This document shows positions 1 through 64,000 of a stretch of 64,000 nucleotides of DNA, piece after piece. Each line of letters opens with the position of its first letter. Position 1 is the stretch's first letter. Origin of the DNA: an uncultured Actinomycetota bacterium. GTDB taxonomy: Bacteria; Actinomycetota; Actinomycetes; Streptosporangiales; Streptosporangiaceae. The position numbers and the translations under genes were made by a program. The stretch covers positions 52,920-116,919 of the forward strand of contig CAVRCW010000004.1 in NCBI GenBank assembly GCA_963719765.1, written 5' to 3'. A model generated the notes under the pieces. That model was not told where the DNA came from. It worked only from the letters and a program-made list of their open reading frames with translations, and made no database searches.

Positions 1-1
1 G

Positions 2-1756
2 GGTACCGAGCCCTTCACCGAGGTCGATGAGGACACCGCCCGCGGCATCCTGGACGAGGTGAACCGGCTGGCCCTGGGCCCAGTGGCGGACTCGTTCGCC
101 GATGCCGACCGCAATCCGCCGGTCTTCGACCCGGCCACCCACTCGGTGCGGATGCCTCAGTCGTTCAAGCGCTCTTACCAGGCCTTCATCGACGCAGAGT
201 GGTTCCGCCTGGAGCTGCCGCCCGAGCTTGGCGGCACGAGTGTGCCCCGGACCCTGGGCTGGGCAGTGGCCGAGCTGATCCTGGGCGCGAATCCCGCAGT
301 CTGGATGTACTCCAGCCTTGGCTCGTTCTCGTACGCGCTGTGGAAGCTCGGCACGCCCAGGCAGCAGGAGATCGCCGCGCTAGCGGTGGACAAGCACTGG
401 GGCTACACGATGGTGCTCACCGAGCCGGATGCCGGCTCCGACGTGGGCGCAGGCCGGACCAAGGCCGTCCAGCAGCCCGACGGGACCTGGCACATCGAGG
501 GCGTGAAGCGGTTCATCACCAGCGCCGAACACGACATGACGGACAACATCCTGCACATCGTGCTGGCCCGGCCCGAAGGCGCAGGTCCGGGCACCAAGGG
601 ACTGTCGATGTTCCTTGTACCTAAGTTCCTCGTCAACGACGACGGCACGCTCGGCGAGCGCAACGGCGTATACGTGACAAACGTCGAGCACAAGATGGGC
701 CTGAAGGCGTCTACCACCTGCGAACTGACCTTCGGCGCGGATCACCCGGCGGTCGGCACGCTCGTCGGTGATGTGCGCGACGGAATCCGCCAGATGTTCA
801 TGATCATCGAGTTCGCCCGGATGATGGTCGGCACCAAGGCCATAGCGGCGCTATCGACGGGCTACCTGAACGCCCTCGACTACGCCAGGACCAGGGTGCA
901 GGGCTCGGATCTGACCAAGATGACGGACAAGGCTTCGCCGCGGGTGACGATCATGCATCACCCGGACGTGCGCAGGAGCCTGCTGCTGCAGAAGGCCTAC
1001 GCCGAGGGCATGCGCGCGCTGGTGATGTTCACGGCCAGCCAGCAGGACGCCGTGCAGCTAGCTGAGGCGGCGGGCCGCACGGACGAGGTGGCCACGGCAC
1101 TCAACGACCTGCTGCTGCCAGTGGTCAAGGGTGTCGGGTCCGAGCGCGGCTACGAGCAGCTCGCGCAGTCCCTGCAGACCCTGGGCGGCTCTGGCTACCT
1201 GCAGGACTACCCGATCGAGCAGTACATCAGGGACGCCAAGATCGACAGCCTGTATGAGGGCACGACCGCGATCCAGGGCATGGACCTGTACTTCCGCAAG
1301 ATCGTCCGCAACCAGGGAGCAGCCCTGACCCATCTGCTGGAGCAGGTCAGGGAATTTGCCGCTGCGGACAACGGCAACGGTCGGCTCAAGAAGGAGCGCG
1401 CCGCCGTGGCCAGGGCGGCCGACAATGTCGAGGCGATCGTCACCGCGATGAATGGCTTCCTTGGCGCGAGCATGGAGCAGCCCGCCGAGGTCTACCGGGT
1501 CGGCCTGAACACCACCAGGCTGCTGCTGGCGATCGGCGACCTGGTCATCGGGTGGCTGCTCGGCCGGCAGGCTGAGATCGCCGTTGCCAGGCTTGACGGC
1601 GGCGGCCTTGCCGCTGACGACGAGGCTTTCTACCAGGGCAAGATCGCGGCCGCCGGGTTTTTTGCCTCGACCGTGCTGCCGCGCCTTGCGGCCGAGCGCG
1701 AGATCGCCGAGTCCGTCTCGCTGGACGTGATGGAGCTCGCAGAAGAGGCCTTCTGA
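2..1756 (+). CDS. acyl-CoA dehydrogenase (5' end outside window)
   Basis: The frame is open from the window edge ([20 protein letters not shown] precedes the first Met). Acyl-CoA dehydrogenase-like motifs are present ([27 protein letters not shown]). TGA stop at 1754-1756. Confidence 0.85.
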
Positions 1757-1955
1757 CCAGACTGGCCAGTGCCCGCACGCTGTGACCACGTCGGTGCACC
1801 GTCTTGGGTGGGAAGCGTAGGCATAATCGCATTCGCGATTTTCACAGTAATGCGGCAGGACCCGGATTACGTCAGTCGTCCAAGGCATTTTCGCCGGGCT
1901 GGTTATGTGGGCCGTCGCCCTGTCCTCGGCAACTACCGGAGCGTAGACTAAAACC

Positions 1956-2025
1956 GTTGCTCCGGACCCCGGCAGCTCCGCAAGGGAACATCGCGGCTGT
2001 CGGAGGGGATCGGAGCCTTTTTCTT
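1956..2025 (+). promoter_or_regulatory. conserved leader hairpin + U-tract, copy 1 (candidate attenuator or small RNA)
   Basis: TAGACT -10-like hexamer at 1944-1949. Then GTTGCTCCGGACCCCGGCAGC...GCTGTCGGAGGGGATCGGAGC forms a long imperfect hairpin followed by TTTTT. The 5' arm GCTCCGGAYCCNGGCAGCT is shared with copies at 5831, 6574 and 5683(-). Confidence 0.5.
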
Positions 2026-2283
2026 GCCGCTGGGTGCCGGCAGGCGGCACAGTGCTCGCGCGGCCACAACTGACGACATCACCGCCGAGCAAGCCCAGAA
2101 GCAATGTTCCGGCCTAGCGCGACCTAAGCGCGCAAAATGAGAACGAGAAGCCGACCGAGGAGCAAGTTAAATGAGCGTCATCGCTTCAATTGCTATGGCG
2201 TGGGCAGTGCTGCCCGGCCAGCAGACGGCACGACGATGGCCAGGCTGAACACTGCTGGCCAGCCAACGGGTGGAAGACGTCAG

Positions 2284-2604
2284 ATGAGCACCGCAGTGGC
2301 CATCGTGCTGATGACCGTTGGCGCGATTTTGGTGTTTGCTCTCACCGCAGGATCACCGCACTGGCTCAATCTGCGTATCGTCGGCGTGATCTTCATCATC
2401 GCAGGAATACTCGGCCTGGCGCTTCCACGGCTGGCGCGCTTCAGTGGGGACGGGTTCCGGCGTTGGCGAGCGCCAACGTTTGCGCAGCGCGATCAGTCTC
2501 AGCCCGGTGCTGAACGCCACTTTGTGCCCAGGTCAGACCTTAACGGCAGGGGTCCGACGCTGGCCGATGACATCCTCGGCCTCGAGCATGAACCGCCGCT
2601 ATAG
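2284..2604 (+). CDS. small two-TM membrane protein (resembles the DUF6458 family), paralog 1
   Basis: MSTAVAIVLMTVGAILVFALTAGSPHWLNLRIVGVIFIIAGILGLALP... is clearly paralogous to the 6091-6441 product (shared GSPHWLN-RIVG and a C-terminal LADDI-ELEH-PP motif). ATG at 2284 follows GGAAGA. The listed ORF start at 2137 adds an Arg-rich, non-protein-like extension. Confidence 0.7.
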   Translation: MSTAVAIVLMTVGAILVFALTAGSPHWLNLRIVGVIFIIAGILGLALPRLARFSGDGFRRWRAPTFAQRDQSQPGAERHFVPRSDLNGRGPTLADDILGLEHEPPL

Positions 2605-2894
2605 GACCCGAACATGGTCAAGCGATAACTCACCTGCATCCGTTGCCTGGCTGGCGCGGCGAGCCTGCCAGCGCGGGCACAGGCGGGCCCGCGGCCTCGG
2701 CTAGCTGCCAGCGCATGCTGGGACGCCAGTGCCGTGCCGGGAGCTCGAGTCGGGTGCGGGAGCATCGTCACCGGTGCGGGAACGCCAGCAGCGGGAACTT
2801 GACCGCCCGGTGCCACATCGGCTGTCGGGCTGCGCCCCCGCGGGCGCCGCGCGGGCGCCCCGCGGTCACCGCGCCGAAGGAAGGGGCCGCGCCG

Positions 2895-3647
2895 ATGATA
2901 GGTGACCGGCGGGTCAGGGTGTGGGGCCTGGTCGCCGCGCAGGCGGCTAGCCGGGGCGGCTCTGTGTCCGCTCGGGATGTATGCGCGGCGTCGGTTGCCG
3001 CGGTGGAGGTTAGCGGAGCCTGGCTGACAGCCGGCGCTGGGCAGGCCGCTCACCTGATGTGGGTGACGGACGAGATCGGCGAGATTCTCGCCGAGCTTGA
3101 GCTGACGCTGGGCGAAGGTCCGTTGCTGGACGCGGCCGCTGCTGGCGGCCCGGTGCTGGCTTCGGATCTGGAAACCGTCGAGGCCGGGCGTCGCTGGCCC
3201 GGCTTCGCTCCGGCAGCGCGCCTTGCCGGGGCGGCGGCGGTGTTCGCGTTCCCGCTGCGGATCGGGGCGATCCGGGCCGGGGTGCTAGGCCTGTACCGGG
3301 ACCTGGCCGGCCCGCTAAGCGGCTTCCATCTCGGTGACGCGCTGGTCTTCGCCGATACCGCGACGTTGCTGCTACTCGAGGCTGACGGCTCGGACCAGGC
3401 GACGGGTCACGGCGCACCCGAGCCCGGGCCCGGTGGCCAGCCTGCTGACCTCGCACTGCGCCGGGCGGAGGTCGACCAGGCCACCGGGATGCTCACCGAG
3501 CAGCTCGGCGTTGGCATCGCCGACGCCTTCATTCGGCTGCGGGCCTATGCTTACACACACGAGCTGCGGGTAGTTGATGTCGCCCAGGACATTGTTGCCC
3601 GCCGACTTCGACTGCGCTCCGACTCTGAGTCATCGTTGGATGGTTAG
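2895..3647 (+). CDS. GAF + ANTAR domain RNA-binding regulator
   Basis: C-terminal ANTAR-like segment AEVDQATGMLTEQLGVGIADAFIRLRAYAYTHELRVVDVAQDIV. The N-terminal part is GAF-like. ATG at 2895 is preceded by GAAGGAAGGGG. Confidence 0.8.
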   Translation: MIGDRRVRVWGLVAAQAASRGGSVSARDVCAASVAAVEVSGAWLTAGAGQAAHLMWVTDEIGEILAELELTLGEGPLLDAAAAGGPVLASDLETVEAGRRWPGFAPAARLAGAAAVFAFPLRIGAIRAGVLGLYRDLAGPLSGFHLGDALVFADTATLLLLEADGSDQATGHGAPEPGPGGQPADLALRRAEVDQATGMLTEQLGVGIADAFIRLRAYAYTHELRVVDVAQDIVARRLRLRSDSESSLDG

Positions 3648-3739
3648 GGGTGACGTTGTTACCGGCCGCCACTCCGGCCGCCATGGGCGGCGGGACCTGC
3701 CGCAAGGTGCCTGAAGCGTTGAGAGATGGTGAGCGGCGA

Positions 3740-4507
3740 ATGGACGGACAACTGCTGGCTGACACCTTCGTCGAGCTGACCGACACCATGGTCGCAGACT
3801 TCGATGTCATTGACTTCCTGCACATACTGACTGACCGCAGCGTCGAGCTGCTCGATGTATCCGCGGCTGGCCTGCTACTGGCCGATCCGCGCGGGGAGCT
3901 GCGTGTGCTGGCCGCGTCCAGCGAGGCGGCCAGGGTGCTTGAGCTGTTCCAGCTCCAGAATGACCAGGGTCCGTGCCTGGACTGCTTCCGCGCTGGCCAG
4001 CCCGTCGCGGCGGCGGACCTGAGCGTCGAGGCACACCGCTGGCCGCGATTCGCAGCCGCCGCGCAGGAGGCCGGATTCGCTGCAGTGCAGGCTCTGCCGA
4101 TGCGGTTGAGGGACCAGGTCATCGGCGCGCTCAACTTGTTCCGGGCCGAGCCGGGAGGGTTCGATGCCGCCGACGTACGCATCGGTCAGGCGTTGGCCGA
4201 CGTGGCAACCATCAGCCTGCTACACGAGCGCGGGTTGCGCCAGAGTGACACCCTCAACGAGCAGCTGCAGACTGCGTTGAACAGCCGGGTCATCATCGAG
4301 CAGGCCAAGGGCAAGCTCGCTGAGCGTCTCGGCCTGGACATGCAGCAGGCCTTCGCCCTGCTGCGCGACTACGCCAGGGACCGCAACCGCCGCCTGGCCG
4401 ACGTGGCGCTGGACTTCGTCCAGGGGAACGAAACTCTCATCAGTCAGGCGGCGGTCAAGTCCCGGCAGCAGCCTCGGCCCTCGGGTCGGCCGTCTCACCC
4501 GTCATGA
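3740..4507 (+). CDS. GAF + ANTAR domain RNA-binding regulator (second, tandem)
   Basis: GAF-like N-terminal part (DFDVIDFLHILTDRSVELL...GALNLFR) and an ANTAR segment (ALNSRVIIEQAKGKLAERLGLDMQQAFALLRDYARDRNRRLADVA). Confidence 0.85.
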   Translation: MDGQLLADTFVELTDTMVADFDVIDFLHILTDRSVELLDVSAAGLLLADPRGELRVLAASSEAARVLELFQLQNDQGPCLDCFRAGQPVAAADLSVEAHRWPRFAAAAQEAGFAAVQALPMRLRDQVIGALNLFRAEPGGFDAADVRIGQALADVATISLLHERGLRQSDTLNEQLQTALNSRVIIEQAKGKLAERLGLDMQQAFALLRDYARDRNRRLADVALDFVQGNETLISQAAVKSRQQPRPSGRPSHPS

Positions 4508-5069
4508 GCAGATCCGCCGGCGGGGCGGGGGCGGCCGCCGGTGGGCTGGCAGCCTCCGGGGAGTGGGCCGCTGGTGGCCTGAAAAGCCGCTGCCAGCTCC
4601 GGCCGCTGCCGCTGTCCTGACCGGGGAGCGGGCTGCCGTTGCGGGAGCTGTTACCGGTCGCGGATGCGGTGTCGGCGCGAGCCGCCTCGCGCTGATCGAG
4701 TAGCTCATCACGGTGCTGGCTGACGGTGGCGGTGTCGGCGCGAGCCGCCTCGCGCTGATCGAGTAGCTCATCACGGTGCTGGCTGACGGCGGCGGTCTCG
4801 CGTCGAGACCTCCGCAGGCCCTGCCGTGCTTCACGGCCGCGGCGGGACGTTCGGCGTGCGCCGCCCAGTAGCACGGTGAGGCCGAGCAGCCCGAGTGCCC
4901 CGACCACGATGCCGGACAGGAAGAGGGTGCCGGTGGAGCCAGTCAGGTGGTAGCCGAGAACGGAGAAGGGGTGGGCGAGGGTATGCGCGGCCCCGGCGTT
5001 GCCGAGGACCGCGGCGACGCCGACGATCACCGCGGCGACCAGGAGGACGAGCCCGAAAACGATGATCAT
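4455..5069 (-). CDS. membrane protein with a 21-aa tandem repeat and a disordered C-terminus
   Basis: Two N-terminal TM helices (MIIVFGLVLLVAAVIVGVAAVL, LFLSGIVVGALGLLGLTVLL), then AVSQHRDELLDQREAARADTA twice. The ATG at 5069 has GGAG 6 nt upstream. The 3' end overlaps the convergent ANTAR gene by 53 nt. Confidence 0.6.
   Translation of the reverse strand: MIIVFGLVLLVAAVIVGVAAVLGNAGAAHTLAHPFSVLGYHLTGSTGTLFLSGIVVGALGLLGLTVLLGGARRTSRRGREARQGLRRSRRETAAVSQHRDELLDQREAARADTATVSQHRDELLDQREAARADTASATGNSSRNGSPLPGQDSGSGRSWQRLFRPPAAHSPEAASPPAAAPAPPADLLMTGETADPRAEAAAGT
4668..4793. repeat. near-perfect 63-bp tandem duplication (2 copies) inside a CDS
   Basis: GGTGTCGGCGCGAGCCGCCTCGCGCTGATCGAGTAGCTCATCACGGTGCTGGCTGACGG(T/C)GGC occurs at 4668 and again at 4731. 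It is in frame (21 codons). Confidence 0.95.
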
Positions 5070-5159
5070 GAAGTGCTCCATGGCGTGCGTAACTAGTGGA
5101 CGAAGCCGCCCGAGGTACTAATGGCGGTCTGGTCGCCTGCCCGGACCGGCGGCAGGTGG

Positions 5160-5193
5160 AGTGCCGGGCTGCCCGAGACCTGGAGCAGCCCGG
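5160..5193 (-). terminator. 11-bp stem hairpin directly after the glsB-like stop
   Basis: TGCCGGGCTGC / GCAGCCCGGCA arms around a 12-nt loop. No clear U-tract. Confidence 0.45.
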
Positions 5194-5200
5194 CAGGTCA

Positions 5201-5488
5201 TCAGCGGTGCGCGAATCGGCGGCGGCTAGAGCTGCTGCCGGTAACCAGGTGGTAGAGGAGCAGCAGAACTGCGGCCCCGACGATGGCGGTGATCCACGTG
5301 GAGGCGTTGAAGAACCCGTGCAGGCTGTGGATGTGGAAGATCTTAGTGGCGGCCCAGCCGCCCAGCAGTGCCCCGGCGATGCCGATCAGGCAGGTGATGA
5401 TCAGGCCTTGCTGTCTCCTGCCGGGGATCAGCATATTGGCGAGCAAGCCCGCCCCGATGCCAAGAACGATCCAGGCGATGATACCCAT
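5201..5488 (-). CDS. GlsB/YeaQ/YmgE family stress-response membrane protein
   Basis: MGIIAWIVLGIGAGLLANMLIPGRRQQGLIITCLIGIAGALLGGW... is typical of the transglycosylase-associated (YeaQ) family. RBS GGAGTCGGTT precedes the ATG. Confidence 0.9.
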   Translation of the reverse strand: MGIIAWIVLGIGAGLLANMLIPGRRQQGLIITCLIGIAGALLGGWAATKIFHIHSLHGFFNASTWITAIVGAAVLLLLYHLVTGSSSSRRRFAHR

Positions 5489-5621
5489 AACCGACTCCTT
5501 AGTCAGCGTAAGTGGCGTGTGCGGTAGTCGGTGTTGTGAGGCGAACGCGGCTGGAGAATCGGTCTCCCGCGGGTGCTCAACTCCTTGGTCCGAAGGGTCT
5601 CTCCGGCACCGGTCCGTTTAC

Positions 5622-5683
5622 AAAAAAATCCGGGCCCTGCCGCTGCCCTCGCGATAATGCGGGCAGCTGCCTGGGTCCGGAGC
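5622..5683 (-). promoter_or_regulatory. conserved leader hairpin + U-tract, copy 4 (minus strand, upstream of the glsB-like gene)
   Basis: Minus strand reads TAGCAT(-10-like, 5697-5692)-agagacaa-GCTCCGGACCCAGGCAGCTGCCCGC...GGGCAGCGGCAGGGCCCGGATTTTTTT. It ends 134 nt upstream of the glsB-like start. Confidence 0.5.
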
Positions 5684-5830
5684 TTGTCTCTATGCTACTC
5701 CTTTCTGACTCTGGCGGATAGGGCATTCCGCAGCCAATTGTTCGGCGGTCGCGGCTGGCCATTTTCACCAGCCGTATTCGGCTTTTCGCTAACGAACCTT
5801 CGCGGGAGTATGCTGGGGACTGTTGCTCCG

Positions 5831-5898
5831 GATCCCGGCAGCTGCAGCCGCGAAATGTAACGGCTGTGGACCCGGGCCCGGAGTTTTTTGCGAATGCA
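5831..5898 (+). promoter_or_regulatory. conserved leader hairpin + U-tract, copy 2 (upstream of the second small membrane protein)
   Basis: TATGCT at 5818-5823, then GTTGCTCCGGATCCCGGCAGCTGCAGCCG-cgaaatgtaa-CGGCTGTGGACCCGGGCCCGGAGTTTTTT. Transcribed divergently from copy 4. Confidence 0.5.
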
Positions 5899-6090
5899 CG
5901 GGCACGCGCCGGAGGGCGACAGGACGGGAAGCTGGATTATGGACATCATCGCCTGGGTCGTTATCGGCGGGGCCGCCGGATACCTGCGGTCTGGTCACCA
6001 GGCGCACTGGCGACGGGATGGGGCGCGGCCATGAGCTGGCGGCCAGATCCGGGTCGATCGGCCCGATCACCGCGAGGGCAACGGCGCACG

Positions 6091-6441
6091 ATGGGCACCG
6101 GGCTTGGCATCTCGCTCATCGTCATCGGCGCCATATTGGTGTTCGCCGTGACGGGCTCGCCGCACTGGCTCAACTTTCGGATCGTGGGCATCGTGCTGAT
6201 CGTCGCGGGCACACTCGGCATGGCGCTGCCCGGGCGGCTAAGGCGTCGTGCCTCGGTGTATCCGGATCGCCTGAGCCGCTGGGTTCTTCCAGGCCAGTTC
6301 CCGGTTGCAGGCGATCCGGCGGCCGGAGCAAACCAGGGCGATGAGCTATGCATCCAGCCGCTGGTCACGCAGTTAAGCGCGGAAGACCCGCCGACGCTTG
6401 CCGACGACATCCCGGAGCTGGAACACGACCCGCCCAGCTGA
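6091..6441 (+). CDS. small two-TM membrane protein (resembles the DUF6458 family), paralog 2
   Basis: MGTGLGISLIVIGAILVFAVTGSPHWLNFRIVGIVLIVAGTLGMALP...PTLADDIPELEHDPPS is paralogous to the 2284-2604 product. Confidence 0.7.
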   Translation: MGTGLGISLIVIGAILVFAVTGSPHWLNFRIVGIVLIVAGTLGMALPGRLRRRASVYPDRLSRWVLPGQFPVAGDPAAGANQGDELCIQPLVTQLSAEDPPTLADDIPELEHDPPS

Positions 6442-6573
6442 GCCGATCAGGCCAAGCCCGGCGGATCCTAGCGTGCCAGACATACGAGGCCTGACCTGAG
6501 CGTTTAGCCTGCCGTTTTACTCGCGATGCAATCTCACCGTGGACCTCAGCACCCCGGACCGGTATGGTAATCA

Positions 6574-6642
6574 TGCTGCTCCGGACCCTGGCAGCTGCGC
6601 CCGCTGATGGCAGCGGGCGGACAGCCCGGGATCCGGAGTTTT
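6574..6642 (+). promoter_or_regulatory. conserved leader hairpin + U-tract, copy 3 (orphan, no downstream plus-strand gene)
   Basis: TATGGT at 6563-6568, then TGCTGCTCCGGACCCTGGCAGCTGCGCCCGCTG-atgg-CAGCGGGCGGACAGCCCGGGATCCGGAGTTTT. Confidence 0.5.
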
Positions 6643-6866
6643 CGCGTCCCGAATCACCGGCTAGCCCGCCTGCCGCCCGAGCACCCGTACAGATTGGGTC
6701 CGGCGAACCTGGCCGGCGGTTACGGTGGTCCGCCGGGGAGGGGAGCTGCGGCTAGCGCAGCTCCCGGTCTGGACGCTGGACGCGTGCTCATACCAGGCCG
6801 GATGGCGCACCCGGACGGCCAGGCAGCCAGTGCTTGAGCTGGCCGCCTGGCCGTCCTGTCATGAGT

Positions 6867-7160
6867 TCAGATCTCGTACTGGACCGAGGCCCTGGCTTTC
6901 GTGCGCGGCCTGCTGAGCCTGCTGATGATGTCCTGGTGCTCCGGGTGATCGCGGTACGCGAGGTAGCTGTCCGCGTCATCGAAGTCGCCGACGACCGCGA
7001 AATCGAAGTTGCCCTCGATGATCCCTGCGTCCGGTCCCGCGTGGTACGCGCGCACGCCAGGCAGCGTCGGCGCGAGCGCGTTGAGCTCGGCCACAAGTTG
7101 CTGCTCCTTCTCCCTGGTCATGTCTTCGGTCCAGGCGAAGAGGACGACATGCCTGATCAT
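6867..7160 (-). CDS. Dabb (stress-responsive dimeric alpha/beta barrel) family protein
   Basis: MIRHVVLFAWTEDMTREKEQQLVAELNALAPTLPGVRAYHAGPD...YLAYRDHPEHQ is typical of the Dabb domain. Confidence 0.8.
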   Translation of the reverse strand: MIRHVVLFAWTEDMTREKEQQLVAELNALAPTLPGVRAYHAGPDAGIIEGNFDFAVVGDFDDADSYLAYRDHPEHQDIISRLSRPRTKARASVQYEI

Positions 7161-7182
7161 CGGGGCTCCATCCGGCCGGCGT

Positions 7183-8666
7183 TCAGGACCAGGCCAGCAT
7201 GCGCAGCGGGTCGGTCAGCATCGCCCCGACATCGCGCAGCACTGCGGAGCCGAGGTCACCGTCCACCAACCGGTGGTCGAACGAGAGCGCGAGCGTGCAC
7301 ACCTTGCGCACGGCTAGCTGCCCGCCGACTACCCACGGTGCATCCTTGATCTGCCCGAATGCGAGGATCGCGGCCTCGCCAGGAGACAGGATCGGGGTGC
7401 CTGTGTCGACCCCGAAGATGCCGACGTTGGTGATCGTGATGGTGCCGCCGGACAGGTCGGCCGGGGTGGCCTTACCGGCCCGTGCGGTCTCGGCCAGCAC
7501 GGCCAGTGCCCTGGCGAGTCCCGGCAGGCTGAGCGCATGGGCGTCCTTGACGTTGGGCACGATAAGCCCTCGGTCGGTGGCTGCCGCGATGCCCAGGTTG
7601 ACGTAGTGCTTGAGCACGATCTCCTGCGCGGCGTCATCCCAGCTGGTGTTGATCATCGGATGCCGGGCCGCCGCGACAAGCAGTGCCTTCGCGACCAGCA
7701 GCAGCGGCGAGACCCGGATGTCGGTGAAGTCCGGGAGCTCGCGCAGCCGGGCCGTCGCAGTCATCGTCTCGGTGATGTCGATCTGCAGGAATTCGGTGAC
7801 GTGCGGTGCGGTGAACGCGCTGGCTGCCATCGCCGCCGCGGTGTGCTTGCGTACGCCGCGGATCGCGATCCGCTCCTCCCGCGGTCCGGTACCCGCAGCG
7901 CTGTCCGTGACCATCGCGACTTTGCCGGGAACGGGGCCGCCCCCGCGCACTCCCGCCGCCGCCAGCTGGACGTCGTCCCTGGTAATAGATCCGTTGGGCC
8001 CAGTTCCTGCCAGCACGGTCAGGTCGACGCCTAGATCTTTGGCCATCTTGCGGACCGGCGGCTTTGCTAGCACCTGGCCGCCGTTCCCAGCCGGTGCCGC
8101 TGACCCGTTGGTGAGCGGCGAAACGGCTGGAGCTGCCGGGGCTGCGGCTGGCTCGGCGGCCCGGCCGGAGCCGCCGGAGCCGCCGGAGCCGTAGCCCCGG
8201 CCGTCCCGGACGCGGACTTGCGAGCACGCCGGCTGGTCGTGCCGAGCTTCACGCCGTAGCCGACCAGGACCGCCTGCCGTTCGGCTTTAGGCGCCGGGCT
8301 GCCGACCATGCCGGGCTCGACCGCGCCTTCAGCCGGCGGCGGGGGCACCAGATCCTCAATTTCGCTGATCGCCCGCGATGTCGGCTCCGGCGCCGTCGCC
8401 CCGGCGGCCGCCCCAGCGGACGCGCCGACGCTGACGGCGATGATCGGCGTGCCCACATCCGCGGTCGCGCCCTCGGGGACCAGCAGGTCCGCGACGACGC
8501 CGGCGTAGGGACTGGGCAGCTCGACCACTGCCTTGGCCGTCTCGATCTCGACGATGATCTGATTGACGGTGATCTGGTCACCAGGCTTCACGTGCCACTT
8601 GACGATGTCGGCCTCGGTCAGGCCTTCTCCGACGTCAGGGAGCTTGAACTCCTTGAGATCTGACAT
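7183..8666 (-). pseudogene. dihydrolipoamide acyltransferase E2 of a branched-chain 2-oxoacid dehydrogenase complex, reading frame interrupted
   Basis: The lipoyl domain (MSDLKEFKLPDVGEGLTEADIVKWHV...IETAKAVVELPSP) starts at ATG 8666 and runs in one frame to TAG 8067-8069. The E3-binding and catalytic domains (VLAKPPVRKMAKDLGVDL...SFDHRLVDG) are in another frame that is open from about 8200 to 7183. The switch lies in the Ala/Pro/Gly linker. Confidence 0.8.
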
Positions 8667-8677
8667 GAGGCCCTCTC

Positions 8678-9661
8678 TCAGTAGCCGAAGGTGCGGTCGA
8701 CCGCATCCAGGATCCGGTCCAGCTCGGGGAGGTAGTGCTCCTCCAGCCTGGACGGTGGATAGGGAGTCGTGTACGCGCCGACCCGTAGGACCGGGGCCTC
8801 GAGGCTGTAGAAGCATTCCTGGGTAACCTGCGCGGCGATCTCGGCCCCGATACCGCCCGTGACCACCGCCTCGTGCACGATCACGCACCGCCCGGTGCGG
8901 CGCACCGAGGTGAAAATCGTCTCGGTGTCTAGTGGCGCCAGCGAGCGCAGGTCGATGACTTCGAGAGACCGGCCGTCGCCTTGCGCGGCGACAGCCGCTT
9001 CGGCGCAGGTACGAACCATCGGGCCGTAGCACAGCAGGGTGACGTCGCTGCCAGGCACCAGGACCCGCGCCCTGTCCATGGGCATCGCGCCGGCCAGGCC
9101 GCCCTCCAGGTTCACGTCGGCCTTGTCCCAGTAACGACGCTTGGGCTCGAAGAACAGCACGGGGTCGTCGCAGGCGGCGGCCTGCTGGATCATCGTGTAC
9201 GCGTCGCCAGGGCCGCCGCACGAGATGACGCGCAGGCCAGGCGTATGCGCGAACAGTGCCTCCGGAGACTCGCTGTGGTGCTCGACTGCTCCGATTCCGC
9301 CGCCGAACGGGATCCTGATCACGATCGGCAGCCTGACTGAGCCGCGTGACCGGTACCGCATCTTGGCCAGCTGCGTGACGATCTGATCGAACGCGGGGAA
9401 TACGAAGCCGTCGAACTGGATCTCGCAGATTGGGCGGTAGCCCCGCAGCGCGAGTCCGATCGCGGTGCCGATGATGCCGGACTCGGCCAGCGGCGTGTCG
9501 ATGACCCGGGCTTCGCCGAAGTCCTTCTGCAGGCCGTCGGTGACACGGAACACGCCGCCGAGCTTGCCGACGTCCTCGCCCATGATGAGCGCCTTGGGGT
9601 TGTCTTCCAGTGCCTTGCGCAGTCCCTCATTGAGTGCCTTGGACAGGGTCAGCGTGGTCAT
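8678..9661 (-). CDS. 2-oxoacid dehydrogenase E1 component beta subunit
   Basis: MTTLTLSKALNEGLRKALEDNPKALIMGEDVGKLGGVFRVTDGLQKDFGEARVIDTPLAESGIIG... is the E1-beta signature. The start overlaps the E1-alpha stop (ATGA). Confidence 0.9.
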   Translation of the reverse strand: MTTLTLSKALNEGLRKALEDNPKALIMGEDVGKLGGVFRVTDGLQKDFGEARVIDTPLAESGIIGTAIGLALRGYRPICEIQFDGFVFPAFDQIVTQLAKMRYRSRGSVRLPIVIRIPFGGGIGAVEHHSESPEALFAHTPGLRVISCGGPGDAYTMIQQAAACDDPVLFFEPKRRYWDKADVNLEGGLAGAMPMDRARVLVPGSDVTLLCYGPMVRTCAEAAVAAQGDGRSLEVIDLRSLAPLDTETIFTSVRRTGRCVIVHEAVVTGGIGAEIAAQVTQECFYSLEAPVLRVGAYTTPYPPSRLEEHYLPELDRILDAVDRTFGY

Positions 9662-10821
9662 CGGACGGCCTCCTCGCCGACGAACGAGTCAAGGTACGCG
9701 GCGAACTCGGCTCGCTCGGCGGCAAGCTGCTTGGTGTCGGTGGTCAGGATGTCGTCGAACATCGACAGCGGATCCGGGTCGGGCATGCTCAGGCAGGCTT
9801 CGCGGACCCTGACGCCTACCTCGGTCGCCTCGGCCTCGACCTCGTCGAAGAAGCTCATCTCGGCCTGCTCGGAGCGGATCAGGTACTGCTTCACCCGCTC
9901 GATCGGATCCTTCAGCTTCCACGCCTCCAGTTCGGCGGACAGCCGGTACCTGGTTGGGTCGTCGGTCGTGGTGTGCGCACCCATCCGGTAGGTGAAGGCC
10001 TCGATCAGCGTCGGACCCTGACCCTCCCTGGCCGCCTGCATGGCCTTGCGGGTCACCGCCAGGCAGGCCAGCACGTCGTTCCCGTCCACCCGGACGCCGG
10101 GGAAGCCGAAGCCCTTCGCCCGGAGGTACAGCGGAGTCTTGCTCTGTCGCTCCAGCGGCTCGGAGATGGCCCACTGATTGTTCTGGCAGAAGAACACCAC
10201 CGGTGCGTTGTTGACCGACGCGAAAATAAATGCCTCGTTGACATCACCCTGGCTGGTGGCGCCGTCACCGAAGTACACGATCACCGCTTCGCCGTCCTCG
10301 CCGACGGCGCCGTCGCGCTGGATCCCCATCGCGTAGCCAGTCGCGTGCAGCGCCTGGCTGCCGATCACGATCGTGTAGAGGTGGAAGTTGTGCGCGGTCG
10401 GGTCCCAGCCACCGTGACTGACCCCGCGGTACAGCTCGAGCAGTTTCGCTGGGTCGAGCCCGCGGCACCAGGCGACGCCGTGCTCGCGGTAGGTGGGGAA
10501 GGCCATGTCGCGGGAGGTCAGCGCCCGGCCGGAGCCGACCTGAGCGGCCTCCTGGCCGAGCAGGGAAGCCCAGATCCCGAGCTCGCCCTGGCGCTGCAGC
10601 GCGATCGCCTCGAAGTCGATCCGGCGGACGATGACCAGGTCGCGGTAGAGGGACTTGATCTCCTCGGCGGAGATCTCCAGCGGGTAGTCGGGGTGCTCGA
10701 CTCGCTCGCCTTCTGGGGTGAGGAGCTGGATCAGCTCAGCCGAGTCCGCCTGCCGTTCTGGGTCGCGGGCGGGAGCCCGTTCGGCAGAGCGGGCGGCGCG
10801 TCCGGCATCTTTGACGGCCAC
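9658..10821 (-). CDS. 2-oxoacid dehydrogenase E1 component alpha subunit (TPP-dependent)
   Basis: E1-alpha-like sequence (YRDLVIVRRIDFEAIALQRQGELG, YFGDGATSQGDVNEA). GTG start at 10821 with AAGGAG 6 nt upstream. Confidence 0.9.
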   Translation of the reverse strand: MAVKDAGRAARSAERAPARDPERQADSAELIQLLTPEGERVEHPDYPLEISAEEIKSLYRDLVIVRRIDFEAIALQRQGELGIWASLLGQEAAQVGSGRALTSRDMAFPTYREHGVAWCRGLDPAKLLELYRGVSHGGWDPTAHNFHLYTIVIGSQALHATGYAMGIQRDGAVGEDGEAVIVYFGDGATSQGDVNEAFIFASVNNAPVVFFCQNNQWAISEPLERQSKTPLYLRAKGFGFPGVRVDGNDVLACLAVTRKAMQAAREGQGPTLIEAFTYRMGAHTTTDDPTRYRLSAELEAWKLKDPIERVKQYLIRSEQAEMSFFDEVEAEATEVGVRVREACLSMPDPDPLSMFDDILTTDTKQLAAERAEFAAYLDSFVGEEAVR

Positions 10822-10986
10822 GTGCCACTCCTTGCATGCTCATGTCCGGTCGCGGGCGCCAGGGTCCACAGCGCCGGCTGGTCAGGTCCATGTTGTGCTG
10901 CGACAGTACTAGCCAGGCGCCAGGCATGGTCAAGCGCTGTGCGGGCCTGAGCGCTGCGATGGTGACGCAAGTCACGAATCTGCCCA

Positions 10987-11020
10987 CCGCAGCCTAAAGT
11001 AAAGATTACTTCGGCTGCGG
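10987..11020 (-). terminator. hairpin after purS
   Basis: CCGCAGCC / GGCTGCGG arms with an AT-rich loop, 30 nt past the purS stop. Confidence 0.4.
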
Positions 11021-11050
11021 GGCGCCGACGAGCCGAGCGCTGATCGCCGG

Positions 11051-11284
11051 CTAGGCAGGCTCGATGGAGAATTCCTCGATAACGGGGTTCGCAAGCAGTT
11101 CGGCCGCGAGCTCGGCCATGCGGTCGACCGACGTGGCCTCGGTCAGTTCGACCTCGAAGCGCTTGCCCTGGCGGACACCGGCCACCTGGCCGAAGCCGAG
11201 GCGACGGCACGCGCTGGCGATCGCGTCACCCTGCGGGTCGTGGATTTCGGGCTTCAGCATGACGTCAATGACGACTTTGGGCAC
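11051..11284 (-). CDS. purS: phosphoribosylformylglycinamidine synthase subunit PurS
   Basis: (V)PKVVIDVMLKPEIHDPQGDAIASACRRLGFGQVAGVRQGKRFEVELT... is typical PurS. GTG start at 11284; the listed ORF start at 11395 is over-extended. Confidence 0.85.
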   Translation of the reverse strand: MPKVVIDVMLKPEIHDPQGDAIASACRRLGFGQVAGVRQGKRFEVELTEATSVDRMAELAAELLANPVIEEFSIEPA

Positions 11285-11758
11285 ACCCGCAGCGTACGCG
11301 AGCCGGTCATGCGCGCACCGGGCGGTAGCCGAGCCCGACGCCCTGGCAGCGCTGGATACGGCCCTAGCCGACGGTTGGCCGGGCCGAATTCGCACCTTTC
11401 AAGATCATGTGCCTAGTTACTACGCCTATAGCCGGTGTCAGGAGAGCACAACAGGAGCTAGTCAGGTCGGCGGCCCGTGGGTAACGCGGCGTTCCGCTGC
11501 CTGCTTGTCGCCAGATCCGTATTAGTCCAGTATTGAATATGCAGTGTGCAGCCAGATTGTTATCTGCCGCCAACTGCGGGCTGAGGCCGCATGTTTTCGC
11601 ATCGCCGCAGTTCAGGGGGCATGAACAGGGCCGATGCCGGTCCTGTCAGTACCGCACTGTTCGTCCAGAGATCGCCTAAGTTCATGATTACCGCTGCTCG
11701 TCCGGGGAAGCCTCCACAATATGAACTGTCTGTGACCGCCAACGGGGCTGAGGAGCGG

Positions 11759-12400
11759 ATGCGATCTCGGGTGTTCCATTCTGGGGAGCCGACCGCGGAC
11801 GTCGAGTTCTGCCTTGTGTTTCCCGGAGAAGCGCTGAGCGTCCCGGTGATGCGCCGGGTACTCGGTGACACCCTCATTCGGCTCGGGATTGACGATAGTT
11901 GTGTCGGTGACATCCTCCTCGCGGTGACCGAAGCCTGCTCCAACGTCGTGCGGCACGCCGAGCCAGGCCGCCGGTACGAGGTCGTGGCTCATGTCGGCAG
12001 CAAGCGGTGCCTCCTCGAGGTCGTCGACGGCGGTCGCGGTCTGGATGGTCCCGGCTGGGAGGCGAGGCGGCGCAGGATCGGCCGGCCCGCGGGTCGGCTG
12101 CGCCGTTACCCTGTGGTCAGGCTCCGCCGCCACCCCGCCAGTCCGGCGTCAGCCCCATCGTCGGCCGCTACGCTCCGCAGCCGGATCGGTCGCCCAGGGC
12201 GGCTGGGGCGCGAGCGCACCATCGCCCAGCTGCCCGAATCCGGCCGCGGCATGGCGATCATGCGCGCCTGCGTGGACGACGTCAGTATGAAGAGCAGGCC
12301 AGGGCAGGGCACCGTCGTATCGCTGCAGAAGCGCATCGAGTGGCGCAGCGACGCTCCGCTCGCCCGCATGCCGGCCTCGCAGCTCAGGGACGCTGGCTGA
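11759..12400 (+). CDS. ATP-binding protein, anti-sigma-factor-type Ser kinase fold (HATPase_c/RsbW-like) with an Arg-rich insertion
   Basis: [16 protein letters not shown] (N-box) ...[10 protein letters not shown]... [16 protein letters not shown]...GTVVSL. ATG at 11759 is preceded by AGGAGCGG. Confidence 0.65.
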
Positions 12401-12440
12401 GCCGGTAATCTTCGAGCATGAGCCGCCCGCGAGGACGCCC

Positions 12441-13114
12441 ATGACCGCCAGGATCGGGGTTGTCACCTTCCCTGGCTCTCTCGATGATCGCGATGCACTG
12501 CGTGCTGTCCGACAGGCCGGAGCCCAGCCGGTCGAGCTCTGGCATGGCGATGCCACCTTGCGGTCGGTGGACGCGGTCATCCTGCCTGGCGGCTTCTCTT
12601 ATGGGGATTACCTGCGCTGCGGGGCAATCGCCAGGTTCGCGCCGGTGATGGCCGAGCTGATCCCGGCGGCCAGGAACGGCCTTCCCGTCCTCGGCATCTG
12701 TAACGGCTTCCAGATCCTGTGCGAGGCGCACTTGCTGCCCGGAGCGCTGACCCGCAACGCAGGGCTCAGGTTCGTAAACAGGGACATCACCATCCGGATT
12801 GAGAACGACTCGTCCGCCTGGACCAGCCAGTACCGCGCGGGACAGGAAATCACGGTCGTACTCAAGAGCGGCGAGGGCGCTTACATGGCCGATGCCGGGA
12901 CGCTCGCCGACCTGGAATCGGGCGGCCAGGTGCTTGCCAGGTATACGGGCGGGAACCCGAACGGGTCGATCGGCGAAATCGCCGGAGTGACCAACGTGGC
13001 GGGCAACGTAGCCGGCCTCATGCCGCATCCCGAGCACGCAGTTGACGTGCTCACCGGACCGGCAGACGACGGCCTTGGCTTCTTCACATCGATCTTGCAC
13101 GCGGTAGCGCTCGC

Positions 13115-13118
<4 letters not shown>
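12441..13118 (+). CDS. purQ: phosphoribosylformylglycinamidine synthase I (glutaminase subunit)
   Basis: [23 protein letters not shown]...[18 protein letters not shown]...GICNGFQIL...MPHPEH. Confidence 0.95.
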
Positions 13119-15403
<2,285 letters not shown>

Positions 15404-15408
15404 CCCGG

Positions 15409-16044
15409 CTAACTCGCGGTCCACCAGAACGCGAGCAGCTGACTTACCGGCTTCGCGGGATCGCAGGCCTCCAGCCCTGCCTCGCCGGGCTGGCCACCCG
15501 ACACGCTGACCTGCGTGAGGCACTTGCCGCTTGCGGCATTGGCGAACTGGTAGAAGTCGTGCCCGCCCCGCACCACGCCGTTGCCCAGCCTCCGCCAGCG
15601 TTGCTGCAGCCGCAGATCGCAGCGCTGCACCTCCAGCGCTGTCCTGCCTGCGGGCCCGGTCGAAGCCAGGCACTGGCCTGTCGGCAGGTAGATGAAGATG
15701 TAAGTCCCGCCCTGCATCAGGTCGGCCGTCCATTGCGGCAGTCCGGCAATCTGCTCCGATGGCTGCACCGGGCTGAACGTCGGCCCATTCCGCGAGCCGA
15801 GGAGCTGCACCAGCTTTGCGCTCCCGCCGCCTGACTGCGCGGGCTCGCCGACCAGGCCGACCGACTGGAAGTTCACCACCTTGCTCGGCAGCGCGACCAC
15901 GTGCCTGGGCTTGGTCGGATGGAACGCCAGCACATAGGCCGCCGCGCCCGCGCTGGCCAGCACGACTATCGCACCCAGTCCGGCCAGCGTCGGCAGCCAG
16001 GAGCCCCGTGATCTGGGCCTGGCGGTCCGGCGCTGACCTGGCAT
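15409..16044 (-). CDS. membrane-anchored hypothetical protein (possibly a beta-trefoil/lectin-like C-terminal domain)
   Basis: N-terminal Arg-rich segment plus TM (WLPTLAGLGAIVVLASAGAAAYVL). The C-terminal part has Cys pairs and QxW-like motifs (QQRW). Confidence 0.45.
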   Translation of the reverse strand: MPGQRRTARPRSRGSWLPTLAGLGAIVVLASAGAAAYVLAFHPTKPRHVVALPSKVVNFQSVGLVGEPAQSGGGSAKLVQLLGSRNGPTFSPVQPSEQIAGLPQWTADLMQGGTYIFIYLPTGQCLASTGPAGRTALEVQRCDLRLQQRWRRLGNGVVRGGHDFYQFANAASGKCLTQVSVSGGQPGEAGLEACDPAKPVSQLLAFWWTAS

Positions 16045-16211
16045 ACCCGAACCATTACCAAGTCCACAGACTTGATGCGGCGAGATGTCATGAAAAACAG
16101 GCAGGATTTTTGCCTACAGAACGTACCCTGCGCAGGTTCATGTCCGCGGGCTGCCCACCGGGACGGCCGTGGCGTGGCCTGGCGTGCCGTTACCCGCTAG
16201 CCTTCTAAGCC

Positions 16212-16688
16212 GTGCCAGCGCGAGGCTTCGACGTCGACCGGGCCCTGACCGCAGTGAACGAGCAGCGATCAGAGCTCGGCCAGCCGCCGCTGCCAGGCCC
16301 GGTCACGGCCCTGACCGTCGGCCAGGCGAGCCTCGCGGCGGTCGCGGCGGCACTGCGGGCAGGTGCGCAGCCGCTGCGGGCGGTGCAGCGCTTGGCTGTC
16401 ACGTATACCCTCGGCCTGCTCGCGGACCGCGCGCCCGGAAGGTCCGTGGAGGTGCGGGTCCCGCCGTTCGCGGCCGTGCAGTGCGTCGGTGGTCCGCGGC
16501 ACACCAGGGGCACGCCGCCGAACGTGATCGAGACTGACTCGCTCACCTGGCTGCAGCTGGCCACGGGCAAGCTGGACTGGGCGGCTGCCCTGGCCAGCGG
16601 CAAGGTCAGGGCGAGCGGCCAGCGGGCAGATATTTCTGCGTACCTGCCGCTAGCCTCGGCCGGTCACGGCATGCCGCCAGTCCACTAG
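16212..16688 (+). CDS. sterol-carrier (SCP2-like) family protein commonly found upstream of purF in actinobacteria
   Basis: [36 protein letters not shown]-terminal motif. Position immediately upstream of purF. Confidence 0.6.
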
Positions 16689-16771
16689 ATCTGCGTACCT
16701 TCCACCGGCCTCGGCGGTCGTGGCCGCCCGCCGGTCCACTAGATCTGCGTACCTTCCACCGGCCTCGGCGG
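16679..16771. repeat. 54-bp-period tandem duplication (39-bp identical core x2, plus a degenerate third copy to about 16806)
   Basis: GTCCACTAGATCTGCGTACCTTCCACCGGCCTCGGCGG occurs at 16679 and 16733. A degenerate GTCACTAGAATTGCCTGG lies at 16789. The first copy contains the stop codon of the upstream gene. Confidence 0.9.
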
Positions 16772-16806
16772 CCCATAGCAGCCAGCCGGGTCACTAGAAT
16801 TGCCTG

Positions 16807-18378
16807 GTGATCAAGCCCGATGGCCGTCTGTCACACGATCCCGATCCCGAAGATCAGCCACCCAGGGACGCGTGCGGCGTGTTCGGTGTCTGGTCGCCGG
16901 ACGAGGAAGTCGCGAAACTGACCTACTACGGCCTGTACTCGCTCCAGCATCGCGGCCAGGAGTCGGCAGGCATAGCAGTCAGCGATGGCTCGAGGATCGT
17001 CGTCTACAAGGACATGGGCCTGGTCGCCCAGGTCTTCGACGAGTCGGTCCTGAATACCCTGCACGGGCACATCGCGATTGGCCACTGCCGGTACTCCACC
17101 AGCGGCTCGTCGGTCTGGGAGAACGCGCAGCCCACTTTCCGCGCCACACCGTCGGCCAGCCTGGCACTGGGACACAACGGCAACCTGATCAACACCCTGG
17201 AGCTAGCCGAGATGCTCGGCGGCATCGCCGGGACGGTGGCTAGCCGGGCCACATCCGACACCGACGTGCTGACCGCCTTGTTCGCCGCGGTCGGCCCGAT
17301 CACGAATGGCGCGCTGACGGCGGCCGACGGCACGGCAACCGGCAATGGGCCCACGGCCAACGGCCGCCCGGCCGGGCCCGGCGACGCGCAGGCGGCGCAC
17401 CCAGGGGTCGAGGCTGCTGCCCTGGCCGCGCTACCCCTGGTCCGCGGTGCTTTCTCGCTGGTTTTCATGGATGAGCAGACCCTCTACGCGGCCCGAGACC
17501 CGCAGGGCTTCCGGCCGCTGGTACTCGGCCGGCTCGCCCGCGGCTGGGTGGTGGCGAGCGAGACAGCCGCGCTGGATATCGTCGGCGCCACCTTCGTGCG
17601 CGAGATCGAGCCGGGCGAGATGGTGGCCATCGACGAGGACGGGGTGCGGTCACGCACCTTCGCGCCACCCCGCCCCAAAGGGTGCCTGTTCGAGTATGTG
17701 TACCTAGCCAGGCCGGACACCACGATCGCGGGCCGGACCCTGCAGGCGGCCAGGGAAGAGGTCGGCAGGCAGCTAGCCGCCGAGTGCCCGGCCGAAGCCG
17801 ATCTAGTCATCGGAGTGCCGGAGTCCAGCACTCCGGCCGCAATCGGTTACGCCCAGGCCAGCGGGATCCCCTATGGCCAGGGGCTGGTGAAGAACTCCTA
17901 TGTCGGCCGGACTTTCATCCAGCCGAGCCAGACGATCAGGCAGCGTGGCGTGCGGCTCAAGTACAACCCGCTCCGGGAGGCCATCGCGGGGAAGCGGCTG
18001 GTCGTGGTCGACGACTCGATCGTGCGCGGTACCACCCAGCGGGCCATCGTGGCCATGCTGCGCGAGGCGGGAGCGGCGGAGGTCCACGTCCGGATCTCAA
18101 GTCCGCCAGTCGCCTGGCCGTGTTACTTCGGCATAGATTTTCCCAGCCGGGCGGAGCTGCTGGCGGGCAATATGACAGTCGAGGAGATCAGGCAGTCCAT
18201 CGGCGCGGACTCGCTGGGCTTCGTCTCCCTGCCCGGCCTGATCGCGGCGACGACAGTTCCGGCCGAGCGGTTGTGCCACGCCTGCTTCGACGGCAACTAT
18301 CCGATCGCGGTGCCCGACAGCGAGAAGGGCAAGCACCTGCTCGAGCCCGCAGCGGGGGCCGGGAAGGCACGGCGATGA
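16807..18378 (+). CDS. purF: amidophosphoribosyltransferase
   Basis: Propeptide then CGVFGVW, YSLQHRGQESAGIA; PRPP-binding VVVDDSIVRGTT; C-terminal CHACFDGNYP. Confidence 0.95.
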   Translation: MIKPDGRLSHDPDPEDQPPRDACGVFGVWSPDEEVAKLTYYGLYSLQHRGQESAGIAVSDGSRIVVYKDMGLVAQVFDESVLNTLHGHIAIGHCRYSTSGSSVWENAQPTFRATPSASLALGHNGNLINTLELAEMLGGIAGTVASRATSDTDVLTALFAAVGPITNGALTAADGTATGNGPTANGRPAGPGDAQAAHPGVEAAALAALPLVRGAFSLVFMDEQTLYAARDPQGFRPLVLGRLARGWVVASETAALDIVGATFVREIEPGEMVAIDEDGVRSRTFAPPRPKGCLFEYVYLARPDTTIAGRTLQAAREEVGRQLAAECPAEADLVIGVPESSTPAAIGYAQASGIPYGQGLVKNSYVGRTFIQPSQTIRQRGVRLKYNPLREAIAGKRLVVVDDSIVRGTTQRAIVAMLREAGAAEVHVRISSPPVAWPCYFGIDFPSRAELLAGNMTVEEIRQSIGADSLGFVSLPGLIAATTVPAERLCHACFDGNYPIAVPDSEKGKHLLEPAAGAGKARR

Positions 18379-19454
18379 CCCGCGGGCAGCCCGCCGGCAG
18401 TACCGGGGCGGGCAGCTACGCCGGAGCCGGGGTGCACATCGAGGCAGGCGAGCGCGCCGTCGAGCTGATGCGCGCGTCGGTGGCAAGGACTGCGGGCCCA
18501 GAAGTGGTCGGTGGCATCGGCGGCTTCGCCGGGCTGTTCGACGCATCGAAGCTGACGGGCATGCGCCGCCCGATGCTGGCGAGCAGTACCGACGGCGTCG
18601 GCACCAAGGTGGTCATCGCCCAGCGCCTCGGCCGCTACGACACCATCGGAATAGACCTGGTCGGCATGGTGGTGGACGACCTCGTCGTGTGCGGTGCCGA
18701 GCCGCTGTTCATGACCGACTACCTGGTGTGCGGCCGGGTCTGGCCAGAGCGGGTAGCCACGATCGTGGCTGGCATTGCCGAGGGCTGCGTGCAGGCGGGC
18801 TGTGCCCTGGTAGGCGGGGAGACGGCCGAGCACCCCGGCCACCTCGGGCCGGACGACTTCGATCTGGCGGGTGCCGCCACCGGTGTGGTGGACGCGGACA
18901 AACTGCTTGGCCCCGAGCGGGTACGGGTCGGGGATGTAGTCGTCGCCATGGCATCATCAGGGCTGCACTCGAATGGCTTTTCCCTGGTCCGCGGCATCGT
19001 CGAAGCTCCCGGCTCCGGGCTGGATCTGGCCGCCAAGCCCGCCGAGCTGGGCCAGACCCTTGGCGCCGAACTGCTCACGCCGACGCGGATCTACGCCAGG
19101 GATTGCCTGGCCGTAGCCGGCAGCTGCGCCGTTCGGACTTTCGCCCACGTGACCGGCGGCGGGCTCGCGGCGAACCTGGCTAGGGTGCTGCCAGCCAGCG
19201 TCGACGCGGTACTCGACCGGGGCAGCTGGCGGCCCGCCCCGGTGTTCTGGCTGCTCGCGAAGCGCGGCCGGGTACCCGAGCACGAGCTAGAGCGGGTTTT
19301 CAACATGGGCATCGGCATGGTGGCCATCGTGGCGGCTCAAGATGCTGATCGCGCGCTGCGGCTGCTCGCCGAGCGGCGGCTCCCGTCCTGGATACTCGGC
19401 GAGATCACGACGGGCAGCGGCACCGCGCGCCTGTCAGGCAGCTATCGCCGCTGA
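18375..19454 (+). CDS. purM: phosphoribosylformylglycinamidine cyclo-ligase
   Basis: MTRGQPAGSTGAGSYAGAGVHIEAGERAVELM...GGIGGFAGLF...DGVGTK. The ATG overlaps the purF stop (ATGA). The listed ORF start at 17682 is an over-extension inside purF. Confidence 0.95.
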   Translation: MTRGQPAGSTGAGSYAGAGVHIEAGERAVELMRASVARTAGPEVVGGIGGFAGLFDASKLTGMRRPMLASSTDGVGTKVVIAQRLGRYDTIGIDLVGMVVDDLVVCGAEPLFMTDYLVCGRVWPERVATIVAGIAEGCVQAGCALVGGETAEHPGHLGPDDFDLAGAATGVVDADKLLGPERVRVGDVVVAMASSGLHSNGFSLVRGIVEAPGSGLDLAAKPAELGQTLGAELLTPTRIYARDCLAVAGSCAVRTFAHVTGGGLAANLARVLPASVDAVLDRGSWRPAPVFWLLAKRGRVPEHELERVFNMGIGMVAIVAAQDADRALRLLAERRLPSWILGEITTGSGTARLSGSYRR

Positions 19455-19633
19455 GATCAGACCGGGACAAGGCAGTTCCCCAGGCAGGCCAGCCGACTGG
19501 CACAGCGAATCGACCGGTAGCCCGCAGCTACGGGCCACCGGACCCGATGCGTGCTCCCCCGGATACGGCAGTACCCGTGGTGCCCCGACCAGGGTGCCAG
19601 CCAAGGCAGCCCGGACAGCACGGCTGCGTGCCG

Positions 19634-19900
19634 TCAGGCCGACGTGCTGGTCAGATCGTCGGCGTCGTATCCGCCGACATCGTCGGAATCCCAGTCCTCG
19701 TCATCGCTATCGTCGTCTTCAGAGTCATCGTCCCCGGCGTAGCGGTCGCTGAGGTCCGCGTACGCGGAATCCCCTGCGCCCTGCTGGTCCGTGTCGACGC
19801 CCAGCTCAGCCCGCAGCCGGTCAAGATCAGTGCCGCCACCGCTGTACTTCAGCTGGCGAGCCACCTTAACCTGCTTGGCCTTGGCTCGGCCGCGCCCCAT
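19634..19900 (-). CDS. DUF3073-like small acidic protein
   Basis: MGRGRAKAKQVKVARQLKYSGGGTDLDRLRAELG followed by an Asp/Glu/Ser-rich tail. Conserved position after purM in actinobacteria. Confidence 0.75.
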   Translation of the reverse strand: MGRGRAKAKQVKVARQLKYSGGGTDLDRLRAELGVDTDQQGAGDSAYADLSDRYAGDDDSEDDDSDDEDWDSDDVGGYDADDLTSTSA

Positions 19901-20122
19901 TGGCTCGACCCCCTCTAACGTACGGAACCCGACGGGTCCCTGGTCACCGCAATATGCAATATAAAGTTGCCCGTTGCCACGCCAATGACCGCGGTTTCGT
20001 GCACACAAGGCTGACCCGCCGCAGCTCCGCCACCTGGGAGTGCGACGCGCTCGCCCTGACGTACAGGTACAACCGTACCTGCTTTGGGCGGCAGGCGCCT
20101 CCGATGATTCCGCCGAAAGTGA

Positions 20123-21211
20123 TCAGCTGCCCAGGTATATGCCGCGCAGGCGGCCGACCTCGGCGATCCTGCGCTCTGCCAGCCGGTCCGCCGCGACTGC
20201 TGGCGGCACCCCATCGGTGTCGGCAAGTGCCAGTATCTGCCGGGTGGTTCCGAATATCTGCTCGGCCCTGGCCTTGGCCCGCTCGAAACTGAATCCGTGC
20301 AGCTCATCTGCGACCTGGATCACGCCTCCAGAGTTGACCAGGTAGTCGGGCGCGTAGACGACACCGTGGTCCGCCAGCATCTTCTCCACGCCCGGATGCG
20401 CCAGCTGGTTGTTGGCTCCGCCGCAGACGATCCTGGCGCCGAGCACCTTGACGACGTCGTCATCGATGGCCCCGCCGAGCGCGCATGGCGAGTAGACGTC
20501 CAGCTGACTGGAGAGCAGCTCGTCGCGGCTCGGCACGACAGTCACCTCCGGGTGGCTGGCACGAACGCGCTCGGTCGCCGAGCGGCTGGTGTCGAAAACC
20601 ACCACCCGGGCTCCGTCGCTGACCAGGTGGTCGACGAGGCGGTGACCGACCTTACCGACACCCTCGACGCCAACGGCCTTGCCCGCGAGACTGGTGGTGC
20701 CCCAGACGTGCTCCGCGGCTGCCCGCATTCCCTGGAAGACGCCGAACGCGGTAAGCACGGAGGAGTCGCCCGCCCCGCCATTCGGCACCGTCCGGCCGGT
20801 TACGTGCGAACTCTCCCGCGCGACCAGGTCCATGTCCTCGCTGTAGGTGCCGATGTCACATGCCGTGATGTACCGGCCATTCAGCGACTCGACGAACCGG
20901 CCATAGGCGCGCAGCAGTGCCTCGGACTTGAGCTCGTCCGGATCCCCGATGATGACGGCCTTGCCGCCACCGAGGTCCAGTCCGGCCAGCGCGTTCTTGT
21001 AGGCCATGGCCCTGGACAGGTTCAGCACGTCGGCCAGGGCCGCATCCTCATCCGGATACGGATAGAAACGCGTGCCGCCCAGGGCGGGCCCGAGCGCAGT
21101 GGAGTAAATGGCAATGATGGCCCGCAGCCCGGACTGGGTGTCCTGGCAGAAGACGACCTGCTCGTGGCCTGCCTGGCCGACGGCAGCGCGGGTCTCGAAG
21201 ACGTTAGTCAC
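20123..21211 (-). CDS. Leu/Phe/Val dehydrogenase family (valine dehydrogenase-like)
   Basis: [52 protein letters not shown] (NAD fold). GTG start. Confidence 0.85.
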
Positions 21212-22037
21212 TGACCTGAACTCCCGAACATCCAGCCCCGCATCTCCGTTGATGCGGGATCGGGAACCAGCCTATAGCTGCGCGGCCGGTGGGAAGATGC
21301 TCGCTCGAGTGACTACCGGTGCGTAGCCCTTTGCGCGGACGCATACGGCATGTCACGATTAGTCATGCTGCCTAATGCGCGACATGTGCCAGAGTTTCCG
21401 CCGGTTTCACCGCGTGGAAACGCCAGTTCGTGTCTGCCCGCCCACGGAGCGTGCCGAGAGCGCGATAGGCTGCGGTCAAAAGGCCCCGAAGCAGATTATC
21501 TAGCAGCACTACGGGGGATTATTACAGGACCTCTGCCGGTTGCATCGAAACAGCGCAGTAGCTATGCATCCGGCCACCGATCGGGCGGGGAGCGCCCGGT
21601 CAGCGACCGGCCTTGGAGAACGAGGCCACCGGAGGGAGGTAACCGACGCGAGTGGGACCGCGTCCGATTCCACGGCGAATGGTCTGACTTGCGCCTCTGA
21701 CAGGGCCGACTTGGAGGAGATCGGCCGGTGAAGCAGTGGCGCAGGGACGTGGAGGCAATCGAGCTAAGTGGCTGATGGGAGGCGCGGATGACTTTTCCGA
21801 ATCCGCCCGTTGCGACGATGCGTGTCGCTAGAATCACGCAGCGTGACAGAACACAGCGGGGGAGATGCGGCGACTCGCACAGAAACTTTGCTCCCGGTTG
21901 TCGACTTGTTACCGCTGGTGATGGCAATATGGTCCGAGCGGACTATATAGGACATCCGAGGCAGGCTCTCTAGAAGGAGCCACGAACAGCAAGAAAAGCA
22001 GGGATCGCAGTACCGGTCCAGGAGGAGAGGCCGTCAA

Positions 22038-22241
22038 ATGTCAGCACGCACGCCAGAAGCGGAGCCGTTGCTTACGCCCGCTGAAGTCGCAACCATGTTC
22101 AGGGTTGACCCGAAAACAGTCACCCGCTGGGCGAAGGCTGGGAAGCTCACGTCCATCCGTACCCTCGGTGGTCACCGCAGGTACCGGGAAACGGAGGTCC
22201 GTGCGCTTCTTGCTGGTATTCCACAGCAGCGCTCGGAATGA
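22038..22241 (+). CDS. bldC: BldC family developmental transcriptional regulator (MerR-like HTH)
   Basis: MSARTPEAEPLLTPAEVATMFRVDPKTVTRWAKAGKLTSIRTLGGHRRYRETEVRALLAGIPQQRSE is near-identical in pattern to Streptomyces BldC. RBS GGAGGAGAGG. Confidence 0.9.
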   Translation: MSARTPEAEPLLTPAEVATMFRVDPKTVTRWAKAGKLTSIRTLGGHRRYRETEVRALLAGIPQQRSE

Positions 22242-22880
22242 GGCACGGCCGCCGCCCGGCGTTACAGCCCGGGCACCGGTTGGCGCGCAGCGTTGCGGAG
22301 TCAGCCAGCGGCCAAGTTTGTCAAGCAGTTGGGGGGGTCGACCCCGGCGGCCAGCTCACCGCATCGGGGGGCGCGCTTCGCGTCGATGCGATGATGGGCA
22401 TCGGTCAGCAGACGTTGCCGGGGTCGATCCGGCCTCCTGGCGGAGGGTGCCAGGGGACCGCAGTTAACGGTTTCAGGCGTTAGAAGCCTTTTAGACGCGG
22501 AACGGGCCAGGTCGAGATCCTGGGCCGCATCGGCGCCAGTCGCGCCCCGTTCCCAAGAATTTTCAGTCGGTCAATCCTGGGCACTCATCCCATTGCGACC
22601 TGGCAGTGGCCTACTCCAGTCTCTCCAGTCACACCTATCGCAGGTTACGCGTGGTAGTGATACAACAACTTCTTGTAATCGCCCCTGATTGCCTTCGGCT
22701 ACGGCGGATACTGGTTCGCACTTGCTGCCTGCTGCCGTCAAGGCCCGGCGCCCCGGCGGCAGGTAATGGTGTCCGTGCGCCACCGTGCCCGCCCGCTGCG
22801 GGCAAACGGTGGCTGCCGATACCCCGGGGGGATCGCCAAATCGCGGAATGCGTGCGGCGCTTGGAGGGAGGTAGGCACAT

Positions 22881-24113
22881 ATGCGTGATCCGGACCTGGT
22901 GCAGCGTGCTGAGCGGGCTGCCAATGCACTGGAGCAAGCGTGGATGCGCTGGCGCGTCCAGCACGGCCTGGGGTCGGGCCCGCAGCCGCCAGTCTCGAGC
23001 TATGTCGGCTACTCGCTCGAGGAGCCGTGGGGGCAGGCGCGTGTCGTACTCGGCGTGGCCGCGGAAGAAGCCGAGCGATTTGCGGCCGTACTCGAGGGCC
23101 ATGACTGCGAGGGCCCGATTCGCGAGGGAGCGAGCGCGTGGCCGGAGCCAAGCCGGCCGACCCAGGTCGGCACCGCGGCGCCTGCCTGGACGGCGCTCAA
23201 CGGCTCGCTGGCCATTCCGGCTCAGCCGTCTGCGAGCCGACAGCCTGACCGCGCACCGTCTGTGCCCGCACCGTACGTGCCGGCTCAGTCGGGGACTGGC
23301 CAGTCCGGGACTGGCCAGTCCGGGAATGGTCAGGCGCGGAACGGTCAGGCGCGGAACGGTCAGTCCGGCGACGCGCCGACTGCCGACGCGGCCGCGGCGG
23401 GCGCACAGCCCGATGCCGACCCCGCCGGAGCTGGGCCCGAGGGCGCCGGGTTGGCTGAGGCTGCGGGGTCGCTGGAGCCTGCCGCGTTGGCGGAGCCCGC
23501 GAGGTTGCCCGAGCCCGCCGGACTGCCCGAGCCCACCGGGTCGTCCTATCCCGCACCTGAGTTCACGGTGGCGGCCGATGACCTCGCTGCCGTACAGCCG
23601 AGTCTTCCAGCCGTGCTGGGACGGGCCGCAGCTGTGGCCGACATGCCGGCCGAGCTGCCGCCGGTGGCGGCCGCGCACCTGCAGGAACTGGCGGCACTGC
23701 CGCCGATACCTCCCGCGATGTCGCAGGCCTTCGCGCCGCCAGCACCTGCCGCCGACCACGCCCCGAACGGGTCGCCTGCCGAGCCGCCAGCCGCCAGCCA
23801 GCCGGGTGTCGTAACCGTCCAGCCGGGCTCGGCCTCGCCGCATGACGCGCCGTCCGAGCTGTCGCAGCCGGGTGTACCTGAGCGTCAGCAAGATCAGACT
23901 GACCGGCAGCAAGATCGGGCTGACCAACCTCAGGAGCACGGCGATGGTGCGGCCGCAAGCTCGCATCGGTCGCCTGACCCAGCCACCCAGGGTCGGCTGC
24001 GCCCGGCGTCGAAGCTGAACCGGCAGCGCAGGCTGACCGCCGACCATGAGGCTCCGTCCTGGCAGTCCGCCGGCAGCCAGGGGCCGCAGGCGGCAACCGA
24101 CACGGTCGTGTGA
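22881..24113 (+). CDS. hypothetical protein, structured N-terminus then a low-complexity Pro/Ala/Gln-rich region
   Basis: ATG preceded by GGAGGGAGG. MRDPDLVQRAERAANALEQAWMRWRVQHGL looks protein-like. The antisense 470-aa ORF is Arg/Gly-rich shadow. Confidence 0.55.
   Translation: MRDPDLVQRAERAANALEQAWMRWRVQHGLGSGPQPPVSSYVGYSLEEPWGQARVVLGVAAEEAERFAAVLEGHDCEGPIREGASAWPEPSRPTQVGTAAPAWTALNGSLAIPAQPSASRQPDRAPSVPAPYVPAQSGTGQSGTGQSGNGQARNGQARNGQSGDAPTADAAAAGAQPDADPAGAGPEGAGLAEAAGSLEPAALAEPARLPEPAGLPEPTGSSYPAPEFTVAADDLAAVQPSLPAVLGRAAAVADMPAELPPVAAAHLQELAALPPIPPAMSQAFAPPAPAADHAPNGSPAEPPAASQPGVVTVQPGSASPHDAPSELSQPGVPERQQDQTDRQQDRADQPQEHGDGAAASSHRSPDPATQGRLRPASKLNRQRRLTADHEAPSWQSAGSQGPQAATDTVV
23286..23372. 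repeat. 15-bp (pentapeptide) tandem repeats, about 5.8 units, in frame
   Basis: CAGTCGGGGACTGGC / CAGTCCGGGACTGGC / CAGTCCGGGAATGGT / CAGGCGCGGAACGGT x2 encode QSGTG QSGTG QSGNG QARNG QARNG. Confidence 0.9.
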
Positions 24114-24179
24114 CGTCGGGCTCGGCCAGCGCGGCCGTTATACCCGAACAATGAGGGCGGACCGACCCGGCCCCGATTT

Positions 24180-24229
24180 CGTGCGCGTGCAGAAGGTGTC
24201 ACTGCGGCGACACCTTCTGCACGCGCACG
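24180..24229. terminator. perfect 21-bp inverted repeat with an 8-nt loop
   Basis: CGTGCGCGTGCAGAAGGTGTC-actgcggc-GACACCTTCTGCACGCGCACG, 67 nt after the upstream stop. No U-tract. Confidence 0.5.
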
Positions 24230-24406
24230 ACGCTGTCGGTCGGCTGACTGCGGCGCGGCGCGGCTAGCGACCCATCGGGCCTCGGCCGCCGCATCCAGGC
24301 GTCGGCAGTCGGGCGAGCTAGTCCCGAGCCAGGTGCACGACGCCGCGCGAGATACTGGCGGCGGCCCAGTCCGCCCCTGTCGGTGCCATGCATCACAATC
24401 TGAGAC

Positions 24407-26191
24407 GTGCGGGTAGCTGTCATCTCGGGTCCCGGCAGTTCAGGGCTGCTGTGCTCGCTTGACGATGACGCGGCCCCGCAGCACTCGCCCGAAGTAGCGC
24501 GCGACCTCGCTGCCGCGGTGGCCGAGCGCGAGCACTCGGGCACCGTGCGATGGGTGTGGCCATCCGCGGCGTCGGTCTATCCGGGTCTACTGCGGGCCGG
24601 TGTGCGAGTAGCCCGCTGTCATGATGTGGAGCTGACCGAGGGTCTGCTCCTGGGCCGGGATGGGCAGGCGGGACAGTCCGCCGAGTTCAGCGCGGCCGCT
24701 GCGCGGCTGGCGGGCCGCCCGGCAACCTCCGGTCAGCGACTAGCTCTGCCTCGGGATCCAGGTCCGGATGAGGCACCGCAGCTGATGTTCGACGAGCCGG
24801 ACCAGGCGGACATGACCGAGCAAACGCTGAGGGCGGCGATGGCCGACCTGATCGCGTTGCACGCGAGCCAGCTGACTCGGATTGCCGCCGAGCCGCAGAC
24901 GCCCAGGTTCGGCGTCCTTGCGGCGGCCGAGTCGGCCGGCGGTCTGGTTGGCGCGGAGATGACGGCAGCCGGCCTGCCGTGGCGGGCCGATGTGCACAAT
25001 GAGCTGCTGTCCGAGTTGCTGGGCCCGCGGCCCGCAGCCGCGTCCGGCCTGCCAGTCCGGCCCGCAAGGCTAACCGAACTGGCGGCGCAGATCTCCGACG
25101 CCCTCGGTGCTGTCCGCCCGGTCAACCTGGACTCTCCGGCCCAACTCGTGCGTGCGCTTGCCGCCAGCGGTATCCGCGTGCCATCGACCAGGGTGTCGGT
25201 GCTGCGAACGGTCGACCATCCAGTCATACCGCTGCTGCTCCGGTATAAGGAGCTAGCCCGGCTGCACACCGCAAACGGCTGGACCTGGCTGGACACCTGG
25301 GTGTCCGGCGGCAGGTTCCGGCCGGAATACATTGTTGGCGGCGTGGTGTCCGGGCGGTGGGCCACTCGTGGCGGCGGCGCGCTCCAGATTCCCAGGGTGC
25401 TGCGGCGTGCTGTCGTCGCCGATCCTGGCTGGGTTCTCGTCGTGGCGGACGCCGCGCAGCTTGAGCCGAGGGTGCTGGCCGCCCTTGCTGGCGATAGGGC
25501 ATTCGCGCAGGCTGCCGCGAGCGGCGACATCTACGACGCCGTCGCCAGCGCGGTTGGCACCGAGCGAGACAAGGCGAAGGTGGCCCTGCTCTCGGCCATG
25601 TATGGCGGCACCGGCGGCGACGGCGGGCAGTCGCTTGCGCTACTTCGGCGGCGGTTTCCGCAGGCGTCCGCGTTCGTGGAGGCGGCGGCGCGGGCCGGCG
25701 AGGAGGGCCGGGTGGTCAGGTCGGTGCTAGGCCGTACCTGCCCGCCTCCGTCGGCCGCCTGGCTGTCAGTCACGGGCGAGTCCGGCGACCCCGAGCAGGA
25801 GCGCGATCCCGGTGCGGGCCAGGCCTCGCGGGCCCGCGGCAGGTTTACCCGGAACTTCGTGGTCCAGGCGAGCGCTGCCGACTGGGCGCTCGTGCTGCTC
25901 GCCGCGCTGCGCACCGGGCTGGCGGGCCAGGGTGCCACAGGCCGGCCGGGCGATGCCGGGGCAGGGGCCGGGGCGGGGGCCGGGATCTGGTCCGGCGGCG
26001 AGCAGCGACCACACCTGGTCTTCTTCCAGCACGACGAGGTGGTGGTCCACTGCCCGGCGGGGCTCGCCGCCGACGTCGTGGAAGCGATCGAGGTGGCCGC
26101 GACGACGACGACCAGGCTGGTTTTCGGCGCTACGCCTGTGAGCTTCCCGATGACCACCGCGGTCGTGGACTGCTACTCCGAGGCTAAATGA
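24407..26191 (+). CDS. family-A DNA polymerase with N-terminal exonuclease-like region (bifunctional 3'-5' exonuclease/DNA polymerase type)
   Basis: Pol A motifs: VVADAAQLEPRVLA (motif A), RDKAKVALLSAMYGG (motif B), FFQHDEVVV (motif C). Contains a (Gly-Ala)n insert. Confidence 0.8.
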   Translation: MRVAVISGPGSSGLLCSLDDDAAPQHSPEVARDLAAAVAEREHSGTVRWVWPSAASVYPGLLRAGVRVARCHDVELTEGLLLGRDGQAGQSAEFSAAAARLAGRPATSGQRLALPRDPGPDEAPQLMFDEPDQADMTEQTLRAAMADLIALHASQLTRIAAEPQTPRFGVLAAAESAGGLVGAEMTAAGLPWRADVHNELLSELLGPRPAAASGLPVRPARLTELAAQISDALGAVRPVNLDSPAQLVRALAASGIRVPSTRVSVLRTVDHPVIPLLLRYKELARLHTANGWTWLDTWVSGGRFRPEYIVGGVVSGRWATRGGGALQIPRVLRRAVVADPGWVLVVADAAQLEPRVLAALAGDRAFAQAAASGDIYDAVASAVGTERDKAKVALLSAMYGGTGGDGGQSLALLRRRFPQASAFVEAAARAGEEGRVVRSVLGRTCPPPSAAWLSVTGESGDPEQERDPGAGQASRARGRFTRNFVVQASAADWALVLLAALRTGLAGQGATGRPGDAGAGAGAGAGIWSGGEQRPHLVFFQHDEVVVHCPAGLAADVVEAIEVAATTTTRLVFGATPVSFPMTTAVVDCYSEAK

Positions 26192-26260
26192 TGGCTGGGT
26201 CGGGCCCTCGCCTACCTCGCCCGCCCGGCCATCGAGAACCCCGAATGATCACGCTCGGCA

Positions 26261-26440
26261 CTAATCTTGCCCGTGGCTGCGGAGGCAGGTAAGAGGGAAA
26301 CACAGGGTGCCGCCGACGATGTCGTCGGCGTCGTCGCCGGGCACGTCGAGGTCCTGGATCAGCTCGGGCCTGACCTCAGGTTCCTGGTCGGCCGCTGCAC
26401 CGGCCTGTACTTCGCCCTGCGTGTCGCGCGGCTCGGTCAT
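26261..26440 (-). CDS. unlisted 59-codon ORF, acidic leader plus Cys/Thr-containing C-terminus (RiPP-precursor-like)
   Basis: taGGAGGcggtcATG, then MTEPRDTQGEVQAGAAADQEPEVRPELIQDLDVPGDDADDIVGGTLCFPLTCLRSHGQD, TAG stop. One codon below the ORF-track cutoff. Confidence 0.45.
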   Translation of the reverse strand: MTEPRDTQGEVQAGAAADQEPEVRPELIQDLDVPGDDADDIVGGTLCFPLTCLRSHGQD

Positions 26441-26860
26441 GACCGCCTCCTATGCTCGGTTGATCCTGCATCGCGGCCAGTCTGGCGCCGCCCGGCACCG
26501 GCCGGCATCGGGAGAACTCCCCATCTTGGGGGCAGCGACTACCTATGTTGGCGCCGGGCCCATCGTTGCGCCTGGGCGCCGGCCATACCAGCACCCGCTA
26601 CCGCAAAGCACACTGGCCGGCGGCCAGCTTCGCTGGTCGGCCACCGGCTCTGATCCTGCATGGGGCGGCCGGGACTACCACAGCCTCGGCCAGGCCACGC
26701 GATGATCAGGACCCGCCAGCTCGGCCGACAGCCCGGGCCTGCCGCACCGGCGTGAGCCTGCTGCGAAGGATCAGGTCGCGGCGCAGAATCGGGACCTCCT
26801 GAGCCGGGCGGGGCTGCCGCGAGGTCTCATCGGATCGCGCAGGTCAGGCCTGGGGCCGCG

Positions 26861-27322
26861 TCACTCCGGCGCCAAGCGCCCATGCCGTGCACGGCGCGGC
26901 GGCGGCACGTCCGCCGCGGGCTGCGGCGGCGCGACTTCCGCGGTGCAGTACATGCAGCGCTTAGCGCCAATGGGGATGGTGCTCAGGCACTCAGGGCAAT
27001 CGCGGGTGGTGGCTTCCTTGTTCCGATTGGCCAGCGCTGTAAGCCGGGTGCTCGGTGCGACCAGCAGGAAGTAAACGACCAGCGCGATGATGACAAACGA
27101 CAGCAGCGCGTTGAGGAACATGCCGTAGGCGAACACACTGCCGCGGACCTTGACCGAAAGGTTGGCGAAGGTCGTCTTGCTGCCGCCAGCCGCGGTGATG
27201 AGCGGCGTGATCATGTCGTTCACCAGCGCCTCGACGACGTCGTTGAACGCTACGCCGATCACGACCGCGACAGCGAGATCGATGAGATTGCCACGCATCA
27301 GGAAGTTCTTGAAGCCCTTCAT
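26861..27322 (-). CDS. mscL: large-conductance mechanosensitive channel
   Basis: MKGFKNFLMRGNLIDLAVAVVIGVAFNDVVEALVNDMITPLI... is the canonical MscL N-terminus. Confidence 0.95.
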   Translation of the reverse strand: MKGFKNFLMRGNLIDLAVAVVIGVAFNDVVEALVNDMITPLITAAGGSKTTFANLSVKVRGSVFAYGMFLNALLSFVIIALVVYFLLVAPSTRLTALANRNKEATTRDCPECLSTIPIGAKRCMYCTAEVAPPQPAADVPPPRRARHGRLAPE

Positions 27323-27481
27323 AACCCTCTCCTGGCCGCATCTGGTCCCGGCGGCACGCGCCCGGCGGTTCGGGTGACGCTATCAGCCGGGGCGGTATCG
27401 GGCACCTGCCGTGCGGAACCCGATTGCCGGATGCCGGAGCTTGCCCCGCCAACCTGGCGGAGCCCGACGCCTCAGCAGCGA

Positions 27482-28120
27482 TCAGAATGCGGCGACGGAA
27501 TGCGGCGCTCGTTCCGCCCTGCTCAATGCCCGCAGTACGGCCGCCTGCCCGTGCCTGCGGATCGCGAGTCTGACCAGCAGCTCGGCAGCGAGATCGGCGG
27601 CTGCGTCGGGCAGATCCGCGCCTGGCAGGCCGATGCTGCAGGCGAGATCGTCGCAGTGCACGGCGATTTCCATGGTCCGGGTGATCAGCATGTCATCCAG
27701 GGTCAGCGACCAGCGCCCCCATGGCAGCACCACCACTCGGTCGGCGGGCTCGGCGGCCAGCTGCGCGCGCAACTCGGCTAGCGCGGCGGCGGCGCTTGCG
27801 GCCAGGGCGCCAGGCCCGACCGCGGCCTCGGTCTCGCTGTCCTGCCGGATTGCCAGGTTCGGCCCATCGTGCAGGCCCGCCTGAGTCCAGGTCACCCTGG
27901 CGTAGTGCTCGAGCAGGGAAACGGGTGAGTCAGGCGCCGGCGGCTCAGCGAGCACTCGCTGCACGTTGAAGACCTGTCTGGCCAGGTGGCCTGCCAGCGC
28001 TCCGACAGTCATTTCGGCGAGGGCGCTCGGATCGTCCCAGCGGCTGGCGACGGCTGGATCCTCAATCAGGCGGACGGCGCATTCCGCCGCGGCGGCAAAC
28101 GTGGACCGCACGGATGTCAT
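27482..28120 (-). CDS. maleylpyruvate isomerase-family / DinB-fold mycothiol-dependent enzyme (uncharacterised actinobacterial type)
   Basis: The N-terminal DinB-like helix bundle pattern (WDDPSALAEMTVGALAGHLARQV) and overall size match this actinobacterial family. Confidence 0.5.
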   Translation of the reverse strand: MTSVRSTFAAAAECAVRLIEDPAVASRWDDPSALAEMTVGALAGHLARQVFNVQRVLAEPPAPDSPVSLLEHYARVTWTQAGLHDGPNLAIRQDSETEAAVGPGALAASAAAALAELRAQLAAEPADRVVVLPWGRWSLTLDDMLITRTMEIAVHCDDLACSIGLPGADLPDAAADLAAELLVRLAIRRHGQAAVLRALSRAERAPHSVAAF

Positions 28121-28342
28121 CGCGACTCCCTTCGCGCGCCAACCCTAACGGCGAAGCTCTGCTGGTGAGAAAGCGCCGGTGCTGACGCCGGCCGGGCTGT
28201 GATAGGCAGGCTGCATGCCGCTCATCGACGAGCCGCCAGGCGGCCTCCCCGTAGGCGAGCTGGACCTGCAGTCGGATCCGTGGCGCCCTGACCAGGTCGT
28301 CAGCCTCCTGCAGCAGCTGTGCCAACTACATCCCGGCCATTC

Positions 28343-28780
28343 ATGGATCGAGGCGCTGTGAGCCTGGAAGTCGTGGTCCGTGGCGTCACGATCCCGGCCG
28401 AGGAACTGTCGTGGCGGTTCTCCCGTTCGCAGGGTCCTGGCGGTCAGTCGGTCAACACCACCGACAGCCAGGCAGAGCTCTCCTTTGACCTGGCCGCCTC
28501 AGACGCGCTTCCGCCTGTCCTCAAGGAACGAGCTCTGCGCGCCCTGGCCGGACGCCTCACGGCCGGTGTCGTCACGGTCGCGGCCTCGGAGTACCGCTCG
28601 CAGCTGCGTAATCGTGAGGCCGCGGCGGCACGGCTCGCTGCCTTGCTGACCGAGGCCACAGCGCCGCCACCGCCGCCGCGGCGGCCGACGAGGCCGACCA
28701 AGGGCGCGGTCGAGCGACGGCTGGCGGCCAAGGAGCGCCGGTCGCAGATAAAGCGCCTGCGCCGCTATGAGGGGGAGTAA
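28343..28780 (+). CDS. arfB: alternative ribosome-rescue factor ArfB (peptidyl-tRNA hydrolase, RF-1 domain)
   Basis: SQGPGGQSVNTTDS (GGQ motif), EYRSQLRNREAA, basic tail PRRPTRPTKGAVERRLAAKERRSQIKRLR. The start may instead be GTG 28358 (GAGG 5 nt upstream). Confidence 0.85.
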   Translation: MDRGAVSLEVVVRGVTIPAEELSWRFSRSQGPGGQSVNTTDSQAELSFDLAASDALPPVLKERALRALAGRLTAGVVTVAASEYRSQLRNREAAAARLAALLTEATAPPPPPRRPTRPTKGAVERRLAAKERRSQIKRLRRYEGE

Positions 28781-28831
28781 CTCAGTTGGCTGAAGTTGGC
28801 GCGCGCCAGCGCCGCTGTGAGGGCGAGTAAC

Positions 28832-29365
28832 TCAGTCGGCCGTGAGGCTTGCCAGCTTGCTGACCGTGTTCCAGTTCCGCGCGGTCCCGGCGACGCCAAG
28901 CCGCTTTTCCAGGAAGGCGCCGGTCAGTCGCGTCTCGGCCGCGCCCTGCGGGCACCACATGTAGGCCTCCCGCCCGATTACCCAGGCCTCGTCCGGGCGC
29001 AGATTCAGGCCAGCGAACTCGGCTGCTGCCGCCGGAGCCGGCTCGGAAGCCAGGAAGGACACAAAGAAACGGGACGGGTTATCCGGGTTCCTGCCGAGCG
29101 GATTCGCGGCATGAATCGCGGCCAGTTCGGCACCGGTCCTGACCATCACCGTGCAGCTGAGGCTGGCGTGCTCGGTCAGCGCGGCGGCGATCTCTTGCTC
29201 CAGGTGGGCGGCCGGCTGGTCGCTGCTGAACACGGCATTGCCACTGGCCAGATGCGTCGCCACGCCGGAGTAGCCGAGTTCGCCAAGGATGCGGCGTAGG
29301 TCCGCCATCGCGATCCGGTTGCGCTTGACCAGGTTGACGCCTCGCAACAGGGCTGCGTACCGCAT
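28832..29365 (-). CDS. DUF1697 domain protein
   Basis: MRYAALLRGVNLVKRNRIAMADLRRILGELGYSGVATHLASGNAVF is the typical DUF1697 N-terminus. Confidence 0.8.
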   Translation of the reverse strand: MRYAALLRGVNLVKRNRIAMADLRRILGELGYSGVATHLASGNAVFSSDQPAAHLEQEIAAALTEHASLSCTVMVRTGAELAAIHAANPLGRNPDNPSRFFVSFLASEPAPAAAAEFAGLNLRPDEAWVIGREAYMWCPQGAAETRLTGAFLEKRLGVAGTARNWNTVSKLASLTAD

Positions 29366-29434
29366 CGGGCCAGGTCCTTCCGGCAGTGCTGACACTGTAT
29401 CGGCCACCTGCTGGCGGCTCAGTACGCTGGACCG

Positions 29435-30271
29435 ATGGTGCGCGGGACCCGTCCTGGAGCTAGTTCGGCACGTGCCCGGCTCAGTCCTGGCCGCGGCGAC
29501 GCTGGCCGCCGCCGCCGTGAACTATCCCAGAACTACCTGAGCGGACCCGAAGCTGCCAGGCAGTTCCTGCGCGCGGTCCGGCTGAATCCTGACGGCATCT
29601 GCGTGGAGGTAGGCGCGGGTGAGGGGATCCTGACAACCCGGCTGGCGGCTATGAGCCGCCAGGTCATCGCCTATGAGATCGACCAGAACCTGGCTGGCCG
29701 TCTGCAGCAGCGGATTCGGGGGCACGACAATATCAAGGTAGTGATCGGGGACTTCCTGTCCGCGCGGCCTCCGCCTGCCCCGTTCCAGGTCGTCGGGAAC
29801 GCACCGTTCTCGCAAACATCGCCGATCATCGACTGGTGCCTGCGCTCGGCCCGGATGACATCGGCGACGCTCATCACCCAGCTGGAGTATGCACGCAAGC
29901 GGACCGGCGGCTACGGACGCTGGAGCCTGCTAACTGTCAGTACCTGGCCGCAGTTCAGCTGGGAGCTGAGGGGCCGGATCCCGCGCACACAGTTTCGGCC
30001 GGTGCCCAGGGTGGACGCGGGCATCGTGCATCTGGAGCGCAGGGCGGAGCCGCTGGTGAGCCCGGCCCGCCAGGCCGCATATCGCCGGCTCGTGCAGACC
30101 GGATTCAGCGGGGTCGGCGGGTCGGTGCAGGCATCATTGCGCCGGTCGTATCCGCCCGACCGGGTGGCCGCGGCGTGCGCATCGGCTGGCGTGGAGCGGC
30201 GCGCCGTCGTTGCGTTCGTCAGCCCGGATCAGTGGGTGCAGATCTTCCGTTCGCTGAACGGCCGGGGCTGA
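29435..30271 (+). CDS. rRNA adenine N6-methyltransferase family protein, Erm-like
   Basis: RRELSQNYL, CVEVGAGEGILTTRLA (SAM site), VVGNAPFSQTSPII, FRPVPRVDAGIVHLERR. Confidence 0.7.
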   Translation: MVRGTRPGASSARARLSPGRGDAGRRRRELSQNYLSGPEAARQFLRAVRLNPDGICVEVGAGEGILTTRLAAMSRQVIAYEIDQNLAGRLQQRIRGHDNIKVVIGDFLSARPPPAPFQVVGNAPFSQTSPIIDWCLRSARMTSATLITQLEYARKRTGGYGRWSLLTVSTWPQFSWELRGRIPRTQFRPVPRVDAGIVHLERRAEPLVSPARQAAYRRLVQTGFSGVGGSVQASLRRSYPPDRVAAACASAGVERRAVVAFVSPDQWVQIFRSLNGRG

Positions 30272-30371
30272 CAGGGCAAGCCGCCCGGGCAGGCAGCCCA
30301 TCCGCGCGGTCGCCGATGCCCGGTTCACGATCACGGCCGGACCTCGCGCGGTCCGGCCGGGCTAGCCGCTG

Positions 30372-30839
30372 TCAGGGCGCGGTGGTACCGGTGCGGCCAT
30401 ACTTGTCCTCGAGCCTGACCACGTCCTCGCGCCAGCCTGCCTCCGCGGTGGATGCCTCGGCGAAGGTGAGGTCGGTGATAGCGGTCACCCGGTGCACGGC
30501 GCCTGGTGGCAGGTGAATAGTGTCCCCAGTCCCGAAATGCTCGCTGACCAGGGCGTTGGCGGTCGGTCCGTGCTCGATGAGGCCAGCGCCTGACAGCACG
30601 CTGATGGTTTCCTCCTTGCGGACGTGGTACTGCAGGCTTATGGAGTGGCCGGCGGTGACATGGATGATCTTCCCCGCATACTTACCTTCAATGGCGGCGA
30701 AGATGATCTCGTAGCCCCACGGCTTATCCTGACGGGCTGCCCGGTAGACCTGGGCCTGCGCGCCCGATGCCGCATGGCTGCCGTTCTCGGCAGGGGTCAC
30801 TGTGCCCCTCCAGTGTCGTGATTGCGAATTCGCGACCAT
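30372..30839 (-). CDS. cupin domain protein (mannose-6-phosphate isomerase type II C-terminal-like)
   Basis: KPWGYEIIFAAIEGKYAGKIIHVTAGHSISLQYHVRKEETISVLSG. Confidence 0.7.
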   Translation of the reverse strand: MVANSQSRHWRGTVTPAENGSHAASGAQAQVYRAARQDKPWGYEIIFAAIEGKYAGKIIHVTAGHSISLQYHVRKEETISVLSGAGLIEHGPTANALVSEHFGTGDTIHLPPGAVHRVTAITDLTFAEASTAEAGWREDVVRLEDKYGRTGTTAP

Positions 30840-30878
30840 AGTAGTGACGTGACCGGCGGGAAAGCACGACCGGCCCGG

Positions 30879-32045
30879 CTAGCGGGAGTGCATCGCGCGC
30901 AGCCGCCTGGCCGCCTCTGCCAGCACTTCGTCGCGCTTGCAGAAGGCAAAGCGAACCTGGCTCCGCCCGGCCTGGCGGTCGTCATAGAAGACGGCGTTCG
31001 GGACAGCCACCACACCGCACTGGTGCGGCAGCCGGCGGCAGAAGTCCAGCCCGCCAGCGTCGCTAAGCCCGGCGATGTCGGTCGTAATGAAGTACGTGCC
31101 CTGCGGACGGTACACCGTGAAGCCCGCCTCGCTGAGACCGGCGGCGAGCATGTCGCGCTTGCGTCGCAGGCCGGCCCCTAGGTCGGCGTAGAACGAGTCG
31201 GGCAGCGCCAGCGCAGTGGCGATTGCGTACTGGAATGGCCCGCTGCTTACGTAGGTCAGGAACTGCTTGGCCGTTCTGACGGCGGTTACCAGCGGCGGCG
31301 ACCCCGTTACCCACCCGACCTTCCAGCCCGTGAACGAGAAGGTCTTGCCCGCGGAACTGATGCTGACGGTCCGGTCCCGCATGCCGGGCAGCGTGGCGAT
31401 CGGGATGTGCTCTCCATCGAAAACGATGTGCTCATAGACCTCGTCGGTGACTACCAGCAAGTCGCGCTCGATTGCCAGGCTGGCGATCTGCGTGAGTTCG
31501 GATCGGGTAGCCACCATGCCCGTCGGGTTGTGCGGCGAGTTAAGCAGGATCAGGCGCGTCTTGCTGGTCACGGCGTCGCGCAGGGCATCGGTGTCAAGCC
31601 TGAAGTCAGCAGGACGCAATGTGACCGGCACCCGCCTCGCGCCCGCCATGGCAATGCAGGCCGCGTAGGAGTCGTAGTAGGGCTCCAGCGCGATGACCTC
31701 GTCGCCGGGCTCGAGCAGGGCCAGCATCGCCGCCGCGATCGCCTCGGTAGCCCCCGCGGTGACCAGAACCTCGGTGTCCGGGTCCACGTCCAGCCCGTAG
31801 AACCGCTTCTGGTGCGCGCTGATGGCCTGCCGGAGTTCCGGGATTCCCTGGCCTGGCGGGTACTGGTTGCCTCGTCCGGACAGTACGGCCTCCGCGGCAA
31901 CGGCGGCGATCTCAGCCGGGCCGTCGGTGTCGGGGAAGCCCTGCCCCAGGTTGATGGAGCCTGTCTCGGTGGCCAGGGCAGACATCTCCGCGAAGATGGT
32001 CGTTCCCATGCCCTCGAGCGCCCTGTTCAGCAGTGGTCGAGTCAT
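30879..32045 (-). CDS. class I/II pyridoxal-phosphate-dependent aminotransferase
   Basis: INLGQGFPDTDGP, NSPHNPTG, SISSAGKTFSFTGWKVGW (PLP lysine region). Confidence 0.9.
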   Translation of the reverse strand: MTRPLLNRALEGMGTTIFAEMSALATETGSINLGQGFPDTDGPAEIAAVAAEAVLSGRGNQYPPGQGIPELRQAISAHQKRFYGLDVDPDTEVLVTAGATEAIAAAMLALLEPGDEVIALEPYYDSYAACIAMAGARRVPVTLRPADFRLDTDALRDAVTSKTRLILLNSPHNPTGMVATRSELTQIASLAIERDLLVVTDEVYEHIVFDGEHIPIATLPGMRDRTVSISSAGKTFSFTGWKVGWVTGSPPLVTAVRTAKQFLTYVSSGPFQYAIATALALPDSFYADLGAGLRRKRDMLAAGLSEAGFTVYRPQGTYFITTDIAGLSDAGGLDFCRRLPHQCGVVAVPNAVFYDDRQAGRSQVRFAFCKRDEVLAEAARRLRAMHSR

Positions 32046-32260
32046 GCGTGCCTCTCGCCTGGACGCGCGGGCGGACGCCGCCCGACGGGCGCGACGATAC
32101 CCGCTGGCTGCGCGGCGCAGTGGCGCGCCTGCTCAACTTGGCCGTTTTGAGCGGGCGGCGGCGGGCCCGCCGTGCCGCAGGTGGGCAAAACCGGCTTCGG
32201 CGGCAGTCCGCAGGCAAGTCCTGTATTCCCAGCGAGCCAGCCGGAGCGCACAATGGAGCG

Positions 32261-32824
32261 GTGACCGATGGCCAGGTAACAGATGTGTGCCCGCAGTGCG
32301 GCAGCGCAACAGGCGTGCACTCGATTCAGGAGCTTGCCGCGCTGGCGCAGGGCAGGCTGAGCAGCCAGCAGCAGCCATTCGGCGGCGTGCCGCAACAGGG
32401 GTACGGCGCCGAACCACAGGCAGGACCGCTGCCAGGGTACGCGGCTGAGCCGCGGTCGGGACCGATGCCAGGTTCCGGCTGGCAGGGCAACACGGGCATT
32501 CGCGACTACGTCGGCGACTCGGTCGGAGATGATCTTGCTGGGCTCGCTATGGGCGCCGCCTCGCGCTTCATCGGCCGGGCGATCGGGCGACGTGTGCAGC
32601 GGACGGTCACCGAGCGGGTGCTGCCGGCCGTTGCCGCCAAGCAGCAGGAGGCGCTCCGAAATCAGATCGCGGTAGCGGAACGTCATCCAGACCTGCGGGC
32701 CTGCCTGACCGATAAGGTGATCTTCGTGGCCGGCGGCAGCCGCGTACTGCCGATGCCCAGCCTCACCGCCGGGCTCACCCTCGAGCAGTCCGATGAGCTA
32801 GTCGCCAGGCTGCGGGACGGCTGA
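32261..32824 (+). CDS. hypothetical protein with an N-terminal CPxC zinc-ribbon-like motif
   Basis: GTG at 32261 after GGAG. MTDGQVTDVCPQCGSATGVHSIQELAAL... The listed ORF start at 32033 overlaps the divergent aminotransferase. Confidence 0.45.
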   Translation: MTDGQVTDVCPQCGSATGVHSIQELAALAQGRLSSQQQPFGGVPQQGYGAEPQAGPLPGYAAEPRSGPMPGSGWQGNTGIRDYVGDSVGDDLAGLAMGAASRFIGRAIGRRVQRTVTERVLPAVAAKQQEALRNQIAVAERHPDLRACLTDKVIFVAGGSRVLPMPSLTAGLTLEQSDELVARLRDG

Positions 32825-32838
32825 TCCCTCGAGCCGAT

Positions 32839-33645
32839 TCAGCAGGGCCTGCGCCCGAAGAGGCGCTGGCCCGGCATGGTCGCGCGGGCGCTCGCCCCGG
32901 TGCGGTGCTGCCAGCGCACCGCGATCGCGAAAACGATCACGTTGCTCAGGTAGTGTCCCGTCGCCTGGTCGAATGTGCCGCCGCAGGTGACAATGCGGAG
33001 TTCGGCCACCGGGGCCGGACCGTAGACCGCGCTGGTGGGGAAGCGACTTTTGGCATAGACGTGCACTGCGAGGACCCGGAACGCCGCGAGCGAGCTATCT
33101 GCCCGCCGGACGAGGATCAGATCGTGCGGGCGAACAAGGCGCAGCCGGAAAAAGACGCCGGGGCCCGCCGTCGAGTCCACGTGCCCGGCAATCACTGCGG
33201 CGCCTAGCTCGCCTGGTCGCGGACTGCCGGTGTACCAGCCCGCCACCGACGTCGTGGCAGGCACCTGCAGCGCGCCCGCGGCGGTACGGCGAAGCCTGAT
33301 CAGGGCCGTCCTGACACCGATAGCCGGAATGATCAGCGCCACCGGCGACGGTGCCAGGACTGGATGTGCGGAGTCGGGTAACTCAGCTGCTCGGCCATCG
33401 GGGACGGCGACGAACGGAGTGATCCCGAGTGGCGTCGCCGCCCGGCCACCGCGGCTTGCCGCGACCAGGCCGCCCAGCGCGACGACGCAGACCAGCGCGC
33501 CACTGGTGGCCAGGACCGCCGCCGCGGGGCGGCGGGAGGCGCGCCGCCCGGCCAGCCGCCAGATGCTGCGGCAGCCCCGCACCACCGACCACCGCGTGCC
33601 TGCCCTGGCAGCGTGCCGCCCTGTCGCCCCTGGCGGGCGCCGCAT
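32839..33645 (-). CDS. class F sortase
   Basis: IIPAIGVRTALIRL, VAGWYTGSPRPGELGAAVIAGHVD, LRIVTCGG (catalytic Cys), N-terminal TM anchor. Confidence 0.8.
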   Translation of the reverse strand: MRRPPGATGRHAARAGTRWSVVRGCRSIWRLAGRRASRRPAAAVLATSGALVCVVALGGLVAASRGGRAATPLGITPFVAVPDGRAAELPDSAHPVLAPSPVALIIPAIGVRTALIRLRRTAAGALQVPATTSVAGWYTGSPRPGELGAAVIAGHVDSTAGPGVFFRLRLVRPHDLILVRRADSSLAAFRVLAVHVYAKSRFPTSAVYGPAPVAELRIVTCGGTFDQATGHYLSNVIVFAIAVRWQHRTGASARATMPGQRLFGRRPC

Positions 33646-33674
33646 GACGGCGCCGGCCAGGCGGTCGGGTCCGG

Positions 33675-34643
33675 TCACGGCGTCCGAGCGTGCGCGGCGC
33701 TGCGCCGGGAATGCATTGCGGCCACGCCGCCGCAGGTCAGCAGCAGCCCGAGCAGCGCAACGGCGAGCCATGGCAGCAGCGCAGGTCCTGCCCGCGCGGC
33801 GGTGCCGCCGAAGCCAGTATCAGCTGCCCCGGCCGGTACCGCCGAGCTTCCTGCCGCATCCTCGAGTACCTGAATTTGCAGGTGACCAGGATCGTCGAGC
33901 ACCACGAGCGTGTGGATGCTGCCAGCAGGGAAGGACACCCGACTCGAGGCCTGCGCCGAGCTGCCGGTGACATGCACGGTCCTCGTTCCAGGCGTCACGG
34001 TCAGATAGGAAGTGGCGGTGCCGAACCGTAGCTGGCGCGCGATTGTCTGACCGCCCAGCCGGACAGTGACCTGCTTGTCCATCAGCGATGCCTGGATGAT
34101 CCGGACCAGCGCTTCGCCTGGCGGGGTACTGAGCTGGTCCTGCAGCACTTCGAGCCGCAGCGCTTTGAACGGGCCCATGCCCGCCACCGTGTAAGCGCGC
34201 CCGGCGATAACGTCGACCAGCGTGGACAGGACCGGCTTGCTGGTCGAGGGCGCCCCGGCCGCTCGCATGGCGACGGTGTAGTCGCCGCTGCGAACTCGTT
34301 CATATGGTGACTCGGTGCCGTAGGCCACATGCTTAAGCACTATTTCTGCGACCGGATCGCCCACTGAGTACAGGTAGACGTCCACAGGCGGGGTATTCGG
34401 CGACAGGTGCGCGAGCCGCAGCCAGCCGTAGCCTGCCGGGCTGGCCGGGCTGGCCGGGCTGACCGGGGTCACCGGATGCGCGGCGCTCACGGGGCTCACC
34501 GGATGCGCAGGGCTCACGGGGCTCACCGGAAATGCACCGGCCGGGGCCGCGGTCAGCACAGCCGCGCCGCTGGCGGCCCCCATCACAATGACCAGCGCGG
34601 CTGCGGACCGCGCGGCTCCTAACACCCTGACGGGCAGGTTCAT
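33675..34643 (-). CDS. DUF4397-like secreted protein with a C-terminal cell-wall-sorting-type signal
   Basis: Signal peptide, PVSPVS repeats, LRLAHLSPNTPPVDVYL (DUF4397-like). C-terminus is AADTG + TM (LLPWLAVALLGLLL) + basic tail (HSRRSAAHARTP). Confidence 0.65.
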   Translation of the reverse strand: MNLPVRVLGAARSAAALVIVMGAASGAAVLTAAPAGAFPVSPVSPAHPVSPVSAAHPVTPVSPASPASPAGYGWLRLAHLSPNTPPVDVYLYSVGDPVAEIVLKHVAYGTESPYERVRSGDYTVAMRAAGAPSTSKPVLSTLVDVIAGRAYTVAGMGPFKALRLEVLQDQLSTPPGEALVRIIQASLMDKQVTVRLGGQTIARQLRFGTATSYLTVTPGTRTVHVTGSSAQASSRVSFPAGSIHTLVVLDDPGHLQIQVLEDAAGSSAVPAGAADTGFGGTAARAGPALLPWLAVALLGLLLTCGGVAAMHSRRSAAHARTP

Positions 34644-34683
34644 CAGTCCTCTTCTCCGCCCAGCTTGCCTGCGCCGGGACTCG

Positions 34684-37044
34684 TCATTGACTGGCTGCAG
34701 CTCCAGGCGCTCCGCCTGAGGCCGGGAGCAGTCCCAGCGGGCTGGGACATGTGTACTCGATCAGCAGGGCAGGCTGGTGACCCGCTAGCTCGACTAGGCC
34801 AGTCGCGGAAGGACGGAATGGTGCCTGTTGAGCGTCAAGGAACGACATAACGGAACGGGTCCATCCGACGCCAGCTCGCTTCGTCGACTCGATCACGGCC
34901 GACCGCAACGGAACCCCAGTGCTGGCGCCCGGCCCGGCATCGCCGAAGGAGAGCACACGAACTGACTCGATATCGGCGATCGTTGCGAGGGTGGCCATCA
35001 GCCGGGTGTCCACCTGGCCGTTCGCCAGCTGCGTGCGCCCGACGGCTGACATATGGAGATTCCTGTTGCCCAGCATGGTCAGGCCAACGCGTCGGCGGGC
35101 GGCGAGGTCCGATCGCAAGGCCGCAACGAACGCGGGAACCCCGTCGGGTGCCACCTCGAGAACCTGAATGGCGGATGTGCCAGTGCCGAAGCTGGCCAGC
35201 ACCTCGGGCGCGAAGACATGGCCAAGCGCCACGCCGAACTCGGCCCGCACTGCCGCGGTCGCCACGACGACATCAGCCGCAAGCGGATCGGCCGGGCCGC
35301 CCGGCCCGAGGGCAAGCAGCTCGCCACCCGGCACGCCGCGCCGCTGCAGCGCGGCACACATCGCCGGATCGCACGCGATCACGGCGGACCTGCTCACCTG
35401 GCCCGCCAGCCAGGCAGCGGCCGCGGTTCTGACGGCGCCGGGCGAAGCGGCAGGCAACAGCACGAGCCCGTCGCCGCGAACGCGGATCGAAGGCCGGGCG
35501 AGCACCACACCGAGCAACGCGGTGGCCGCCACCGCGAGCGCGAGCACGAGCAATATCGCCCCTGTCCGGCTGCGCACCGGGTCCGCCTGGCGCACAGCGA
35601 CCGGCGTTCCGCCGGGCGTAAAGCTGCGGGCAGCGCGTGCCTTCGGTGACAGCGGCTCGGTCGCCGCGGCGAGCCGCGGTTGCAGGTGTGCTGGCTCGGT
35701 TCTCGCCGTCGCCACGGGCCGCTCGTGACAGTCCGGCTCGGCCATCGCACCGGCAACGAGGCCTTGCGGGTGCCGCGGCGCTGGCGCCAATTTCGGTGCG
35801 GAGGGCTTGTGCAGCGGTCCCTCGAGGTGCAGCCCAGGCGAAGCCGAGTCCTGCGACACGAGGCGTATCGGAGGCTGGGCTGCCGCGGTCCCGGACCTCG
35901 CGGCGGAGGGCGGCCGGCGGGTCGAGTCAGGCGCCGACACTCGGTCGGCTGCCACCTTGCCGAGTGTCGCGGCTGAGCTGCGCACGGGCGCGGTACCCGT
36001 ATCGGCATGGGCGTCGTCGCTACCTGAAGTGGCCGAGCCGACGCTCCCGTCGTTCGCCGTGTCAGCCCGCGCTTTCTTCTCGGCGGCACTTGACCTGCGG
36101 TAGTGCCGTTCAGCCCGGTGATACTCGCCCTGCGCCTGTGCCAGTACGCCCAGACTGTGCTGGCCGCGTGCGACGCCGCGATAGTCACCAAGGACCGAGA
36201 ACGTCTCGACCGACGCGCTGAAGCACCGCCGCGCCTCCTCGTGATCCCCGCGTACCTGGTAGATCGCTCCGAGCTCGTGTGTCCAACCGGCCCAGCTTGC
36301 CGACCGGCCGGGGAGCATGTCGCGGGTGGACTGAATCAGGTCGGCCTCGCGGCCGAGGTCACCCCATGCGTGCAGCTGTGCGGAGACCGCTTCGGTGACC
36401 CGGCTTGCCTGCTCGGCGTCGCCGGCGCTGAACAGGTGATACCTGGCCTCCAGCAGGTCGTGTAAGTCCGCCCGGCGGTCCTGCGGCCAGGCCGCCGAGC
36501 GCCACTGCCAGTACTCGGCAGCACGCCGGTGCGCCGTCACCAGCTCGGCATTTCGATCGGCCGCGGCGAGCTGCTGGTGCAATCTGGCTGCCAGCCACGG
36601 GTCGACGACCCAGCCGTCGGCCGGTGCCGTGGAATCTGCGCATGCTGTCGTAGCTGTCATCAGGCCAGCCGCGACGCAAGCTGCGATTCGTTCCGCAAGG
36701 TCGACTGGTATCTGGTAGGGCGGTGCTGGCCCGCACCGGTCCGGGCCGCGCGCGGCCGTCCAGTCGTGCTTGCCCAGCTGGAACCCAATGGCGTTGCGGT
36801 CCGCTGGCTCCCGGTAAACCGAGACCGCGATGAGTAGCTGCTCCGCGCCAGGGCCGAGGCCGGCGATGGGCACTGCGGCTTCCCGGTCAGCTTCGCTGAC
36901 AGCTGGCCGGGGAGATGGCTGGCCGTTCCAGTTACCCAACGCATTGGGTAACTGGCGGTCGCCTCCCGGCGGGCAGGGTGACTTTGCTAGCAATATAATC
37001 TCTTTGCCGTAATCAGGTGACGCGATACGGAGGATATATAGCAC
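34684..37044 (-). CDS. TPR-repeat / single-TM / extracytoplasmic-domain protein; N-terminus looks like the post-NTPase part of a STAND protein
   Basis: AEQLLIAVSVYREPADRNAIGFQL (winged-helix-like segment typical of STAND ATPases) but no Walker motifs. TPR-like repeats (YHLFSAGDAEQA, GAIYQVRGDHEEA, GVLAQAQGEYHRA), a long disordered linker, a TM helix (ILLVLALAVAATALLGVVL) and a C-terminal globular domain. The start is uncertain and lies in AT-rich DNA. Confidence 0.55.
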   Translation of the reverse strand: MLYILRIASPDYGKEIILLAKSPCPPGGDRQLPNALGNWNGQPSPRPAVSEADREAAVPIAGLGPGAEQLLIAVSVYREPADRNAIGFQLGKHDWTAARGPDRCGPAPPYQIPVDLAERIAACVAAGLMTATTACADSTAPADGWVVDPWLAARLHQQLAAADRNAELVTAHRRAAEYWQWRSAAWPQDRRADLHDLLEARYHLFSAGDAEQASRVTEAVSAQLHAWGDLGREADLIQSTRDMLPGRSASWAGWTHELGAIYQVRGDHEEARRCFSASVETFSVLGDYRGVARGQHSLGVLAQAQGEYHRAERHYRRSSAAEKKARADTANDGSVGSATSGSDDAHADTGTAPVRSSAATLGKVAADRVSAPDSTRRPPSAARSGTAAAQPPIRLVSQDSASPGLHLEGPLHKPSAPKLAPAPRHPQGLVAGAMAEPDCHERPVATARTEPAHLQPRLAAATEPLSPKARAARSFTPGGTPVAVRQADPVRSRTGAILLVLALAVAATALLGVVLARPSIRVRGDGLVLLPAASPGAVRTAAAAWLAGQVSRSAVIACDPAMCAALQRRGVPGGELLALGPGGPADPLAADVVVATAAVRAEFGVALGHVFAPEVLASFGTGTSAIQVLEVAPDGVPAFVAALRSDLAARRRVGLTMLGNRNLHMSAVGRTQLANGQVDTRLMATLATIADIESVRVLSFGDAGPGASTGVPLRSAVIESTKRAGVGWTRSVMSFLDAQQAPFRPSATGLVELAGHQPALLIEYTCPSPLGLLPASGGAPGAAASQ

Positions 37045-37522
37045 AGCAGGCGCTGCTGAGTATCACTTTTTTTACGGCGAGTAATGTCTCGGCGCCAAAG
37101 TGTCGCTGAAATCTAAAACGTCATCGCATAGTCGACGGGCACTCTGTTCCTTTATTGATAGCTTTCAATCTGAAACAACTACTTGAAACTCAGCACGGCT
37201 ACTCTGAGTGACGCTGTGTAGCGCTGATACCGGCTCCGCAAAGGGGTACTGCGCTCCGAAAATCTGGAAAGTAAACTGACGCGGTTGCAGCGATTTCATG
37301 TTTTCGATGGATATATGATTAAATCGTCGATCGCAGCAGTGCCTGGACTATCCCAGTGATTGGTCAGGCGCAGCTCCGAAGGAGGACCTCGAGCTGGGGC
37401 CCGGCTCTGTCCTGACCGTCGGCTCAGTAGCGCACGCGTGCGCTAGCGGAAGGCAGTCGCTCCGGCGACCTGAAGTTCGCCCAGGACACCTGAAAGCCGT
37501 TCCCACCCGGCGGAGGCGGCCA

Positions 37523-37607
37523 GCGCTCCGGCAGTGCGGAGCAGTCGGCCAGCGCACCGCGGAGGAGTCGGTGCGCTCCGGCAATGCGGAAGAGTCGGCC
37601 GGCGCAC
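37523..37607. repeat. about 50-bp degenerate tandem units, each a hairpin, in the cspA 3' region
   Basis: GCGCTCCGGCAGTGCGGAGCAGTCGGCCAGCGCAC (37523) and GTGCGCTCCGGCAATGCGGAAGAGTCGGCCGGCGCAC (37571). More degenerate relatives flank them on both sides. Confidence 0.7.
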
Positions 37608-37643
37608 GGCGGAAAGGGCGCGGTCCGCGCCCCCGGCAACGCG

Positions 37644-37676
37644 GAAGAGGCGGCCCCAGAATGGGACCGCCTCTTC
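37644..37676 (-). terminator. hairpin downstream of cspA
   Basis: GAAGAGGCGG...CCGCCTCTTC arms, about 60 nt after the cspA stop. Confidence 0.5.
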
Positions 37677-37736
37677 TGATTGTGCATTAGCTAGCAGCTA
37701 GTGCGTGCCTTGACCGGCCGACTCGGCCGGGCCTTG

Positions 37737-37940
37737 TTAGAGCGGACGGACCTGCTCAGCCTGCGGGCCCTTGGCGCCCTGGCCGGCGGTGAACTCGACC
37801 CGCTGGTTCTCCTGCAGGCTGCGGAAGCCGTCAACCTGAATCGCGGAGTGGTGCACGAAGACGTCGGCGCTGCCGTCATCTGGAGCGATGAACCCGTAGC
37901 CCTTGTCGGCGTTGAACCACTTCACGGTGCCCTGAGGCAT
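37737..37940 (-). CDS. cspA: cold-shock protein (CspA family)
   Basis: [50 protein letters not shown] (RNP1/RNP2 motifs). RBS AGGAGAAGG. Confidence 0.95.
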
Positions 37941-38393
37941 GTGCCTTCTCCTACTGGGTGATCTCCGGGATCCACGGACGAGGATCCTGGGTCGCCACGA
38001 CGTCGTGCTCGTGTTCCGACCGGTGAACCTGCCGGACTCGCCACGCGCCGCGTACGCAAAATACGAATGCAACCACGTCTATCAAACACCATCCGGCGCG
38101 TCGCCGCGTCACGGTCCGGCCTACTTCGCATGTCGAGGTCGGCTAGCCGGAGCCCGGAGAACGCGGATTCCCTTGGCTAGCAGGCAACTCAGGCTCCTCG
38201 CGGGCCGATGGCGCTTCTGAAAATGCATCGCTGACGGTGCTGCAACATCGGCCGAGCCGCTGCGGACGAAGCGCTTAATAACGTCTGAATTCGTCGCTAA
38301 AGATGAAGATCCACTGTCATAACCGATAACCGTAACAGCAGACTATATCCAGTATCGGGGGCCAAGTAGGTTAATGAGCAAATGGCCGTGGTG

Positions 38394-38592
38394 TCACTGC
38401 CCGCCGATCCGGGCCGCGACCCCGTCTAGCAGGCAGTCGAGCCCGAACTCGAACCGTGCATCCTAGTCTGCGCCGCATCGGGATCCACGTCCGCGTCCAG
38501 GAACCTGATGAAATGCGGGAAGAGGCCGGTGGCCAGAAGCCGGTCCCGCCAGGCCTGGCGATCGCGCATCAGATCGGCATGGGAGTGCAGGC
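38394..38592 (-). pseudogene. C-terminal remnant of a TetR-family regulator (frameshifted, HTH missing)
   Basis: Minus strand reads ...LHSHADLMRDRQAWRDRLLATGLFPHFIRFLDADVDPDAAQ. After a 1-nt frame change it reads RFEFGLDCLLDGVAARIGGQ-stop, a typical TetR C-terminal ending. No N-terminal DNA-binding domain remains. Confidence 0.6.
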
Positions 38593-39282
38593 CGCGCCAA
38601 CCTGATCATGGTTGGCCAGCTTGGCCGTCTGAGCGGCATGCAGGCCAGGGACCGTGCGGCCGAGCTGCTGCAGCGGTTTGACCTGACCGATGCCGCCGAC
38701 CGCGGCGTGAAAACCTACTCCGGCGGCATGCGCCGCAGGCTGGACTTGGCCGCCAGTCTCGTGACCAAGCCGCAGGTGCTGTTCCTGGACGAGCCGTCCA
38801 CCGGCCTTGACCCGCGCAGTCGGATGGTCACCTGGGACGCTGTCCGGTCGCTCGCGGCCGACGGCACCACGGTGCTGCTGACTACACAGCACCTAGACGA
38901 AGCCGACCAGCTCGCAGACCGGATCGCCGTGGTGGACCACGGCATGGTCATCGCCGACGGAGCCGCTGCTCAGCTGAAAGCGAAGATCGGGGGCGAGCGT
39001 GTGGTGCTGACTGTTGCTGTCGGCGCCGACCTCTCGCAGGCAGCCCAGGTCCTTTCCCGGCATGCCGACGGGCCAGCCGATGTCGACGCCGGGACCCGCG
39101 TCGTGCAGGCACCAGTCAGGACCGCAGCGCGCAGGCTGCCAGGGATCGTCAGGGACCTGGACGCCGCAGGCATGCTGCTCGACGACCTGTCCATTCGCCA
39201 TCCGTCCCTGGACGACGTCTTCATGACCCTCATCGGTCACGCCAGCGACGACTCTCCCGCGACCGAAAGCGAACTGTCGTGA
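38590..39282 (+). pseudogene. ABC transporter ATP-binding protein (DrrA-like) lacking the N-terminal ~95 aa including Walker A
   Basis: Homology begins abruptly at GRANLIMVGQLGRLSGM. The signature YSGGMRRRL, Walker B VLFLDEPSTGLD and H-loop TTQHLDEA are present. No Walker A exists anywhere upstream. Confidence 0.75.
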
Positions 39283-40139
39283 CAACCGCGACCATCTCGT
39301 CCCGCTCATCCCGTGACCTCGTCGACGAGGCTGCAGCCTGCCGTACCTGGTGGGCCATCAAGGACACCTGGGTGCTGTGCAAGCGCAACGTCGCGCGCAT
39401 CCGGCGCGAGCCCGAGCAGTTGATGGACGTGACGATCCAGCCCGTCATCTTCGTGCTGCTCTTCACCTACATCTTCGGGTCGGCGATTCACCTGCCGGGC
39501 GGCGGAAGTTATCACCAGTACCTAATCAGCGGCATGTTCGGGATGACCATGGCTGGCAGCGCCCCAGGCACGGCTGTGGGCCTGTGCGCCGACATGACGA
39601 CCGGGTTGATCGACCGGTTCAGGTCCCTGCCCATCAACCGGGCCGCCGTACTGGCCGGGCGAACCTTGTCCGACCTGGTCACTCAGCTGCTCGGCGTTCT
39701 CGTGCTCGTGGCCACCGGGCTAGCCGTTGGCTGGCGGATGGAGAACGGGATAGCGCGCGGACTCGAGGCAGTCGGTCTGGCCATGCTCTTCGCTTTCGCG
39801 ATGACATGGCTTGGCGCCTGCGTCGGCATGGTCATGCGTAATACCGAGGCTGCGCAGGCCGCCGGATTCCTGTTCTTCCTGCCGCTGGCTCTCTGCTCGA
39901 ACACGTTCGTGCCGACCCAGGGCATGCCCGCCGTGCTGCGTAACTTCGCCAACTGGAATCCGATGAGCGCGATCTCCACCGTCTGCCGGGCCCTCTTTGG
40001 CGGCCCGAATCCGGCCGACACCGTCCAGGCCTGGCCCATCCAGCACCCCGGCCTTGCGGTGGTCTGCTGGTCGATCGGGCTGATCGCCATCTTCGCGCCG
40101 ACCGCAGTCGTTCTATACCGGCGCAAAGTCCTCCGCTAG
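39279..40139 (+). CDS. ABC-2 type transporter permease (DrrB-like)
   Basis: Six predicted TM segments, RNVARIRREPEQLMDVTIQPVIFVLLF. GTG overlaps the upstream stop (GTGA). Confidence 0.8.
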   Translation: MTTATISSRSSRDLVDEAAACRTWWAIKDTWVLCKRNVARIRREPEQLMDVTIQPVIFVLLFTYIFGSAIHLPGGGSYHQYLISGMFGMTMAGSAPGTAVGLCADMTTGLIDRFRSLPINRAAVLAGRTLSDLVTQLLGVLVLVATGLAVGWRMENGIARGLEAVGLAMLFAFAMTWLGACVGMVMRNTEAAQAAGFLFFLPLALCSNTFVPTQGMPAVLRNFANWNPMSAISTVCRALFGGPNPADTVQAWPIQHPGLAVVCWSIGLIAIFAPTAVVLYRRKVLR

Positions 40140-40264
40140 CCAGGCTTCAAGAGGCGATTCACAGCATCTCGCTCTGAAGTACTCAGGTGACGTGCAGCCA
40201 GGCCGGCTGAGCTAGTGCGCAGCCCGGATGACAGCCGCCAGGCGGGTGCGCAGGAGGGAGCCCG

Positions 40265-40687
40265 ATGTCCAGCATGACGATCTCCCAGACCGGACCGGTA
40301 ACTGTCCGGGTCCAGCGGGGCGGCCCGCTCAGGCTGATGCAACGGCGGGCTCAGCTGGAAGAGTGCTGGCGCGCCGCGCTCGAGCGAGTTACCGACCTGT
40401 CGCTGGCCTATCACGATGCCGCCCAACTCGCCAGGAACGGCGTGCCGGCTGGTCGCGGCGGCGCCGCCAGAAGGGCCAGGCAACTGGCCAGGCGCACCGT
40501 CGCCGAGCGGCAGGCCCTGGCCGAAATCGAGGCTGCCCTGGACCGGATAGCAACCGGCCAGTACGGCCGGTGCGAGCAGTGCCGCGAGCCGATCTCCGCA
40601 GCGCTGCTGGCCAGGCAGCCGCAGGCGCGATACTGCGCTGCCTGCGGCCGCCTGGCTCCCCGGGGCCGCGGCGCCGGAGGCCACTGA
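40265..40687 (+). CDS. TraR/DksA family C4 zinc-finger regulator
   Basis: ALDRIATGQYGRCEQCREPISAALLARQPQARYCAAC. RBS GGAGGGAG. Confidence 0.75.
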   Translation: MSSMTISQTGPVTVRVQRGGPLRLMQRRAQLEECWRAALERVTDLSLAYHDAAQLARNGVPAGRGGAARRARQLARRTVAERQALAEIEAALDRIATGQYGRCEQCREPISAALLARQPQARYCAACGRLAPRGRGAGGH

Positions 40688-40805
40688 CGGCAGCCTGATT
40701 TAATCTGAATTGGCAGCGTGCCTTATCATGCGCAAACTACTGTATAACGATATGGTAAATGTGATTTAACTCATACGGTTGTAATGTCAATTTCGGCACA
40801 CATGA

Positions 40806-40990
40806 CGCGCGAACCTACGGCAGAGTAACTTCCCGATAGCACCCTGCGTGCGTGACGATCGCCAGCGAGCGATCATCGGTCGCCCTGTCCCCGCGACGAA
40901 GTCCGCGCGCTGCCTCCCCGGCGAACCCCCCGGATAACGCAAAGGGTGAAGGCCGAGCGCGCGAGCGGGCGCGCCCGACAGAAGGTTCGT
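40806..40990 (+). ncRNA. candidate ydaO-yuaA type (cyclic-di-AMP) riboswitch
   Basis: Closing helix CGAACCT (40810-40816) / AGGTTCG (40983-40989), which overlaps the GAAGG RBS of the TTG start at 40992. Internal GGGTGAAGG and CCCGACAG resemble conserved ydaO blocks. It sits upstream of a secreted cell-wall hydrolase, the classic actinobacterial context. Confidence 0.5.
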
Positions 40991-40991
40991 C

Positions 40992-41585
40992 TTGTCCCTC
41001 TTCAGGACATCCAACCCCCGAAAGAAGATCACAATCGCGGTTTCGACCCTAGGGGTCGTGGCCGCAGCCGCCGGAACAATCAGCGTCTGGTCAGCAGGCG
41101 CAGCCGCGCAGCCGGCCGCGGTAGCGAGGCAGGCCAGTGCGGTCAGCCAGGCGGCGCCTCGAGCCGGGGTCCAGCCCGGCGCCCTGCACCTGGCTCCGGG
41201 CCGGCAGGCAGCAGAACTGGACGTTTTCACTGCGGTGAAGGCGGCCTCGGCCAGCAAGGCCACCAAGGCCAAGCATCACCGCAAGCTCACCCCGAGGCAG
41301 ATCGCGCGCCAGATGCTGCGCTCCTTCCATTGGAAGGGGTGGCAGTTCCGGTACCTAAACTTGCTCTGGTCGCGCGAGAGCAGCTGGAATGTCTACGCGG
41401 CCAACCCATATTCGGGCGCCTATGGCATCCCGCAGGCCGTTCCTGGCAGCAAGATGGCCAGCGCCGGCCCGGACTGGGAGAGCAACGCTCGCACCCAGAT
41501 CCGCTGGGGCATGCGCTATATCAAGGACCGGTACGGTTCGCCGCACCGTGCTTGGGAGCACGAACTGGCCACCGGCTGGTACTAG
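40992..41585 (+). CDS. secreted lytic-transglycosylase-like (SLT-type) cell-wall hydrolase
   Basis: Signal peptide (KKITIAVSTLGVVAAAAGTISVWSAGAAA). C-terminal WSRESSWNVYAANPYSGAYGIPQAVPGSKMASAGPDWESNARTQIRWGMRYIKDRYGSP. TTG start. Confidence 0.75.
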   Translation: MSLFRTSNPRKKITIAVSTLGVVAAAAGTISVWSAGAAAQPAAVARQASAVSQAAPRAGVQPGALHLAPGRQAAELDVFTAVKAASASKATKAKHHRKLTPRQIARQMLRSFHWKGWQFRYLNLLWSRESSWNVYAANPYSGAYGIPQAVPGSKMASAGPDWESNARTQIRWGMRYIKDRYGSPHRAWEHELATGWY

Positions 41586-41904
41586 CGGGGCAATCGGTGG
41601 CGGCGCGGTTTCTGGCCGGATTCCGCGTCGCCACCGCCGATATAAAGGTCCCGTTGCCCGGCACTGAGCTGCCTTCGCAGGGAACGGGCTGAGTCTGCCC
41701 TCGTCGCGGTCCGTCGGCACGCGCCGCGCGGCAGTCGCTGCGCCAGGTTGTCGCAAGGCTTTGCCGGTCGGTGCGCCCCGGTCGAGGCGGCGCGGGTGAG
41801 CACTGTCGGGAGCCCGCTATTCTGCGCGAGGGCGATTTGCGCCGGCGCACGCGGCGAAGTAAGCCTGAGGAGCGCGGTAACGATCGGCCCGAGAAGGAGA
41901 GAGC

Positions 41905-44277
41905 GTGGCGTACCAGACCCCGGCCGGTGACATCGTCACCATCATCGACGCACCGCCGACCCCGGTAGTCTCGCTCGGGCCAGGCCGCACCTTCGCTGCC
42001 CTGGTGCACTACGAATCGCATCCGCCCGTGGAGTTGCTGGCACGACCGTTCCTGTCGCTGGCGGGAATCCGGGTTGACCCGTCCATCGCGGGCCGTCAGC
42101 GGACCCGCAGGCTGACCGGAATATCCGTACTGTCGGTAGCGGACGGCGAGATCCGGCCGATCGAGCTGCCGGCCGGAAAGTCGGTCAGCGTGCCCGTCTG
42201 GGCGCCGGACGGTCGGCGGTTCGCGTTCACGGTCGACGAGCACGACGGGATCGCGGTCTGGGTCGGCCAGGCGGCGACGGCCAGCGCCGCCGAAGTGCCC
42301 GGGCTGCGGGTCAGGGATGTGCTCGGCGGCGATCCGACCTCGGCGGGTTCGACGGTTCGGTGGTCGAGGGACGGCGCGACACTTCTCGCCCTTGGCGCGC
42401 CGGACGGTCCGCCGCAGCTCGCCGCCGAGCTGATCGAGCCGCACGTGGAGGAGTCGGCGGGCAAGCACTCGCAGATGGCCACCTTCCAGGACTTGCTGAA
42501 GACCGACGCGGACGCCGCTACCTTCGAGGCCCTGGCCACCACGGTGCCGCTGCGGGTGGATCCGGTCACCGGCGCCATCACCAGGCTCGGCCCGGCTGGC
42601 CTGTACTACCACGTCAGCGACTCACCCGATGGCCAGCACCTGCTGGTATACCGGCTGCGGCGGCCGTTCTCGTTCCGGGTGCCCTACCCCTACTTCGCCA
42701 GGTCGGTGGAGGTGTGGTCGGCCACCGGCGATCTAGAGCGAGTCATCTGCGAACTGCCTGTCAGCGATGAGGTACCGCGCCAGGGCGTGCCGACCGGCCC
42801 GCGGATGGTGTCCTGGGAAGAAGCGGTGCCGGCCAGCCTGGTGTGGGCCGAGGCTCTGGATGGCGGCGACCCGCGAACCGATGCCGAGCATCGTGACCAG
42901 CTGCTACGACTGGCGGCGCCGTTCGACACCGAGCCGCAGACCACGGGCCGAGTGCAGCATCGATGCCTGGGCTGGTATGACATGGCGGCGCCTGGGCAGC
43001 TGCTGATGACCGAGCATGACCGGGACCGCAGGTGGCTGACTACGCGGCTGATCGACCTGACCTCGCCGGAACCAGGCCGGGTCATCTTCGACCACTCAGC
43101 CGACGAGGCCTACCTAGACCCCGGATCGCCGCTGGTGACTGTAGCGCCCGATGGCACCAGAACGGTGCTGCAGGATGGCGACTACATCTACCTGCGCGGC
43201 GATGGTGCCAGCCCGGAGGGCGAACGGCCGTTCCTAGACCGGCTTGACCTGTCGGACCTGGGCACCGAGCGACTGTTCCGGTCGCCCGCTGATGCCTACG
43301 ACCAGGTGCTCGGCTTCCTCGCCGACGACAGGGACAGCGTGCTGATCTGGCACGAGAGCAGGACAGGTCCCCCGAACCTGGCCGTCGCCAGCCTGGGCAG
43401 CGGCGACAGGCGGCAGCTCACCGCCTGGCCGGATCCGCATCCGCAGCTCACCGGCATGGAGAAGCGGCTGCTGAGCTACGACCGCGGCGACGGTGTGCAG
43501 CTCACCGGGATGCTACATCTGCCGCCCGGCTACGACCCAGAGCGGGACGGCCGGCTGCCGCTGGTCATCTGGGCGTACCCGCTGGACTACGGCGACGCCG
43601 CGATGGCCGGGCAGGTCCGCGGCACGACCGAGCGGTTCACCCGGCTGAACGCCTCAGAGCCTGTCTGGTTCGTGCTGCGCGGTTTCGCGGTCCTGCAGAA
43701 CGCCACCATGCCGGTGATCGGCGACCCGGAGACCATGAACGACAGCTACATCGAGCAGATCACGTCTGCGGCGACGGCTCACATCGAGGCGCTCGTCGAG
43801 ATGGGCGTTGCCGATCCGACCAGGGTGGCAGTCGGCGGGCACAGCTATGGCGCGTTCATGACGGCTAACCTGCTGGCCCACACCGACCTGTTCGCGGCGG
43901 GCATCGCCAGAAGCGGCGCCTACAACCGGAGCCTCACGCCGTTCGGGTTCCAGACCGAGCGCCGTAATTTCTGGGAGGCAACCGGCGTCTACGATCGGGT
44001 CTCGCCGTTCCGGTATGCCGACAAGATAAGCGCACCATTGCTGCTCATCCACGGCGCGCGGGACGCCAACTCCGGCACGTTCCCGATTCAGTCCGAGCGC
44101 CTCTACCAGGCGATACAGGGCACGGGCGGGACAGCGCGGCTGGTCGTGCTGCCGCACGAGAGCCACGGCTACCTGGCTCGCGAGTCGGTCCTGCACATGC
44201 TGTCGGAGCAACTGGACTGGCTGGAGCGCTGGCTGTGCGACGGCACTGGCGGGAAGCAGCCTGACACCGCCAGCTAG
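41905..44277 (+). CDS. S9 family (prolyl oligopeptidase/dipeptidyl peptidase-type) serine peptidase
   Basis: N-terminal beta-propeller region plus C-terminal hydrolase with GGHSYGAFM (nucleophile), LLLIHGARDAN and HESHGY. RBS AAGGAGAGAG before the GTG. Confidence 0.85.
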   Translation: MAYQTPAGDIVTIIDAPPTPVVSLGPGRTFAALVHYESHPPVELLARPFLSLAGIRVDPSIAGRQRTRRLTGISVLSVADGEIRPIELPAGKSVSVPVWAPDGRRFAFTVDEHDGIAVWVGQAATASAAEVPGLRVRDVLGGDPTSAGSTVRWSRDGATLLALGAPDGPPQLAAELIEPHVEESAGKHSQMATFQDLLKTDADAATFEALATTVPLRVDPVTGAITRLGPAGLYYHVSDSPDGQHLLVYRLRRPFSFRVPYPYFARSVEVWSATGDLERVICELPVSDEVPRQGVPTGPRMVSWEEAVPASLVWAEALDGGDPRTDAEHRDQLLRLAAPFDTEPQTTGRVQHRCLGWYDMAAPGQLLMTEHDRDRRWLTTRLIDLTSPEPGRVIFDHSADEAYLDPGSPLVTVAPDGTRTVLQDGDYIYLRGDGASPEGERPFLDRLDLSDLGTERLFRSPADAYDQVLGFLADDRDSVLIWHESRTGPPNLAVASLGSGDRRQLTAWPDPHPQLTGMEKRLLSYDRGDGVQLTGMLHLPPGYDPERDGRLPLVIWAYPLDYGDAAMAGQVRGTTERFTRLNASEPVWFVLRGFAVLQNATMPVIGDPETMNDSYIEQITSAATAHIEALVEMGVADPTRVAVGGHSYGAFMTANLLAHTDLFAAGIARSGAYNRSLTPFGFQTERRNFWEATGVYDRVSPFRYADKISAPLLLIHGARDANSGTFPIQSERLYQAIQGTGGTARLVVLPHESHGYLARESVLHMLSEQLDWLERWLCDGTGGKQPDTAS

Positions 44278-44436
44278 CCGACGGTGCGTGACGGGGCCAT
44301 CCTCCCTTGTGATGGGTTTCCGGCGGAGTACATTCTCGAGGGTCGGCCACGGGCGGCAGCCAGCCGCTGGCTGTACCCGCGCGCGGGAGCATTTGCGGCT
44401 CAGGGAACTGCGGATCGAGCTCTACCGGACAGGAGC

Positions 44437-45096
44437 ATGAACGTGGACTTCACCCGGCTGAAGGAATCCGACCAATACCGGCGTCAGCGCGAGGAGCTGC
44501 GGGTTGCCGAGTTGGAGCTGACCGATCATGTCGAGCGGGTCGCCGCGCTGCGGCGAAGGCTGCCCGCTGACACTGTCGTCAACGACTATGAGTTGGTCGA
44601 CATTGCGAGCGGTAGCCGAGTACGGCTTTCTGACCTATTCAGCGCTCCGGATCGGGTGCTGGTCCTCTATCACTTCATGTACGGCAAGGCCCAGACCGAG
44701 CCGTGCCCGCTCTGCACGATGTGGATCGACGGGTACAACGCGGCCGCGCCCCACCTCACGCAAAACGTCGACTTCGCCGTGGTCGCCGCCGCCGAGCCCG
44801 CTGCCCTCACCGCACATGCGGCATCCAGGGGCTGGAGCAATCTGCGGCTGCTCAGTGCGGGCGATTCGACGTTCAAGTACGACCTCGGCAGCGAGGAGGC
44901 CGACGGCACTCAGACCGAGTGGATCTCGGTGTTCAGCCGTGCGGGCGACGGCACCGTGCGTCACGTCTACTCCAAGGGCGCCCAGATGGCCGATGACCGA
45001 CGCGAGCGCGGTATCGACCTACTCAGCCCGGTGTGGCAGCTCCTTGATCTCACGCCGTCAGGCCGGGGCGACTGGTATCCCTCGCTGAACTACTAG
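44437..45096 (+). CDS. DUF899 (thioredoxin-like) family protein
   Basis: YRRQREELRVAELELTDHVERVAALRRRLP, CPLCTMWIDGYN, GDWYPSLNY. ATG preceded by AGGAGC. Confidence 0.8.
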   Translation: MNVDFTRLKESDQYRRQREELRVAELELTDHVERVAALRRRLPADTVVNDYELVDIASGSRVRLSDLFSAPDRVLVLYHFMYGKAQTEPCPLCTMWIDGYNAAAPHLTQNVDFAVVAAAEPAALTAHAASRGWSNLRLLSAGDSTFKYDLGSEEADGTQTEWISVFSRAGDGTVRHVYSKGAQMADDRRERGIDLLSPVWQLLDLTPSGRGDWYPSLNY

Positions 45097-45214
45097 TGCC
45101 TCGTAAGTCTCGCCGCGCAGAATCGGTCGCCACTTGCGGGCGCGCGATCGCGCAGGGACACGGAGGCGGCCCGACGACTGCCGCCCCCGTGTCCGCCACC
45201 GCGACGGCCGCGAG

Positions 45215-46345
45215 TTAGTGCAGCAGCCGCAGCGTGTTGGTTGCGTCGTCTACGTAGTAGACGCCGCTGCCTCCGGGCCGCACGGCCAGTCCGAACAGCG
45301 CCCCGGCACCTGCCGGGCTGCCCGAGGTGTCCAGGAACTTGGCGGCAACCTGGACGCCAGCCGGCGTGGTCTCGGCGATTCTGCCGTCGCCGCCGTTCAC
45401 TGTGAGGATGTCGCCGTTTGGTGCTATCGCCAGCCCGAGCGGCATGTTTAGGTAGCCGCCAGCGGTGAGCGGCAGGCCGGTGCCTGCGCTGCCTGGCCGC
45501 ACTAGCGCGTGCGGGATGGCAGTGATCACGCTAGTGCCGGTCACAGCCACATACAGCGTGTCGTAGCGGCCCAGCCCGAGGCCGGTCGGGCCCAATATGA
45601 AGGCCGAGGCGTTGGTCTGCTCGGGGAAGCCGGAGCCGATCTTGGTCGTGGAGATCCACCTCGGCGCGTGATGCCTGCTCAGCAGGAGCGTCAGCCGCAG
45701 CACGGTGCCGCGGTGCACGACCTTGCCGCCGGCGGCCACGGTGCCATTGAGGACGTTGTCCACGAACAGGTCAGCGATCCTCCCGCGCTGGGCAAGCGCC
45801 GAGTCCCACGGGCCGTTGATGCCATGACCGCTGAAGGTTTCGACGACCTTGCCGTTCTTGTTCAGCACGATCAGGCATCCGGCCTTGGCCGTGGCGGCCA
45901 TGCCGTTTGTCGACGGCGTGCTGCCGACCACGACCCAGCCGCCGCGCAGCACCTCGAGCGCGGTGGTCAGGCCAACGCCACCTGGGCATTTACCTGGCAG
46001 CTTGCTGGCCTTGATCTGGGCGAAGAGCGTTCGGTGACCGCCAGGGCTTATCTGCACGATCGTCGTGCCCGTGCCCTGCAAGTTGGACGTGTTGTTGAAA
46101 TTACTGACGAGCACGTCGCCCTTGCGCAGTCGGCCGTTGTTCTGCCGGACCACGAAGATCCCGTAGGGGTTGACGTCGCCGTTGTGCGGCACCGTGGAAG
46201 CGATGGTGCGCAGGTGATGAAAATGGGTGATGAATGGATGCGGGGTGGCTGGCAGTGCCTGCGCACCAGGCGCCGCCATGAACCCAGCGGTGGCAATGGC
46301 CCCAGCTGCTGCTACCGCAGCGACCATGCGGTGACGGACCGACAT
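45215..46345 (-). CDS. secreted hypothetical protein, beta-propeller-like (NHL-type repeats)
   Basis: Signal peptide (AAVAAAGAIATAGFMAAPGAQA). Repeated G-x-hydrophobic strands (PLGLAIAPNGDILTVNGGDG). Confidence 0.45.
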   Translation of the reverse strand: MSVRHRMVAAVAAAGAIATAGFMAAPGAQALPATPHPFITHFHHLRTIASTVPHNGDVNPYGIFVVRQNNGRLRKGDVLVSNFNNTSNLQGTGTTIVQISPGGHRTLFAQIKASKLPGKCPGGVGLTTALEVLRGGWVVVGSTPSTNGMAATAKAGCLIVLNKNGKVVETFSGHGINGPWDSALAQRGRIADLFVDNVLNGTVAAGGKVVHRGTVLRLTLLLSRHHAPRWISTTKIGSGFPEQTNASAFILGPTGLGLGRYDTLYVAVTGTSVITAIPHALVRPGSAGTGLPLTAGGYLNMPLGLAIAPNGDILTVNGGDGRIAETTPAGVQVAAKFLDTSGSPAGAGALFGLAVRPGGSGVYYVDDATNTLRLLH

Positions 46346-46500
46346 GCGATGCTCCCTTCGGAGGCTGGCCGGCGTGTGTAGCCCGGCTGCCCAGCCAGCT
46401 GCACGTGCCGGGCGGCGTGGCTAGGCGCCTACGTCGCTCCCCGAGAAACGAGTCACCGGCCTGACTGGTTCAGCCCGGCCGGTGTTTTCCTCAATATCAG

Positions 46501-47004
46501 CTAGCGGAGGTACTGCTGAGCCGCCGTGGGGTAGTCATGGATCTCTTCCTTGGCGAACCAGACCCCGATCTCATGCTCGGCCTCGAGCGCGTTCCCCGAC
46601 GCATGCACGAGGTTTGCCACCGCGATGCCATGCTCGTTGGCGTACGCCCTGCTCATGTGCGCGAAGTCACCCCTGATGGTTCCTGGCGGGGCCTGGTCGG
46701 GATACGTCGGGCCGACGAGCTTGCGGGTGCAGGCGACGGCCTCGACACCCTCGAGCACCAGCGCGATGACGGGGCCGGTCTGCATGAAGTCGGCCATGAG
46801 GTTGTAGACGGTGGTCCCGAAGCGCTCCTCCAGGTCGAAGTAGTGCCTGCGGGTCAGGTCCGAATCCATCCACACCATCTTGGCGGCCACGACCTTAAGC
46901 AGGGCATCCTCGAAGCGCGCAACTATCCGGCCGGCAAGTCCCCTGGCCATGGCGTCGGGCTTGAGCAGCACCAGGGTCCGCTCGACTCCGGTGTCGTTAC
47001 TCAT
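46501..47004 (-). CDS. nucleoside-diphosphate kinase family protein (divergent, with an insertion)
   Basis: ERTLVLLKPDAMARGLAGRIVARFE, GPVIALVLEG, GTIRGDF, NLVHAS (catalytic His region). RBS GAGAGGAA. Confidence 0.7.
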   Translation of the reverse strand: MSNDTGVERTLVLLKPDAMARGLAGRIVARFEDALLKVVAAKMVWMDSDLTRRHYFDLEERFGTTVYNLMADFMQTGPVIALVLEGVEAVACTRKLVGPTYPDQAPPGTIRGDFAHMSRAYANEHGIAVANLVHASGNALEAEHEIGVWFAKEEIHDYPTAAQQYLR

Positions 47005-47354
47005 AACGTTCCTCTCAGTGCGCGATCTTGGCTTCCGCTGGAGCGGGCCGCGCACAGCTTAGCGACGGCGGACACCCGCTTGGGCCGTCGCCTCGGGTTC
47101 CCCTTGCCGCCCAAGGGCATCCGCCGGACTTCGGTACCCGCGGCGAGCCAGTGGATACGCGGCCTATCTGGCAGCTTATGGCTGCCGCGAAGCCCAGCTC
47201 GGTACGACGAACACCACATCGGCGCTGCTACTGGTCCCTATTCTCGCTAGTCTCCTAAGTGCCGGGTATCCCGGCCCCGAATAACAGATCCAGGGATCCG
47301 CCTCCGGGCCGCGCGGCGGGGCGCGCATCCGGGTCCCGGTTAGGCAGTGGTGCT

Positions 47355-47915
47355 GTGCATGACACTTGGGCGGCGAGGGACCTGCCCGTGCTGGATGCGA
47401 CCGTGAGCCTGCTCGAGGAGAGCTATATGGTCACGGTCACCGACATTGCGGCTAGGACCAGTCTGGACGAGGCAGAGGTGGCGCGGGCCCTTGAGGCACT
47501 CGACCCGGTCTACGTCGACTTCCGGAAGACGACCACGGGCGGGGACCCGACATTCTGGTACGTGCTGAAGGTGACCCCGGCGGCCAGGCAGGTCGTTGGG
47601 CAATGGCCGACGGCGGATTCGCTCATCAGCCAGCTCGCGGCCCAGCTTGCCGCGGCTGGCCAGGCGGAGCAGGACGCGGAGAGAAAGGGCCTGCTGGTCT
47701 ACGCGGCCAGGCTGATCGGCGACACGTTGCGCGACGTCAGCGTCCGGGCGGCCGATGTGGTTCTGGCCCCGGCCGTCAGCGCGACGCGTCCACCAGAGCA
47801 GGGATTAGGGGAGTCGGTGGCTTCGGCTGCGCCGCATGAGACGCATGCCGATCCTGCCGCGCCGCCGCCGTCACCGGCGGAGCCGCCGGTCACGGCGGCC
47901 GATACCCAGGCCTAA
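47355..47915 (+). CDS. hypothetical protein, N-terminal winged-helix-like segment
   Basis: GTG start. VTVTDIAARTSLDEAEVARALEALDPVYV. Disordered Pro/Ala tail. Confidence 0.4.
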   Translation: MHDTWAARDLPVLDATVSLLEESYMVTVTDIAARTSLDEAEVARALEALDPVYVDFRKTTTGGDPTFWYVLKVTPAARQVVGQWPTADSLISQLAAQLAAAGQAEQDAERKGLLVYAARLIGDTLRDVSVRAADVVLAPAVSATRPPEQGLGESVASAAPHETHADPAAPPPSPAEPPVTAADTQA

Positions 47916-47951
47916 GCCGGTCAGCTCGGCGGCTGCCGCCACCGGTCGGCG

Positions 47952-49076
47952 TCATTTCGGGGGTCGGCCCTCTGGCGGCCTGATCGGCGGTATGGGCGGA
48001 CAGTCCTTGTGCCGCCGGGGGCCGGACCATAGCGCGGGCACCACATCCAGCTCCCGCGCGAGCGCGTAGGCCGCCTGTTCGTAGTTGGCTCGCCAGCCGA
48101 CGAAGTCCGGCCAGGCGTCTTCCGCCTTCCGCTCGATCGGGAACTTGACCTTCTCCATCCTGGCGATCGCATCCAGGAAATCCTCGTAAGTGAGCGAGAT
48201 CCCCCGGTCGACGTCGGGCTCTAGCGGGATGTCGTATCCCATCGCCCTGGCAATGTCGTTGAAGCACAAGAATCCGGAACGCAGGCAGAACCTGGCCGGC
48301 ACCGTAGGAGCGGCAGCCGGGCAGAGCGCGAGGAACATCGCAGCGGAGTCGAGCACCGCGAGCAGCCCGGTGACCCAGGACGACAGCGGCCGCGGCGACC
48401 GGAACCTGACCAGCGGCAGGTATGTGGTGTGACTTTCGGCCACGTCCGCCGCCCATCGCTCCCAGCTCTCATATAGGTCAGGCAGCGTACCGACGCTGGA
48501 CACCCCCGAGCCAAGCGCGTAGTGCGTACGGGCGAGCAGTTCCGGTCCCCAGCTCGGCACGCCCGCGCGCGCATTCAGCAGGGCCACGTCGGTCTCGCGC
48601 CGGTTGAACGCCGAGTAGAGCGTCGGCAGGTAGGCGATCTGGAGGGTGACCGTGATGATGCCGGTGATCGATGCGATGTCCAGGACCGTCCGCTCCGCCG
48701 CTCCTCGCGCCGAGGTCGACCCTATCTCCCACAGTGCCGGGCCGGCTGTCCGGAAGGCGGTGGTGATGCCGCCGTGCACGAGCGGCCAGAAGATCAGCGA
48801 GAACCCAACGAAGAACAGGCCCAGCCAGACGGCCAGCTGGCAAAGCAGCAGCGTAGCCGCGTGTGTGGCGAGCACCCGGTCGCGTCGCTTGAAGTCCCTG
48901 ATGGGCTTGGTCGTCAGCACGTAGGCGGCGTTGACGAGCACATCGATTCGCCGGGTCAGCCAGCTCGCCACCGACCTCGGCACTATCAGCGTGCCGATGA
49001 CGCTGATGGCCGAGGTGGTGACGAGCAGCACGCCGCCGGCGGCGGCAATGTCCCTGACGATCTGCGGCACGACCAT
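47952..49076 (-). CDS. hypothetical integral membrane protein with a cytoplasmic C-terminal domain
   Basis: The ATG at 49076 is preceded by GAGGAGAG. About 4-5 TM helices, then a soluble domain (YEDFLDAIARMEKVKFPIERKAEDAWPDFVGWRANYEQAAY). Confidence 0.5.
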   Translation of the reverse strand: MVVPQIVRDIAAAGGVLLVTTSAISVIGTLIVPRSVASWLTRRIDVLVNAAYVLTTKPIRDFKRRDRVLATHAATLLLCQLAVWLGLFFVGFSLIFWPLVHGGITTAFRTAGPALWEIGSTSARGAAERTVLDIASITGIITVTLQIAYLPTLYSAFNRRETDVALLNARAGVPSWGPELLARTHYALGSGVSSVGTLPDLYESWERWAADVAESHTTYLPLVRFRSPRPLSSWVTGLLAVLDSAAMFLALCPAAAPTVPARFCLRSGFLCFNDIARAMGYDIPLEPDVDRGISLTYEDFLDAIARMEKVKFPIERKAEDAWPDFVGWRANYEQAAYALARELDVVPALWSGPRRHKDCPPIPPIRPPEGRPPK

Positions 49077-49394
49077 TGGCTCTCCTCGAACGCCGTTGAC
49101 CACGCACGGCGCTGGGGCAGGTTAGCGCAGCACCAGGTGGCGCAGCCATCTAATCGCCTGCCTCGGCTGTCCCGCCCTCCGGCTCGCCGGCGCCCCGGCC
49201 CGCCGGCTGCCCCGCCCACGACGCAATGTCTTCGTAAGGTTATTGCCAGGAAAGGCCGAGATCTCATCACGCGCACTTGCGTGTGCGGTAACGCCGTGCA
49301 ATTCTCGATATGCACTCGCGATTTGCCGGTATAGGGCGCGCAAAAGCACTGGTGCAGAAGTAGCCCGCACCAGCTGCCGATAGGGATCGCGCAG

Positions 49395-64000: not shown

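Follow-up and report, generated by a model that had tools for sequence, protein, structure and literature searches.

A family of promoter-coupled hairpin RNAs in stress islands of uncultured soil actinomycetes

A hairpin element that occurs four times in the DNA of an uncultured actinomycete belongs to a real RNA family that lies outside Rfam 15 and was not previously described. The members are coupled to an upstream promoter motif and to a T-run, are associated with stress and membrane genes, and are clustered in "stress islands," with several copies per island. As for what they do, we give a probability of about 0.5 to the idea that each is a promoter-proximal intrinsic terminator (an attenuator) that would also yield an RNA of about 65-75 nt. 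By the window, we mean the whole stretch of 64 kb that was analyzed.

The hairpin, its promoter, and its T-run

An earlier note on this DNA had proposed four copies of a conserved block, each preceded by a TANNNT hexamer and followed by a long hairpin that ends in T4-T7, and all of this holds. The 21-nt block GCTCCGGAYCCNGGCAGCTSC is present in the window as four exact copies with no mismatches (1959-1979, 5825-5845, and 6578-6598 on the forward strand and 5683-5663 on the reverse strand), while the chance expectation is 0.19 and none of 100 shuffles reached four. No fifth match appears in the window even if up to 3 mismatches are allowed. In all four copies, 8-10 nt separate the end of the hexamer from the G of GCTCC. 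The hairpins listed here were identified by pattern match, folding, and the covariance model, and the -10 boxes of copies 2 and 4 by the upstream logo.

1941-1949, forward: extended -10 box GCGTAGACT of copy 1 (TAGACT at 1944-1949), which fits the family logo GnGTAnnnT; the T of its TA is 15 nt before the G of the hairpin
1959-2016, forward: hairpin of copy 1 (element 1959-2025)
2018-2022, forward: T-run of copy 1, then TT at 2024-2025
5806-5814, forward: extended -10 box GAGTATGCT of copy 2 (TATGCT at 5809-5814)
5825-5884, forward: hairpin of copy 2
5884-5889, forward: T-run (T6) of copy 2
6540-6568, forward: promoter of copy 3, with TGGAC at 6540-6544, a 15-nt spacer, and CGGTATGGT at 6560-6568 (TATGGT at 6563-6568)
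6578-6639, forward: hairpin of copy 3
6639-6642, forward: T-run (T4) of copy 3
5723-5716, reverse: -35-like CCCTATCC of copy 4
5700-5692, reverse: extended -10 box GAGTAGCAT of copy 4 (TAGCAT at 5697-5692)
5683-5629, reverse: hairpin of copy 4
5628-5622, reverse: T-run (U7) of copy 4

The coordinates given earlier for copy 2 (5831-5898) were off by a few bases, as the element spans 5819/5825-5889. Folding predicts a single long hairpin for each copy, at -30.9 kcal/mol for copy 1 (z -0.47), -35.7 for copy 2 (z -2.54), -49.2 for copy 3 (z -4.73), and -35.0 for copy 4 (z -3.75), so copy 1 alone folds no better than shuffled sequence. It is also the weakest of the four by covariance-model score (34.4 bits, versus 63.5 for copy 2, 47.6 for copy 4, and 46.6 for copy 3).

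A covariance-model search of relatives, of the kind that the earlier note had suggested, found at least 85 members at E<2e-7 in 64 loci, which come from Trebonia/"Streptosporangiaceae"-type MAGs of uncultured soil actinomycetes. Covariation among 85 homologues indicates that the pairing is selected: both partners have changed in 15 of the 22 pairs, 84.6% of the cells hold paired bases, and compensatory cells number 86, as compared to 27.5 in shuffles (none of 500 gets to 86) and 12-37 in slid controls. For example, P1 of one member (L029:4020) has switched from U-A to C-G and from C-G to U-A. Each of the 63 aligned members forms one long G+C-rich hairpin (-24 to -47 kcal/mol). The conserved nucleotides are in the lower stem, the bulge, and the internal loop, where the conserved sequence is base-paired and not exposed; the distal stem and the apical loops (5-12 nt) vary. 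The 5' arm is nearly invariant, and this includes 18 members that the search pattern had not selected. In the GGCA internal helix, the 3' side is paired in only 56.6% of cells. Also, the 5' arm can form an alternative mini-hairpin (GCUCC/GG.AGC, with the 7-nt loop GGACCCN) whose pairs are present in 97.9% of cells; it shows 0 compensatory changes and is indistinguishable from shuffles.

The upstream sequence is conserved as well. In the logo from 81 members (G - G/C/A - G - T - A - NNN - T), there is a G at -3 in 64, a G at -1 in 78, and a T at +5 in 79. Further upstream, T at -23 (62/81) and C at -19 are conserved (TGGAC or TATGC), and the promoter of copy 3 fits both blocks. An exact G.GTA...T lies at most 25 nt upstream of 62 of the 85 members, versus a background of 0.2 per kb. 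Because the -10 box is 15-16 nt before the hairpin (73/81 members), the predicted transcription start is about 3 nt before the stem. The -10 box resembles the GGGTA(T/C) box typical of sigmaB/sigmaF-type (group 3) stress promoters. The -35 of that type (GTTT or GGTTT at 14-17 nt) is absent from the upstream logo, which has T-N3-C instead. These patterns support the view, put forward in part by the earlier note, that each unit probably has its own promoter, with the -10 box tightly coupled to a structured and apparently transcribed RNA element.

Behind the stem, 81 of the 85 members have at least four T's and 65 have at least five, although T makes up just 15.5% of the DNA and runs of five or more have a background of 0.12 per kb. 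Half of all such runs in the member loci belong to family members. Two sequence features of intrinsic terminators (a G+C-rich stem-loop and a U-tract directly 3' of it) are thus present. The family's hairpins are much longer than those of typical intrinsic terminators.

The strongly selected U-tract (81/85) is hard to explain if the hairpin were instead a 5'-terminal stabilizer or processing site, which would shield the read-through mRNA from 5'-end-dependent RNases or be cut by RNase III, with the U-tract being of minor importance. With only about 3 nt between the predicted start and a stem of great stability, the family would suit this idea, and RNase III substrates have stems of about 25 bp, as these elements do. 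However, any stable stem would serve, which leaves the invariance of the lower stem unexplained, and we consider a stabilizing role quite unlikely.

Neighboring genes and stress islands

Most members have a co-directional gene within about 50-350 nt downstream. The commonest is GlsB/YeaQ/YmgE, and a GlsB-type start follows 30 of the 85 members. Island genes behind members also include DUF6458-like proteins, a desaturase, hemolysin-III, WhiB, STAS, and GAF-ANTAR proteins. Pairs of GAF-ANTAR genes are found in 13 of the 64 motif loci, and in the window and four other loci (L101, L117, L087, and L071) the pair is co-directional with and downstream of a member. In the window, a fadE-like gene ends 200 nt before copy 1, and the other genes around the four copies are as follows.

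2171-2248, forward: uORF (MSVIASIAMAW...), a GlsB N-terminus remnant whose stop overlaps the start (2236) of the next gene
2236-2604, forward: DUF6458-like gene, downstream of copy 1 and the uORF
2895-3647, forward: ANTAR gene (Pfam PF03861), downstream of copy 1 in the same direction
3740-4507, forward: GAF-ANTAR gene (PF03861 plus GAF), likewise downstream of copy 1 in the same direction
5201-5488, reverse: GlsB/YeaQ/YmgE gene (PF04226), downstream of copy 4
5939-6034, forward: uORF (MDIIAWVVIGG...), a GlsB N-terminal remnant, after copy 2
6091-6441, forward: DUF6458-like gene, downstream of that uORF
6867-7160, reverse: Dabb gene, convergent; the next gene after copy 3

Copies 2 and 4 are divergent with 141 bp between them, so they are not terminators of upstream genes, as had been argued before. 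In a syntenic MAG locus (L101), MGIIAS... is found at the position that matches the uORF at 2171-2248. GlsB remnants before other genes imply that the module spreads by duplication.

Duplication brings us to the possibility that selection acts on the DNA. The block from +4 to +24 (TCCGGA, CCNGG, and CAGCTG) might be an operator or a downstream promoter element, or the unit might be a duplicating palindrome like REP or MITE elements. In favor of this, conservation is much stronger in the 5' arm than in the 3' arm, the 5' arm keeps a nearly fixed distance from the -10 box, and of 219 exact G.GTA...T matches in the member loci, 62 (28%) are directly upstream of a family member while the others are at about chance density. 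Like REPs and REPINs, the units are imperfect palindromes of about 60-70 bp that have conserved arms and a variable center, are present in multiple copies, and have spread by duplication. On the other hand, compensatory changes in the upper stem and the P1 switch in L029:4020 reflect selection on pairing, the T-run is selected, and the "half-sites" are 45-60 bp apart at a variable distance. Also, unlike REPs and REPINs, the units keep fixed distances to a promoter and to a T-run, point towards genes, and are clustered in islands. The earlier note had raised a genome-wide REP-like repeat against its own reading. Control DNA from relatives (710 kb surrounding a housekeeping gene) contains 0 members, and on that basis the family is not REP-like; hundreds of copies are nowhere indicated, and neither plasmids nor phages gave a match to the element. 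Nor did the covariance model find members in the remaining 57 kb of the window, in agreement with the earlier note. From these counts in the window and the control loci, and since members follow a promoter and mostly precede a co-directional gene, we reject a dispersed repeat of the REP, REPIN, or MITE type, and we view a DNA-level role of any kind as improbable.

Copy 3 is an orphan, with no co-directional gene downstream, and its ortholog in the syntenic locus (L101:7394-7464) is also an orphan and has a compensated upper stem. Two other loci (L006 and L055) have orphans with a convergent gene downstream. The conservation of copy 3 keeps alive a reading as multi-copy ("sibling") sRNA genes, in which the hairpin RNA of about 70 nt would act in trans, for example on Shine-Dalgarno regions by way of its C-rich CUCC/ACCCC stretch or by titration of a protein, and read-through would be incidental. 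That every unit has its own putative promoter and terminator and that islands hold several copies would also fit. Nevertheless, a co-directional gene comes directly after most members, and the T-runs are not followed by a second promoter of the GnGTAnnnT class (3 motifs in 20.9 kb, which is the background level). Furthermore, the conserved sequence is paired and the apical loops vary, and complementary target sites in the window show no enrichment once the elements' own arms are set aside (of 16 matches, versus an expected 8.7, 7 lie within the four copies). We think that sRNA genes are unlikely, although they are the most plausible of the alternatives.

A candidate attenuator

The co-directional genes, together with the lack of a second promoter of the same class before them, favor a cis-acting attenuator. 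As we picture it, each copy would be one transcription module with a stress-type promoter (a -35-like T-N3-C plus the extended -10 GnGTAnnnT). We infer that transcription would begin about 3 nt before the 55-65-nt hairpin, which has the U-tract immediately after it and would thus be an intrinsic terminator at the extreme 5' end of the RNA. In the default state, RNA polymerase would stop there and set free a hairpin RNA of about 65-75 nt, and the stress or membrane gene further on (GlsB, DUF6458-like, desaturase, hemolysin-III, WhiB, STAS, ANTAR, and so on) would be expressed by read-through only. The element would then be a regulon-wide attenuator on top of control by a sigma factor.

The 5' arm, GCUCCGGACC-NN-GGCAG, would be the first part to leave the polymerase. 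It is conserved far beyond what pairing needs, which keeps a role in recognition by protein or at the DNA level alive. It is probably the recognition site of a trans-acting factor, which we propose would tip the outcome towards termination or read-through; the GAF-ANTAR pair from the same islands is the candidate for it.

Several observations count against an attenuator. No antiterminator structure is supported, as the only alternative fold is the mini-hairpin of the 5' arm, which lacks covariation. The orphans (copy 3, L101:7394, L006, and L055) fit an sRNA better. Finally, copy 1 has a z of just -0.47, the hairpins exceed the usual length of intrinsic terminators, and a canonical ANTAR target is missing.

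Comparison with known systems

The earlier note could not place the element in any known RNA class, and neither can we: the element had no match at the gathering score of Rfam 15 in the window and 15 member loci, and at E<=10 positions 1800-6800 of the window gave only noise, with no match to 6C, F6, riboswitch classes, or any other family. Its interpretation as a structured, transcribed element of no known class and not a REP fared well. Its "degenerate relative" at 5160-5193 did not: this is an ordinary intergenic hairpin without a T-run, and it is undetected by the covariance model (E>10), so we reject it as a relative.

The closest parallels are the ANTAR antiterminators (EutV/AmiR/NasR) and BglG/SacY with their RAT sites. 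As in those systems, a terminator (a predicted one, in the family) in the 5' leader recurs before several operons, and the conserved sequence is concentrated in the terminator's 5' half. With the ANTAR systems, the family also shares an ANTAR protein encoded nearby (2895-3647 and 3740-4507; pairs in 13 of 64 loci), while no CAT/PRD protein is present here. Unlike both kinds of leaders, the family's element has its stem from about +4 onward, which leaves no upstream room for an antiterminator. ANTAR-target RNAs have two stem-loops with a linker of 2-25 nt and hexanucleotide loops whose first base is A and whose fourth is G (PMC8164766). We reject a canonical ANTAR target, as the element lacks a pair of A1/G4 hexaloops (the loop of the mini-hairpin has 7 nt and the apical loops 5-12 nt) and has no Rfam match at E<=10.

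Among sRNAs, there are multi-copy stress families such as LhrC1-5 of Listeria, the csRNAs of streptococci, and the 6C RNA of actinobacteria. Like these, the family has several near-identical copies per genome that would be controlled by a single stress regulator, and its putative product is a short RNA that has C-rich stretches and ends in a terminator. In contrast, the copies described here are mostly 5' leaders of genes, and their conserved C-rich part is paired.

The HMP-PP (thiS motif) riboswitch has its aptamer embedded in a terminator (PMC6478431). It too is a compact and unusually conserved intrinsic terminator very near the transcription start (predicted, in our case) with an alternative fold of the 5' half that would preclude termination (here without covariation). 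By analogy, the lower stem and internal loops might bind an ion or small molecule of membrane or osmotic stress and shift the balance between termination and read-through. Conservation of the lower stem, bulge, and internal loop with a varying distal stem, the mutually exclusive local fold, and the precedent of specialized terminators as aptamers (PMC6478431) are consistent with this. But the family conserves the lower stem and not the loop, its alternative fold lacks covariation, and the genes behind the members, regulators among them, make up a broad stress regulon rather than one biosynthetic pathway or transporter. Given also that a ligand could hardly control stems of -30 to -49 kcal/mol, we rate a ligand sensor as the least probable reading of all.

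We also note that the leader of glsB after the T-run of copy 4 is conserved, as judged from an alignment of 23 leaders and single folds.

5489-5621, reverse: conserved glsB leader
5568-5553, reverse: leader hairpin GGGAGACCGAUUCUCC
5534-5527, reverse: leader segment ACACCGAC, complementary to the Shine-Dalgarno/start region GGAGUCGGUUAUG at 5498-5486

A hairpin family of soil and peat actinomycetes

The GCTCCGGAYCCNGGCAGCTSC block has four matches without mismatch in the 64-kb window, and there is no further match in the window at up to 3 mismatches. Shuffled sequence gave a mean of 0.19 matches and never reached four.

Exact matches to the GCTCCGGAYCCNGGCAGCTSC block in the window
1959-1979, + strand, copy 1
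5825-5845, + strand, copy 2
6578-6598, + strand, copy 3 (an orphan, as the next gene is convergent)
5683-5663, - strand, copy 4

As RNA, the 5' arm (the first strand of the hairpin) reads GUUGCUCCGGACCCCGGCAGCUGC. An earlier note had described a TANNNT hexamer 8-10 nt 5' of every copy and a long hairpin that ends in T4-T7, and all four copies do have this hexamer and fold in this way. Compared with shuffled sequences, three of the four folds are clearly better (copies 2-4, z of -2.5 to -4.7), and the fold of copy 1 is not (z of -0.47). A simple promoter and terminator scanner passed over all four copies, owing to the internal loops in their stems and to a promoter that is not of the sigma70 type.

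We scanned species-representative genomes with GCTCCGGANCCNGGCAGCT, which listed at least 119 blocks. Among the matches listed, about 50 blocks are chance hits inside genes of unrelated bacteria, and about 63 blocks contain at least 67 distinct elements with the anatomy of the window copies. These listed elements all come from metagenome-assembled genomes (MAGs) of uncultured soil and peat actinomycetes, labelled as Streptosporangiaceae, Trebonia, Actinomycetes or Actinomycetota. A covariance model, seeded with eight members of equal length whose structure was assigned by hand, identified at least 85 members (E < 2e-7) in the window and 86 loci. Because 18 of the 85 fall outside the GCTCCGGANCCNGGCAGCT pattern, there is no selection bias on their 5' arm. 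Rfam 15 had no match in the window or in 15 member loci, at either gathering or permissive thresholds, and a BLAST search with the unit found nothing similar in plasmid or phage collections. These elements make up a genuine structured-RNA family that had not been catalogued before; a stress-type promoter and stress and membrane genes go with it.

Within the 64 kb, the covariance model retrieves the four copies alone, in agreement with the earlier note. That note also took a hairpin at 5160-5193 for a degenerate relative; it has no T-run and the model's search of the window does not pick it up, so we rejected it as a member. A G+C-rich hairpin at 40611-40655 (CCAGGCAGCCGCAGGCGCGAUACUGCGCUGCCUGCGGCCGCCUGG) is weakly similar to the motif's upper half (18.7 bits) and lacks the lower stem, the promoter, and the T-run.

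Is this a dispersed repeat? The remaining 57 kb of the window contains no members. As a control, we took the aminotransferase at 30879-32045 and searched 80 metagenome loci (710 kb) that surround its homologues (62-83% identity); the 22 best-matching of these loci (71-83% identity) make up 199 kb. The 710 kb contained no members, only two weak unrelated hairpins (E of 0.003-0.005). In the loci that were selected by motif (about 480 kb) there are 18 extra copies, and the lack of copies in the controls implies clustering in stress islands rather than a high density across the genome. Judged by the window and the control loci, this is not a REP-like genome-wide repeat. The coupling to a promoter and a T-run, together with the control search, led us to reject both the REP/REPIN and the integron attC readings.

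Hairpin structure and the near-invariant 5' arm

In the model-based alignment, 84.6% of cells are standard pairs, and both sides have changed in 15 of the 22 pairs. Compensatory cells number 86, versus a mean of 27.5 when columns are shuffled (none of 500 shuffles reached 86). An alignment that is fitted to the model favours the structure, and controls in which the partners were slid by 1-3 columns, which carry the same bias, gave 12-37 compensatory cells. Pairing is thus kept despite sequence change, as expected for the structured RNA that was originally proposed. The covariation sits in the upper stems. For example, orphan copy 3 and its ortholog in a syntenic MAG locus (L101) differ greatly in their upper stems, and both pair. 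The lowest helix (GCUCCGG with CCGGAGU) is near-invariant on both strands; one member (L029:4020) has GUCCCGG with CCGGGAU, so that two pairs have switched together.

Aligning the long hairpin required the hand-structured seed and the covariance model. RNAalifold on a plain MAFFT alignment missed it and found only an invariant mini-hairpin within the 5' arm (GCUCC/GG.AGC), which is pairable in 97.9% of cells with no compensatory changes. If it forms, this mini-hairpin would exclude the terminator fold.

The conservation is asymmetric: the 5' arm is kept beyond the needs of pairing. Its sequence, G-C-U-C-C-G-G-A-C-C-(Y)-N-G-G-(C/U)-(A/G)-G, scarcely varies, even in the 18 unselected members, and the 3' arm facing the GGCA segment pairs in only 56.6% of cells. 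We rejected a coding role for the 5' arm, as no start codon follows the predicted start and the variation in the unselected members has no codon periodicity. We also rejected pairing of the 5' arm with a downstream Shine-Dalgarno (SD) sequence, which by inspection would form only about 5 bp and would be weaker than pairing with its own 3' arm. In one variant, at 7683-7760(+) of locus L048, an SD/ATG region comes straight after the promoter and the conserved 5' arm, without a 3' arm or T-run; here GAGCUG beside the SD can pair with CAGCUC in the 5' arm.

Promoter, neighbouring genes, and a possible mechanism

For 81 members, we aligned the upstream regions on the hexamer's TA. The -10 logo is G(64/81)-N-G(78/81)-T-A-N-N-N-T(79/81); 62 of 81 have a T at 23 nt 5' of the TA, and 47 of 81 have a C at -19 (TGGAC or TATGC). 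A GGGTA box is the -10 element of sigmaB/sigmaF-type factors. The -10 box of the family resembles it, but the -35 block does not resemble theirs. Of the 85 members, 62 have an exact G.GTA...T in the 25 nt upstream, against a background of 0.2 per kb. The 20.9 kb past the T-runs contain it only three times, which implies that there is no second promoter of this class between hairpin and gene. A GCGTACGTC segment in the leader was rejected as a second promoter, since it has neither the invariant T nor the -35 block. Directly 3' of the stem, 81 of 85 members have at least 4 T and 65 of 85 have at least 5, in DNA that is 15.5% T; members account for half of the runs of five or more T in these loci.

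The distance from the hexamer's T to the first G of the hairpin is 15 or 16 nt in 73 of 81 members. If transcription starts about 7 nt past the hexamer, then the 5' end would lie about 3 nt ahead of the stem. If +4 to +24 were a DNA operator, this would account for the fixed distance to the -10 box and for the asymmetric conservation of the arms, but it leaves the covarying stems and the T-run unexplained; it could coexist with a function of the RNA. If the hairpin were instead a 5' stabiliser or an RNase III site, then both the U-tract and the invariance of the sequence would be unexplained.

Downstream of 30 of 85 members is a GlsB/YeaQ-type start. Other genes downstream of members encode fatty-acid desaturase, hemolysin-III, LPG-synthase-TM-like, DUF4234, WhiB, STAS anti-sigma antagonist, HisKA_3, GAF-ANTAR, and DUF6458-like proteins. 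Clusters hold two to four members per 8 kb, and divergent pairs that are 140-350 bp apart are frequent, in the window as well.

Commonest families in a neighbourhood census of 64 loci
GlsB, 29
GAF-ANTAR, 13 loci (24 ORFs, mostly paired)
LPG-synthase-like, 12
STAS, 8
Desaturase, 8

Pairs of ANTAR genes are regular in the stress islands (2895-4507(+) in the window, and 13 of 64 member loci). Within a pair, one gene has a recognisable GAF domain, and in the other an ANTAR domain alone was detected. Copy 1 is followed on the + strand of the window by a short uORF, a DUF6458-like gene, and two ANTAR genes, in this order; L101 has the same order, at 76-82% identity.

The best-supported reading of these sequences is that the element would act as a promoter-proximal attenuator, or conditional terminator, because it has the anatomy of an intrinsic terminator at the start of the transcript and the genes have no other promoter of this class. 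The attenuator would also release an RNA of about 65-75 nt. Trans-acting sibling sRNAs are a weakened alternative: the orphan members support them, but most members are positioned in cis, and the conserved sequence is paired.

How might a conditional terminator be controlled? No sequence 5' of the stem is able to form an antiterminator, which would leave the decision to a trans-acting factor or to the hairpin itself, and the 5' arm would be the first part to emerge. RAT sites and ANTAR targets are protein-binding sites in the 5' half of a terminator, and the conservation of the family's 5' arm has the same pattern. The co-localised GAF-ANTAR pairs are the obvious candidate for the factor. An ANTAR target has two stem-loops whose hexaloops carry A1 and G4 (PMC8164766); we looked for this two-hexaloop motif in the element, and it is absent. 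The proposed mini-hairpin is reminiscent of the HMP-PP riboswitch in its ON state; that riboswitch has a terminator-embedded aptamer (PMC6478431).

We give roughly one chance in five to a more specific proposal. The hairpin may be the RNA switch of a previously unknown layer of elongation control in an actinobacterial general-stress regulon: a sequence-invariant terminator at +4 after every promoter of the class, opened via its 5' arm either by the co-localised GAF-ANTAR pair (with a non-canonical target) or by a small ligand (as a terminator-embedded aptamer). If so, then in these abundant and barely studied soil and peat actinomycetes, a whole stress regulon is controlled twice, at initiation by an alternative sigma factor and a few nucleotides later by a dedicated terminator. 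A new RNA family would join the short list of actinobacterial leader RNAs, and actinobacterial GAF-ANTAR proteins would gain a candidate target unlike the canonical two-hexaloop motif. The element would also be of practical use, since promoter, terminator, and read-through switch would form a compact unit of about 110 bp.

Leaders and other features of the window

Past the T-run, the glsB 5' leader (5489-5621(-)) is conserved for about 140 nt among 23 orthologous leaders that we aligned, and it is not in Rfam. Its hairpin GGGAGA..UCUCC (5568-5553) covaries. The SD/start region GGAGUCGGUUAUG (5498-5486) has an upstream complement in ACACCGAC (5534-5527), whose place is taken by CAUGACCGAC in most orthologous leaders, and there are compensatory variants (ACCGAC:GUCGGU to ACUGAC:GUCAGU). 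From its sequence, this leader looks like a separate element of translational control. A second hairpin, GCCCCGGCCAUCGGGAUCUGCC..., with weak similarity to the family (22-24 bits), lies about 120 nt 3' of a bona fide member, inside that member's leader, at two loci (L087 5507-5575(+) and L052 7579-7647(-)).

uORFs with a GlsB-like start
2171-2248, + strand, MSVIASIAMAW..., before the DUF6458-like gene at 2236-2604, whose start codon it overlaps
5939-6034, + strand, MDIIAWVVIGG..., before the second DUF6458-like gene

L101 has MGIIAS... at the equivalent place. Both uORFs look like what is left of duplicated glsB 5' regions and now serve as leader ORFs. The presence of such remnants of the GlsB N-terminus before DUF6458-like genes suggests that the promoter-hairpin-leader module was duplicated and recruited to other genes.

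The sole tRNA gene in the 64 kb (50621-50694(-)) has the anticodon CUA, which would read amber UAG. It has a canonical T-loop, an encoded CCA end, and an Rfam tRNA score of 52.1 bits; ARAGORN's label of "tRNA-Pyl" derives from the anticodon only. Its neighbours on either side are an XRE-like gene (49395-50525) and a small gene (50795-51103), and no close phage relative is seen. Finally, the membrane-protein gene at 4455-5081(-) contains a perfect tandem duplication of about 60 bp (4670-4789), which encodes the repeated peptide ...DTATVSQHRDELLDQREAARA....
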